The notes under the pieces were generated by a model. The model was not told the DNA's origin. It was given only the letters and a program-made list of their open reading frames with translations, and made no database searches. The position numbers and the translations under genes are program-made. This document shows, in pieces, positions 1 to 64,000 of a stretch of DNA of 64,000 bases. The stretch lies in NCBI RefSeq assembly GCF_013315695.1, contig NZ_CP054353.1. One strand, written 5' to 3'. Source of the stretch: Escherichia coli (GTDB taxonomy: Bacteria; Pseudomonadota; Gammaproteobacteria; Enterobacterales; Enterobacteriaceae). The first letter of the stretch is position 1, and each line of letters starts with the position of its first letter.

Positions 1-13015: not shown

Positions 13016-14109
13016 TCCTGAGCCAGAGAAAGCAGTATTTGCGTAACGCGCCCTGCGGAAAGCGGGGTGCTGTGAGTAAATACTGCTTGTTTATGTAGCC
13101 AGTCGATAAAATGTCTGCTGGTTGCGAAAGAGAGCATTACAGCTTTGCTGTTATTTCCGCCCGTTAATGCACATACCATTTTACGATTTTTGCCCTGAAC
13201 CCAGAGTTGCCACTGATTTTTCCACCAGCCGTGATAAGTTTTTCCCTGAAAACGCCAGGGCGTATTATCGGTATAGTCAGCTATTTCCTCTTCAATAAAC
13301 CAAATTTCACCTTGCTGTTGGCGAAACAGTTCTGCCCAGGCCGTAATAATCGCACCTCTTAAAAAACACTCGTGTGAAATTACATGTGTTTTTACTGTAG
13401 GGAATAAAATATTCAGTACTCTAAAATGCCCGTGCGCTGTGATAACCGGACGCAGAATAACACCTTTAGCATTGCGTTTGAGCGCTGCGCTGCCATACTG
13501 AATTTCATCAAACTGACTGCGGCGTAGAAATTGTGCTTCGCGCATATCAACGCGTTGTACAATATTACTCTCGTGTAACTCTGGTTCTGCATTTCCTCTG
13601 TATCGATAATACAGACTTTCTCCAGCCTGATGCTGCGTGTAATTAGTAGAAAGATGAAGAATATTACCGCGAAGAGCATCAAAACTGATTAAAACATACA
13701 GTTTCTGCCCGCCGCTGGCTCCCTGAAATGGCACCAGAAGAGCAACCGTTTCGATTATTTCAGGAGGCGTTATTTCTTTCTGATATTGTTTAGGTGTCCA
13801 GACTTTTTTGCAGTTACGACATTGAATGCGTTGCGACCCCTGTGGATTGTGGCCATAACAAATCGTCTTTGTGCCATAACATACCGGGCAGAAATGACCT
13901 TTCTCAGTTGCAAAAGTAGATAAGTGAACTGACAACCAGTCACGAAATTGCTGTTCGTCAAACAACGGCGGGTAACTTCCACATGCCCGACAGTGCAGTG
14001 CCGGATAACCCAGTCGATAGTCTGGCCAGCTGTAATCTGTCGAAGTTGGCTGCCCTAAATTACGGCAACCAAACGACTTGCAGGCATTAATCGTAAACAG
14101 AGTCGACAT
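12979..14109 (-). CDS. Hypothetical cysteine-rich (multi zinc-ribbon) protein, accessory; function unknown
   Basis: 376-aa ORF in visibly AT-richer DNA; N-terminal 100 aa carry C-x4-C, C-x2-C, C-x2-C and C-x2-C pairs including CPVC...QRIQCRNCKKVW, which resembles the IS1 InsA / IS1595-type transposase zinc ribbon; no recognisable catalytic motif; 3' end overlaps metL by 37 bp. Confidence 0.55.
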   Translation of the reverse strand: MSTLFTINACKSFGCRNLGQPTSTDYSWPDYRLGYPALHCRACGSYPPLFDEQQFRDWLSVHLSTFATEKGHFCPVCYGTKTICYGHNPQGSQRIQCRNCKKVWTPKQYQKEITPPEIIETVALLVPFQGASGGQKLYVLISFDALRGNILHLSTNYTQHQAGESLYYRYRGNAEPELHESNIVQRVDMREAQFLRRSQFDEIQYGSAALKRNAKGVILRPVITAHGHFRVLNILFPTVKTHVISHECFLRGAIITAWAELFRQQQGEIWFIEEEIADYTDNTPWRFQGKTYHGWWKNQWQLWVQGKNRKMVCALTGGNNSKAVMLSFATSRHFIDWLHKQAVFTHSTPLSAGRVTQILLSLAQDYNNCARRLISD

Positions 14110-14241
14110 ATATCACCAACGATTTCACAAGGTCGTTGATTTTGTCCGGCAACGCTCCCTTGTGGATGTGATTGCTCTCACATAAATAATTCTTTCAGAA
14201 CGTAATGTAGCAATCCTTTATCTCACTGGAAGGGATTGTTT

Positions 14242-15795
14242 ATGAAAATTAAAATGCTTGCTGCGGGTATCGCATTAACACTGCCGTTTTGGGCTTGCGC
14301 CAAAGATGTCACCATCATTTATACCAACGACCTCCATGCACATGTAGAGCCTTATAAAGTGCCGTGGATTGCTGACGGTAAACGAGATATTGGCGGCTGG
14401 GCAAATATCACTACGCTTGTTAAACAAGAAAAAGCTAAAAACAAAGCGACCTGGTTTTTTGATGCGGGTGACTATTTTACCGGGCCGTATATCAGCAGCC
14501 TGACTAAAGGCAAGGCGATTATCGATATTATGAATACCATGCCATTCGATGCGGTCACTATAGGTAATCATGAATTTGATCACGGCTGGGACAATACGTT
14601 ATTACAGTTGAGTCAGGCAAAATTCCCGATTGTGCAGGGTAATGTTTTTTATCAGAACAGCAGTAAATCATTCTGGGATAAGCCCTATACCATCATTGAA
14701 AAAGACGGCGTGAAAATTGGCGTGATTGGTTTGCACGGTGTATTTGCCTTTAATGATACGGTATCTGCGGCAACGCGAGTGGGTATTGAGGCGCGTGATG
14801 AAATTAAATGGCTACAACGTTATATCGATGAACTCAAAGGCAAGGTTGATTTGACCGTTGCGCTGATTCACGAAGGTGTTCCGGCCCGCCAGTCCAGTAT
14901 GGGGGGCACAGATGTGCGCCGCGCACTGGATAAAGATATTCAGACGGCAAGTCAGGTGAAAGGGCTGGATATTTTGATCACCGGGCATGCACATGTGGGT
15001 ACGCCGGAACCGATTAAAGTCGGCAATACGCTCATCCTCTCCACTGACAGCGGTGGGATTGATGTCGGTAAACTGGTACTGGACTACAAAGAGAAGCCGC
15101 ATGATTTTACGGTGAAAAACTTCGAGCTTAAAACCATTTACGCCGACGAGTGGAAGCCCGATCCGCAAACAAAACAGGTGATCGACGGCTGGAATAAAAA
15201 GCTTGATGAAGTGGTGCAACAAACGGTCGCGCAATCGCCGGTTGAATTAAAACGTGCCTATGGTGAATCGGCTTCCCTCGGGAACCTGGCGGCTGATGCT
15301 TTACTGGTAGCGGCGGGTAAAAACACCCAATTGGCGTTAACCAACTCTGGCGGCATTCGCAATGAGATCCCCGCAGGGGCGATTACGATGGGCGGCGTCA
15401 TCAGTACCTTCCCGTTCCCCAACGAACTGGTGACGATGGAACTCACGGGTAAACAATTACGCAGTTTGATGGAACACGGCGCAAGTTTAAGTAATGGCGT
15501 TTTACAGGTATCGAAAGGCCTGGAAATGAAGTACGACAGCAGCAAACCGGTTGGTCAGCGGGTAATCACACTGACTCTGAATGGCAAACCCATTGAAGAT
15601 GCGACAGTTTATTCTATTGCCACCCAGAGTTTCCTTGCTGATGGTGGAGATGGTTTTACCGCCTTTACCGAAGGGAAAGCGCGTAACACAACGGGCGGTT
15701 ATTACGTTTATCACGCCGTGGTTGATTACTTCAAAGCGGGTAACACCATCACGGATGAACAGATCAACGGTATGCGCGTGAAAGATATCAAGTAA
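14242..15795 (+). CDS. Secreted bifunctional metallophosphatase / 5'-nucleotidase (UshA family)
   Basis: ORF 14236..15795; first ATG at 14242 with GGAAGGG RBS 6 nt upstream; signal peptide [20 protein letters not shown]; motifs [27 protein letters not shown] and a C-terminal nucleotide-binding domain ([14 protein letters not shown]). Confidence 0.8.
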
Positions 15796-16106
15796 AAGTA
15801 CGTATTGAGTTGATTCATTTGTTTGTTACCCGTTGATTTTGCAGATCCAGTATTCGGCCTACGCGAGGGCGCAGGCCGAATCAGATGCCTTAGCATCACC
15901 ATCCGGTGGCAGGACGTTGTTTTTCGAATAAGCCCAGGTGTCGCTGTGTTGTCAGAATATCAGTCAAAACGTGCGAGGTGGATTGCGCTATAGAGAAATC
16001 TTTTATCGCCTCTAATTAAGATGAGTTTTTTTCAACTTCCCTGATTTTTCCTCACCATCATTGGTCATTTTTCGGTTGACGCCCCTCGGCTTTTCCTTCA
16101 TCTTTA

Positions 16107-16138
16107 CATCTGGACGTCTAAATGGATAGATGTTCACA
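16107..16138 (+). promoter_or_regulatory. metF operator (tandem met boxes)
   Basis: acatctgg acgtctaa atggatag atgttcac: four tandem 8-bp met-box-like repeats about 40 bp upstream of metF. Confidence 0.65.
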
Positions 16139-16173
16139 ACACAACATATAACTACAAGCGATTGATGAGGTAA

Positions 16174-17067
<894 letters not shown>

Positions 17068-17294
17068 ATACTGTGACTTTTGTGAAAATCACACTGCGAT
17101 CACAAATTTTAAACAGAGCACAAAATGCTGCCTGAAATGCGAGTGAGAAAATAAGGTAGTCAGCCTCGTTTTCTCCCTCATTTCTTGAAGGATACGAATC
17201 TAAAACCCTTTTTTATAAAGTATTTGTCCGAAATCGGACATAATCAAAAAAGCTTAATTACGATCAATTTGATCTACATCTCTTTAACCAACAA

Positions 17295-19575
<2,281 letters not shown>

Positions 19576-19583
19576 TCTGACCT

Positions 19584-19623
19584 TCTTCAGCGACTGCCTT
19601 TCAGGCAGTCGCTGAAGTTTCTT
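19584..19623 (+). terminator. katG intrinsic terminator
   Basis: Long perfect stem cttcagcgactgcct / aggcagtcgctgaag with a ttc loop, followed by a T-rich tail. Confidence 0.7.
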
Positions 19624-19668
19624 TACCGGCGTATAGTGTCCACAGGAAAACTACACACTGGATCTCTC

Positions 19669-20574
19669 ATGTCTGCCGCAGGAAAGAGCAACCCACTGGC
19701 AATCAGTGGCCTGGTTGTGCTCACACTTATCTGGAGTTATAGCTGGATTTTCATGAAGCAAGTCACCAGCTACATCGGTGCCTTCGACTTTACCGCCTTA
19801 CGCTGCATTTTCGGCGCTCTCGTTTTATTCATCGTCCTTTTATTACGTGGTCGCGGAATGCGCCCGACACCGTTTAAATACACCTTAGCCATTGCCCTGT
19901 TACAAACCTGCGGGATGGTCGGCCTGGCGCAGTGGGCGCTGGTCAGCGGAGGAGCGGGGAAGGTGGCAATCCTGAGCTATACCATGCCGTTCTGGGTGGT
20001 GATTTTCGCCGCGTTGTTTCTCGGTGAACGCCTGCGACGTGGGCAATATTTCGCGATTCTGATTGCCGCTTTCGGCTTATTTTTGGTGTTGCAGCCGTGG
20101 CAACTCGATTTCTCTTCGATGAAAAGCGCCATGCTGGCAATCCTCTCCGGTGTGAGTTGGGGGGCGAGCGCGATTGTTGCTAAACGTCTGTATGCCCGCC
20201 ATCCGCGCGTGGATTTATTGTCGCTAACATCCTGGCAGATGCTGTATGCGGCGCTGGTGATGAGCGTGGTCGCTTTACTGGTGCCGCAACGTGAAATTGA
20301 CTGGCAACCCACCGTGTTCTGGGCGCTGGCCTACAGTGCGATTCTGGCGACAGCGCTGGCGTGGAGCTTATGGTTGTTTGTATTGAAAAACTTGCCTGCC
20401 AGTATTGCCAGCTTAAGCACACTGGCCGTTCCCGTTTGCGGCGTACTCTTTTCCTGGTGGCTGCTCGGTGAGAATCCGGGGGCCGTTGAAGGTAGCGGTA
20501 TTGTGCTGATTGTGCTGGCACTGGCGCTGGTGAGCCGTAAGAAAAAAGAAGCCGTCAGTGTAAAAAGGATCTGA
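19669..20574 (+). CDS. yijE: EamA/DMT-family inner membrane transporter YijE
   Basis: ORF 19636..20574 (GTG at 19636); polytopic membrane protein; start placed at ATG 19669 ([11 protein letters not shown]) giving 301 aa; start uncertain. Confidence 0.8.
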
Positions 20575-20600
20575 ATTTTTTCTTCATGTGGGGAGATCGC

Positions 20601-21218
20601 TTATTTAGCAAAATACCGATAGTGCCCCACCATCCGCCAGCTAAACAGTACATCTTCTTCCTGCGCGCCTGCGCCAATGTTATGTATCACCAGCGGCGTA
20701 CCGTCGCGGGCGAAGCCATCTGACACCACCCCAATATGTGCCAGCCCGTTATCTAATCGCCAGGAGACAATATCGCCCGATTGATAGTCACTGGGGTTCT
20801 TGCTGGTGGGGCGTGTTTTATCGTGGCGGGTAAACCAGGTTTCCAGATTAGGCACCCGACGGTGATCGATGTTGCTGTCCGGGCGCTTTAACTGCCATTT
20901 TTGCGGGTACGCAGCAAAATTCTTCGCCATATCTTCGTGCACCAGTTTCTGCAAATCGACCTTCTGGCTGCGCAATGCACGGATCACCACATCGGAACAT
21001 ACGCCGCGTTCTTGCGGGACATCACCGCCAGGATAGGTAAGCTGCACATACGCCGGATCGTAAAATAGCGTGCTGCCGATTTGCTGTCTGGCACCGTCTG
21101 CGATGGCAAGGTTGGTGTTGGCCTGGATCTGTACCACGGTTGGTGGAACGGCGGGAGATTTTAAGGAGTGGCTGGTAAATGCCGTTAGCAGGCTGACCAG
21201 CACCAGTGAAGCTTTCAT
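20601..21218 (-). CDS. yijF: DUF1287-family periplasmic protein YijF
   Basis: 205-aa ORF with signal peptide MKASLVLVSLLTAFTSHS; recognised as YijF. Confidence 0.8.
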   Translation of the reverse strand: MKASLVLVSLLTAFTSHSLKSPAVPPTVVQIQANTNLAIADGARQQIGSTLFYDPAYVQLTYPGGDVPQERGVCSDVVIRALRSQKVDLQKLVHEDMAKNFAAYPQKWQLKRPDSNIDHRRVPNLETWFTRHDKTRPTSKNPSDYQSGDIVSWRLDNGLAHIGVVSDGFARDGTPLVIHNIGAGAQEEDVLFSWRMVGHYRYFAK

Positions 21219-21367
21219 CTGGTTCGTCCGTGAAAATAAGAGTCACAGATTCGACCTTCCGGGCTAACGATTGTTCTGTAGAGAAAATGTCCAGAAGCGG
21301 ATAAAAAATTCCTGAACAACGTGGGAGTTTCAGACGGGTGATAACGTATAAAAAGTGCTCGAACAGT

Positions 21368-21548
21368 CCCCTCTCCCCTTTGGGGAGAGGGTTAGGGTGA
21401 GGGGAACAGGCCAACTCCGGGGCGAATATTTACCCTCACCCCGACCCTCTCCCTGAAAGGGCGAGGGGGAAAAACATGCCCGCAGTGACGAGTGAGCCAC
21501 TTTGCCTGCACTCTCAAACTCCCGGACAAGCCGGGAGTTTGGAGTAGG
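21368..21548. repeat. Cluster of GC-rich palindromic intergenic repeats (boxC/RIP-like)
   Basis: Perfect hairpin ccctctcccc-ttt-ggggagaggg (21369..21391); gggtgagggg (21395..21404) pairing with ccctcacccc (21433..21442); third ccctctccc copy (21445..21453); perfect palindrome aaactcccgg-acaag-ccgggagttt (21519..21543). Confidence 0.6.
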
Positions 21549-22652
21549 TTATTCCCACTCTTGCAGGAAACGCTGACCATACTGGTCGGCTACCAGCAGT
21601 GCGGCGTAAACCTGATCTGGCGTCGCGCCGCCAGGCATGTTGTGGATGGTTTCACCTTCTGCACATGCCGCTTCTGCCACAATTCGCATTTTCGCCGGGA
21701 CATCTTCTTTAATATCCAGTTGAGCGAGAGTTATTGGCAAACCTACCGCATGGCTAAGCGCAGCTACGGTTTCGATTTCCTCCACCGGCGCGTTTTCCAG
21801 CACCAGCTGCGTCAGCGTACCGAATGCTACTTTTTCACCATGATAATAGTGATGCGCGTCCGGGATAGCGGTCAGGCCGTTATGTACCGCGTGTGCCGCC
21901 GCCAGCCCGCCGCTTTCAAAACCAACACCGCTCAAATAGGTGTTCGCTTCAATCACGCGTTCCAGCGCCGGAGTCACTACATGCTGTTCGGCGGCAAGCA
22001 TCGCTTTTTCGCCTTCTTCCAGCAGAGTGTTGTAGCACAGTTCTGCCAGTGCCAGCGCCGCCTGGGTGCACTTGCCGCCCGCCATGGTGGTCGCGCCGCT
22101 ACGAGAGCAAGCACGCGCTTCAAACCAGGTTGCCAGCGCATCGCCGATACCCGCCGCTAACAGACGTGCAGGTGCGCCAGCGACGATTTTGGTGTCGACA
22201 ATGACCATATTCGGGTTATTTGGCAACATCAGATAGCGGTCAAATTCACCCTCATCGGTGTAGATAACAGACAATGCGCTGCACGGTGCGTCGGTAGAGG
22301 CGATAGTCGGTGCGATCGCTACCGGAACACCCATGAAATGTGCCAGTGCTTTGGCAGTATCGAGAGTTTTTCCGCCACCGATACCGAGAATTGCGCCACA
22401 CTGCGCAGTTTCCGCGATGCCACGCAGACGGTCGATCTCATTTTGCGAACATTCACCGCCAAACGGCGCAATTTCTACTACCAGTCCAGCATCTTTAAAG
22501 CTTTTCTCGACAGTGGATTGAGCAAAACCTAAAACAAATTTGTCACCCACCACTAACCAGCGTTCTGCCAGCGGCTTCAGGTATTCGCCCAGACGATTAA
22601 TCACATCAGCGCCCTGGATGTATTTACCCGGTGATTGAATAATGCGGTCCAT
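21549..22652 (-). CDS. gldA: Glycerol dehydrogenase (iron-containing ADH family)
   Basis: ORF 21549..22691; start trimmed to [24 protein letters not shown] giving 367 aa. Confidence 0.9.
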
Positions 22653-22662
22653 AATTGCTCCT

Positions 22663-23325
22663 TTAGAGATGAGTAGTGCCAAATGCGGCATTCCAGTCGT
22701 GTTCGAACTTCTCTATAGCTGACTCTACCGCAGGGGTGTTGAGCATTTGTTGCGCTACATCTAAGGGCAGGGTGATGGATTCACATCCTGCCAGTAAACA
22801 GTCCAGCGCCTGACGCGGCGTTTTAAAGCTGGCTGCCAGCACCATGCTTTCTGGCGCGTGCATTTCCAACAGCGCTTGCAGCTCCTGAACCGTACGAATG
22901 CCGTCACCGCCCTGGGCGTCGACGCGGTTAACATACGGAGCAACATATTTTGCCCCTGCCAGCGCGGCTAATAACCCTTGTGCGGCGCTATATACAGCGG
23001 TGCCAAGTGTAGTAATACCCTCTTTTTTCAGCATTTTAATGGCGGCAAGACCTTCGGAAGTTACCGGGATTTTCACCACAATGCCCGGAATGGCGTCGCG
23101 CAGGCGCTTCGCTTCTTCCACCATACCCTGCGCGTCACGACTCATGGTCTGAGCAAACAAAATACCCTCATCACCAATCGCTTTTTGCAGACGCGGCAGC
23201 ACTTCCCATATGGACTCCTTGCTGGCAGCGATAATGCTCGGGTTAGTTGTCACCCCGGCAATCGGGAATATGCGTGCCAGACGTTCGACTTCTGCGACGT
23301 TAGCGGTGTCCAGATACAGTTCCAT
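22663..23325 (-). CDS. fsaB: Fructose-6-phosphate aldolase 2 (transaldolase-like)
   Basis: 220-aa [36 protein letters not shown]; TalC/FsaB family. Confidence 0.9.
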
Positions 23326-23336
23326 GATGTTTCCTT

Positions 23337-25838
23337 TTACAGTTCCAGTTCATGTTGCAGCAGGCTGGCGATAGCGTCGGCAGAGGCGGCGTTAACCAGC
23401 GCGTTACGGAATTCTTCGTGCATGATGCGACGAGCGAGGCGCGAGAAAATGCGCATGTGCTGATCGCCCGCAGCATGTTTGTTCAGGGTTAACATAATGA
23501 TGAATTGCGCTTCATCATCGCCCCAGCGCACCGGCGCTGCCAGACGCGCCACGCTGATGGTGGATTGCTCAATGTGTTCTGATTTGCTGTGGGGAATGGC
23601 AAAACTAAAGCCCAGACCGGTAGAGAAAACGGCCTCGCGCGCCCACAAGTCGGCTTCCAGTTTACGCGGATAGCGACAGCGGCCCGCCAGCAGCAGGTTA
23701 TCGGTCATGCCTTTGAGCACTTCTTCTTTGCTGCGCCAGTCGCTTTCCAGTGTGATGCACTCGGCGGTGACCAGCGGTGCGTCTTGTTGGGTCATGCGGA
23801 ATTGCGCCAGCAGGTGTTCCACTTCCAGCGAAGTACGGCAGGCCATTGCCTGGTTGAGCAACTTGCGGCACTCACGGCTATCAAGTTGCGCCATCCGCGC
23901 TTTCGCCGCCGGAATTGATGGTGCGCTCATGCTGAGTTCATCCAGCCCTAAGCCGACCAGCAACGGCAGCACGGAACCTTTCGCTCCTAGTTCACCGCAC
24001 AGACCAATCCATTTGCCCTGGCGATGCACCGCCTGCACGGCGTAATCGAGCGCCCGCAGGAATGCCGGATTCAGGCTGTTATAGTGACGAGTAACCTTAG
24101 CGTTATCGCGATCCACTGCCAGCAGATATTGCGTCAGGTCATTACTACCAATACTAAAGAAATCAATCTCTTCACAGCATTGATCGATGATGAACATCAC
24201 CGACGGCACTTCCAGCATGATGCCGAGCTGGATTTTCTCATCAAACGGAATGTGTTCGTTACGCAGTTGCTGTTTTGCTTCCGCCAGTTTTTCTTTCACC
24301 CATAAGATCTCTTCCATTGAGGAGATCATCGGGATCATGATTTTCAGGCTGCCGTGAGCGGAGGCACGGAGAATCGACCGTAGTTGTGTGGTAAATAACG
24401 ACGCGTACTCTTCATAAATACGCACGGCGCGATAACCGAGGAACGGGTTTGCCTCTGCGGGAATGTTCAGATAATCAACGGGTTTGTCACCGCCAATATC
24501 CATAGTGCGCACAATAATGCTGCGTCCGTTGGCGGACTCCAGCGCCTGACAAAAAATGTTGTACAGCTCGCTTTCGCCCGGTGCACTGGTGCGATCCATA
24601 TAGAGCATTTCAGTGCGGAATAAACCAACGCCTTCCGCACCATTGCCGAATGCGGCCTGCGCTTCCACGGAGTGAGCGATGTTAGCGGCAATTTCAATGC
24701 GGATACCGTCAGCGGTACGGGCTTGTTGGGTCAGCCAGACACGCTGTTGCTCACGCAGGGCGTCCTGTACGCGGGCTTCTTGCTGATAATAACGGGCCAC
24801 GGCTTCCCCTGGCTCAACCACAATCGCCCCTGCGTTGCCGTCGATATAAATCGTTTGATGCTGCCACGGAGTAAGGGCATCAATATCCACACCTACCAGC
24901 GTCGGAATGTTGAACGAACGGGCAAGGATCACCGTATGTGAGGTGGTGCCGCCACTTTTCAGTAATAGACCTTTGAGGTGACTTTTATCCAGTTCGAGGA
25001 ACTGGCTGGGGGTCAGTTCATCAGCCATACAAATGGCGGGCTGCGTCAGTTTGCCCGGTGCCGGGAAGCGTTGCTCACCGTAGATTTGCTGGAGTAACTG
25101 GAAGCAGACGTCGCGTACGTCCAGAGCACGTTCTTGCAGGTAGCTGCTGCTGGAACGGGCGAACTCTTCGCAAAAGTGATTCGCACTGGCAACAATCGCT
25201 TCGGCGCAGCTTAATCCGGCGCTGACACCTGCCAGTAAATGTTCGCGCAGGGAAGTATCGCCAGCCAGGGATCGGTGCGCTTCCAGAATCGCGCTGGTAG
25301 CACCGTCGCTATCCAGCAGACGAAACTCTATGTTTTTCAGTACCAGCGTCAGACCGTTTTCCAGTGCGGATTGTTCGGCGTCAACGCCTTTGGCTGCGGG
25401 AAGATTACCCAGCGCATTGAGATCTAAAGAAGAGATCGGCGTCAGAATGCCGCCTGCGCTACCGCTGCACACGGTGCGGGCGCGGATAATTTGCGGATTC
25501 AGATTGGTCAGTGAAACCGGCAGTGGTTCCAGTTCGTCAGATTTAACTTCCGCCAGCGGCGCATCGCAGTGGGGGAATTCATCGCGCAGCCATTGGCTTA
25601 AACGCTGGTGCGCTTCCTGTTCGTCGGCCCCGGAAATCAGTAACTGGCAGTTATCGCCCGCCAGCGTGTCGGTGCCAATCAGCGCAAGGGCGCTTTTGGC
25701 GTTGCCCTTGCGGTCAGTGCGCAGGTTATGCCACTCAATTTGTGATGAAAAAGTATTACACAGCGTTTCAACGTGGCTTGCCGGACGCGCATGGACGCCG
25801 TTAGGTAGCTCACAAATAAATTCCACAATCAGGGCCAT
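23337..25838 (-). CDS. ptsA: Multiphosphoryl transfer protein (PTS EI-HPr-EIIA fusion, fructose-like)
   Basis: 833-aa ORF with HPr-like N-terminus, enzyme I PEP-utilising core and C-terminal EIIA-like domain. Confidence 0.88.
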
Positions 25839-26146
25839 TGCCTTTCTCCCGGTACGGTTTTCTGTTTACAGGATAAGAGCGCACGGTAACGGCCTGCCAT
25901 GTGACAAATCTGCCAAAAGCTGGACAAATGTAATGTAACCGTCAATTTGCGACGCGTCTCACAAGACGCCGTTTTGCGGCATGCTTCCGGATTATCGCAA
26001 GTTATGAGGCGGATCGCATTTTTGTACTGATATTACAAAAGTCCAGTAAATGGCCTTTTTATCCACTGTTTGCTCCGCCTGCGATTGCCTATTGTTTCTT
26101 CCATCAAAAATATGGACATGGGCTTTCGCAAGCCCGGGAGCAGCTT

Positions 26147-26992
26147 ATGAATGAGTTGGTGCAGATCCTGAAAAATACCCGTCAGCATTTAATGACGGGC
26201 GTTTCACACATGATTCCCTTCGTGGTATCGGGCGGTATTTTGCTGGCGGTTTCCGTCATGTTGTATGGCAAAGGCGCAGTGCCGGATGCCGTAGCCGATC
26301 CGAATCTGAAAAAACTGTTTGATATCGGCGTTGCAGGTTTGACGCTGATGGTGCCTTTCCTCGCCGCTTACATCGGTTATTCCATTGCAGAACGTTCTGC
26401 GCTGGCTCCATGCGCTATCGGTGCTTGGGTTGGTAACAGCTTTGGCGCGGGCTTCTTTGGTGCACTGATCGCCGGGATTATCGGCGGCATTGTGGTGCAT
26501 TACCTGAAGAAAATTCCGGTGCATAAAGTTCTGCGCTCGGTGATGCCAATCTTCATCATTCCTATCGTCGGCACACTGATTACCGCTGGCGTCATGATGT
26601 GGGGGCTGGCGACGCTGATTGGTCGTAAAAATTTCTCCGCAGAAGAGCGCGAAACCGGCAAGGCGGCACTGGTGATGGGCTGTGTTGGCGTTACTGAAGG
26701 GGCGATTCCTTTCGCCGCTGCCGATCCGCTGCGTGTTATTCCTTCCATCATGGTCGGTTCAGTTTGTGGTGCAGTAACTGCGGCGCTGGTCGGTGCGCAG
26801 TGCTATGCAGGCTGGGGTGGTCTGATTGTGCTGCCGGTGGTTGAAGGCAAGCTGGGTTATATCGCAGCAGTGGCTGTCGGAGCAGTGGTGACGGCTGTTT
26901 GTGTGAACGTGCTGAAAAGTCTGGCGCGTAAAAATGGGTCTTCGACTGATGAAAAAGAAGACGACCTGGATTTGGATTTTGAAATTAATTAA
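26147..26992 (+). CDS. frwC: PTS fructose-like EIIC component (shorter than recalled K-12 form)
   Basis: 281-aa polytopic membrane ORF MNELVQILKNTRQHLMTGVSHMIPFVVSGG; FrwC is about 359 aa in K-12 as I recall, so this copy may carry an in-frame internal deletion. Confidence 0.8.
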   Translation: MNELVQILKNTRQHLMTGVSHMIPFVVSGGILLAVSVMLYGKGAVPDAVADPNLKKLFDIGVAGLTLMVPFLAAYIGYSIAERSALAPCAIGAWVGNSFGAGFFGALIAGIIGGIVVHYLKKIPVHKVLRSVMPIFIIPIVGTLITAGVMMWGLATLIGRKNFSAEERETGKAALVMGCVGVTEGAIPFAAADPLRVIPSIMVGSVCGAVTAALVGAQCYAGWGGLIVLPVVEGKLGYIAAVAVGAVVTAVCVNVLKSLARKNGSSTDEKEDDLDLDFEIN

Positions 26993-27006
26993 TTGAGGAA
27001 CGAGCC

Positions 27007-27327
27007 ATGACGAAAATTATTGCAGTAACCGCGTGTCCATCTGGTGTTGCCCATACCTATATGGCGGCAGAGGCGCTGGAAAGTGCCGCGAAAGCGAAAG
27101 GCTGGGAAGTGAAAGTAGAAACCCAGGGCTCGATTGGTCTGGAAAATGAACTGACTGCGGAAGACGTGGCGAGCGCCGATATGGTGATTCTGACCAAAGA
27201 TATCGGCATCAAGTTTGAAGAGCGTTTTGCTGGCAAGACCATCGTGCGCGTCAACATCAGCGACGCGGTAAAACGCGCTGATGCCATTATGAGCAAAATT
27301 GAAGCTCACCTGGCACAAACCGCTTAA
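27007..27327 (+). CDS. frwB: PTS fructose-like EIIB component
   Basis: 106-aa ORF MTKIIAVTACPSGVAHTYMAAEALE with the EIIB active-site Cys motif. Confidence 0.9.
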   Translation: MTKIIAVTACPSGVAHTYMAAEALESAAKAKGWEVKVETQGSIGLENELTAEDVASADMVILTKDIGIKFEERFAGKTIVRVNISDAVKRADAIMSKIEAHLAQTA

Positions 27328-27335
27328 GTTCTTAT

Positions 27336-27360
27336 CCCGCCCGTAAGGGCGGGTTCGCTT
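27336..27360 (+). other. Stem-loop between frwB and pflD (possible intra-operon attenuator or RNA processing element)
   Basis: cccgccc-gtaa-gggcggg hairpin followed by ttcgcttt. Confidence 0.4.
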
Positions 27361-27377
27361 TCCCACAGGAGTTCCTC

Positions 27378-29675
27378 ATGACGAATCGTATCTCTCGCCT
27401 CAAAACTGCACTGTTTGCCAATACCCGTGAAATCTCGCTGGAGCGGGCGCTGCTTTATACCGCCAGCCATCGGCAAACCGAAGGCGAACCGGTGATATTG
27501 CGCCGGGCGAAAGCAACAGCGTATATCCTTGAACATGTTGAAATTTCGATTCGTGATGAAGAACTGATTGCCGGTAACCGTACGGTGAAACCGCGCGCCG
27601 GAATTATGTCGCCGGAAATGGACCCTTACTGGCTGCTGAAAGAGCTGGATCAATTCCCGACGCGTCCGCAGGACCGCTTTGCTATCAGCGAAGAAGATAA
27701 ACGTATCTACCGCGAAGAGTTGTTCCCGTACTGGGAAAAACGTTCGATGAAAGATTTCATTAACGGGCAGATGACGGATGAAGTAAAAGCCGCGACCAGC
27801 ACGCAGATTTTCAGCATCAACCAGACGGATAAAGGCCAGGGGCACATTATTATTGATTACCCGCGCCTGCTGAATCACGGGCTGGGTGAGCTGGTAGCGC
27901 AAATGCAGCAACATTGTCAGCAACAGCCGGAGAATCACTTTTATCAGGCCGCGTTGTTACTGCTGGAAGCCTCGCAGAAACACATTTTGCGTTACGCCGA
28001 ACTGGCGGAAACGATGGCGGCAAACTGCACAGATGCCCAGCGTCGCAAAGAGCTGCTGACTATTGCGGAGATCTCCCGCCATAACGCGCAACATAAGCCG
28101 CAGACGTTCTGGCAGGCGTGCCAGTTATTCTGGTACATGAACATCATTCTGCAATACGAATCCAACGCCAGTTCGCTGTCTTTAGGGCGCTTCGACCAGT
28201 ATATGTTGCCGTTCTATCAGGTATCATTAACCCAGGGCGAAGATCCGGCGTTCCTGAAAGAACTGCTCGAATCTTTATGGGTGAAATGCAACGACATCGT
28301 GCTGTTGCGCTCCACCAGTAGCGCGCGTTATTTCGCCGGTTTCCCGACCGGCTATACCGCACTGCTCGGCGGGTTAACTGAGAACGGACGTAGCGCGGTG
28401 AACGTACTTTCGTTCCTCTGTCTCGACGCCTATCAAAGTGTGCAATTACCGCAACCGAACCTGGGGGTGCGCACTAACGCCTTGATCGACACGCCGTTCC
28501 TGATGAAAACCGCCGAAACCATTCGCCTTGGCACCGGTATTCCGCAAATCTTCAACGATGAAGTGGTGGTGCCAGCGTTCCTCAACCGTGGCGTTTCGCT
28601 GGAAGATGCACGCGACTATTCCGTAGTGGGCTGTGTGGAATTATCTATTCCCGGCAGAACCTACGGCTTGCATGACATCGCGATGTTTAATCTGCTGAAA
28701 GTGATGGAAATCTGCCTGCATGAAAATGAAGGCAATGCTGCGCTGACTTATGAAGGTTTACTGGAGCAGATCCGCGCCAAGATCAGCCACTACATCACCC
28801 TGATGGTTGAGGGCAGCAATATTTGCGATATCGGTCACCGTGACTGGGCACCTGTACCGCTGCTCTCATCGTTTATCAGCGATTGTCTGGAAAAAGGCCG
28901 CGATATTACCGATGGCGGTGCGCGTTATAACTTCTCCGGCGTACAGGGGATCGGTATCGCCAACCTGAGCGATTCTCTCCATGCGTTGAAAGGTATGGTT
29001 TTTGAGCAACAGCGTTTAAGTTTTGACGAATTGCTGTCGGTATTAAAAGCCAACTTCGCAACGCCAGAAGGCGAAAAAGTCCGTGCTCGCTTAATTAACC
29101 GCTTCGAGAAATACGGTAACGATATCGACGAGGTGGATAACATCAGCGCCGAACTGTTACGCCACTACTGCAAAGAAGTGGAAAAATACCAGAACCCGCG
29201 CGGCGGCTACTTCACGCCGGGATCGTATACCGTTTCTGCTCACGTCCCGTTGGGATCGGTGGTTGGCGCGACGCCAGACGGTCGTTTTGCCGGGGAACAA
29301 CTGGCAGACGGTGGCTTGTCTCCCATGCTGGGCCAGGACGCACAAGGACCAACGGCGGTACTGAAATCAGTCAGCAAGCTCGATAACACGCTGCTTTCTA
29401 ACGGTACGTTGCTGAACGTGAAATTCACTCCGGCGACCCTGGAAGGTGAAGCGGGATTACGCAAACTGGCTGACTTCTTACGGGCATTTACCCAGCTTAA
29501 GTTACAACACATTCAGTTTAACGTGGTGAACGCCGACACGTTGCGGGAAGCGCAACAGCGCCCACAAGATTATGCCGGGCTGGTGGTGCGCGTTGCCGGA
29601 TACAGCGCCTTCTTTGTCGAACTGTCGAAGGAGATCCAGGATGACATCATCCGCCGGACAGCGCATCAGCTGTAA
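27378..29675 (+). CDS. pflD: Formate acetyltransferase 2 (glycyl-radical enzyme)
   Basis: 765-aa ORF of the PFL-like glycyl radical family, with the C-terminal glycyl-radical region (VVRVAGYSAFF). Confidence 0.9.
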   Translation: MTNRISRLKTALFANTREISLERALLYTASHRQTEGEPVILRRAKATAYILEHVEISIRDEELIAGNRTVKPRAGIMSPEMDPYWLLKELDQFPTRPQDRFAISEEDKRIYREELFPYWEKRSMKDFINGQMTDEVKAATSTQIFSINQTDKGQGHIIIDYPRLLNHGLGELVAQMQQHCQQQPENHFYQAALLLLEASQKHILRYAELAETMAANCTDAQRRKELLTIAEISRHNAQHKPQTFWQACQLFWYMNIILQYESNASSLSLGRFDQYMLPFYQVSLTQGEDPAFLKELLESLWVKCNDIVLLRSTSSARYFAGFPTGYTALLGGLTENGRSAVNVLSFLCLDAYQSVQLPQPNLGVRTNALIDTPFLMKTAETIRLGTGIPQIFNDEVVVPAFLNRGVSLEDARDYSVVGCVELSIPGRTYGLHDIAMFNLLKVMEICLHENEGNAALTYEGLLEQIRAKISHYITLMVEGSNICDIGHRDWAPVPLLSSFISDCLEKGRDITDGGARYNFSGVQGIGIANLSDSLHALKGMVFEQQRLSFDELLSVLKANFATPEGEKVRARLINRFEKYGNDIDEVDNISAELLRHYCKEVEKYQNPRGGYFTPGSYTVSAHVPLGSVVGATPDGRFAGEQLADGGLSPMLGQDAQGPTAVLKSVSKLDNTLLSNGTLLNVKFTPATLEGEAGLRKLADFLRAFTQLKLQHIQFNVVNADTLREAQQRPQDYAGLVVRVAGYSAFFVELSKEIQDDIIRRTAHQL

Positions 29676-30519
29676 CGTTGTGGAAACGCGCCGCGATGAT
29701 GTGGCGCGCATTTTCAACATTCAGCGTTATTCACTGAATGACGGCGAGGGCATTCGTACGGTGGTCTTTTTTAAAGGCTGTCCGCATCTTTGCCCGTGGT
29801 GTGCTAATCCGGAGTCGATCTCCGGCAAAATCCAGACGGTACGCAGAGAGGCGAAATGTCTGCACTGTGCGAAATGTTTGCGTGATGCGGATGAATGCCC
29901 GTCCGGGGCGTTTGAACGGATTGGTCGCGATATCAGCCTTGACGCGCTGGAACGGGAAGTGATGAAAGATGACATTTTCTTTCGCACGTCCGGCGGCGGC
30001 GTCACGCTTTCTGGCGGCGAAGTGTTAATGCAGGCGGAGTTTGCTACCCGTTTTTTACAGCGGCTTCGGTTGTGGGGTGTGTCATGCGCCATCGAAACTG
30101 CCGGAGACGCGCCGACCAGCAAGTTGTTACCGCTGGCGAAATTGTGCGATGAAGTGTTGTTCGATTTAAAAATTATGGACGCGACTCAGGCGCGGGATGT
30201 GGTGAAGATGAACCTGCCACGCGTGCTGGAGAATCTGCGTTTGCTGATTAGTGAGGGCGTCAACGTGATCCCGCGTTTACCGCTGATCCCTGGTTTCACG
30301 CTCAGCCGGGAGAATATGCAGCAGGCGCTGGACGTGCTGATCCCGCTGAATATCAGGCAGATCCATCTGTTACCGTTTCATCAGTACGGCGAACCGAAAT
30401 ACCGCCTGCTGGGGAAAACATGGTCGATGAAAGAGGTGTCTGCGCCGTCGTCAGCCGATGTGACAACGATGCGCGAAATGGCAGAACGGGCCGGATTTCA
30501 GGTTACCGTGGGAGGTTAA
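29641..30519 (+). CDS. pflC: Pyruvate formate-lyase 2 activating enzyme (radical SAM)
   Basis: ORF 29572..30519; start trimmed to MTSSAGQRISCNV giving 292 aa; CPHLCPWC radical-SAM cluster motif; overlaps pflD 3' end by 35 bp. Confidence 0.88.
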   Translation: MTSSAGQRISCNVVETRRDDVARIFNIQRYSLNDGEGIRTVVFFKGCPHLCPWCANPESISGKIQTVRREAKCLHCAKCLRDADECPSGAFERIGRDISLDALEREVMKDDIFFRTSGGGVTLSGGEVLMQAEFATRFLQRLRLWGVSCAIETAGDAPTSKLLPLAKLCDEVLFDLKIMDATQARDVVKMNLPRVLENLRLLISEGVNVIPRLPLIPGFTLSRENMQQALDVLIPLNIRQIHLLPFHQYGEPKYRLLGKTWSMKEVSAPSSADVTTMREMAERAGFQVTVGG

Positions 30520-30520
30520 A

Positions 30521-30862
30521 ATGGCATACCTGGTGGCAGTAACCGCCTGCGTAAGCGGCGTGGCGCATACTTATATGGCGGCGGAACGGCTGGAAAAGTT
30601 GTGCCTGTTAGAGAAGTGGGGCGTCAGCATTGAAACTCAGGGCGCGCTGGGAACGGAGAATCGTTTAGCGGACGAGGATATCCGTCGGGCGGATGTTGCG
30701 CTGTTAATTACGGATATCGAGCTTGCCGGTGCTGAGCGATTTGAACATTGCCGCTATGTGCAATGCAGCATCTACGCTTTCCTGCGTGAGCCGCAGCGGG
30801 TGATGAGCGCGGTGCGCAAAGTGCTTTCTGCGCCGCAGCAAACCCATCTTATTCTGGAGTAG
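30521..30862 (+). CDS. frwD: PTS fructose-like EIIB component 2
   Basis: 113-aa ORF MAYLVAVTACVSGVAHTYMAAERLE; EIIB family. Confidence 0.88.
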   Translation: MAYLVAVTACVSGVAHTYMAAERLEKLCLLEKWGVSIETQGALGTENRLADEDIRRADVALLITDIELAGAERFEHCRYVQCSIYAFLREPQRVMSAVRKVLSAPQQTHLILE

Positions 30863-31700
30863 TCGGTTTTTCTGTCAGTTGGCTGTGGTACTGCCGACGA
30901 TATTCCGACGGCGAGCGTTCGGTATTTTTACGAAACAGACGGCAGAAGTAGTTGCTGTCGACAAAGCCGCAGGCGTGCGCCACTTCTTTTACCTTCAGGT
31001 CATAGCCTTTCAATAACGTCTTAGCGTGCTCCAGTCGCGTGTGATTCAGGTATTCGTTAAAACCAATGGCCCCCGTTTTTTGAAACAGGTGCGAGAGGTA
31101 ATTTGGCGAAATATAGAATGCCTGTGCGACAGATTCGCGGGTAAGCGCGGAGGCATAGCGTTCGTCGATATAATCGCGAATAGCTTCGAATAGAGCCTGG
31201 CTACGTGAGGCGGTCTGGATTTGGCTGCCGAGCAAATCGCGGCAGTGGCTAAGCAGGCTGGCGACGATAAGCCTTGCCGTTTGCTGCTCCTGCGGCTGCA
31301 TTTGCATTTCATTGAGCGTTTGTAGCAGAAAAGAACCAATGCGCGGGCCGCGTCGGGCGACGTGTTGCTTCGCCAGATTTTGATATTGTTTGCCATCCCA
31401 TTGCACGACGCTGAAGCCGAGTTGCTGTTTGCCAAACAGCACGCTAAAGGTAGTGGCGGGGGCTTGCCATTGTGGAAAATTCCAGCCACCAGCGGCAACG
31501 TACAGCACATCGCCGGGAACTAACGTTGCTCCAGCGCCGGTATCAACAAACTCACCTTCCAGCACAATTTCCAGACGTGGAAAATCGACCTGATACGCAA
31601 GATCGGGCACCGGGCCGTTACTGCTGGCAAAGTAAATCTGGCGCAGGGACAGCGGGCCGTTGATCAGGCGGGAGAGCAGATAGCTGACGTCGTGATACAT
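30849..31700 (-). CDS. yijO: AraC-family transcriptional regulator YijO
   Basis: 283-aa ORF with cupin-like N-domain and C-terminal AraC HTH (NYFCRLFRKNTERSPSEYR). Confidence 0.85.
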   Translation of the reverse strand: MYHDVSYLLSRLINGPLSLRQIYFASSNGPVPDLAYQVDFPRLEIVLEGEFVDTGAGATLVPGDVLYVAAGGWNFPQWQAPATTFSVLFGKQQLGFSVVQWDGKQYQNLAKQHVARRGPRIGSFLLQTLNEMQMQPQEQQTARLIVASLLSHCRDLLGSQIQTASRSQALFEAIRDYIDERYASALTRESVAQAFYISPNYLSHLFQKTGAIGFNEYLNHTRLEHAKTLLKGYDLKVKEVAHACGFVDSNYFCRLFRKNTERSPSEYRRQYHSQLTEKPTTPE

Positions 31701-31848
31701 GTTATTCCCTTAGGTATGTAGACGGGAAAACAGTAACTGGCATTATTAAAAAAGGCCACCTGAAAAGTGTGGCCTGAGGGGAGTTCGATGTAAACATTGC
31801 GGCAGTATCGCATCCGGCAAATAGCGCCAGACGCGATACAAAGGTCAT

Positions 31849-33582
31849 TTACTGATTACCTACCTGGTCGCCATATGGCAGCGTGTCGTAATCGATCAGC
31901 GCGTTTTTCTTGTACGGGTTACCAATCCAGCGGGTAGTTTCTTTGAACTGCGGATTCACCACTGAACGGGTTGGATCGTAACCGTCGTAAGATAAGCCCG
32001 CCAAATCTGACCAGGTGTGGATCAGTTCCGCAAGGCTGTATTTACGATCAACATCCTGTGAGAAATCACGCGGATGAGTCGCTTGCCATTTTTCCGACGT
32101 CCACAGCAGGAACGGAATGGTGTACATGTGGCGCGTCGGGTTGTCCTCATTACGCCCCTGGGTTTTATGCGGCGGCGTGTCGTAAACCTCTTCACCGTGG
32201 TCAGAGAAGTAAACCAGGAATCCGTTCGGGTCTGCCGCTTTAAAGTCTTTAATCAGGCTGGCAACCACATGATCGTTATACAGGTTAGCGTTGTCATAAT
32301 CGTTATATGACTCCAGCTCTTCTGCGTTTAATCCCGGTGGGACATGATCGGTATTGCCATCAAACTTGCCCTGATTTTCCGGGTAGCGGTATTTGTATTT
32401 GATATGCGTACCCAGCAGATGAACGATGATCAGTTTCTTCGGCGCAGGGTCCTTCAGCACTTCCTGGAACGGCTTCAGCACGTTAGTGTCGTATTCACGC
32501 GCACTCTGCGTACGTTGCTGGTTCATGTAGTACTGCTTGTCGGTCTGGCGCGAAAATACCGTCAGCATCGTATTGCGGGCGGTCATTGTCTGCTGGTTGG
32601 TGATCCAGAAGGTTTTATAACCCGCCTGTTTCATCATGTTCATCAGCGACGGCTGCGTCAGATACAGATCCGGGTTCTTTTCATTGGCAAAGGTCAGCGC
32701 CTGTTGCAGGATTTCAATGGTGTACGGACGAGACGTAACCACGTTATTAAACACGGTCAGATTCGGATCGGTTTTATGCAGCGCATCCAGCTCCGGCGTG
32801 GTTTCACGCGGATAACCGTACAGACTCATGCGTCCACGCTGGGTCGATTCGCCAATTACCAGCACTAAGGTGCGCGGTTCGTTACCCGATTCATCTTTGA
32901 AATTAGCCAGCGGCGGCAAGGCATTATTTTCATTCAGTAGCTTTGTTAGCGAGTTTAGTTGCTGACGATACTGATAATAGCCGGTCAGGAATTGCCACGG
33001 TGCGGCAGGCTCCATACGCGATGCCAGGTTATCCAACGTTTTCTCAAACGGCTTGTTCTTGATAAACGTATTCATGGCGATCGGATGCAGAATCAAGCCA
33101 TAAAGCAGGGCAAAAGAGACAACATAACGCCACGGCTTTGGAATATAGACCGGGCGCAGGCGTGTCCACAGCAGAACTGCCACCGCCGTATAGGCCAGCG
33201 CGATAAGCACAATTTTCAGGCTGAAATACTGGCTTAAATACTCGCTGGCTTCGTTGGTGTTGGTTTCGAACATCACAAACAGAACGCTCTGCGAGAACTC
33301 CTGACCGTAGATGACGTAATAGCACAGCGCCGCCAGAGAGGCCGCCCATAGCACCACGCCGATCACTGCGGCAATAATTTTAATCCGCTTCGGAAAGAGG
33401 AATACCGGGATCAACCACAGCGAACTGAATAACAGCGAGTCGCGAATGCCGTTAGTGCCACTATAACCACTGATGTAAATAATGGCCTGTAGCAGAGTAG
33501 AGAAAAACCAAAAGTAGAGCAGTGCCCAACCCAGGGCTTTCCAGCTAAAAAGGGGTTTAGCCTGGACTTCTGTGGAATGCAT
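31849..33582 (-). CDS. eptC: Phosphoethanolamine transferase EptC (sulfatase family)
   Basis: ORF 31849..33627; start trimmed to MHSTEVQAKPLFSWKALGW giving 577 aa; N-terminal TM helices plus sulfatase domain. Confidence 0.88.
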   Translation of the reverse strand: MHSTEVQAKPLFSWKALGWALLYFWFFSTLLQAIIYISGYSGTNGIRDSLLFSSLWLIPVFLFPKRIKIIAAVIGVVLWAASLAALCYYVIYGQEFSQSVLFVMFETNTNEASEYLSQYFSLKIVLIALAYTAVAVLLWTRLRPVYIPKPWRYVVSFALLYGLILHPIAMNTFIKNKPFEKTLDNLASRMEPAAPWQFLTGYYQYRQQLNSLTKLLNENNALPPLANFKDESGNEPRTLVLVIGESTQRGRMSLYGYPRETTPELDALHKTDPNLTVFNNVVTSRPYTIEILQQALTFANEKNPDLYLTQPSLMNMMKQAGYKTFWITNQQTMTARNTMLTVFSRQTDKQYYMNQQRTQSAREYDTNVLKPFQEVLKDPAPKKLIIVHLLGTHIKYKYRYPENQGKFDGNTDHVPPGLNAEELESYNDYDNANLYNDHVVASLIKDFKAADPNGFLVYFSDHGEEVYDTPPHKTQGRNEDNPTRHMYTIPFLLWTSEKWQATHPRDFSQDVDRKYSLAELIHTWSDLAGLSYDGYDPTRSVVNPQFKETTRWIGNPYKKNALIDYDTLPYGDQVGNQ

Positions 33583-33766
33583 AGTAAGAACCTGTCTTGA
33601 AAAAAATATCGCCGAATGTAACGACAATTCCTTAAGGATATCTGAAGGGATATCCAGAATTTGAATAAAATGCAGACAGAAATATATTGAAAACGAGGGT
33701 GTTAGAACAGAAGTATTTCAGAAAACCCTCGCGCAAAAGCACGAGGGTTTGCAGGAGGGGGGAAGA

Positions 33767-36418
33767 TTAGCCGGTATTACGCATACCTGCCGCAATCCCG
33801 GCAATAGTAACCATTAACGCTTGCTCGACGCGAGGATCCGGTTCCTGGCCTTCTTTTTCTGCCTGGCGGGAGCGGTGCAGCAACTCGGCCTGCAATACGT
33901 TCAGCGGGTCGGTGTAAATATTCCGTAGCTGAATAGACTCTGCAATCCACGGCAGATCGGCCATCAAATGGGAATCGTTGGCAATCGCCAGCACCACTTT
34001 GATGTCTTCTTCTTGCAGATTGCGTAACTCTTTACCTAACGGCCACAGTGCTTTGTCTACCAGACGTTGATCATAGTATTCCGCCAGCCACAGGTCTGCT
34101 TTGGCGAAGACCATCTCCAGCATGCCGAGACGCGTCGAGAAGAATGGCCAATCGCGGCACATGGCTTCCAGTTCGCTCTGCTTGCCATCTTCGACCACTT
34201 TTTGCAGCGCCGTACCTGCACCCAGCCAGGCGGGGAGCATCAGGCGGTTTTGTGTCCAGGCAAAAATCCACGGAATGGCGCGCAGTGACTCGACGCCGCC
34301 GGTTGGGCGACGTTTCGCCGGACGTGAACCCAACGGCAGTTTGCCCAGTTCCTGTTCCGGCGTAGCGGAGCGGAAGTAAGGCACAAAATCTTTGTTTTCA
34401 CGTACGTAGCCACGGTAGAGATCGCAGGAGATGACTGACAGTTCATCCATAATGCGACGCCAGCTCTCTTTCGGCTCAGGCGGTGGCAGCAGGTTGGCTT
34501 CCAGAATCGCCCCGGTGTACAGCGACAGGCTGCTGACGGTGATTTCTGGCAGACCATATTTAAAGCGGATCATCTCGCCCTGTTCAGTCACGCGCAGGCC
34601 ACCTTTCAGGCTTCCTGGCGGTTGTGACAGCAGCGCCGCATGAGCAGGTGCGCCGCCGCGACCAATGGAACCGCCGCGACCGTGGAACAACGTCAGCTCA
34701 ATACCCGCTTTTTCGCAGGTTTTGATTAATGCATCCTGTGCCTGATATTGCGCCCAGGAAGCTGCCATCACGCCCGCATCTTTTGCTGAGTCGGAATAGC
34801 CAATCATCACCATCTGTTTGCCCTGAATCAGGCCGCGATACCAGTCGATATTCAGCAGCTGGGTCATGACATCGTTGGCGTTGTTCAGGTCATCGAGGGT
34901 TTCAAACAGCGGAGCAACCGGCATCGCAAACCCGATACCCGCTTCTTTCAGCAGCAGGTGGACAGCCAGCACGTCGGACGGCGTTTTCGCCATCGAGATC
35001 ACGTAGGCGGCAATGGAGCCTTGCGGCGCTTCGGCAATCACCTGGCAGGTATCGAGCACTTCGCGCGTTTCGGCGCTTGGTTGCCAGTTGCGCGGCAGAA
35101 GCGGACGTTTGGAGTTCAGTTCGCGGATCAGGAACGCCTGTTTGTCGGCCTCTGACCAGCTTTCGTAGTCGCCGATACCGAGGTAGCGGGTCAGCTCGCC
35201 CAGCGCTTCGGTATGGCGGGTGCTCTCCTGACGGATATCAATACGGACCAGCGGTACGCCGAAACATTTCACGCGGCGCAGGGTGTCGAGCAGATCGCCG
35301 TTGGCGATAATACCCATGCCACACGCCTGAAGTGACTGGTAGCAAGCGTAGAGCGGTTCCCACAGTTCTTCGTTTTGTGTCAGCAGGCCTTCTGGTTTTG
35401 GCAGTTCTTCGCCTTTCAGGCGCGCTTCCAGCCATGCCTGTGTCGCCATCAGGCGAGAACGCAGGTTTTTCATCAGATAGCGATACGGTTCTGCGGCACC
35501 TTCTTCGCCAACCAGCGCCAGCAGTTCAGGGGTCGCTTCAACCATCGACAGTTCAGAAACCAGCACCTGAATATCTTTCAGGAACAGATCGGTGGCTTTC
35601 CAGCGACTGAGCAGCAGGACGTGGCGGGTGATATCGGCAGTGACGTTCGGGTTGCCGTCGCGGTCACCGCCCATCCACGAGGTAAAACGGACCGGAACAA
35701 ATTCGACGGGCAGTTTGTAGCCGAGATTCTCTTCCAGTTGTTCGTTCAGTTCGCGCAGGTAATTCGGTACGCCTTGCCACAGGCTGTTTTCTACTACGGC
35801 AAAGCCCCATTTGGCTTCATCTACCGGGCTTGGACGCAGCTTACGGATTTCATCGGTATGCCATGACTGGGCGATCAACTGGCGCAGGCGGCGCATCAGC
35901 TGGTTGTGTTCGTAGTCAGCGATATCTTTGTTATCGAGCTGTTTTAAGCAGGCGTTCACTTCCACCATTTTGTGGATCAGTGTACGACGGGTAATTTCGG
36001 TTGGGTGAGCCGTGAGGACCAGTTCCAGCGACAGCGATTCCACTGCTTTTTTGATGGTGTCTTCGCTCAGTTCCGGCTGGTTTTTCAGTTTACGCAGGGT
36101 GCGGGCGATCACTTCCGGGTTGCTGGCAGCTTCGCCTTTCGGCGAAATGCTGTGGTATTGCTCGGCGGTGTTGGCCAGGTTCAGGAATTGACTAAACGCA
36201 CGCGCAACGGGCAGCAGCTCGTCGTTCGACAAATTTTGTAAGGTGGTGAGCAACTCCTGGCGGTTAGCATCATTGCCAGCGCGTGAAGATTTGGACAACT
36301 TACGGATAGTTTCTACGCGTTCAAGAATGTGTTCTCCTAACGCATCCTTGATGGTTTCTCCCAGCACTTTGCCGAGCATACTGACATTACTACGCAATGC
36401 GGAATATTGTTCGTTCAT
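33767..36418 (-). CDS. ppc: Phosphoenolpyruvate carboxylase
   Basis: 883-aa [33 protein letters not shown] ... C-terminal QNTG; PEPC family. Confidence 0.95.
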
Positions 36419-36665
36419 ATTACCCCAGACACCCCATCTTATCGTTTGATAGCCCTGTATCCTTCACGTCGCATTGGCGCGAATATGCTCGGGCTTTGCT
36501 TTTCGTCGTCTTTTATAAAGCCACGTAAAAGCGGTGACGTCAAATGCTGCGAAATCGCTTCAGCAAACGAATAAATAGCAGGAATTTACGCCATTAAATT
36601 CACGACGCTTTAAATAAGCGTAACTTATGGGAATGTTAAAAAATCGCCTCGAGTAACACCAAAGG

Positions 36666-36716
36666 TGTAGGTCGGATAAGATGCGCAAGCATCGCATCCG
36701 ACATTGTTTGGCCTAC
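36666..36716. repeat. REP-like palindromic element downstream of argE
   Basis: tgtaggtcggataagatgcgcaagcatcgcatccgacattgtttggcctac: inverted repeat with REP-like features. Confidence 0.5.
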
Positions 36717-36719
36717 GTT

Positions 36720-37871
36720 TTAATGCCAGCAAAAATGGTGAATCACCTGGGTGATCAGTTCGCGGGTGGGCTTGATAAACCGTGTTTCCAGATATTCATC
36801 AGGTTGATGAGCCTGATTAATTGAGCCAGGGCCCAGAACCAGCGTCGGGCATAACGTTTGAATAAACGGCGCTTCGGTACAGTAATTCACCACTTCGGTC
36901 TTTGCTCCTAGCAATTTCTCAACTACTTCAACCAGTTGATGATTTGGCGGGCATTCATAGCCAGGGATCGGCGGATGCAGCTCGTCGACCGTCAGACGAC
37001 CCGGCCAGCGTTCGCTCACCGGAGCCAGCGCATCGTTGAGTAGGCCATTAAGTTCATTGAGTGTCATGCCCGGCAGCGGACGAATATCCATATGCAACTC
37101 ACAGCAAGCACAAATACGGTTAGAAGCGTCGCCACCGTGAATATGCCCGAGGTTGAGCGTGGGGTATGGCACGGTAAACGCTTCATAGTGATAGCGTTCT
37201 TTCAGGTTATCGCGCAATTGCAAAATATGCCCGATGGCGTCGTGCATCAGTTCGATAGCGTTAACTCCGCGTGCTGGATCGCTGGAGTGGCCCGACTGGC
37301 CCATAATTCGAATGGCATTTGAGATGTGACCTTTATGCGCGCGTACCGGTTGCAGCGACGTTGGCTCGCCAATGATGGCGCAATCCGGGCGCAGGGCGGT
37401 AGTTTCGGCAAAATAACGCGCTCCGGCCATACTGGTTTCTTCATCGGCAGTCGCCAGAATGTAGAGCGGTTTTGCAAGCTTCGTGACGTCGACATCGCGT
37501 AGCGCATCAAGGATAAACGCAAAAAAGCCTTTCATGTCGGCGGTGCCTAAGCCGTAAAGCTTGCCGTCATGCTCCGTCAGTGTAAACGGATCGCGCGTCC
37601 AGCGTCCGTCATCAAATGGCACCGTATCGGTATGCCCCGCCAGCAACAAACCGCCAGCCCCCTGTCCGGTACTTGCCAGCATATTAAATTTGTTGCGAGT
37701 TCCTGGCACAGGCTGCACTTCCACATTGAAGCCTAAATCTTTAAACCAGTCCGCCAGCAGAGTGATTAAATCTGCATTGCTTTGATCGAGTGCCTCTTCC
37801 GTGGCGCTTATTGAAGGTGTGGCAATCAGAGCACGGTAAATCTCGATAAATGGCGGTAATTTGTTTTTCAT
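36720..37871 (-). CDS. argE: Acetylornithine deacetylase
   Basis: ORF 36720..37910; start trimmed to [22 protein letters not shown] giving 383 aa; M20 peptidase family. Confidence 0.92.
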
Positions 37872-37894
37872 TGTTGACACACCTCTGGTCATGA

Positions 37895-37936
37895 TAGTAT
37901 CAATATTCATGCAGTATTTATGAATAAAAATACACT
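37895..37936. promoter_or_regulatory. ARG boxes (ArgR operator) in the argE / argCBH divergent control region
   Basis: gtatcaatattcatgcag and tatttatgaataaaaatacac match the ARG-box consensus (TNTGAATWWWWATTCANW). Confidence 0.7.
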
Positions 37937-38024
37937 AACGTTGAGCGTAATAAAACCCACCAGCCGTAAGGTGAATGTTTTACGTTTAACCTGGCAACCA
38001 GACATAAGAAGGTGAATAGCCCCG

Positions 38025-39029
38025 ATGTTGAATACGCTGATTGTGGGTGCCAGCGGCTACGCTGGCGCAGAGCTAGTGACCTATGTAAATCGCCATCCGC
38101 ATATGAACATAACCGCTTTGACTGTTTCAGCGCAAAGCAATGATGCGGGAAAGTTAATCTCCGATTTGCATCCGCAGCTAAAAGGCATCGTTGATCTGCC
38201 GTTGCAGCCGATGTCGGATATCAGCGAGTTTAGCCCAGGGGTGGACGTGGTGTTTCTCGCCACCGCCCATGAAGTTAGCCACGATTTAGCGCCGCAATTT
38301 CTTGAAGCCGGCTGCGTGGTGTTCGACCTTTCCGGCGCGTTTCGTGTTAACGACGCCGCCTTCTATGAAAAATATTACGGCTTTACCCATCAATACCCGG
38401 AACTGCTGGAACAGGCAGCCTACGGTCTGGCGGAGTGGTGCGGTAATAAATTAAAAGAAGCGAACTTGATTGCGGTGCCAGGCTGTTATCCGACGGCAGC
38501 ACAGCTGGCGCTGAAACCGTTGATTGATGCCGATCTTCTTGACCTCATTCAGTGGCCGGTGATCAACGCTACCAGCGGCGTGAGCGGTGCAGGACGTAAA
38601 GCAGCGATTTCAAATAGTTTTTGTGAAGTTAGCCTGCAACCGTATGGCGTCTTTACCCATCGCCATCAACCAGAGATCGCCACACACCTCGGTGCTGACG
38701 TTATCTTCACCCCGCATCTGGGCAATTTCCCGCGCGGCATTCTCGAAACCATTACCTGCCGCCTGAAATCGGGTGTGACCCAGGCGCAAGTCGCGCAAGT
38801 GTTACAGCAGGCGTATGCCCATAAACCGCTGGTGCGGCTGTATGACAAAGGCGTTCCGGCGCTGAAAAATGTCGTTGGGCTGCCATTTTGCGATATCGGG
38901 TTTGCCGTTCAGGGCGAGCATCTGATTATTGTGGCGACCGAAGACAACTTACTGAAAGGCGCGGCGGCACAAGCGGTACAGTGCGCCAATATTCGTTTCG
39001 GCTATGCGGAAACGCAGTCTCTTATTTAA
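38025..39029 (+). CDS. argC: N-acetyl-gamma-glutamyl-phosphate reductase
   Basis: 334-aa [36 protein letters not shown]; ArgC family. Confidence 0.93.
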
Positions 39030-39036
39030 GGGTGCA

Positions 39037-39813
39037 ATGATGAATCCATTAATTATCAAACTGGGCGGCGTACTGCTGGATAGTGAAGAGGCGCTGGAAC
39101 GTCTGTTTAGCGCCCTGGTGAATTATCGTGAGTCACATCAGCGTCCGCTGGTGATTGTCCACGGTGGCGGCTGCGTAGTGGATGAGTTGATGAAAGGGCT
39201 GAATCTGCCGGTGAAAAAGAAAAATGGCCTGCGGGTGACGCCAGCGGATCAGATAAACATTATCACCGGAGCACTGGCGGGAACGGCAAATAAAACCCTG
39301 CTGGCATGGGCGAAGAAACATCAGATTGCGTCCGTAGGTTTGTTTCTCGGTGACGGCGACAGCGTCAAAGTGACCCAGCTTGATGAAGAGTTAGGCCATG
39401 TTGGACTGGCGCAGCCAGGTTCGCCTAAGCTTATCAACTCCTTGCTGGAGAACGGTTATCTGCCGGTGGTCAGCTCCATTGGCGTAACAGACGAAGGGCA
39501 ACTGATGAACGTCAATGCCGATCAGGCGGCAACGGCGCTGGCGGCAACGCTGGGCGCGGATCTGATTTTGCTCTCCGACGTCAGCGGCATTCTCGACGGC
39601 AAAGGGCAACGTATTGCCGAAATGACCGCCGCGAAAGCAGAACAACTGATTGAGCAGGGCATTATTACTGACGGCATGATAGTGAAAGTGAACGCGGCGC
39701 TGGATGCTGCGCGCACGCTGGGCCGTCCGGTAGATATCGCCTCCTGGCGTCATGCGGAACAGCTTCCGGCACTGTTTAACGGTATGCCGATGGGTACGCG
39801 GATTTTAGCTTAA
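39037..39813 (+). CDS. argB: Acetylglutamate kinase
   Basis: ORF 39004..39813; start trimmed to [23 protein letters not shown] giving 258 aa. Confidence 0.92.
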
Positions 39814-39873
39814 GTTTTGTTAGCCGGAGGCGCAGCTTTCCGGCATTGAATTTCAAAATAAGGAAACAGAGTT

Positions 39874-41247
39874 ATGGCACTTTGGGGCGGGCGTTTTACC
39901 CAGGCAGCAGATCAACGGTTCAAACAATTCAACGACTCACTGCGCTTTGATTACCGTCTGGCGGAGCAGGATATTGTTGGCTCTGTGGCCTGGTCCAAAG
40001 CCCTGGTAACGGTCGGCGTGTTAACCGCAGAAGAGCAGGCGCAACTGGAAGAGGCGCTGAACGTGCTGCTGGAAGATGTTCGCGCCAGGCCACAACAAAT
40101 CCTTGAAAGCGACGCCGAAGATATCCATAGCTGGGTGGAAAGCAAACTGATCGACAAAGTGGGTCAGTTAGGCAAAAAGCTGCATACCGGGCGTAGCCGT
40201 AATGATCAGGTAGCGACTGACCTGAAACTGTGGTGCAAAGATACCGTTAGCGAGTTGCTGACGGCTAACCGGCAGTTACAATCCGCTCTGGTCGAGACCG
40301 CGCAGAACAATCAGGACGCGGTAATGCCAGGTTACACCCACCTGCAACGTGCTCAACCGGTGACGTTCGCGCACTGGTGCCTGGCTTACGTGGAGATGCT
40401 GGCGCGTGATGAAAGCCGCTTGCAGGATGCGCTTAAGCGTCTGGATGTCAGTCCGTTAGGCTGTGGCGCGCTGGCGGGAACGGCTTATGAAATCGACCGT
40501 GAACAGTTAGCTGGCTGGCTGGGCTTTGCTTCAGCGACCCGTAACAGTCTCGACAGCGTTTCTGACCGTGACCACGTGCTGGAACTGCTTTCTGCTGCCG
40601 CTATCGGCATGGTGCATCTGTCGCGTTTTGCTGAAGATCTGATTTTCTTTAACACCGGCGAAGCGGGGTTTGTGGAGCTTTCTGACCGTGTGACTTCCGG
40701 TTCATCATTAATGCCGCAGAAGAAAAACCCGGATGCGCTGGAGCTGATTCGCGGTAAATGCGGCCGGGTGCAGGGTGCGTTAACCGGCATGATGATGACG
40801 CTGAAAGGTTTGCCGCTGGCTTACAACAAAGATATGCAGGAAGACAAAGAAGGTCTGTTCGACGCGCTCGATACCTGGCTGGACTGCCTGCATATGGCGG
40901 CGCTGGTGCTGGATGGCATTCAGGTGAAACGTCCGCGTTGCCAGGAAGCGGCTCAGCAGGGTTACGCCAACGCCACTGAACTGGCGGATTACCTGGTGGC
41001 GAAAGGCGTACCGTTCCGCGAGGCGCACCATATTGTGGGTGAAGCGGTGGTGGAAGCCATTCGTCAGGGCAAACCGCTGGAAGATCTGCCGCTCAGTGAG
41101 TTGCAGAAATTCAGCCAGGTGATTGGCGAAGATGTCTATCCGATTCTGTCGCTACAATCGTGCCTCGACAAGCGTGCGGCAAAAGGCGGCGTCTCACCGC
41201 AGCAGGTGGCGCAGGCGATTGCTTTTGCGCAGGCTCGGTTAGAGTAA
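39874..41247 (+). CDS. argH: Argininosuccinate lyase
   Basis: 457-aa [26 protein letters not shown]; fumarate-lyase family. Confidence 0.95.
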
Positions 41248-41259
41248 TTGGTTTATATT

Positions 41260-41280
41260 GCTCCCCTGAAAATGGGGAGC
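41260..41280 (+). terminator. Stem-loop after argH (weak terminator candidate)
   Basis: gctcccc-tgaaaat-ggggagc hairpin directly after the argH stop; no strong T-run. Confidence 0.35.
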
Positions 41281-41732
41281 TTACCACGCCTATAAAGTAG
41301 CGACACTACGTAGGCGGACTGCCTCAGGCAGAAATTTGTCAGCATTCTGGTGACCTTAAATTTAACGCCCAACCAGAACTATTATTTGTCATATTCCTTT
41401 TTATTCTTGCATCTTCTTTACCTTCACTCTCCCCATGAAAATCATATTTTCAATACATCAATCAATACATATTTTAATTAATTGAATATAATTAATTTCT
41501 ATTGCTGTGCTCATTTTTAATGATTAATGGAGTTTGTTATGTGATTATTTAACGTGTTGTTTTAACGATGATGGTTAATTATTCAGGTGGTTTTTGAGGG
41601 TGTTTTTTCTCCTCGGCGGAAATTTTTATTTTTAATGTGATCACGGTTGAATAATCGCTCCTTCTCTCTTGTATGGTAGTAGGCGTAAAATTAAGTTTGA
41701 AGCGTCTATTTACAACACAGGAGATTGCAATA

Positions 41733-42947
41733 ATGAAAATTATTGCTGCAGATGTTTTTGTTACTTGCCCAGGACGTAATTTCGTTACGCTTAAAATAAC
41801 CACTGCAAGCGGACTTTGTGGATTGGGAGATGCCACATTAAATGGTCGCGAATTGTCGGTCGCTTCTTATCTGAAAGATCATCTTTGTCCACAATTAATT
41901 GGCCGCGATGCCAGCCGTATCGAAGATATCTGGCAATTCTTTTATAAAGGTGCTTACTGGCGACGTGGCCCCGTCACGATGTCGGCCATTTCTGCCATTG
42001 ATATGGCGTTGTGGGATATCAAAGCCAAAGCGGCAAATATGCCATTGTATCAACTGCTTGGTGGTGCTTCTCGTGAAGGCGTGATGGTTTATTGCCACAC
42101 CACCGGGCGCACGATTGATGAAGTCCTTGAAGACTATGCAAAGCACCAGCAGATGGGCTTTAAGGCGATTCGTGTGCAGTGCGGTGTACCGGGTATGCAA
42201 ACCACTTATGGCCTGGCGAAGGGCAAAGGACTGGCGTATGAACCGGCAACCAAAGGCCTGTGGCCGGAAGAGCAGTTGTGGTCTTCAGAAAAGTATCTCG
42301 ATTTTACACCGAAGTTATTTGAAGCGGTGCGTAATAAGTTCGGTTTTAACGAACATCTGTTGCATGACATGCACCATCGCCTGACTCCTATCGAAGCGGC
42401 GCGCTTTGGGAAGAGCATTGAGGATTACCGCCTGTTCTGGATGGAAGATCCGACGCCTGCTGAGAACCAGGAATGTTTTCGTCTGATTCGCCAGCATACT
42501 GTGACGCCGATTGCGGTCGGTGAAGTGTTTAACAGTATCTGGGACTGCAAGCAGTTAATCGAAGAGCAGCTGATTGACTATATTCGCACGACGATTACCC
42601 ATGCAGGCGGCATAACCGGGATGCGACGGATTGCCGATTTTGCATCGCTTTATCAGGTACGTACCGGTTCGCATGGCCCTTCAGATTTATCGCCTGTTTG
42701 TCATGCGGCGGCGCTGCATTTTGACCTCTGGGTGCCAAACTTTGGCGTTCAGGAGTACATGGGCTATTCCGAACAAATGCTTGAAGTCTTCCCGCATAGC
42801 TGGCGCTTCGATGAAGGTTATATGCACCCAGGCGATGAACCGGGGCTGGGTATTTCTTTCGATGAGAAACTGGCGGCGAAATATCCGTATGACCCGGCGT
42901 ATCTCCCCGTCGCACGACTGGAAGATGGCACATTGTGGAACTGGTAA
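41733..42947 (+). CDS. Enolase-superfamily sugar-acid dehydratase, RspA/ManD-like (D-mannonate/altronate dehydratase family), accessory
   Basis: ORF 41673..42947; start at ATG 41733 with AGGAG RBS 9 nt upstream; 404 aa [24 protein letters not shown]... closely resembles RspA as I recall it. Confidence 0.8.
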
Positions 42948-43013
42948 TAACAGTTCGCTTAATTATTTTCTGAATAGTCATCAAATCGATTAATTCCGCT
43001 CAAGGAGCTAAAA

Positions 43014-44297
43014 ATGGACGTTGATGTGTCAACCAGTGTTGCGGGTAATAAACCGCAACGGATTCGTCGTATTCAGACAGTAACGCTGGTTTTATTATTT
43101 ATGGCGGGGATCGTTAATTTCCTCGACCGTTCGTCATTGAGCGTGGCAGGCGAAGCGATTCGTGGCGAGTTAGGATTATCGGCGACAGAATTTGGCGTTT
43201 TGCTTTCTGCATTTTCTCTGTCTTATGGTTTTTCACAACTCCCTTCCGGTATTTTGCTAGACCGCTTTGGCCCACGAATAGTTTTAGGCGCAGGCTTAAT
43301 ATTCTGGTCATTAATGCAGGCATTAACAGGAATGGTTAATTCTTTTAGCCACTTTATTTTAATGCGTATCGGTCTGGGTATTGGCGAAGCGCCATTTATG
43401 CCTGCGGGAGTAAAATCGATCACCGACTGGTATGCGCAAAAAGAACGCGGCACGGCGCTGGGGATTTTTAACTCATCTACCGTTATCGGTCAGGCTATTG
43501 CGCCTCCTGCTCTTGTATTGATGCAGCTGGCATGGGGCTGGCGGGCAATGTTCGTCATCATCGGCGTGGCGGGGATTCTGGTTGGGATCTGTTGGTACGC
43601 GTGGTATCGCAACCGGGCGCAGTTTGTCCTGACCGACGAAGAACGGACCTATCTCTCCGCGCCGGTTAAACCGCGTCCACAATTACAATTTAGCGAGTGG
43701 CTGGCGCTGTTTAAGCATCGGACAACCTGGGGGATGATTTTAGGTTTCTCTGGCGTCAATTATACCGGTTGGCTCTACATCGCGTGGTTACCCGGTTATT
43801 TACAAGCCGAGCAAGGCTTCAGTCTGGCGAAAACCGGTTGGGTGGCGGCGATTCCTTTCCTCGCGGCGGCGGTCGGGATGTGGGTTAACGGTATTGTTGT
43901 CGATCGGCTGGCGAAAAAAGGCTACGACCTGGCGAAGACGCGTAAAACGGCTATTGTCTGCGGTTTGATGATGTCGGCATTAGGCACGTTGCTGGTCGTG
44001 CAATCCTCCTCGCCAGCCCAGGCTGTAGCGTTTATCTCAATGGCGCTGTTCTGCGTGCATTTCGCGGGAACATCTGCATGGGGACTGGTGCAGGTGATGG
44101 TGTCAGAAACAAAAGTGGCTTCCATCGCCGGGATTCAAAACTTTGGCAGTTTTGTTTTTGCTTCCTTTGCTCCGATCGTAACCGGTTGGGTAGTGGATAC
44201 CACGCACTCGTTTAATATGGCGCTGGTTATCGCGGCCTGTGTGACGTTCACCGGGGCGCTGTGTTACTTCTTTATTGTCAAAGATCGGATTGAGTAA
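43014..44297 (+). CDS. MFS transporter, probable hexuronate/aldonate (anion:cation symporter-like) permease, accessory
   Basis: 427-aa ORF with AGGAG RBS; about 12 predicted TM segments; MFS signature region GLGIGEAPFMPAGVKSITDW; 66 bp downstream of the dehydratase. Confidence 0.75.
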   Translation: MDVDVSTSVAGNKPQRIRRIQTVTLVLLFMAGIVNFLDRSSLSVAGEAIRGELGLSATEFGVLLSAFSLSYGFSQLPSGILLDRFGPRIVLGAGLIFWSLMQALTGMVNSFSHFILMRIGLGIGEAPFMPAGVKSITDWYAQKERGTALGIFNSSTVIGQAIAPPALVLMQLAWGWRAMFVIIGVAGILVGICWYAWYRNRAQFVLTDEERTYLSAPVKPRPQLQFSEWLALFKHRTTWGMILGFSGVNYTGWLYIAWLPGYLQAEQGFSLAKTGWVAAIPFLAAAVGMWVNGIVVDRLAKKGYDLAKTRKTAIVCGLMMSALGTLLVVQSSSPAQAVAFISMALFCVHFAGTSAWGLVQVMVSETKVASIAGIQNFGSFVFASFAPIVTGWVVDTTHSFNMALVIAACVTFTGALCYFFIVKDRIE

Positions 44298-44336
44298 CTG
44301 TTACTATCAGGCTCTCTTGCTGTGGGCCTGTAGAAT

Positions 44337-44453
44337 AAAAAAAAGCGGATCCTGGAGATCCGCAAAAGTTCACGTTGGCTTTAGTTATTCGAGTTGAGAA
44401 ACTCTCGAAACGGGCAGTGACTTCAAGGGTTAAAAGAGGTGCCGCTCCGTTTC
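44337..44453 (-). ncRNA. oxyS: OxyS small regulatory RNA
   Basis: Minus strand reads GAAACGGAGCGGCACCUCUUUUAACCCUUGAAGUCACUGCCCGUUUCGAGAGUUUCUCAACUCGAAUAACUAAAGCCAACGUGAACUUUUGCGGAUCUCCAGGAUCCGCUUUUUUUU, matching the OxyS sequence I recall, divergent from oxyR and ending in a terminator hairpin plus U-run. Confidence 0.85.
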
Positions 44454-44548
44454 TGTGAGCAATTATCAGTCAGAATGCTTGATAGGGATAATCGTTCGTT
44501 GCTATGCTACCTATCGCCGCGAACTATCGTGGCAATGGAGGATGGATA

Positions 44549-45466
44549 ATGAATATTCGTGATCTTGAGTACCTGGTGGCATTGGCTGAACACCGCCATT
44601 TTCGGCGTGCGGCAGACTCCTGCCACGTTAGCCAGCCGACGCTTAGCGGGCAAATTCGTAAGCTGGAAGATGAGCTGGGCGTGATGTTACTGGAGCGGAC
44701 CAGCCGTAAAGTGTTGTTCACCCAGGCGGGAATGCTGCTGGTGGATCAGGCACGTACCGTGCTGCGTGAAGTGAAAGTTCTTAAAGAGATGGCAAGCCAG
44801 CAGGGCGAGACCATGTCCGGGCCGCTGCATATTGGTTTGATTCCCACGGTCGGGCCGTACCTGCTACCGCATATTATCCCGATGCTGCACCAGACCTTTC
44901 CAAAGCTGGAAATGTATCTGCATGAAGCACAGACCCACCAGTTACTGGCGCAACTGGACAGCGGCAAGCTCGATTGCGTGATCCTCGCGCTGGTGAAAGA
45001 GAGCGAAGCATTCATTGAAGTGCCGTTGTTTGATGAGCCAATGTTGCTGGCTATCTATGAAGATCACCCGTGGGCGAACCGCGAATGCGTACCGATGGCC
45101 GATCTGGCAGGAGAAAAACTGCTGATGCTGGAAGATGGTCACTGTTTGCGCGATCAGGCAATGGGGTTCTGTTTTGAAGCCGGGGCGGATGAAGATACAC
45201 ACTTCCGCGCGACCAGCCTGGAGACGCTGCGCAACATGGTGGCGGCAGGTAGCGGAATCACTTTACTGCCTGCGCTGGCTGTGCCGCCGGAACGCAAACG
45301 CGATGGGGTTGTTTATCTGCCGTGCATTAAGCCGGAACCACGCCGCACTATTGGCCTGGTTTATCGTCCTGGCTCACCACTGCGCAGCCGCTATGAGCAG
45401 CTGGCAGAGGCCATCCGCGCAAGAATGGATGGCCATTTCGATAAAGTGTTAAAACAGGCGGTTTAA
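44549..45466 (+). CDS. oxyR: LysR-family oxidative-stress regulator OxyR
   Basis: ORF 44504..45466; start trimmed to [40 protein letters not shown] giving 305 aa. Confidence 0.95.
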
Positions 45467-46849
45467 GCCATTTAGCGCAGCTACCCGATAGGCTTCCGCC
45501 ATCGTCGGGTAGTTAAAGGTGGTGTTGACGAAGTACTCAATAGTGTTGCCGCCACCTTTCTGTTCCATAATCGCCTGACCGATATGAATAATTTCGGCAG
45601 CGCGCTCGCCAAAGCAGTGAATACCCAGAATCTCTTTTGTTTCCCGATGGAACAAAATTTTCAGCGTGCCCACGTTCATGCCGACGATTTGTGCACGTGC
45701 CAGATGTTTAAACTGGGCACGGCCCACTTCATATGGTACTTTCATCGCGGTCAGCTGCTGTTCGGTTTTGCCCACAGAGCTGATTTCCGGGATGGTGTAA
45801 ATACCGGTAGGGATATCTTCAATCAGATGAGCGGTGGCTTCACCTTTCACCAGCGCCTGCGCAGCAATGCGCCCCTGGTCATAGGCCGCTGATGCCAGGC
45901 TCGGATAACCAATCACGTCGCCCACCGCGTAAACGTGCGGCTGTGCGGTCTGATACATGCTGTTGACCTTCAGCTGTCCGCGACTGTCAGTTTCCAGCCC
46001 AATGTTCTGTAACGCCAGCGAATCAGTATTACCGGTGCGACCGTTGGCATAGAGCAGGCAGTCAGCTTTCAGTTTTTTACCCGACTTCAGATGCATGATC
46101 ACACCGTCGTCACAGCCTTCGATCTTCTCGTACTCTTCGTTGTGGCGAATCACTACGCCACTGTTCCAGAAGTGATAGGAGAGAGAATCTGACATCTCTT
46201 GATCGAGAAATGCCAGCAGCCGATCGCGGGTGTTGATCAGATCCACTTTTACATCCATACCGCGGAAGATCGACGCATATTCACAGCCGATCACTCCAGC
46301 ACCATAGATAAGTACATGGCGCGGTTCGTGGTGCATGCTAAGAATTGAGTCGCTGTCGTAAATGCGTGGATGGGTGAAATCAACATCTGTTGGATGATAT
46401 GGACGAGAGCCGCAGGCAATAACAAATTTTTCAGCGGTTAGTGTTTCAACGCTGCCGTCCGGGCAATCTAGCGCCAACGTATGCTCGTCAACAAAGCGAG
46501 CGTTTCCCTGCAATATTTCACAGTGATTACGTTCGTAAAATCCCTGACGCATGCGCGTTTGTTGATTAATCACGTTATCGGCATGGTTAAGGATATCGGC
46601 AAAAGAAGAGCGGAGCAGTCGCGAATGGTCGCTGTAAAGTGGGTTTTGATTAAATTCTATAATGCGGCTGACGGCGTGACGGAGAGCTTTCGACGGGATG
46701 GTGCCCCAGTGGGTGCAACCGCCGCCAACATTTTGATAACGCTCGATAACTGCGACGCGCGCACCTTGCTTAACCAGGCCCATTGCAGCGCCTTCGCCGC
46801 CGGGGCCGGAACCTATTACTATGGCATCGTAATCGTAGGAATGTGGCAT
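45449..46849 (-). CDS. sthA: Soluble pyridine nucleotide transhydrogenase
   Basis: 466-aa [28 protein letters not shown]; FAD/NAD disulfide oxidoreductase family; 3' end overlaps oxyR 3' end (convergent). Confidence 0.93.
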
Positions 46850-47183
46850 GGTAGGGCTTACCTGTTCTTATACATAAAAGCAACAGAATGGTAACATTTT
46901 ATCGCGGGTAAGCCAATTGATCCCCGTCATTTATCTGGCTATATCGTGAGCGGCCTTTGCTTTGTCTGTTTCTTACTTTTGACCTGAACGTTTTATTGGA
47001 TTTTTATCGACGATACTCTCCGTTTAAGCGGCAGGTTTCCGTTGTACGTAAAAGAACCGGCCAAAGAATTGCAGTAAATATGTTTTATTGCGTTACCGTT
47101 CATTCACAACACTGGAGCAATCCAGTATGTTCATTCTCTGGTATAGTGCCAGCAGTACTTTTGGCAAGGATTCAGACATCGTG

Positions 47184-47831
47184 ATGGGCGTAAGAGCGCA
47201 ACAAAAAGAAAAAACCCGCCGTTCGCTGGTGGAAGCCGCATTTAGCCAATTAAGTGCTGAACGCAGCTTCGCCAGCCTGAGTTTGCGTGAAGTGGCGCGT
47301 GAAGCGGGCATTGCTCCCACCTCTTTTTATCGGCATTTCCGCGACGTAGACGAACTGGGTCTGACCATGGTTGATGAGAGCGGTTTAATGCTACGCCAAC
47401 TCATGCGCCAGGCGCGTCAGCGTATCGCCAAAGGCGGGAGTGTGATCCGCACCTCGGTCTCCACATTTATGGAGTTCATCGGTAATAATCCTAACGCCTT
47501 CCGGTTATTATTGCGGGAACGCTCCGGCACCTCCGCTGCGTTTCGTGCCGCCGTTGCGCGTGAAATTCAGCACTTCATTGCGGAACTTGCGGACTATCTG
47601 GAACTCGAAAACCATATGCCGCGTGCGTTTACTGAAGCGCAAGCCGAAGCCATGGTGACGATTGTCTTCAGTGCGGGTGCCGAGGCGTTGGACGTCGGCG
47701 TTGAACAACGTCGGCAATTAGAAGAGCGACTGGTACTGCAACTGCGAATGATTTCGAAAGGGGCTTATTACTGGTATCGCCGTGAACAAGAGAAAACCGC
47801 AATTATTCCGGGAAATGTGAAGGACGAGTAA
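47184..47831 (+). CDS. fabR: TetR-family fatty-acid biosynthesis repressor FabR
   Basis: ORF 47088..47831; start placed at [23 protein letters not shown] giving 215 aa; an upstream ATG would give a longer N-terminus. Confidence 0.85.
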
Positions 47832-48190
47832 TGAAACAAGCAAATCAAGATAGAGGTACGCTGCTGCTGGCGCTGGTGGCTGGCTTATCGATTAATGGTA
47901 CTTTCGCAGCGCTGTTTAGCTCCATTGTGCCATTTTCTGTATTCCCGATTATTTCCCTGGTGCTGACAGTTTACTGCCTGCATCAACGTTATCTTAATCG
48001 CACTATGCCGGTAGGCTTGCCGGGGCTGGCTGCTGCTTGTTTTATTCTCGGCGTACTGCTGTACAGCACGGTAGTTCGTGCGGAATATCCGGATATCGGC
48101 TCTAACTTCTTCCCGGCAGTACTGTCCGTCATTATGGTGTTCTGGATTGGCGCGAAGATGCGTAACCGTAAGCAGGAAGTTGCTGAGTAA
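47831..48190 (+). CDS. yijD: Inner membrane protein YijD (DUF1422)
   Basis: 119-aa hydrophobic ORF whose ATG overlaps the fabR stop (taATG). Confidence 0.85.
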
Positions 48191-48229
48191 TCGGTATCAT
48201 GCCGGATGCTGGCGCATCCGGCATAGGTT

Positions 48230-49330
48230 TTACTTCGCGGTCAGTAATACGCCGCACTCCATATGGTGCGTGTAGGGGAACTGATCAAACAGAGCCAGAC
48301 GTTCAACCTTGTGCGTCTGGCTTAATGTTTCCAGATTCTTGCATAACGTTTCCGGATTGCAGGAGATATACAGAATACGTGGATACGCCTGCACCATTTT
48401 CTCGGTTTCACTGTCCAGACCGCTGCGCGGTGGGTCGACAAAAATGGTTTCGCACTGATAACTCTTCAAGTCGATCCCTTGCAGGCGATGAAACTCGCGC
48501 ACACCATTCATCGCCTGAGTAAATTCTTCTGCCGCCATACGAATAATTTGGACGTTATCAATATGGTTAGCGGCAATGTTGTATTGCGCGGCAGCGACCG
48601 AAGGCTTGGCGATTTCGGTGGCTAATACCCGATCAAAATTGCGCGCCAGGGCTAATGAGAAGTTACCGTTGCCGCAGTACAGCTCCAGTAAATCGCCTTT
48701 TGAGCCTTTGGTGACGTCCAGCGCCCATTCCAGCATCTGAATATTCATCGCCGCGTTCGGTTGGGTAAAGCTGTTTTCTACCTGACGGTAGATCATCTCT
48801 TTCCCTGCGACCGGCAGACGTTCATCGATGTAATCTTGGTCCAGCTCGATTTTGGTTTTCGTTGCCCGACCAATCAGATGCACATTCAGATTCTGCGCGC
48901 GCAGTGCATCGCGCAGGGCTTCCGCTTCCTGACGCCACTCATCATCCAGCTTCTTATGGTACAGCAGGGAAACCACCGCCTGATTACTCAGCGTGGTGAG
49001 GTAATCAATCTGGAACAACTTGTGGCGCAGAACGGGATTATTACGCACACCCGCAATCATCGCCGTCATCAACTGGTTGATAAGTTCACTGGCGGCGGGG
49101 AAGCTATCCACGCGGATGCGGCTTTTGGTTTGTTGATCGAAAATGATGTGGTACAGGTCATCGCCATCGTGCCAGATGCGGAACTCCGCACGCATCCGGT
49201 AATGACTGACCGGCGAGCGAAACACTTCCGGAACCAGGTCAGAAAACGGTGCCATCATACTTTGCAAACGTACCACTTTTTCGGCTAACTGCGCTTCATA
49301 CTGTTCTGTTGGAAGGTGTTCGGGGGTCAT
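48230..49330 (-). CDS. trmA: tRNA (uracil54-C5)-methyltransferase
   Basis: 366-aa [32 protein letters not shown]; RNA m5U methyltransferase family. Confidence 0.93.
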
Positions 49331-49454
49331 GATGTATCCTGAAAAATTAAAGTACGCGGCGATTGTAGGGATTGCTCATCAGATGTCCAGATCTTGATGA
49401 ATTCCTATTTGTGAGCTACGTCTGGACAGTAACTTGTTACAACCTGTAGCATCC

Positions 49455-49698
49455 ACTTGCCGGTCCTGTGAGTTAATAGGGAATCCAGTGCGAATCTGGA
49501 GCTGACGCGCAGCGGTAAGGAAAGGTGCGATGATTGCGTTATGCGGACACTGCCATCCGGTGGGAAGTCATCATCTCTTAGTATCTTAGATACCCCTCCA
49601 AGCCCGAAGACCTGCCGGCTAACGTCGCATCTGGTTCTCATCATCGCGTAATATTGATGAAACCTGCGGCATCCTTCTTCTATTGTGGATGCTTTACA
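49455..49698 (+). ncRNA. Cobalamin (B12) riboswitch in the btuB leader
   Basis: btuB 5' UTR contains gccggtcctgtgagttaatagggaatccagtgcgaatctggagctgacgcgcagcggtaaggaaaggtgcgatgattgcgttatgcggacactgccatccggtgggaagtcatcatctc, recognised as the btuB B12 element; 5' boundary approximate. Confidence 0.85.
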
Positions 49699-51543
49699 AT
49701 GATTAAAAAAGCTTCGCTGCTGACGGCGTGTTCTGTCACAGCCTTTTCTGCTTGGGCACAGGATACCAGCCCGGATACTCTCGTCGTTACTGCTAACCGT
49801 TTTGAACAGCCGCGCAGCACTGTGCTTGCACCAACCACCGTTGTGACCCGTCAGGATATTGACCGCTGGCAGTCGACCTCGGTCAATGATGTGCTGCGCC
49901 GTCTTCCGGGTGTCGATATCACCCAAAACGGCGGTTCAGGTCAGCTCTCATCTATTTTTATTCGCGGTACAAATGCCAGTCATGTGCTGGTGTTAATTGA
50001 TGGCGTCCGCCTGAATCTGGCGGGAGTGAGTGGTTCTGCCGACCTTAGCCAGTTCCCTATTGCGCTTGTCCAGCGTATTGAATATATCCGTGGACCGCGC
50101 TCCGCTGTTTATGGTTCCGATGCAATAGGCGGGGTGGTGAATATCATCACGACGCGCGATGAACCCGGAACGGAAATTTCAGCAGGGTGGGGAAGCAATA
50201 GTTATCAGAACTATGATGTCTCCACGCAGCAACAACTGGGGGATAAGACACGGGTAACGCTGTTGGGCGATTATGCCCATACTCATGGTTATGATGTTGT
50301 TGCCTATGGTAATACCGGAACGCAAGCGCAGACAGATAACGATGGTTTTTTAAGTAAAACGCTTTATGGCGCGCTGGAGCATAACTTTACTGATGCCTGG
50401 AGCGGCTTTGTGCGCGGCTATGGCTATGATAACCGTACCAATTATGACGCGTATTATTCTCCCGGCTCACCGTTGCTCGATACCCGTAAACTCTATAGCC
50501 AAAGTTGGGACGCCGGGCTGCGCTATAACGGCGAACTGATTAAATCACAACTCATTACCAGCTATAGCCATAGCAAAGATTACAACTACGATCCCCATTA
50601 TGGTCGTTATGATTCGTCCGCGACGCTGGATGAGATGAAGCAATACACCGTCCAGTGGGCAAACAATGTCATCGTTGGTCACGGTAGTATTGGTGCGGGT
50701 GTCGACTGGCAGAAACAGACTACGACGCCGGGTACAGGTTATGTTGAGGATGGATATGATCAACGTAATACCGGCATCTATCTGACCGGGCTGCAACAAG
50801 TCGGCGATTTTACCTTTGAAGGCGCAGCACGCAGCGACGATAACTCACAGTTTGGTCGTCATGGAACCTGGCAAACGAGTGCCGGTTGGGAATTCATCGA
50901 AGGCTATCGTTTTATCGCTTCTTATGGCACGTCGTACAAGGCACCTAATCTTGGGCAACTGTATGGTTTCTACGGAAATCCGAATCTGAATCCTGAGAAA
51001 AGCAAACAGTGGGAAGGCGCGTTTGAAGGCTTAACCGCTGGGGTGAACTGGCGTATTTCCGGATATCGTAACGATGTCAGTGATTTGATCGATTATGATG
51101 ATCACACCCTGAAATATTACAACGAAGGGAAAGCGCGGATTAAGGGGGGCGAGGCGACCGCCAATTTTGATACCGGACCACTGACGCATACTGTGAGTTA
51201 TGATTATGTCGATGCGCGTAATGCGATTACCGACGTGCCGTTGTTACGCCGTGCTAAACAGCAGGTGAAATACCAGCTCGACTGGCAATTGTATGACTTC
51301 GACTGGGGTATTACTTATCAGTATTTAGGCACTCGCTATGATAAGGATTACTCATCTTATCCTTATCAAACCGTTAAAATGGGCGGTGTGAGCTTGTGGG
51401 ATCTTGCGGTTGCGTATCCGGTCACCTCTCATCTGACAGTTCGTGGTAAAATAGCCAACCTGTTCGACAAAGATTATGAGACAGTCTATGGCTACCAAAC
51501 TGCAGGACGGGAATACACCTTGTCTGGCAGCTACACCTTCTGA
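49699..51543 (+). CDS. btuB: TonB-dependent vitamin B12 outer membrane transporter
   Basis: ORF 49654..51543; start trimmed to [20 protein letters not shown] (signal peptide) giving 614 aa; TonB box DTLVVTANR; C-terminal Phe. Confidence 0.95.
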
Positions 51544-52345
51544 ACCACGTCCCACCGTGCTGGTGTTTGACTCCGGCGTCGGTGGGTTGTCGGTCTATGA
51601 CGAGATCCGGCATCTCTTACCGGATCTCCATTACATTTATGCTTTCGATAACGTCGCTTTCCCGTATGGCGAAAAAAGCGAAGCGTTTATTGTTGAGCGA
51701 GTGGTGGCAATTGTCACCGCAGTGCAAAAACGTTATCCCCTTGCGCTGGCTGTGGTCGCTTGCAACACTGCCAGTACCGTTTCACTTCCTGCATTACGCG
51801 AAAAGTTCGACTTCCCGGTTGTTGGTGTCGTGCCGGCGATTAAACCTGCTGCACGTCTGACGGCAAATGGCATTGTCGGATTACTGGCAACCCGCGGAAC
51901 AGTTAAACGTTCTTATACTCATGAGCTGATCGCGCGTTTCGCTAATGAATGCCAGATAGAAATGCTGGGCTCGGCAGAGATGGTTGAGTTGGCTGAAGCG
52001 AAGCTGCATGGCGAAGATGTTTCTCTGGATGCGCTAAAACGTATCTTGCGTCCGTGGTTAAGAATGAAAGAGCCGCCAGATACCGTTGTACTGGGGTGTA
52101 CCCATTTCCCTCTACTACAAGAAGAACTGTTACAGGTGCTGCCAGAGGGAACCCGGCTGGTGGATTCTGGCGCAGCGATTGCTCGCCGAACGGCCTGGCT
52201 GTTAGAACATGAAGCCCCGGATGCAAAATCTGCCGATGCGAATATTGCCTTTTGTATGGCAATGACGCCAGAAGCTGAACAATTATTGCCCGTTTTACAG
52301 CGTTACGGCTTCGAAACGCTCGAAAAACTGGCAGTTTTAGGCTGA
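51488..52345 (+). CDS. murI: Glutamate racemase
   Basis: ORF 51476..52345; start placed at [20 protein letters not shown] giving 285 aa; overlaps btuB 3' end by 56 bp. Confidence 0.9.
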
Positions 52346-52390
52346 TTTGGTTGAATGTTGCGCGGTCAGAAAATTATTTTAAATTTCCTC

Positions 52391-52537
52391 TTGTCAGGCC
52401 GGAATAACTCCCTATAATGCGCCACCACTGACACGGAACAACGGCAAACACGCCGCCGGGTCAGCGGGGTTCTCCTGAGAATTCCGGCAGAGAAAGCAAA
52501 AATAAATGCTTGACTCTGTAGCGGGAAAGCGTATTAT
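52391..52537 (+). promoter_or_regulatory. rrnB-type tandem promoters P1 and P2
   Basis: P1 -35 ttgtca (52391..52396) and -10 tataat (52413..52418) with 16-bp spacer; P2 -35 ttgact (52510..52515) and -10 tattat (52532..52537). Confidence 0.85.
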
Positions 52538-52574
52538 GCACACCCCGCGCCGCTGAGAAAAAGCGAAGCGGCAC

Positions 52575-52594
52575 TGCTCTTTAACAATTTATCA
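52575..52594 (+). promoter_or_regulatory. rrn leader boxA antitermination element
   Basis: tgctctttaacaatttatca in the rRNA leader matches the boxA consensus. Confidence 0.8.
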
Positions 52595-52718
52595 GACAAT
52601 CTGTGTGGGCACTCGAAGATACGGATTCTTAACGTCGCAAGACGAAAAATGAATACCAAGTCTCAAGAGTGAACACGTAATTCATTACGAAGTTTAATTC
52701 TTTGAGCATCAAACTTTT

Positions 52719-54260
<1,542 letters not shown>

Positions 54261-54345
54261 CCTTAAAGAAGCGTACTTTGAAGTGCTCACACAGATTGTC
54301 TGATAGAAAGTGAAAAGCAAGGCGTCTTGCGAAGCAGACTGATAC

Positions 54346-54421
54346 GTCCCCTTCGTCTAGAGGCCCAGGACACCGCCCTTTCACGGCGGTAACAGGGGTT
54401 CGAATCCCCTAGGGGACGCCA
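54346..54421 (+). tRNA. gltT: tRNA-Glu (anticodon UUC) in the 16S–23S spacer
   Basis: gtccccttcgtctagaggcccaggacaccgccctttcacggcggtaacaggggttcgaatcccctaggggacgcca; cloverleaf with TTC anticodon. Confidence 0.95.
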
Positions 54422-54615
54422 CTTGCTGGTTTGTGAGTGAAAGTCACCGACCTTAATATCGTTAAAGATGACTTACGAGTCATGTTTAAGATATTTGCTC
54501 TTTAAAAATCTGGATCAAGCTGAAAATTGAAACACTGAACAACGAAAGTTGTTCGTGAGTCTCTCAAATTTTCGCAACACGATGATGAGTCGAAAGAAAC
54601 ATCTTCGGGTTGTGA

Positions 54616-57519
<2,904 letters not shown>

Positions 57520-57613
57520 ACAACGCCGAAGATGTTTTGGCGGAAGAGACATCGATAAGTAAGCTTGATAACAGATTAAATCAGAACGCAGAAGTGGTCT
57601 GATAAACAGAATT

Positions 57614-57733
57614 TGCCTGGCGGCCTTAGCGCGGTGGTCCCACCTGACCCCATGCCGAACTCAGAAGTGAAACGCCGTAGCGCCGATGGTAGTGTGGGGT
57701 CTCCCCATGCGAGAGTAGGGAACTGCCAGGCAT
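57614..57733 (+). rRNA. rrfB: 5S ribosomal RNA
   Basis: tgcctggcggcc...gggaactgccaggcat; 120 nt. Confidence 0.97.
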
Positions 57734-57744
57734 CAAATTAAGCG

Positions 57745-57776
57745 AAAGGCCCAGTCGGAAGACTGGGCTTTTTTGC
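57745..57776 (+). terminator. rrn operon terminator (T1-like)
   Basis: aaaggcccagtc-ggaa-gactgggc hairpin followed by tttttt immediately after 5S. Confidence 0.8.
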
Positions 57777-57867
57777 GTTTCTATAAACTCTTCCTGTCAT
57801 CATATCTACAAGCCATCCCCCCACAGATACGGTAAACTAGCCTCGTTTTTGCATCAGGAAAGCAGCT

Positions 57868-58896
57868 ATGAACCACTCCTTAAAACCCTGGAACACATTT
57901 GGCATTGATCATAATGCTCAGCACATTGTATGTGCCGAAGACGAACAACAATTACTCAATGCCTGGCAGCATGCAACCGCAGAAGGACAACCCGTTCTTA
58001 TTCTGGGTGAAGGAAGTAATGTACTTTTTCTGGAGGACTATCGCGGCACGGTGATCATCAACCGGATCAAAGGTATCGAAATTCATGATGAACCTGATGC
58101 GTGGTATTTACATGTAGGAGCCGGAGAAAACTGGCATCGCCTGGTAAAATACACTTTGCAGGAAGGTATGCCTGGTCTGGAAAATCTGGCATTAATTCCT
58201 GGTTGTGTCGGCTCATCACCTATCCAGAATATTGGTGCTTATGGCGTAGAATTACAGCGAGTTTGCGCTTATGTTGATTGTGTTGAACTGGCGACAGGCA
58301 AGCAAGTACGCTTAACTGCCAAAGAGTGCCGTTTTGGCTATCGCGACAGTATTTTTAAACATGAATACCAGGATCGCTTCGCCATTGTAGCCGTAGGTCT
58401 GCGTCTGCCAAAAGAGTGGCAACCTGTACTAACGTATGGTGACTTAACTCGTCTGGATCCTACAACAGTAACGCCACAGCAAGTATTTGATGCGGTGTGT
58501 CATATGCGCACCACCAAACTCCCTGATCCAAAAGTGAACGGTAATGCGGGTAGTTTCTTCAAAAATCCTGTTGTTTCTGCCGAAACTGCTAACGCGTTGT
58601 TGGCGCAATTTCCAACAGCCCCACATTACCCCCAGGTGGATGGTTCAGTAAAACTGGCCGCGGGTTGGCTGATTGATCAGTGCCAGCTTAAAGGGACGCA
58701 AATTGGTGGGGCTGCGGTACACCGTCAACAGGCGCTGGTTCTCATAAATGAGCACGATGCAAAAAGCGAAGATGTTGTACAGCTGGCGCATCATGTAAGA
58801 CAAAAAGTGGGTGAAAAATTTAATGTCTGGCTTGAGCCTGAAGTCCGCTTTATTGGTGCATCAGGTGAAGTGAGCGCAGTGGAGACAATTTCATGA
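57868..58896 (+). CDS. murB: UDP-N-acetylenolpyruvoylglucosamine reductase
   Basis: 342-aa [24 protein letters not shown]; FAD-binding MurB family. Confidence 0.93.
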
Positions 58897-59858
58897 AGGA
58901 TAACACCGTGCCACTGAAATTGATCGCCCTGTTAGCGAACGGTGAATTTCACTCTGGCGAGCAGTTGGGTGAAACGCTGGGAATGAGCCGGGCGGCTATT
59001 AATAAACACATTCAGACACTGCGTGACTGGGGCGTTGATGTATTTACTGTTCCGGGTAAAGGATACAGCTTGCCCGAGCCAATCCAGTTACTTAATGCCG
59101 AAAAGATATTGAGTCAGCTGGATGACGGCAGTGTAGCCGTGCTGCCAGTTATTGACTCCACGAATCAGTATCTCCTGGACCGCATCGGAGAGCTTAAATC
59201 TGGCGATGCCTGTGTTGCAGAATACCAGCATGCTGGCCGTGGTCGTCGTGGTCGGAAATGGTTTTCGCCTTTTGGCGCGAACTTATATTTGTCGATGTTC
59301 TGGCGTCTGGAACAGGGCCCGGCGGCGGCGATTGGTTTAAGTCTGGTTATCGGTATCGTGATGGCGGAAGTATTACGCAAGCTGGGTGCAGATAAAGTTC
59401 GTGTTAAATGGCCTAATGACCTCTATCTGCAGGATCGTAAGCTGGCAGGCATTCTTGTGGAGCTGACTGGCAAAACCGGCGATGCGGCGCAAATAGTCAT
59501 TGGTGCAGGGATCAACATGGCAATGCGTCGTGTTGAAGAGAGTGTCGTTAATCAAGGGTGGATCACGCTGCAGGAAGCCGGGATCAATCTCGATCGTAAT
59601 ACTCTTGCGGCCATGCTGATACGTGAATTACGCGCGGCGCTGGAACTCTTCGAGCAAGAAGGATTGGCACCTTATCTTTCGCGCTGGGAAAAGTTGGATA
59701 ATTTTATTAATCGCCCAGTGAAACTTATCATTGGTGATAAAGAAATATTTGGCATTTCACGCGGAATAGACAAACAGGGTGCTTTATTACTTGAGCAGGA
59801 TGGAATAATAAAACCCTGGATGGGCGGTGAAATATCCCTGCGTAGTGCAGAAAAATAA
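58893..59858 (+). CDS. birA: Biotin--[acetyl-CoA-carboxylase] ligase / bio operon repressor
   Basis: 321-aa ORF with N-terminal HTH and biotin ligase motif GRGRRGRKW; ATG overlaps the murB stop. Confidence 0.93.
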
Positions 59859-59887
59859 GAAAGGGGAGCATTAGCTCCCCTGAAAAA

Positions 59888-60838
59888 TTATTTGCGTAGT
59901 CTGACCTCTTCTACTGCATGATTAGCACTTTTCGTCAGGATTAAACTGGCACGCTCGCGAGTAGGTAGAATATTTTGCTTTAAGTTCAGCCAGTTGATCT
60001 CTTTCCACAATGTCATGGCAGTCTTAATAGCTTCTTCTTTAGTTAATTTCGCGTAGTTATGAAAATAGGAATCCGGGTCTGTAAAAGCCCCTTCGCGGAA
60101 TTTCAGAAAACGGTTGATATACCATGTCTGAAGTAAGTCTTCCGGAGCATCAACATATATCGAAAAATCGACAAAATCAGAAACAAATACATGATGTGGA
60201 TCGTGTGGATAATCCATCCCGCTCTGTAAGACATTTAACCCTTCAAGAATTAAAATATCAGGCTGAACAACCGTTTTATCTCCATCCGGGATCACATCAT
60301 AAATAAGATGCGAGTAAACAGGGGCTGTAACGTTTGGCACGCCGGACTTGAGATCGGAAACAAACTTCACCAGGCGATGCATATCATACGATTCCGGGAA
60401 GCCTTTCTTCTTCATCAGACCTCGTTCTTTCAGAACCTGATTAGGGTGAAGGAAGCCATCTGTAGTGATCAGTTCAACACGACGATGTTCCGGCCAACGG
60501 CTTAATAGCGCCTGCAATACACGGGCGGTTGTACTTTTCCCCACCGCGACACTACCAGCAATACTGATAATGTAAGGAATACGTTGCCCGTTGGTACCAA
60601 GAAACTGTTCCAGAACTGCCTGACGGCGCAGATTCGAGCTTATATAGAAGTTCAGCAAACGTGACAGAGGTAAATAGATCTCGGCAACTTCTTCTAACGA
60701 GAGATCTTCATTAATACCTTTGAGACGGGCGATCTCATCTTCCGATAACGTCATAGGTACGGAATCACGCAGAGCTGCCCACTGGTTGCGGTCAAACTGT
60801 AGGTAAGGCGTCATTAACGTTTGCTCTTTTATACTCAT
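59888..60838 (-). CDS. coaA: Pantothenate kinase (type I)
   Basis: ORF 59888..60994; start trimmed to [20 protein letters not shown] giving 316 aa; P-loop [14 protein letters not shown]. Confidence 0.9.
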
Positions 60839-61156
60839 AAGCATGTTTCTGGCGGTCATAGCTCTATCGGCAAAGCGATATTTGCCATGGCGCGTCACAG
60901 TTCTGTTGAATGGGTTAATGGGCAGGAGGGTAACACCAGATGGGGAGGAATAATAAGAAAAAATCTCTCCCAGGAAGCTATCGTTGAAAAGCAATGTGAC
61001 AGATATTCCATCTGATAAAAAGAATTATGGTTTAGCAGGAGCGCATTGTTGAGCACAATGATGTTGAAAAAGTGTGCTAATCTGCCCTCCATTCGGCTGT
61101 TTCTTCATCGTGTCGCATAAAATGTGACCAATAAAACAAATTATGCAATTTTTTAG

Positions 61157-61185
61157 TTGCATGAACTCGCATGTCTCCATAGAAT
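61157..61185 (+). promoter_or_regulatory. Promoter of the thrU-tyrU-glyT-thrT-tufB operon
   Basis: -35 ttgcat (61157..61162) and -10 tagaat (61180..61185) with 17-bp spacer, about 15 bp upstream of the first tRNA. Confidence 0.7.
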
Positions 61186-61199
61186 GCGCGCTACTTGAT

Positions 61200-61275
<76 letters not shown>

Positions 61276-61283
61276 TCAAGTCC

Positions 61284-61368
<85 letters not shown>

Positions 61369-61484
61369 ATTTCGGCCACGCGATGGCGTAGCCCGAGACG
61401 ATAAGTTCGCTTACCGGCTCGAATAAAGAGAGCTTCTCTCGATATTCAGTGCAGAATGAAAATCAGGTAGCCGAGTTCCAGGAT

Positions 61485-61559
<75 letters not shown>

Positions 61560-61565
61560 AGATGT

Positions 61566-61641
61566 GCTGATATAGCTCAGTTGGTAGAGCGCACCCTTGG
61601 TAAGGGTGAGGTCGGCAGTTCGAATCTGCCTATCAGCACCA
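61566..61641 (+). tRNA. thrT: tRNA-Thr (anticodon GGU)
   Basis: gctgatatagctcagttggtagagcgcacccttggtaagggtgaggtcggcagttcgaatctgcctatcagcacca. Confidence 0.95.
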
Positions 61642-61719
61642 CTTCTTTTCTCCTCCCTGTTTTTTCCTTCTGTTTATTGCATTCAACAAGTCGGGCATGT
61701 TGCCTGGTTGATGTGGTGA

Positions 61720-62940
<1,221 letters not shown>

Positions 62941-62971
62941 TTGCCGATAACATTTGACGCAATGCGCACTA

Positions 62972-62998
62972 AAAGGGCATCATTTGATGCCCTTTTTG
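62972..62998 (+). terminator. tufB intrinsic terminator
   Basis: aagggcatca-tttg-atgccctt hairpin followed by a T-run. Confidence 0.75.
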
Positions 62999-63169
62999 CA
63001 CGCTTTCGTACCAGAACCTGGCTCATCAGTGATTTTCTTTGTCATAATCATTGCTGAGACAGGCTCTGTTGAGGGCGTATAATCCGAAAAGCTAATACGC
63101 GTTTCGATTTGGTTTGCCTCGCGATCGCGGGGTGAAAATGTTTGTAGAAAACTTCTGACAGGTTGGTTT

Positions 63170-63553
63170 ATGAGTGCGAATACCGAAGCTCAAGGAAGCG
63201 GGCGCGGCCTGGAAGCGATGAAGTGGGTCGTTGTGGTGGCATTGCTCCTGGTGGCGATTGTCGGCAACTATCTTTATCGCGACATTATGCTGCCGCTGCG
63301 TGCGCTGGCCGTAGTAATTCTGATTGCTGCAGCGGGTGGTGTCGCGCTGTTAACGACAAAAGGTAAAGCTACCGTTGCTTTTGCCCGTGAAGCGCGTACC
63401 GAAGTCCGTAAGGTCATTTGGCCGACTCGCCAGGAAACATTGCACACCACGCTGATTGTGGCTGCGGTTACCGCAGTAATGTCACTGATCCTGTGGGGAC
63501 TGGATGGTATTCTGGTTCGCCTGGTATCCTTTATCACTGGCCTGAGGTTCTGA
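63170..63553 (+). CDS. secE: Protein translocase subunit SecE
   Basis: 127-aa [39 protein letters not shown]; three TM helices. Confidence 0.93.
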
Positions 63554-63554
63554 G

Positions 63555-64000
63555 ATGTCTGAAGCTCCTAAAAAGCGCTGGTACGTCGTTCAGGCGTTTT
63601 CCGGTTTTGAAGGCCGCGTAGCAACGTCGCTGCGTGAGCATATCAAATTACACAACATGGAAGATTTGTTTGGTGAAGTCATGGTACCAACCGAAGAAGT
63701 GGTTGAAATCCGTGGCGGTCAGCGTCGCAAAAGCGAACGTAAATTCTTCCCTGGCTACGTCCTCGTTCAGATGGTGATGAACGACGCGAGCTGGCACCTG
63801 GTGCGCAGCGTACCGCGTGTGATGGGCTTCATCGGCGGTACTTCCGATCGTCCTGCACCAATCAGCGATAAAGAAGTCGATGCGATTATGAACCGCCTGC
63901 AGCAGGTTGGTGATAAGCCGCGTCCGAAAACGCTGTTTGAACCGGGTGAAATGGTCCGTGTTAATGATGGTCCGTTCGCTGACTTCAACGGTGTTGTTGA
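63555..64000 (+). CDS. nusG: Transcription termination/antitermination factor NusG (5' portion; gene continues beyond window end)
   Basis: ATG at 63555 followed by [42 protein letters not shown]...; open to the window end. Confidence 0.9.

Follow-up and report, generated by a model that had tools for sequence, protein, structure and literature searches.

The btuB–murI locus of Escherichia coli raises the question of how murI, an essential cell-wall gene, is expressed when its first codons lie within btuB, the vitamin B12 receptor gene, which is preceded by a cobalamin riboswitch, and which of the two genes is constrained by this arrangement. The window analysed here is a stretch of 64,000 nucleotides from an E. 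coli genome (contig NZ_CP054353.1); positions refer to the window, and seven-digit positions to strain K-12. Both the riboswitch leader and the overlap are already well known, the latter being cited in the literature to explain why the Keio collection lacks btuB, and the observation as first made, of an undamaged textbook locus, matters little in itself. Taken as a whole, the model of an intact and canonical E. coli btuB–murI locus, with its riboswitch, its coding overlap and a murI promoter of its own, has in our estimation a probability of about 0.92. The coding features are as follows:

49699–51543, plus strand: btuB coding sequence, 614 aa, from ATG 49699 (MIKKASLL...) to the TGA at 51541–51543
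51488–52345, plus strand: murI coding sequence, a 285-aa glutamate racemase, from ATG 51488, with the conserved core starting at residue 24
51488–51543, plus strand: btuB–murI coding overlap, 56 nt, murI being in the +2 frame of btuB (BtuB residues 597–614, MurI residues 1–19)

The BtuB product comprises a signal peptide (residues 1–20), a TonB box (DTLVVTA, 26–32), a plug (41–146) and a β-barrel (183–588). It scores 1107 bits against the NCBIfam equivalog NF007926 (cut-off 836) and 898 bits against TIGR01779 (cut-off 600), matches both PF07715 (plug) and PF00593 (barrel) of Pfam, and aligns with PDB 1NQE over residues 21–614; the plug, the 22-strand-barrel signature, the TonB box and the C-terminal Phe are all held in common with TonB-dependent transporters of the 1NQE type. 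Four amino acids differ from K-12 (V127I, D431N, V484G and T513V), and the nucleotide differences from K-12 btuB cluster at nucleotides 1200–1400 of the ORF, which suggests a recombined patch. MurI scores 515 bits against the NCBIfam equivalog NF002034 (cut-off 408), with the alignment starting at residue 24, and is identical at 283/285 residues to E. coli MurI in PDB 2JFN, a 285-aa construct whose length follows the annotation. It differs from the K-12 protein by E81K and G262E, and its two catalytic residues, Cys92 and Cys204, do not vary among 109 homologues.

Four regulatory features lie upstream of btuB:

49423–49452, plus strand: btuB promoter-like site from a consensus scan, with -35 TGGACA (49423–49428), an 18-nt spacer and -10 TAGCAT (49447–49452)
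49444–49633, plus strand: cobalamin (AdoCbl) riboswitch aptamer, matching Rfam RF00174
49459–49698, plus strand: btuB 5′ leader of 240 nt (aptamer and expression platform), from the start site to ATG 49699
49634–49698, plus strand: expression platform, with a hairpin at 49634–49663 followed by one at 49668–49693 (fold of 49634–49715)

The first-pass annotation had recognised a cobalamin riboswitch in this leader, and the covariance model agrees, with a score of 87.8 bits (E 2e-22) against a gathering score of 31.5 bits and with model positions 1–189 of 189 matched, so that the aptamer is not truncated; a match of this quality is far beyond chance. The match lies in the 5′ UTR, 66 nt 5′ of btuB on the same strand, and a B12-box-like core, AAGCCCGAAGACCUGCCGGC (49600–49619), is aligned with high posterior probability to the consensus AGCCAGGAGACCuGCC. 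In a 100%-identical strain, RefSeq places the riboswitch at the same coordinates, and a riboswitch is found upstream of btuB in 13/14 tested species of Enterobacterales, the exception having just a btuB remnant. Minimum free energy folding of the whole 272-nt leader (z -0.18) is no better than that of shuffled sequence and is uninformative, so that it is the covariance model which supports the leader structure. In K-12, the published start site of btuB (4163398) corresponds to 49458, 6 nt 3′ of the end of the -10 element. The leader thus begins at 49458/49459, the G of GCCGGUCC, with the -10-like TAGCAT ending at 49452; with the btuB ATG at 49699, the leader has the 240 nt of the first-pass estimate, whilst the first-pass start at 49455 has to be moved.

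In a pairwise comparison, 238/240 leader positions are equal to those of K-12; one difference lies in a loop (49557, C/T) and one just 3′ of P1 (49620, T/C), both unpaired, and the expression platform has none. The leader shares its genomic position with the K-12 leader and RF00174, and the early-ORF pairing regions are identical; the two single-base variants, together with four synonymous changes at ORF +36 to +51, affect no paired or conserved position. With an overlap free of differences from K-12 and both proteins above their equivalog cut-offs, the first-pass view of the arrangement as canonical and intact is well founded. A mechanism in which the Shine-Dalgarno sequence is sequestered has been described for the K-12 btuB leader (PMC11162775), and here the 3′ arm (GGAUGCU) of hairpin 49668–49693 carries a Shine-Dalgarno-like GGAUG, 6–10 nt before the AUG. 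From the 238/240 identity to the characterised K-12 leader (PMC11162775), we infer that this leader binds AdoCbl and represses expression.

Two further elements, located in the early btuB ORF, bear on the fate of the transcript:

49715–49739, plus strand: attenuator-like hairpin CGCUGCUGACGGCG with a U-rich tail, from a terminator-like scan match
49779–49908, plus strand: region of Rho-dependent termination, btuB ORF +81 to +210, with coordinates transferred from K-12 (PMC11162775)

An attenuator at +18 to +48 has been mentioned (PMC11162775), and a K-12 Term-seq 3′ end at 4163679 maps to 49739, at the early-ORF hairpin; the K-12 Term-seq 3′ ends in the btuB leader and at +40 agree with the predicted hairpin. 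In K-12, Rho-dependent termination comes after riboswitch-mediated translational repression (PMC11162775), and the corresponding region of the window has a single difference from K-12, a synonymous one at 49860. Thus btuB is transcribed from a sigma-70-type promoter into the 240-nt riboswitch leader. On the strength of the near-identity of this leader to that of K-12, AdoCbl binding would hide the Shine-Dalgarno sequence in a hairpin and leave btuB untranslated, and the attenuator and Rho would end the untranslated mRNA early, before it extends past the initial ~210 nt of the ORF.

Whether this shut-off could reach murI depends firstly on where murI begins. The overlap has the same coordinates in K-12 (4165428–4165483; b3966/b3967) and in RefSeq, and start, stop, frame relation and overlap length all equal those of K-12, which bears out the first-pass placement of the murI start at 51488, inside btuB (stop at 51543), and the 56-bp overlap that follows from it. 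In a sample of 76 Enterobacterales loci from 75 related species (Yersinia, Serratia, Proteus, Hafnia, Edwardsiella and Budviciaceae lie outside it), the distance from an in-frame ATG to the end of btuB is exactly 56 nt at 76/76 loci; since its position is common to all of them, chance cannot account for the overlapping ORF. The spacer that follows the btuB stop is 23, 29, 35 or 38 nt, with the frame always kept.

Were murI to begin at GTG 51557 or 51563, beyond the btuB stop, there would be no functional coding overlap, and several observations are in line with such a start: GTG 51557 encodes residue 24, where the profiles of the MurI family set in; MurI residues 1–16 are predicted to be disordered; MurI outside Enterobacterales begins 8–11 codons before the motif; and K-12 TraDIS data show that the overlap tolerates transposon insertions. 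The insertions are, however, biased ~10-fold in orientation, consistent with expression driven from the transposon, and neither GTG is preceded by a purine-rich Shine-Dalgarno sequence. The downstream start is also at odds with the invariance of the ATG at 56 nt, with a frame from that ATG to the core which stays open despite indels of 6, 12 and 15 nt, and with ten species in which this ATG is the only in-frame start before the core (no GTG, TTG or ATG intervening). Moreover, an SD-like GAG and the codon for Ala2 are frozen against btuB codon drift, and lineages that lack btuB retain an ORF from the same ATG. We consider a downstream start very improbable.

Initiation at ATG 51476, four codons ahead of ATG 51488 (MRQSMATK..., 289 aa, 68-nt overlap), is hardly credible: although a longest-ORF reading of the window begins there, this ATG exists only where btuB uses TAT for the Tyr in question, as in 10 species against 64 with TAC, and it is consequently missing even in E. 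albertii (L004); SD-like sequence is absent upstream of it, and both K-12 and RefSeq annotate 285 aa. Both ATG 51476 and GTG 51557/51563 were accordingly rejected on comparative grounds, leaving ATG 51488 as the most probable murI start. Compared with MurI outside Enterobacterales, the E. coli protein has ~23 extra N-terminal residues, variable and predicted to be disordered, on which the literature reviews on MurI are silent. The first 19, encoded within btuB, fall outside the family profile and the racemase core and may be dispensable, given that TraDIS insertions are tolerated and that the profile starts at residue 24.

The ribosome-binding signal of murI likewise falls within btuB:

51478–51480, plus strand: Shine-Dalgarno-like GAG (a btuB Glu codon), 7 nt before the murI ATG

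This is a weak Shine-Dalgarno sequence, comprising GAG only. The Glu codon is GAG in 75/75 species, compared with GAA in 54 and GAG in 19 at another btuB Glu codon, and the neighbouring wobble positions are similarly fixed, with the Tyr codon that provides the murI ATG being TAT in 75/75 and a Gly codon GGC in 73/75. Third-position entropy is near zero at 9/257 conserved degenerate btuB codons, and 8 of these 9 lie within the last 42 codons. Third-position entropy averages 0.72 over the overlap and 0.86 over a stretch of 26 codons 5′ of it (-45 to -20), and the first and second codon positions of btuB are slightly more variable inside the overlap. The overlap as a whole, by this comparison of sequences, is not unusually constrained; the apparent constraint is at a few sites and not across the 56 nt. 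It is also asymmetric, the frozen positions being btuB synonymous sites that supply murI with the SD-like GAG, the start codon ATG and codon 2. Of the two constraints proposed for the overlap, that on btuB is thus upheld, through its frozen synonymous sites, and that on MurI is not, as the overlap encodes a variable extension of MurI, predicted to be disordered, outside the core.

The constraint extends ~45 nt 5′ of the overlap, where it reaches a candidate promoter for murI:

51444–51452, plus strand: candidate murI promoter, extended -10 TGgTAAAAT (TG at 51444–45, then G, then TAAAAT at 51447–52), in btuB codons 581–585
51460, plus strand: murI transcription start, K-12 4165400 (SMRT-Cappable-seq, Supplementary Data 1), 8 nt 3′ of the -10 element

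The element TG-n-TA[A/G]AAT is invariant in 74/74 species, one A/G position excepted, and displays the strongest synonymous-site conservation in the whole of btuB. It has the TGn and the near-TATAAT hexamer of an extended -10 sigma-70 promoter, with a primary 5′ end downstream, and is predicted to be active. In K-12, SMRT-Cappable-seq reports a transcript from 4165400 to 4166543 (121 reads) which covers only b3967 and has C as its mapped start base. The Cappable-seq and Kim 2012 tables have no entries at the coordinates of the murI start or of the btuB 3′ end; a single long-read dataset, modest in depth, is the source of both positions. Where btuB has been lost, in Tatumella, two Erwinia lineages and a Pantoea symbiont, the extended -10 and the murI ATG are retained, and so, except in L102, is a GAGAC motif. 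The candidate escapes a consensus promoter scan, since such a scan depends on a -35 match; the one intragenic site that the scan does return, at 51315–51342, is at chance level and not conserved, and was dropped.

The same wobble conservation (51439–51452) might reflect constraint on the BtuB protein combined with codon preference (GTT, CGT, GGT), with no promoter involved. The element does encode a conserved BtuB motif, V-R-G-[KR]-I, it is unlisted by the simple promoter scan, and the pattern by itself is at chance frequency (TGNTARAAT occurs 2 times in the 64-kb window, with 3.4 expected). However, no other stretch of conserved residues in btuB is so invariant at the wobble positions, the element survives where the btuB frame has been destroyed or deleted, and a primary 5′ end lies 8 nt downstream; an explanation from protein and codon usage is quite unlikely. 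A predicted promoter of murI's own, located in btuB and independent of the btuB promoter, is strongly supported. Our literature search found no paper explicitly describing it, nor one stating the fuller reading of the junction given below, although curated databases (RegulonDB, EcoCyc) may already list the promoter.

The btuB transcript appears, in turn, to end within murI, close to the following structure:

51602–51628, plus strand: conserved 9-bp hairpin GAGAUCCGG/CCGGAUCUC in murI, codons 39–47 (fold z -2.88)

Across the alignment 88.9% of cells are paired at this hairpin, compared with 20–57% when it is slid, and 22 cells have double changes against 9.4 ± 2.2. In the K-12 long reads, btuB transcripts run from 4163398 to 4165572 (window 51632), with this 3′ end in 10/21 reads; at this low depth, 0/21 transcripts from the btuB promoter pass 4165572. 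The Term-seq tables list 3′ ends in the btuB leader and early ORF and have no entry at 4165572.

These data bear directly on whether btuB and murI form a single operon transcribed from the btuB promoter, with murI under the joint control of the B12 riboswitch and with translational coupling as the role of the overlap. Such an operon is suggested by two adjacent, overlapping genes on the same strand, and a 'btuB-murI operon' has been named in work in which its transcript rose ~300-fold after promoter and RBS mutations (PMC10802341). Against this, none of the 21 long reads extends beyond the murI-internal 3′ end, whilst murI has its separate transcript, and the conserved internal promoter outlasts the loss of both btuB and the riboswitch. 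Under an operon, B12 would shut off essential murI through Rho termination early in btuB. In the TraDIS study, a strain lacking the initial ~1000 bp of btuB, start codon included, was viable. We therefore regard a single B12-controlled operon as unlikely. Rather, as murI has a predicted promoter of its own and btuB transcripts end at the hairpin in murI, murI is probably insulated from B12 repression and not co-regulated in an operon; with a separate murI start and a btuB mRNA ending in murI, the two genes would be interlocked, largely separate transcription units.

The model that emerges is one in which murI transcription would start at ~51460, from the extended -10 (51444–51452) in the final ~100 nt of btuB, and transcripts from the btuB promoter would mostly end at the conserved hairpin, ~115 nt inside murI. 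On this model, the 3′ end of btuB would double as the murI promoter, RBS and start codon and as a disordered, dispensable-looking N-terminal tail. In its fullest form, this reading takes the junction to be a pair of deeply conserved, interlocked transcription units, in which btuB synonymous sites hold murI signals and btuB mRNA ends at the covarying hairpin at 51602–51628, the joint effect being to insulate essential murI from B12/Rho shut-off; on this stronger statement our judgement is evenly divided. If correct, it explains the 60–150-nt stump of btuB kept by lineages that have discarded the rest of the gene.

There are practical implications. Engineering of btuB, be it knock-outs for phage or colicin resistance or deletions of the Keio style, should spare approximately the last 110 nt of the gene and not just the 56 nt of the overlap, because essential murI would otherwise lose its promoter. 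Nor should murI be assumed to be B12-regulated on the basis of a 'btuB-murI operon' annotation.

Promoters internal to ORFs form a general class, in which the promoter is embedded in the coding sequence of the upstream gene. The extended -10 in btuB, with a mapped primary 5′ end and apparent selection on synonymous sites, resembles this class, and is a clean case in which an embedded promoter, RBS and start codon freeze synonymous sites of the host gene across a bacterial order; as such, the locus may be useful as a positive control for methods that seek hidden functional elements in coding sequences. It departs from the general class in two respects: here the candidate promoter, the SD-like sequence, the start codon and the first 19 codons of the downstream gene all lie within the upstream gene, and the mRNA of the upstream gene appears to end within the downstream one.

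The first-pass annotation described btuB with a cobalamin riboswitch leader and a 56-nt overlap with murI; the features located here are as follows.

49423–49452, + strand: promoter-like pair of btuB (-35 TGGACA, 18 nt, -10 TAGCAT)
49444–49633, + strand: cobalamin riboswitch RF00174 (Rfam model; 87.8 bits against a gathering score of 31.5, whole model)
49634–49663, + strand: expression-platform hairpin 1 (folding)
49668–49693, + strand: expression-platform hairpin 2 (folding), whose 3′ arm holds a Shine–Dalgarno-like GGAUG
49699–51543, + strand: btuB, ATG 49699 to TGA 51541–51543, 614 aa (ORF list and sequence)
51488–52345, + strand: murI, ATG 51488, 285 aa (ORF list and sequence)

The riboswitch and both genes occupy exactly the same positions in the PGAP annotation of an identical strain. 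The DNA is chromosomal E. coli sequence, and window 49300–52400 is 100% identical to several RefSeq genomes (for example NZ_LR898874, whose strain shows 99.98% identity over bases 624–64000). The Rfam match confirms the riboswitch leader, and the overlap is confirmed by the reading frames, by PGAP and by K-12 MG1655, where btuB (4163639–4165483) and murI (4165428–4166285) share the same 56 nt. The leader begins at 49458/49459, in agreement with the published K-12 start site (4163398, window 49458), and is therefore 240 nt long as proposed, although its start had been placed 3–4 nt early, at 49455.

Alignment with K-12 bears out the intact, canonical arrangement. There are 57 differences across 3015 nt, of which only two lie in the leader, at 49557 (within the loop of a hairpin) and 49620 (just 3′ of helix P1), and none in the expression platform or the overlap; within the btuB ORF, +36 to +51 carries four synonymous changes and +60 to +110 is identical. 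Four BtuB and two MurI residues are changed, and both proteins pass their NCBIfam equivalog cut-offs (BtuB 1107 against 836, MurI 515 against 408), contain the expected Pfam domains and are nearly identical to solved structures (1NQE and 2JFN, respectively). Seventeen of the 42 btuB differences fall in one 200-nt bin at window ~50899–51098 (btuB nt 1200–1400, around D431N), which looks like a small recombined patch.

In K-12, AdoCbl binding sequesters the Shine–Dalgarno region and blocks translation initiation, whereupon Rho ends transcription between +81 and +210 of the btuB ORF; an attenuator at +18 to +48 has also been proposed, and OmrA and OmrB act independently (PMC11162775). We infer, from its identity to K-12, that the same mechanism would operate in the window's leader. 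Free-energy folding of the whole leader was no better than that of shuffles; the structure is therefore claimed on the strength of the covariance model. A scan located a terminator-like hairpin with a U-rich tail at 49715–49728, adjoining a published K-12 Term-seq 3′ end (4163679; window 49739, +40 of the btuB ORF). A second such end falls within the leader, where the aptamer finishes (window 49624). Both fit early termination of transcripts in the leader and the first part of the ORF.

A pattern scan for a MurI motif in one genome per species, an arbitrary sample, returned at least 120 loci; among the matches listed, btuB lies directly upstream of murI in 75 Enterobacterales species (Enterobacteriaceae, Erwiniaceae, Pectobacteriaceae, Rahnella, Enterobacillus and others). 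In each of the 75, as in the window, an ATG in frame with murI precedes the final base of the btuB stop by exactly 56 nt. The distance from that stop to the conserved MurI core is 23, 29, 35 or 38 nt, and because the differences are always multiples of three, the frame from this ATG is preserved. Translation could instead begin downstream of the btuB stop, at GTG 51557 or 51563, or upstream at ATG 51476. MurI matches outside the Enterobacterales (Erythrobacter, Psychromonas and others), which have no btuB neighbour, start 8–11 codons before the motif; ten of the btuB-linked species contain no other ATG, GTG or TTG between the 56-nt ATG and the core. ATG 51476 lacks conservation: 64 species have TAC and 10 have TAT at the btuB tyrosine codon from which it arises. 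These other starts are thus unlikely, and the conserved ATG, the kept frame and the ten species strongly support a murI start inside btuB. A cobalamin riboswitch precedes btuB at 13 of 14 tested loci.

The suggestion that the overlap constrains both genes holds only in part. On the MurI side, NCBIfam profiles align from residue 24, 14 nt past the btuB stop, the sequence of the N-terminal extension varies widely between families, and an AlphaFold model (109 homologues) gives pLDDT <50 for residues 1–16 and places its first secondary structure no earlier than residue 21. A TraDIS preprint reports that K-12 tolerates transposon insertions inside the overlap, with an orientation bias. For btuB the constraint is sharp, but confined to a few sites. 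The tyrosine codon that supplies the murI ATG is TAT in 75/75 species and the following glycine codon GGC in 73/75, which fixes MurI residue 2 as alanine; the glutamate codon 7 nt upstream of the ATG is GAG in every species (75/75) and would act as a Shine–Dalgarno-like element, whereas neighbouring tyrosine and glutamate codons drift freely. Mean third-position entropy over the 56 nt is 0.72, little below the 0.86 just upstream.

Across 56 full-length btuB genes, third-position entropy averages 1.19 over 257 conserved degenerate codons; only nine are near zero, eight of them in the last 42 btuB codons, and the lowest five-codon windows all lie at residues ~578–586. Here the sequence GTTCGTGGTA[A/G]AAT (window 51439–51452), invariant in 74/74 except at the A/G position, reads as a candidate extended -10 promoter, TG-n-TAAAAT (TGgTAAAAT). 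By window count the TG-n-TA[A/G]AAT pattern is in itself not rarer than chance, so the case rests on synonymous-site conservation, natural deletions and published transcripts. Six lineages in the survey lack an intact btuB: three Tatumella (loci L031, L046, L074), Erwinia sp. OLFS4 (L100, where no riboswitch was found), an Erwinia MAG (L102) and a Pantoea stink-bug symbiont (L015). What is left of the btuB 3′ end, a stump of 60–150 nt, keeps TG-n(1-2)-TA[A/G]AAT and the murI ATG, and all except the Erwinia MAG keep GAGAC; in Tatumella the stump adjoins trmA-side intergenic sequence. Fragmented btuB matches at four further loci (L054, L110, L082, L067) are possible pseudogenes.

SMRT-Cappable-seq of K-12 recorded a murI-only transcript (4165400–4166543) with 121 reads at its start site (PMC6131387, Supplementary Data 1), which corresponds to window 51460, 8 nt after the candidate -10. 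For the btuB transcript (4163398–4165572) there are 21 reads; 10 stop at 4165572 and none continues past it (PMC6131387). Taken together, the synonymous sites, the stumps and the K-12 transcripts indicate that murI transcription most likely does not depend on the riboswitch-controlled btuB promoter and that the gene appears to have its own, with some read-through possible given the low long-read depth. Independent transcription would be expected of an essential gene whose upstream neighbour is repressed by B12 and terminated by Rho. The pair is still termed an operon in a recent paper (PMC10802341).

The published btuB mRNA 3′ end (window 51632), which is not among the ends listed in one K-12 Term-seq dataset, lies 4 nt past a perfect 9-bp hairpin, GAGAUCCGG/CCGGAUCUC, at 51602–51628 (murI codons 39–47; dG -15.2, z -2.88), which may serve as a terminator or stabiliser of btuB mRNA. 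In the 75 species, canonical pairs fill 88.9% of pair cells, a share that drops to 20–57% when the partner is slid, and 22 cells carry double changes against 9.4 ± 2.2 in shuffles, including Ile/Val (A/G) covarying with synonymous Asp GAT/GAC; the normally rare Arg codon CGG is retained. Since the structure derives from one aligned sequence and sits in conserved coding sequence, this covariation is supportive, not conclusive.

Among 5425 complete E. coli genomes, about 465 have a btuB allele that is deeply divergent (nucleotide identity 80–90%, or an alignable share of only ~47% in megablast) and keep the riboswitch–btuB–murI arrangement; at survey locus L027:6303-9303, labelled E. coli, BtuB is only 57% identical to the window's and the junction is identical. 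Such alleles suggest that recombination within btuB has replaced one allele by another, with pressure from phages or colicins a plausible cause. Elsewhere in the window, two accessory islets, which about one third of the complete E. coli genomes carry, hold manD and an MFS transporter (41733–44297, between argH and oxyR) and a 5′-nucleotidase/metallophosphatase with a hypothetical gene (12979–15795, between metL and metF). The 99.98%-identical strain MSB1_4I diverges at 1–623 because an ISEcp1 insertion, unmatched in the window, truncates menA there. Surrounding RNA genes (Rfam) are:

44344–44453, - strand: OxyS sRNA
52719–57731, + strand: rrnB operon (16S, tRNA-Glu, 23S, 5S), directly downstream of murI
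61200–61638, + strand: thrU-tyrU-glyT-thrT tRNA cluster, before tufB

As textbook features of K-12, the riboswitch, both genes and the 56-nt overlap make this a known and ordinary finding; the lack of btuB in the Keio collection is acknowledged to stem from the overlap. The real source of the constraint is the embedded murI promoter (a candidate), ribosome-binding site and start. A literature search, with RegulonDB and EcoCyc outside its scope, found no paper stating the additions made here; the order-wide 56-nt invariance, these embedded signals, the btuB stumps and the mRNA-end hairpin are refinements of modest interest to the known K-12 arrangement.

What the first reader, a model, noticed from the sequence alone, without database searches (positions are those of the whole stretch)
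57614..57780. 5S rRNA and rrn terminator differ slightly from the K-12 rrnB sequences I recall
The 5S gene reads ggcggccttagcgcgg where I recall ggcggccgtagcgcgg (or gcagtagcgcgg in rrnB), and the post-5S terminator reads gcgaaaggcccagtcggaagactgggcttttttgcg rather than the K-12 rrnB T1 I recall. These are minor and suggest the window is from a non-K-12 Escherichia lineage or a different rrn allele. The comparison sequences come from memory, so this is low confidence.
Basis: partly seen in the sequence, partly recalled or inferred. Interest (0 to 1): 0.15.

Follow-up and report, generated by a model that had tools for sequence, protein, structure and literature searches.

The report
Common non-K-12 rrnB 5S and terminator
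This is the normal end of the E. coli rrnB ribosomal RNA operon in a strain that is not K-12: its 5S gene and its single terminator are common natural variants, so the finding is real but ordinary.

Summary
The window's 5S gene (57614-57733) has C12/U13. K-12 rrfB has A12/G13, and none of the eight K-12 5S genes has U13. After the 5S there is one intrinsic terminator: hairpin 57748-57769, then a T6 tract. K-12 rrnB instead has T1, a spacer, a partial 5S repeat and T2; that 172-nt cassette is absent here.

Neither feature is unusual in E. coli. The U13 5S occurs in 4,178 of 5,426 complete genomes, with a median of 5 copies per genome that has it. This hairpin with the T2-type tail occurs in 2,930 genomes, including the type strain ATCC 11775. 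The K-12 tandem form occurs in 2,513. Kosakonia and Citrobacter amalonaticus have the same 5S, single terminator, murB layout.

The operon matches none of the seven K-12 operons. It combines blocks that K-12 carries in different operons (rrsC/D-type h6, rrsH-type h33, rrnC/E-type short ITS1) with 23S variants found in other E. coli. Flanking genes are 97.6% identical to K-12. The 361-nt stretch is identical only in strains MS 21-1 and MSB1_4I. The only rare element is a C-to-T change at 57769, at the base of the terminator stem.

The parts
52719..54260 (+). 16S rRNA gene of the rrnB locus (context)
   Evidence: Rfam SSU_rRNA_bacteria, 1577 bits. It differs from the K-12 16S genes by 6-16 nt, and every variant is present in some K-12 copy.
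54346..54421 (+). Spacer tRNA-Glu(UUC), as in K-12 rrnB (gltT)
   Evidence: ARAGORN. Identical to K-12 gltT, with 0 differences.
54616..57519 (+). 23S rRNA gene (context)
   Evidence: Rfam LSU_rRNA_bacteria, 2871 bits. It differs from the K-12 copies by 25-37 positions, clustered in variable helices.
57520..57613 (+). 23S-5S spacer (ITS2), mosaic. The 5' half matches the common non-K-12 allele and the 3' half is K-12-like.
   Evidence: Alignments A1 and A2. 82-83 matching columns out of 95-98 against every K-12 operon.
57614..57733 (+). 5S rRNA gene (rrfB locus), 120 nt
   Evidence: Rfam RF00001, 93.2 bits, model positions 1-120. 119/120 identical to K-12 rrfC/D/G/H and 118/120 to rrfB.
57625..57626 (+).
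   Evidence: positions; the structure line shows unpaired junction. A 45-mer centred on this site is found in 4,178 of 5,426 E. coli genomes.
57734..57747 (+). A/U-rich 3' trailer between the mature 5S end and the terminator stem. I infer this is the single-stranded segment used in 3' processing of the 5S precursor.
   Evidence: Sequence CAAATTAAGCGAAA. The processing role is inferred from what is established for the K-12 9S precursor and was not tested here.
57748..57769 (+). Terminator hairpin: 9-pair stem GGCCCAGTC/GACTGGGCT (the closing pair is G-U in RNA) with a GGAA loop at 57757-57760
   Evidence: Terminator scan (core stem 57749-57768, 8 pairs, 6 G-C). RNA fold -23.7 kcal/mol, z = -4.6, and no shuffle folded as well.
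57769..57774 (+). T6 tract of the terminator. T at 57769 replaces the C of the common allele, so the stem loses a G-C pair and the T run grows from 5 to 6.
   Evidence: Alignment A1. The exact 45-mer occurs in only 13 genomes. The common allele folds at -26.4 kcal/mol against -23.7 here.
57775..57867 (+). Interval between the terminator and murB. Blocks within it are conserved across genera (ACAAGC, CGGTAAACTA, TTTTGCATC), which suggests the murB promoter or leader.
   Evidence: Alignment A3 with Kosakonia, Citrobacter amalonaticus and RIT691. The simple scan found no consensus sigma-70 site.
57868..58896 (+). murB (UDP-N-acetylenolpyruvoylglucosamine reductase), the next gene downstream
   Evidence: 342-aa ORF. 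Annotated as murB at the same position in MS 21-1 and K-12.

Best explanation
The region is the 3' end of the rrnB ribosomal RNA operon of an E. coli strain from a rarely sequenced, non-K-12 lineage. It holds a functional 5S rRNA gene carrying the widespread C12/U13 allele. One Rho-independent terminator follows, which stops the rrn transcript before murB. The differences from K-12 are standing polymorphism. U13 lies in the unpaired three-way junction (loop A), so it breaks no base pair. The terminator is the single form of a two-form polymorphism at the rrnB-murB junction. K-12 has the other form, a T1-spacer-partial-5S-T2 cassette that it also carries at rrnA and rrnD. Inferred mechanism: the elongating polymerase transcribes the GC-rich hairpin and the U6 tract and releases the transcript. 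The precursor is then trimmed to mature 5S at the A/U-rich segments on either side. The mosaic make-up of the whole operon fits concerted evolution by gene conversion between rrn operons. What is shown here: the sequence features, the structure prediction, the synteny and the population frequencies. What is inferred: termination activity, processing, and gene conversion as the cause of the mosaic.
For: A full-length 5S covariance-model match, with positions 12-13 in the unpaired junction. The hairpin plus T tract. The rrnB synteny. The U13 45-mer occurs in 4,178/5,426 genomes, 18,950 places, median 5 per genome, against 43,472 places for the whole 5S-containing query. The common form of this terminator occurs in 2,930 genomes, including ATCC 11775. 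The K-12 tandem interval occurs at full length in 2,513. The two counts together roughly equal the whole collection. Kosakonia oryzendophytica and Citrobacter amalonaticus have the same hairpin and tail between 5S and murB. K-12 rrnA, rrnB and rrnD share the tandem cassette up to GGCCTTTTTGC. The 16S combines the rrsC/D-type h6 patch with the rrsH-type h33 patch, and ITS1 is the rrnC/E type. The 23S patches absent from K-12 occur in 825 and 365 other E. coli genomes. The sequence is 100% identical in two independent complete assemblies.
Against: Nothing contradicts this reading. Its limits are as follows. Termination efficiency and 5S function were not measured. The genome collection is biased towards clinical lineages, so the percentages describe the database and not the species. 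The 45-mer counts detect sequence presence, not locus, although the terminator has a median of one place per genome. Which terminator form is ancestral is not settled, because RIT691 shows a tandem form outside Escherichia.
Confidence: 0.93

Rival explanations
1. The single terminator is a deletion derivative. On this view an ancestor of these E. coli lineages had the tandem T1-T2 cassette and lost it by recombination, either between the 5S 3' end and its partial repeat before T2, or at the GGCCTTT microhomology shared by T1 and T2.
For: K-12 has a direct repeat of AACTGCCAGGCATCAAAT at the 5S end and again just before T2. The window's hairpin body resembles T1, while its tail and downstream DNA are those of T2, as a T1/T2 crossover would produce. 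RIT691, outside Escherichia, has a tandem form.
Against: Kosakonia and Citrobacter amalonaticus have the same single hairpin and tail directly before murB. The single form is therefore at least as old as the genus split, or it has arisen repeatedly. The tandem cassette is shared with rrnA and rrnD in K-12, so it could equally have been copied into rrnB by gene conversion. The direction cannot be decided from these data.
Confidence: 0.3
2. The window comes from a different Escherichia species or a cryptic clade rather than from E. coli proper.
For: Only 5 of 5,426 genomes match 24 kb of flanking genes at 99% or better, and all the others are about 97.2-97.6% regardless of background. The murB-containing block downstream of the terminator is only 95.2% identical to K-12.
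Against: 97.64% identity to K-12 over 33 kb lies within the usual species range. The identical records are deposited as E. coli. Gene order is that of K-12. Each rrn variant is shared with hundreds to thousands of E. coli genomes. The phylogroup or clade was not determined.
Confidence: 0.1
3. The differences are assembly or sequencing artefacts, such as a chimeric collapse of rrn repeats.
For: rrn operons are repeats that assemblers can mix, and this operon is a mosaic of K-12 operon types.
Against: The 361-nt stretch is identical in two independent complete genomes and differs by one base in a third. Every component variant recurs in many genomes. The locus-specific flanks are intact on both sides.
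Confidence: 0.02
4. The variants are functionally specialised. On this view the single, slightly weakened terminator lets rrn transcription read into murB-birA, or U13 5S marks a specialised ribosome pool.
For: The simple scan found no consensus sigma-70 promoter between the terminator and murB. The C-to-T change costs about 2.7 kcal/mol of predicted stability. Published work argues that rrsH-type 16S variants affect stress responses (PMC6312700).
Against: The hairpin and U tract remain canonical, and the U run is longer. U13 is unpaired and is present in 77% of genomes alongside other alleles. No expression data were examined.
Confidence: 0.05

Closest known systems
E. coli K-12 rrnB terminator T1
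   Same: The same hairpin family directly after the 5S gene: GGCyCAGTCGrAAGACTGGGCC preceded by CGAAA.
   Different: The window has C instead of T in the 5' arm, a GGAA loop instead of GAAA, and T instead of C at the last stem position. Its tail is TTTTTTGCGTTTCTA, not TTTCGTTTTATCTG. K-12 T1 folds far more stably (-32.6 against -23.7 kcal/mol) because its A tract and U tract pair perfectly.
E. coli K-12 rrnB terminator T2
   Same: The same flanks (ATCAAATTAAGC before the stem, TTTTTGCGTTTCTA after it), the same downstream DNA to murB and a similar predicted stability (-22.7 kcal/mol).
   Different: The hairpin body differs: GGCCATCCTGACGGATGGCC in K-12, the type that K-12 rrnG also has. In K-12, T2 follows T1, a spacer and a partial 5S repeat, all of which are absent here.
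Common single rrnB terminator of non-K-12 E. coli (for example the type strain ATCC 11775, or GmM077)
   Same: The same architecture and sequence: 5S, one hairpin, T tract, murB.
   Different: One base differs in the terminator (C to T at 57769) and one further downstream (G to A at 57791). The 3' half of the 23S-5S spacer also differs.
K-12 5S genes rrfC, rrfD, rrfG and rrfH
   Same: 119 of 120 positions are identical, with the same C12.
   Different: G13 in K-12 against U13 here. From memory, a G13/U13 heterogeneity was reported for strain MRE600 in the original 5S sequencing by Brownlee, Sanger and Barrell. I could not confirm this with the library or the genome collection.
rrnB-murB junction of Kosakonia oryzendophytica and Citrobacter amalonaticus
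   Same: 5S, a single hairpin GGCCCAGTCGGAAGACTGGGCC, TTTTTGCG, then murB.
   Different: They have C at the position of 57769. Their intergenic DNA before murB has diverged apart from short conserved blocks.

Membership tests
5S ribosomal RNA (Rfam RF00001) | The sequence and secondary structure match the covariance model above the gathering score over its full length. | tested here: met
   93.2 bits against a gathering score of 38, model positions 1-120, not truncated.
5S ribosomal RNA (Rfam RF00001) | The gene lies at the distal end of an rrn operon, after the 23S. | tested here: met
   The 23S ends at 57519 and the 5S starts at 57614, on the same strand.
5S ribosomal RNA (Rfam RF00001) | The RNA is incorporated into 50S subunits. 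| not testable with these tools
   Indirect only: the allele is present in 77% of complete E. coli genomes, usually in several copies.
Intrinsic (Rho-independent) terminator | A G+C-rich hairpin with a short loop. | tested here: met
   8 core pairs with 6 G-C, and a 4-nt loop. Fold -23.7 kcal/mol, z = -4.6.
Intrinsic (Rho-independent) terminator | A run of T immediately after the stem. | tested here: met
   TTTTTT at 57769-57774.
Intrinsic (Rho-independent) terminator | Measured transcript release at the site. | not testable with these tools
   No transcript data were available.
K-12-type tandem rrnB T1-T2 cassette | A T1 hairpin with the TTTCGTTTTATCTG tail, followed by the spacer of about 110 nt. 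| tested here: not met
   A 172-nt gap in the window relative to K-12 rrnB. The cassette is also absent in the alignment with K-12 rrnA, rrnB and rrnD.
K-12-type tandem rrnB T1-T2 cassette | A partial repeat of the 5S 3' end followed by the T2 hairpin GGCCATCCTGACGGATGGCC. | tested here: not met
   Neither is present in the window between the 5S and murB.
rrnB locus (as opposed to another rrn operon) | btuB and murI upstream, a tRNA-Glu spacer, and murB then the thrU-tyrU-glyT-thrT tRNA cluster downstream. | tested here: met
   Cobalamin riboswitch at 49444 and tRNA-Glu at 54346. tRNA-Thr/Tyr/Gly/Thr at 61200-61641. murB follows the 5S in K-12 and MS 21-1. The window is colinear with K-12 from about 16 kb to the 16S start, apart from one accessory insert at 41248-44336.

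The most novel reading that the evidence does not exclude
E. coli is split roughly in half between a single and a tandem terminator at the end of rrnB, one of the most heavily transcribed operons in the cell. No consensus promoter was detected in the 93 nt before murB. If read-through differs between the two forms, and with the rare C-to-T stem variant seen here, strains would differ in how strongly murB-birA expression is coupled to rRNA synthesis and growth rate.
Probability: 0.05. Interest if true: 0.3.

Novelty: already known. Interest (0 to 1): 0.07.

Why it matters
It matters little for biology. Two practical points follow. First, K-12 is not representative of the species at this locus. 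The rrnB T1-T2 cassette widely used in cloning vectors is present at rrnB in only about 46% of complete E. coli genomes, and K-12 lacks the 5S allele found in 77% of those genomes. Second, rrn operons at the same chromosomal locus carry different combinations of variable blocks in different strains. In this window the rrsH-type helix 33 sits in the rrnB operon, so work on operon-specific ribosome heterogeneity cannot transfer K-12 operon labels to other strains.

Tried and rejected
I searched the literature for the historical G13/U13 5S heterogeneity. Searches returned nothing relevant, and searches failed on term length. The MRE600 genome paper discusses only 16S. I tried to fetch the MRE600 genome as NZ_CP014197.1, but it is not in the collection, so the MRE600 link rests on memory only. 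A search for the phylogroup of strain MS 21-1 found no paper naming it. The promoter scan of 57400-58100 found no site, so the murB promoter was not located. The terminator scan reported the hairpin only on the minus strand, because the plus-strand stem/T-tract boundary falls on the G-U pair. The plus-strand terminator was therefore established by reading the sequence and by folding. ORFs overlapping the 5S gene and terminator are 25-42 aa and lie inside an rRNA gene, so I treated them as spurious. The single genome-contig scan used an exact pattern, so it found only species whose representative genome has exactly this hairpin and tail. It cannot show absence elsewhere. I considered a simple deletion between the two 5S-end repeats of K-12 as the origin of the single form. 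This was not accepted as shown, because it would leave the K-12 T2 hairpin, which the window does not have.

Full report
WHAT IS THERE. Window 57614-57780 is the end of a ribosomal RNA operon. Rfam finds 16S at 52719-54260, 23S at 54616-57519 and 5S at 57616-57731 on the + strand. ARAGORN finds tRNA-Glu(UUC) at 54346-54421 in the spacer. Upstream lie the cobalamin riboswitch of btuB (49444-49633) and OxyS. Downstream lie an ORF starting at 57868, annotated as murB in matching genomes, and the tRNA-Thr/Tyr/Gly/Thr cluster at 61200-61641. This is the gene order of K-12 around rrnB, so the operon is rrnB.

CHECK OF THE OBSERVATION. Both quoted strings are in the sequence. By K-12 numbering the 5S gene is 57614-57733. 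It differs from K-12 rrfB at positions 12 (C for A, 57625) and 13 (T for G, 57626) and nowhere else. None has T13.

K-12 rrnB has T1, a spacer, an 18-nt repeat of the 5S 3' end and T2. The window has one hairpin and lacks 172 nt of that arrangement.

ANATOMY OF THE TERMINATOR.
- After the 5S end comes an A/U-rich trailer (57734-57747).
- The stem is GGCCCAGTC/GACTGGGCT with a GGAA loop (57748-57769), followed by T6 (57769-57774), then GCGTTT.
- The scan tool finds the 8-pair core with 6 G-C pairs.
- As RNA, the 54-nt segment folds at -23.7 kcal/mol. Shuffles average -10.4, z = -4.6, and none of 200 shuffles folds as well.
- For comparison: the common allele folds at -26.4, K-12 T2 at -22.7 and K-12 T1 at -32.6 kcal/mol.
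- The hairpin body is of the T1 type. The 5' flank (ATTAAGC), the tail (TTTTTGCGTTTCTA) and everything down to murB match the T2 side of K-12.

HOW COMMON IT IS. I used 45-nt queries centred on the variant base, so that a central mismatch leaves no 28-nt seed for megablast.
- The U13 5S is found in 4,178 of 5,426 complete E. coli genomes: 18,950 places, median 5 per genome that has it. The 361-nt query that contains the 5S gives 43,472 places in total.
- The common form of the window's terminator (C at 57769) is found in 2,930 genomes, including the type strain ATCC 11775, with a median of one place per genome.
- The K-12 rrfB-murB interval is present at full length in 2,513 genomes.
- The two terminator forms therefore split the collection about 54/46.
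- The exact window terminator, with T at 57769, is rare: 13 genomes match the 45-mer perfectly and 66 cover at least 80% of it.
- The whole 361-nt stretch is identical only in MS 21-1 and MSB1_4I, and one base different in a third genome.
- These figures describe a clinically biased database, not the species as a whole.

OUTSIDE E. COLI. One exact-pattern scan of representative genomes found the hairpin with the T2-type tail in six loci from five genomes. In Kosakonia oryzendophytica and Citrobacter amalonaticus it stands alone between a 5S gene and murB. In Enterobacteriaceae bacterium RIT691 it occupies the T2 position, after a K-12-like spacer and partial 5S repeat. In K-12, the T1-spacer-partial-5S-T2 cassette is shared by rrnA, rrnB and the rrfF end of rrnD up to GGCCTTTTTGC, after which each locus diverges. 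The tandem terminator is thus a module shared between operons. Its presence or absence at rrnB is an old polymorphism, and which form is ancestral is not settled.

- The 16S differs from each K-12 copy by 6-16 nt, and no variant is unique to the window.
- The helix-6 patch (52797-52811) is that of rrsC and rrsD.
- The helix-33 patch (53720-53756) is that of rrsH.
- The 23S differs by 25-37 positions, with 18 columns found in no K-12 copy. These cluster at 55156-55166, 56484-56487, 56778-56830 and 57408-57418.
- Two of those patches occur in 825 and 365 other E. coli genomes, usually in several copies.
- ITS1 is 355 nt, the rrnC/E type (340 of 356 columns match), not the 440-nt K-12 rrnB type.
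- The 23S-5S spacer matches no K-12 operon in its 5' half. In its 3' half it is K-12-like and differs from the common non-K-12 allele.
- A mosaic of this kind is what gene conversion between rrn operons would produce. That is an inference, not something shown here.

LINEAGE. 33 kb of flanking genes are 97.64% identical to K-12. A 24-kb stretch is 100% identical to MSB1_4I. Only 5 records reach 99%, and the other listed genomes that cover most of it are 96.6-98.5% identical, mostly 97.2-97.7%. The strain is labelled E. coli and is colinear with K-12, but it belongs to a rarely sequenced lineage. Its phylogroup was not determined.

HOW IT WORKS. U13 and C12 lie in the unpaired three-way junction of 5S rRNA, so the fold is unchanged. 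The allele's frequency argues that it is functional. The hairpin and U tract have all the sequence features of an intrinsic terminator. From established knowledge, the rrn antitermination system suppresses Rho-dependent but not intrinsic termination, so a hairpin terminator is what ends these operons. The C-to-T change at 57769 turns a G-C pair into G-U, costs about 2.7 kcal/mol and lengthens the U run from 5 to 6. Its net effect on termination is unknown. Processing of the precursor at the A/U-rich flanks is inferred from the K-12 9S RNA model.

LITERATURE. The held library has nothing on a single/tandem rrnB terminator polymorphism. One paper places murB, birA and coaA as an insertion between the ancient rrnB and tufB operons in enterobacteria (PMC6735719). 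Others describe the rrsH helix-33 variant and its presence in MRE600 (PMC4825418 and PMC6312700). My recollection that a G13/U13 5S heterogeneity was reported for MRE600 in the 1960s could not be checked.

VERDICT. This is ordinary allelic variation in a well-known gene and a well-known type of terminator, already present in annotated public genomes. Interest is low.

Noticed in passing
window 53720-53756 and 52797-52811: The 16S gene at the rrnB locus carries the nine-position helix-33 patch that marks rrsH in K-12. It also carries the helix-6 patch of rrsC/rrsD. K-12 operon labels for 16S variants therefore do not transfer to this strain.
   Followed up: yes
window 55156-55166, 56484-56487, 56778-56830, 57408-57418: The 23S has 18 alignment columns found in none of the seven K-12 23S genes, clustered in four short patches. 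The first and last patches occur in 825 and 365 other E. coli genomes. I did not test whether the changes are compensatory within helices.
   Followed up: partly
window 54261-54615: The 16S-23S spacer is the short 355-nt tRNA-Glu type of K-12 rrnC/rrnE, not the 440-nt type that K-12 has at rrnB.
   Followed up: yes
window 57520-57613: The 23S-5S spacer is a mosaic. Its 5' half matches the common non-K-12 allele and no K-12 operon. Its 3' half is K-12-like and differs from that common allele. The donor operon was not identified.
   Followed up: partly
window 41248-44336: About 3.1 kb lies between argH and oxyS that K-12 lacks. It holds two genes: an enolase-superfamily protein annotated as D-mannonate dehydratase ManD (41673-42947) and an MFS transporter (43014-44297). 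The insert is present in 1,860 of 5,426 E. coli genomes.
   Followed up: yes
window 57775-57867: Short blocks between the terminator and murB are conserved from E. coli to Kosakonia and Citrobacter (ACAAGC, CGGTAAACTA, TTTTGCATC). The simple scan found no consensus sigma-70 promoter there, so the murB promoter is not located.
   Followed up: no
window 57821-59311: The blastn block that runs from the terminator-murB interval through murB into birA is only 95.2% identical to K-12, whereas the upstream flank is 97.6%. This may be a locally more divergent or recombined segment.
   Followed up: no
L018 (E. coli O111:H8 05-3004), 283-700: This strain has the tandem terminator at rrnB. Its 5S ends CCAGACATC as K-12 rrfF does, and its T1 region diverges from K-12 (96% over the interval). 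That looks like another product of exchange between operons.
   Followed up: no
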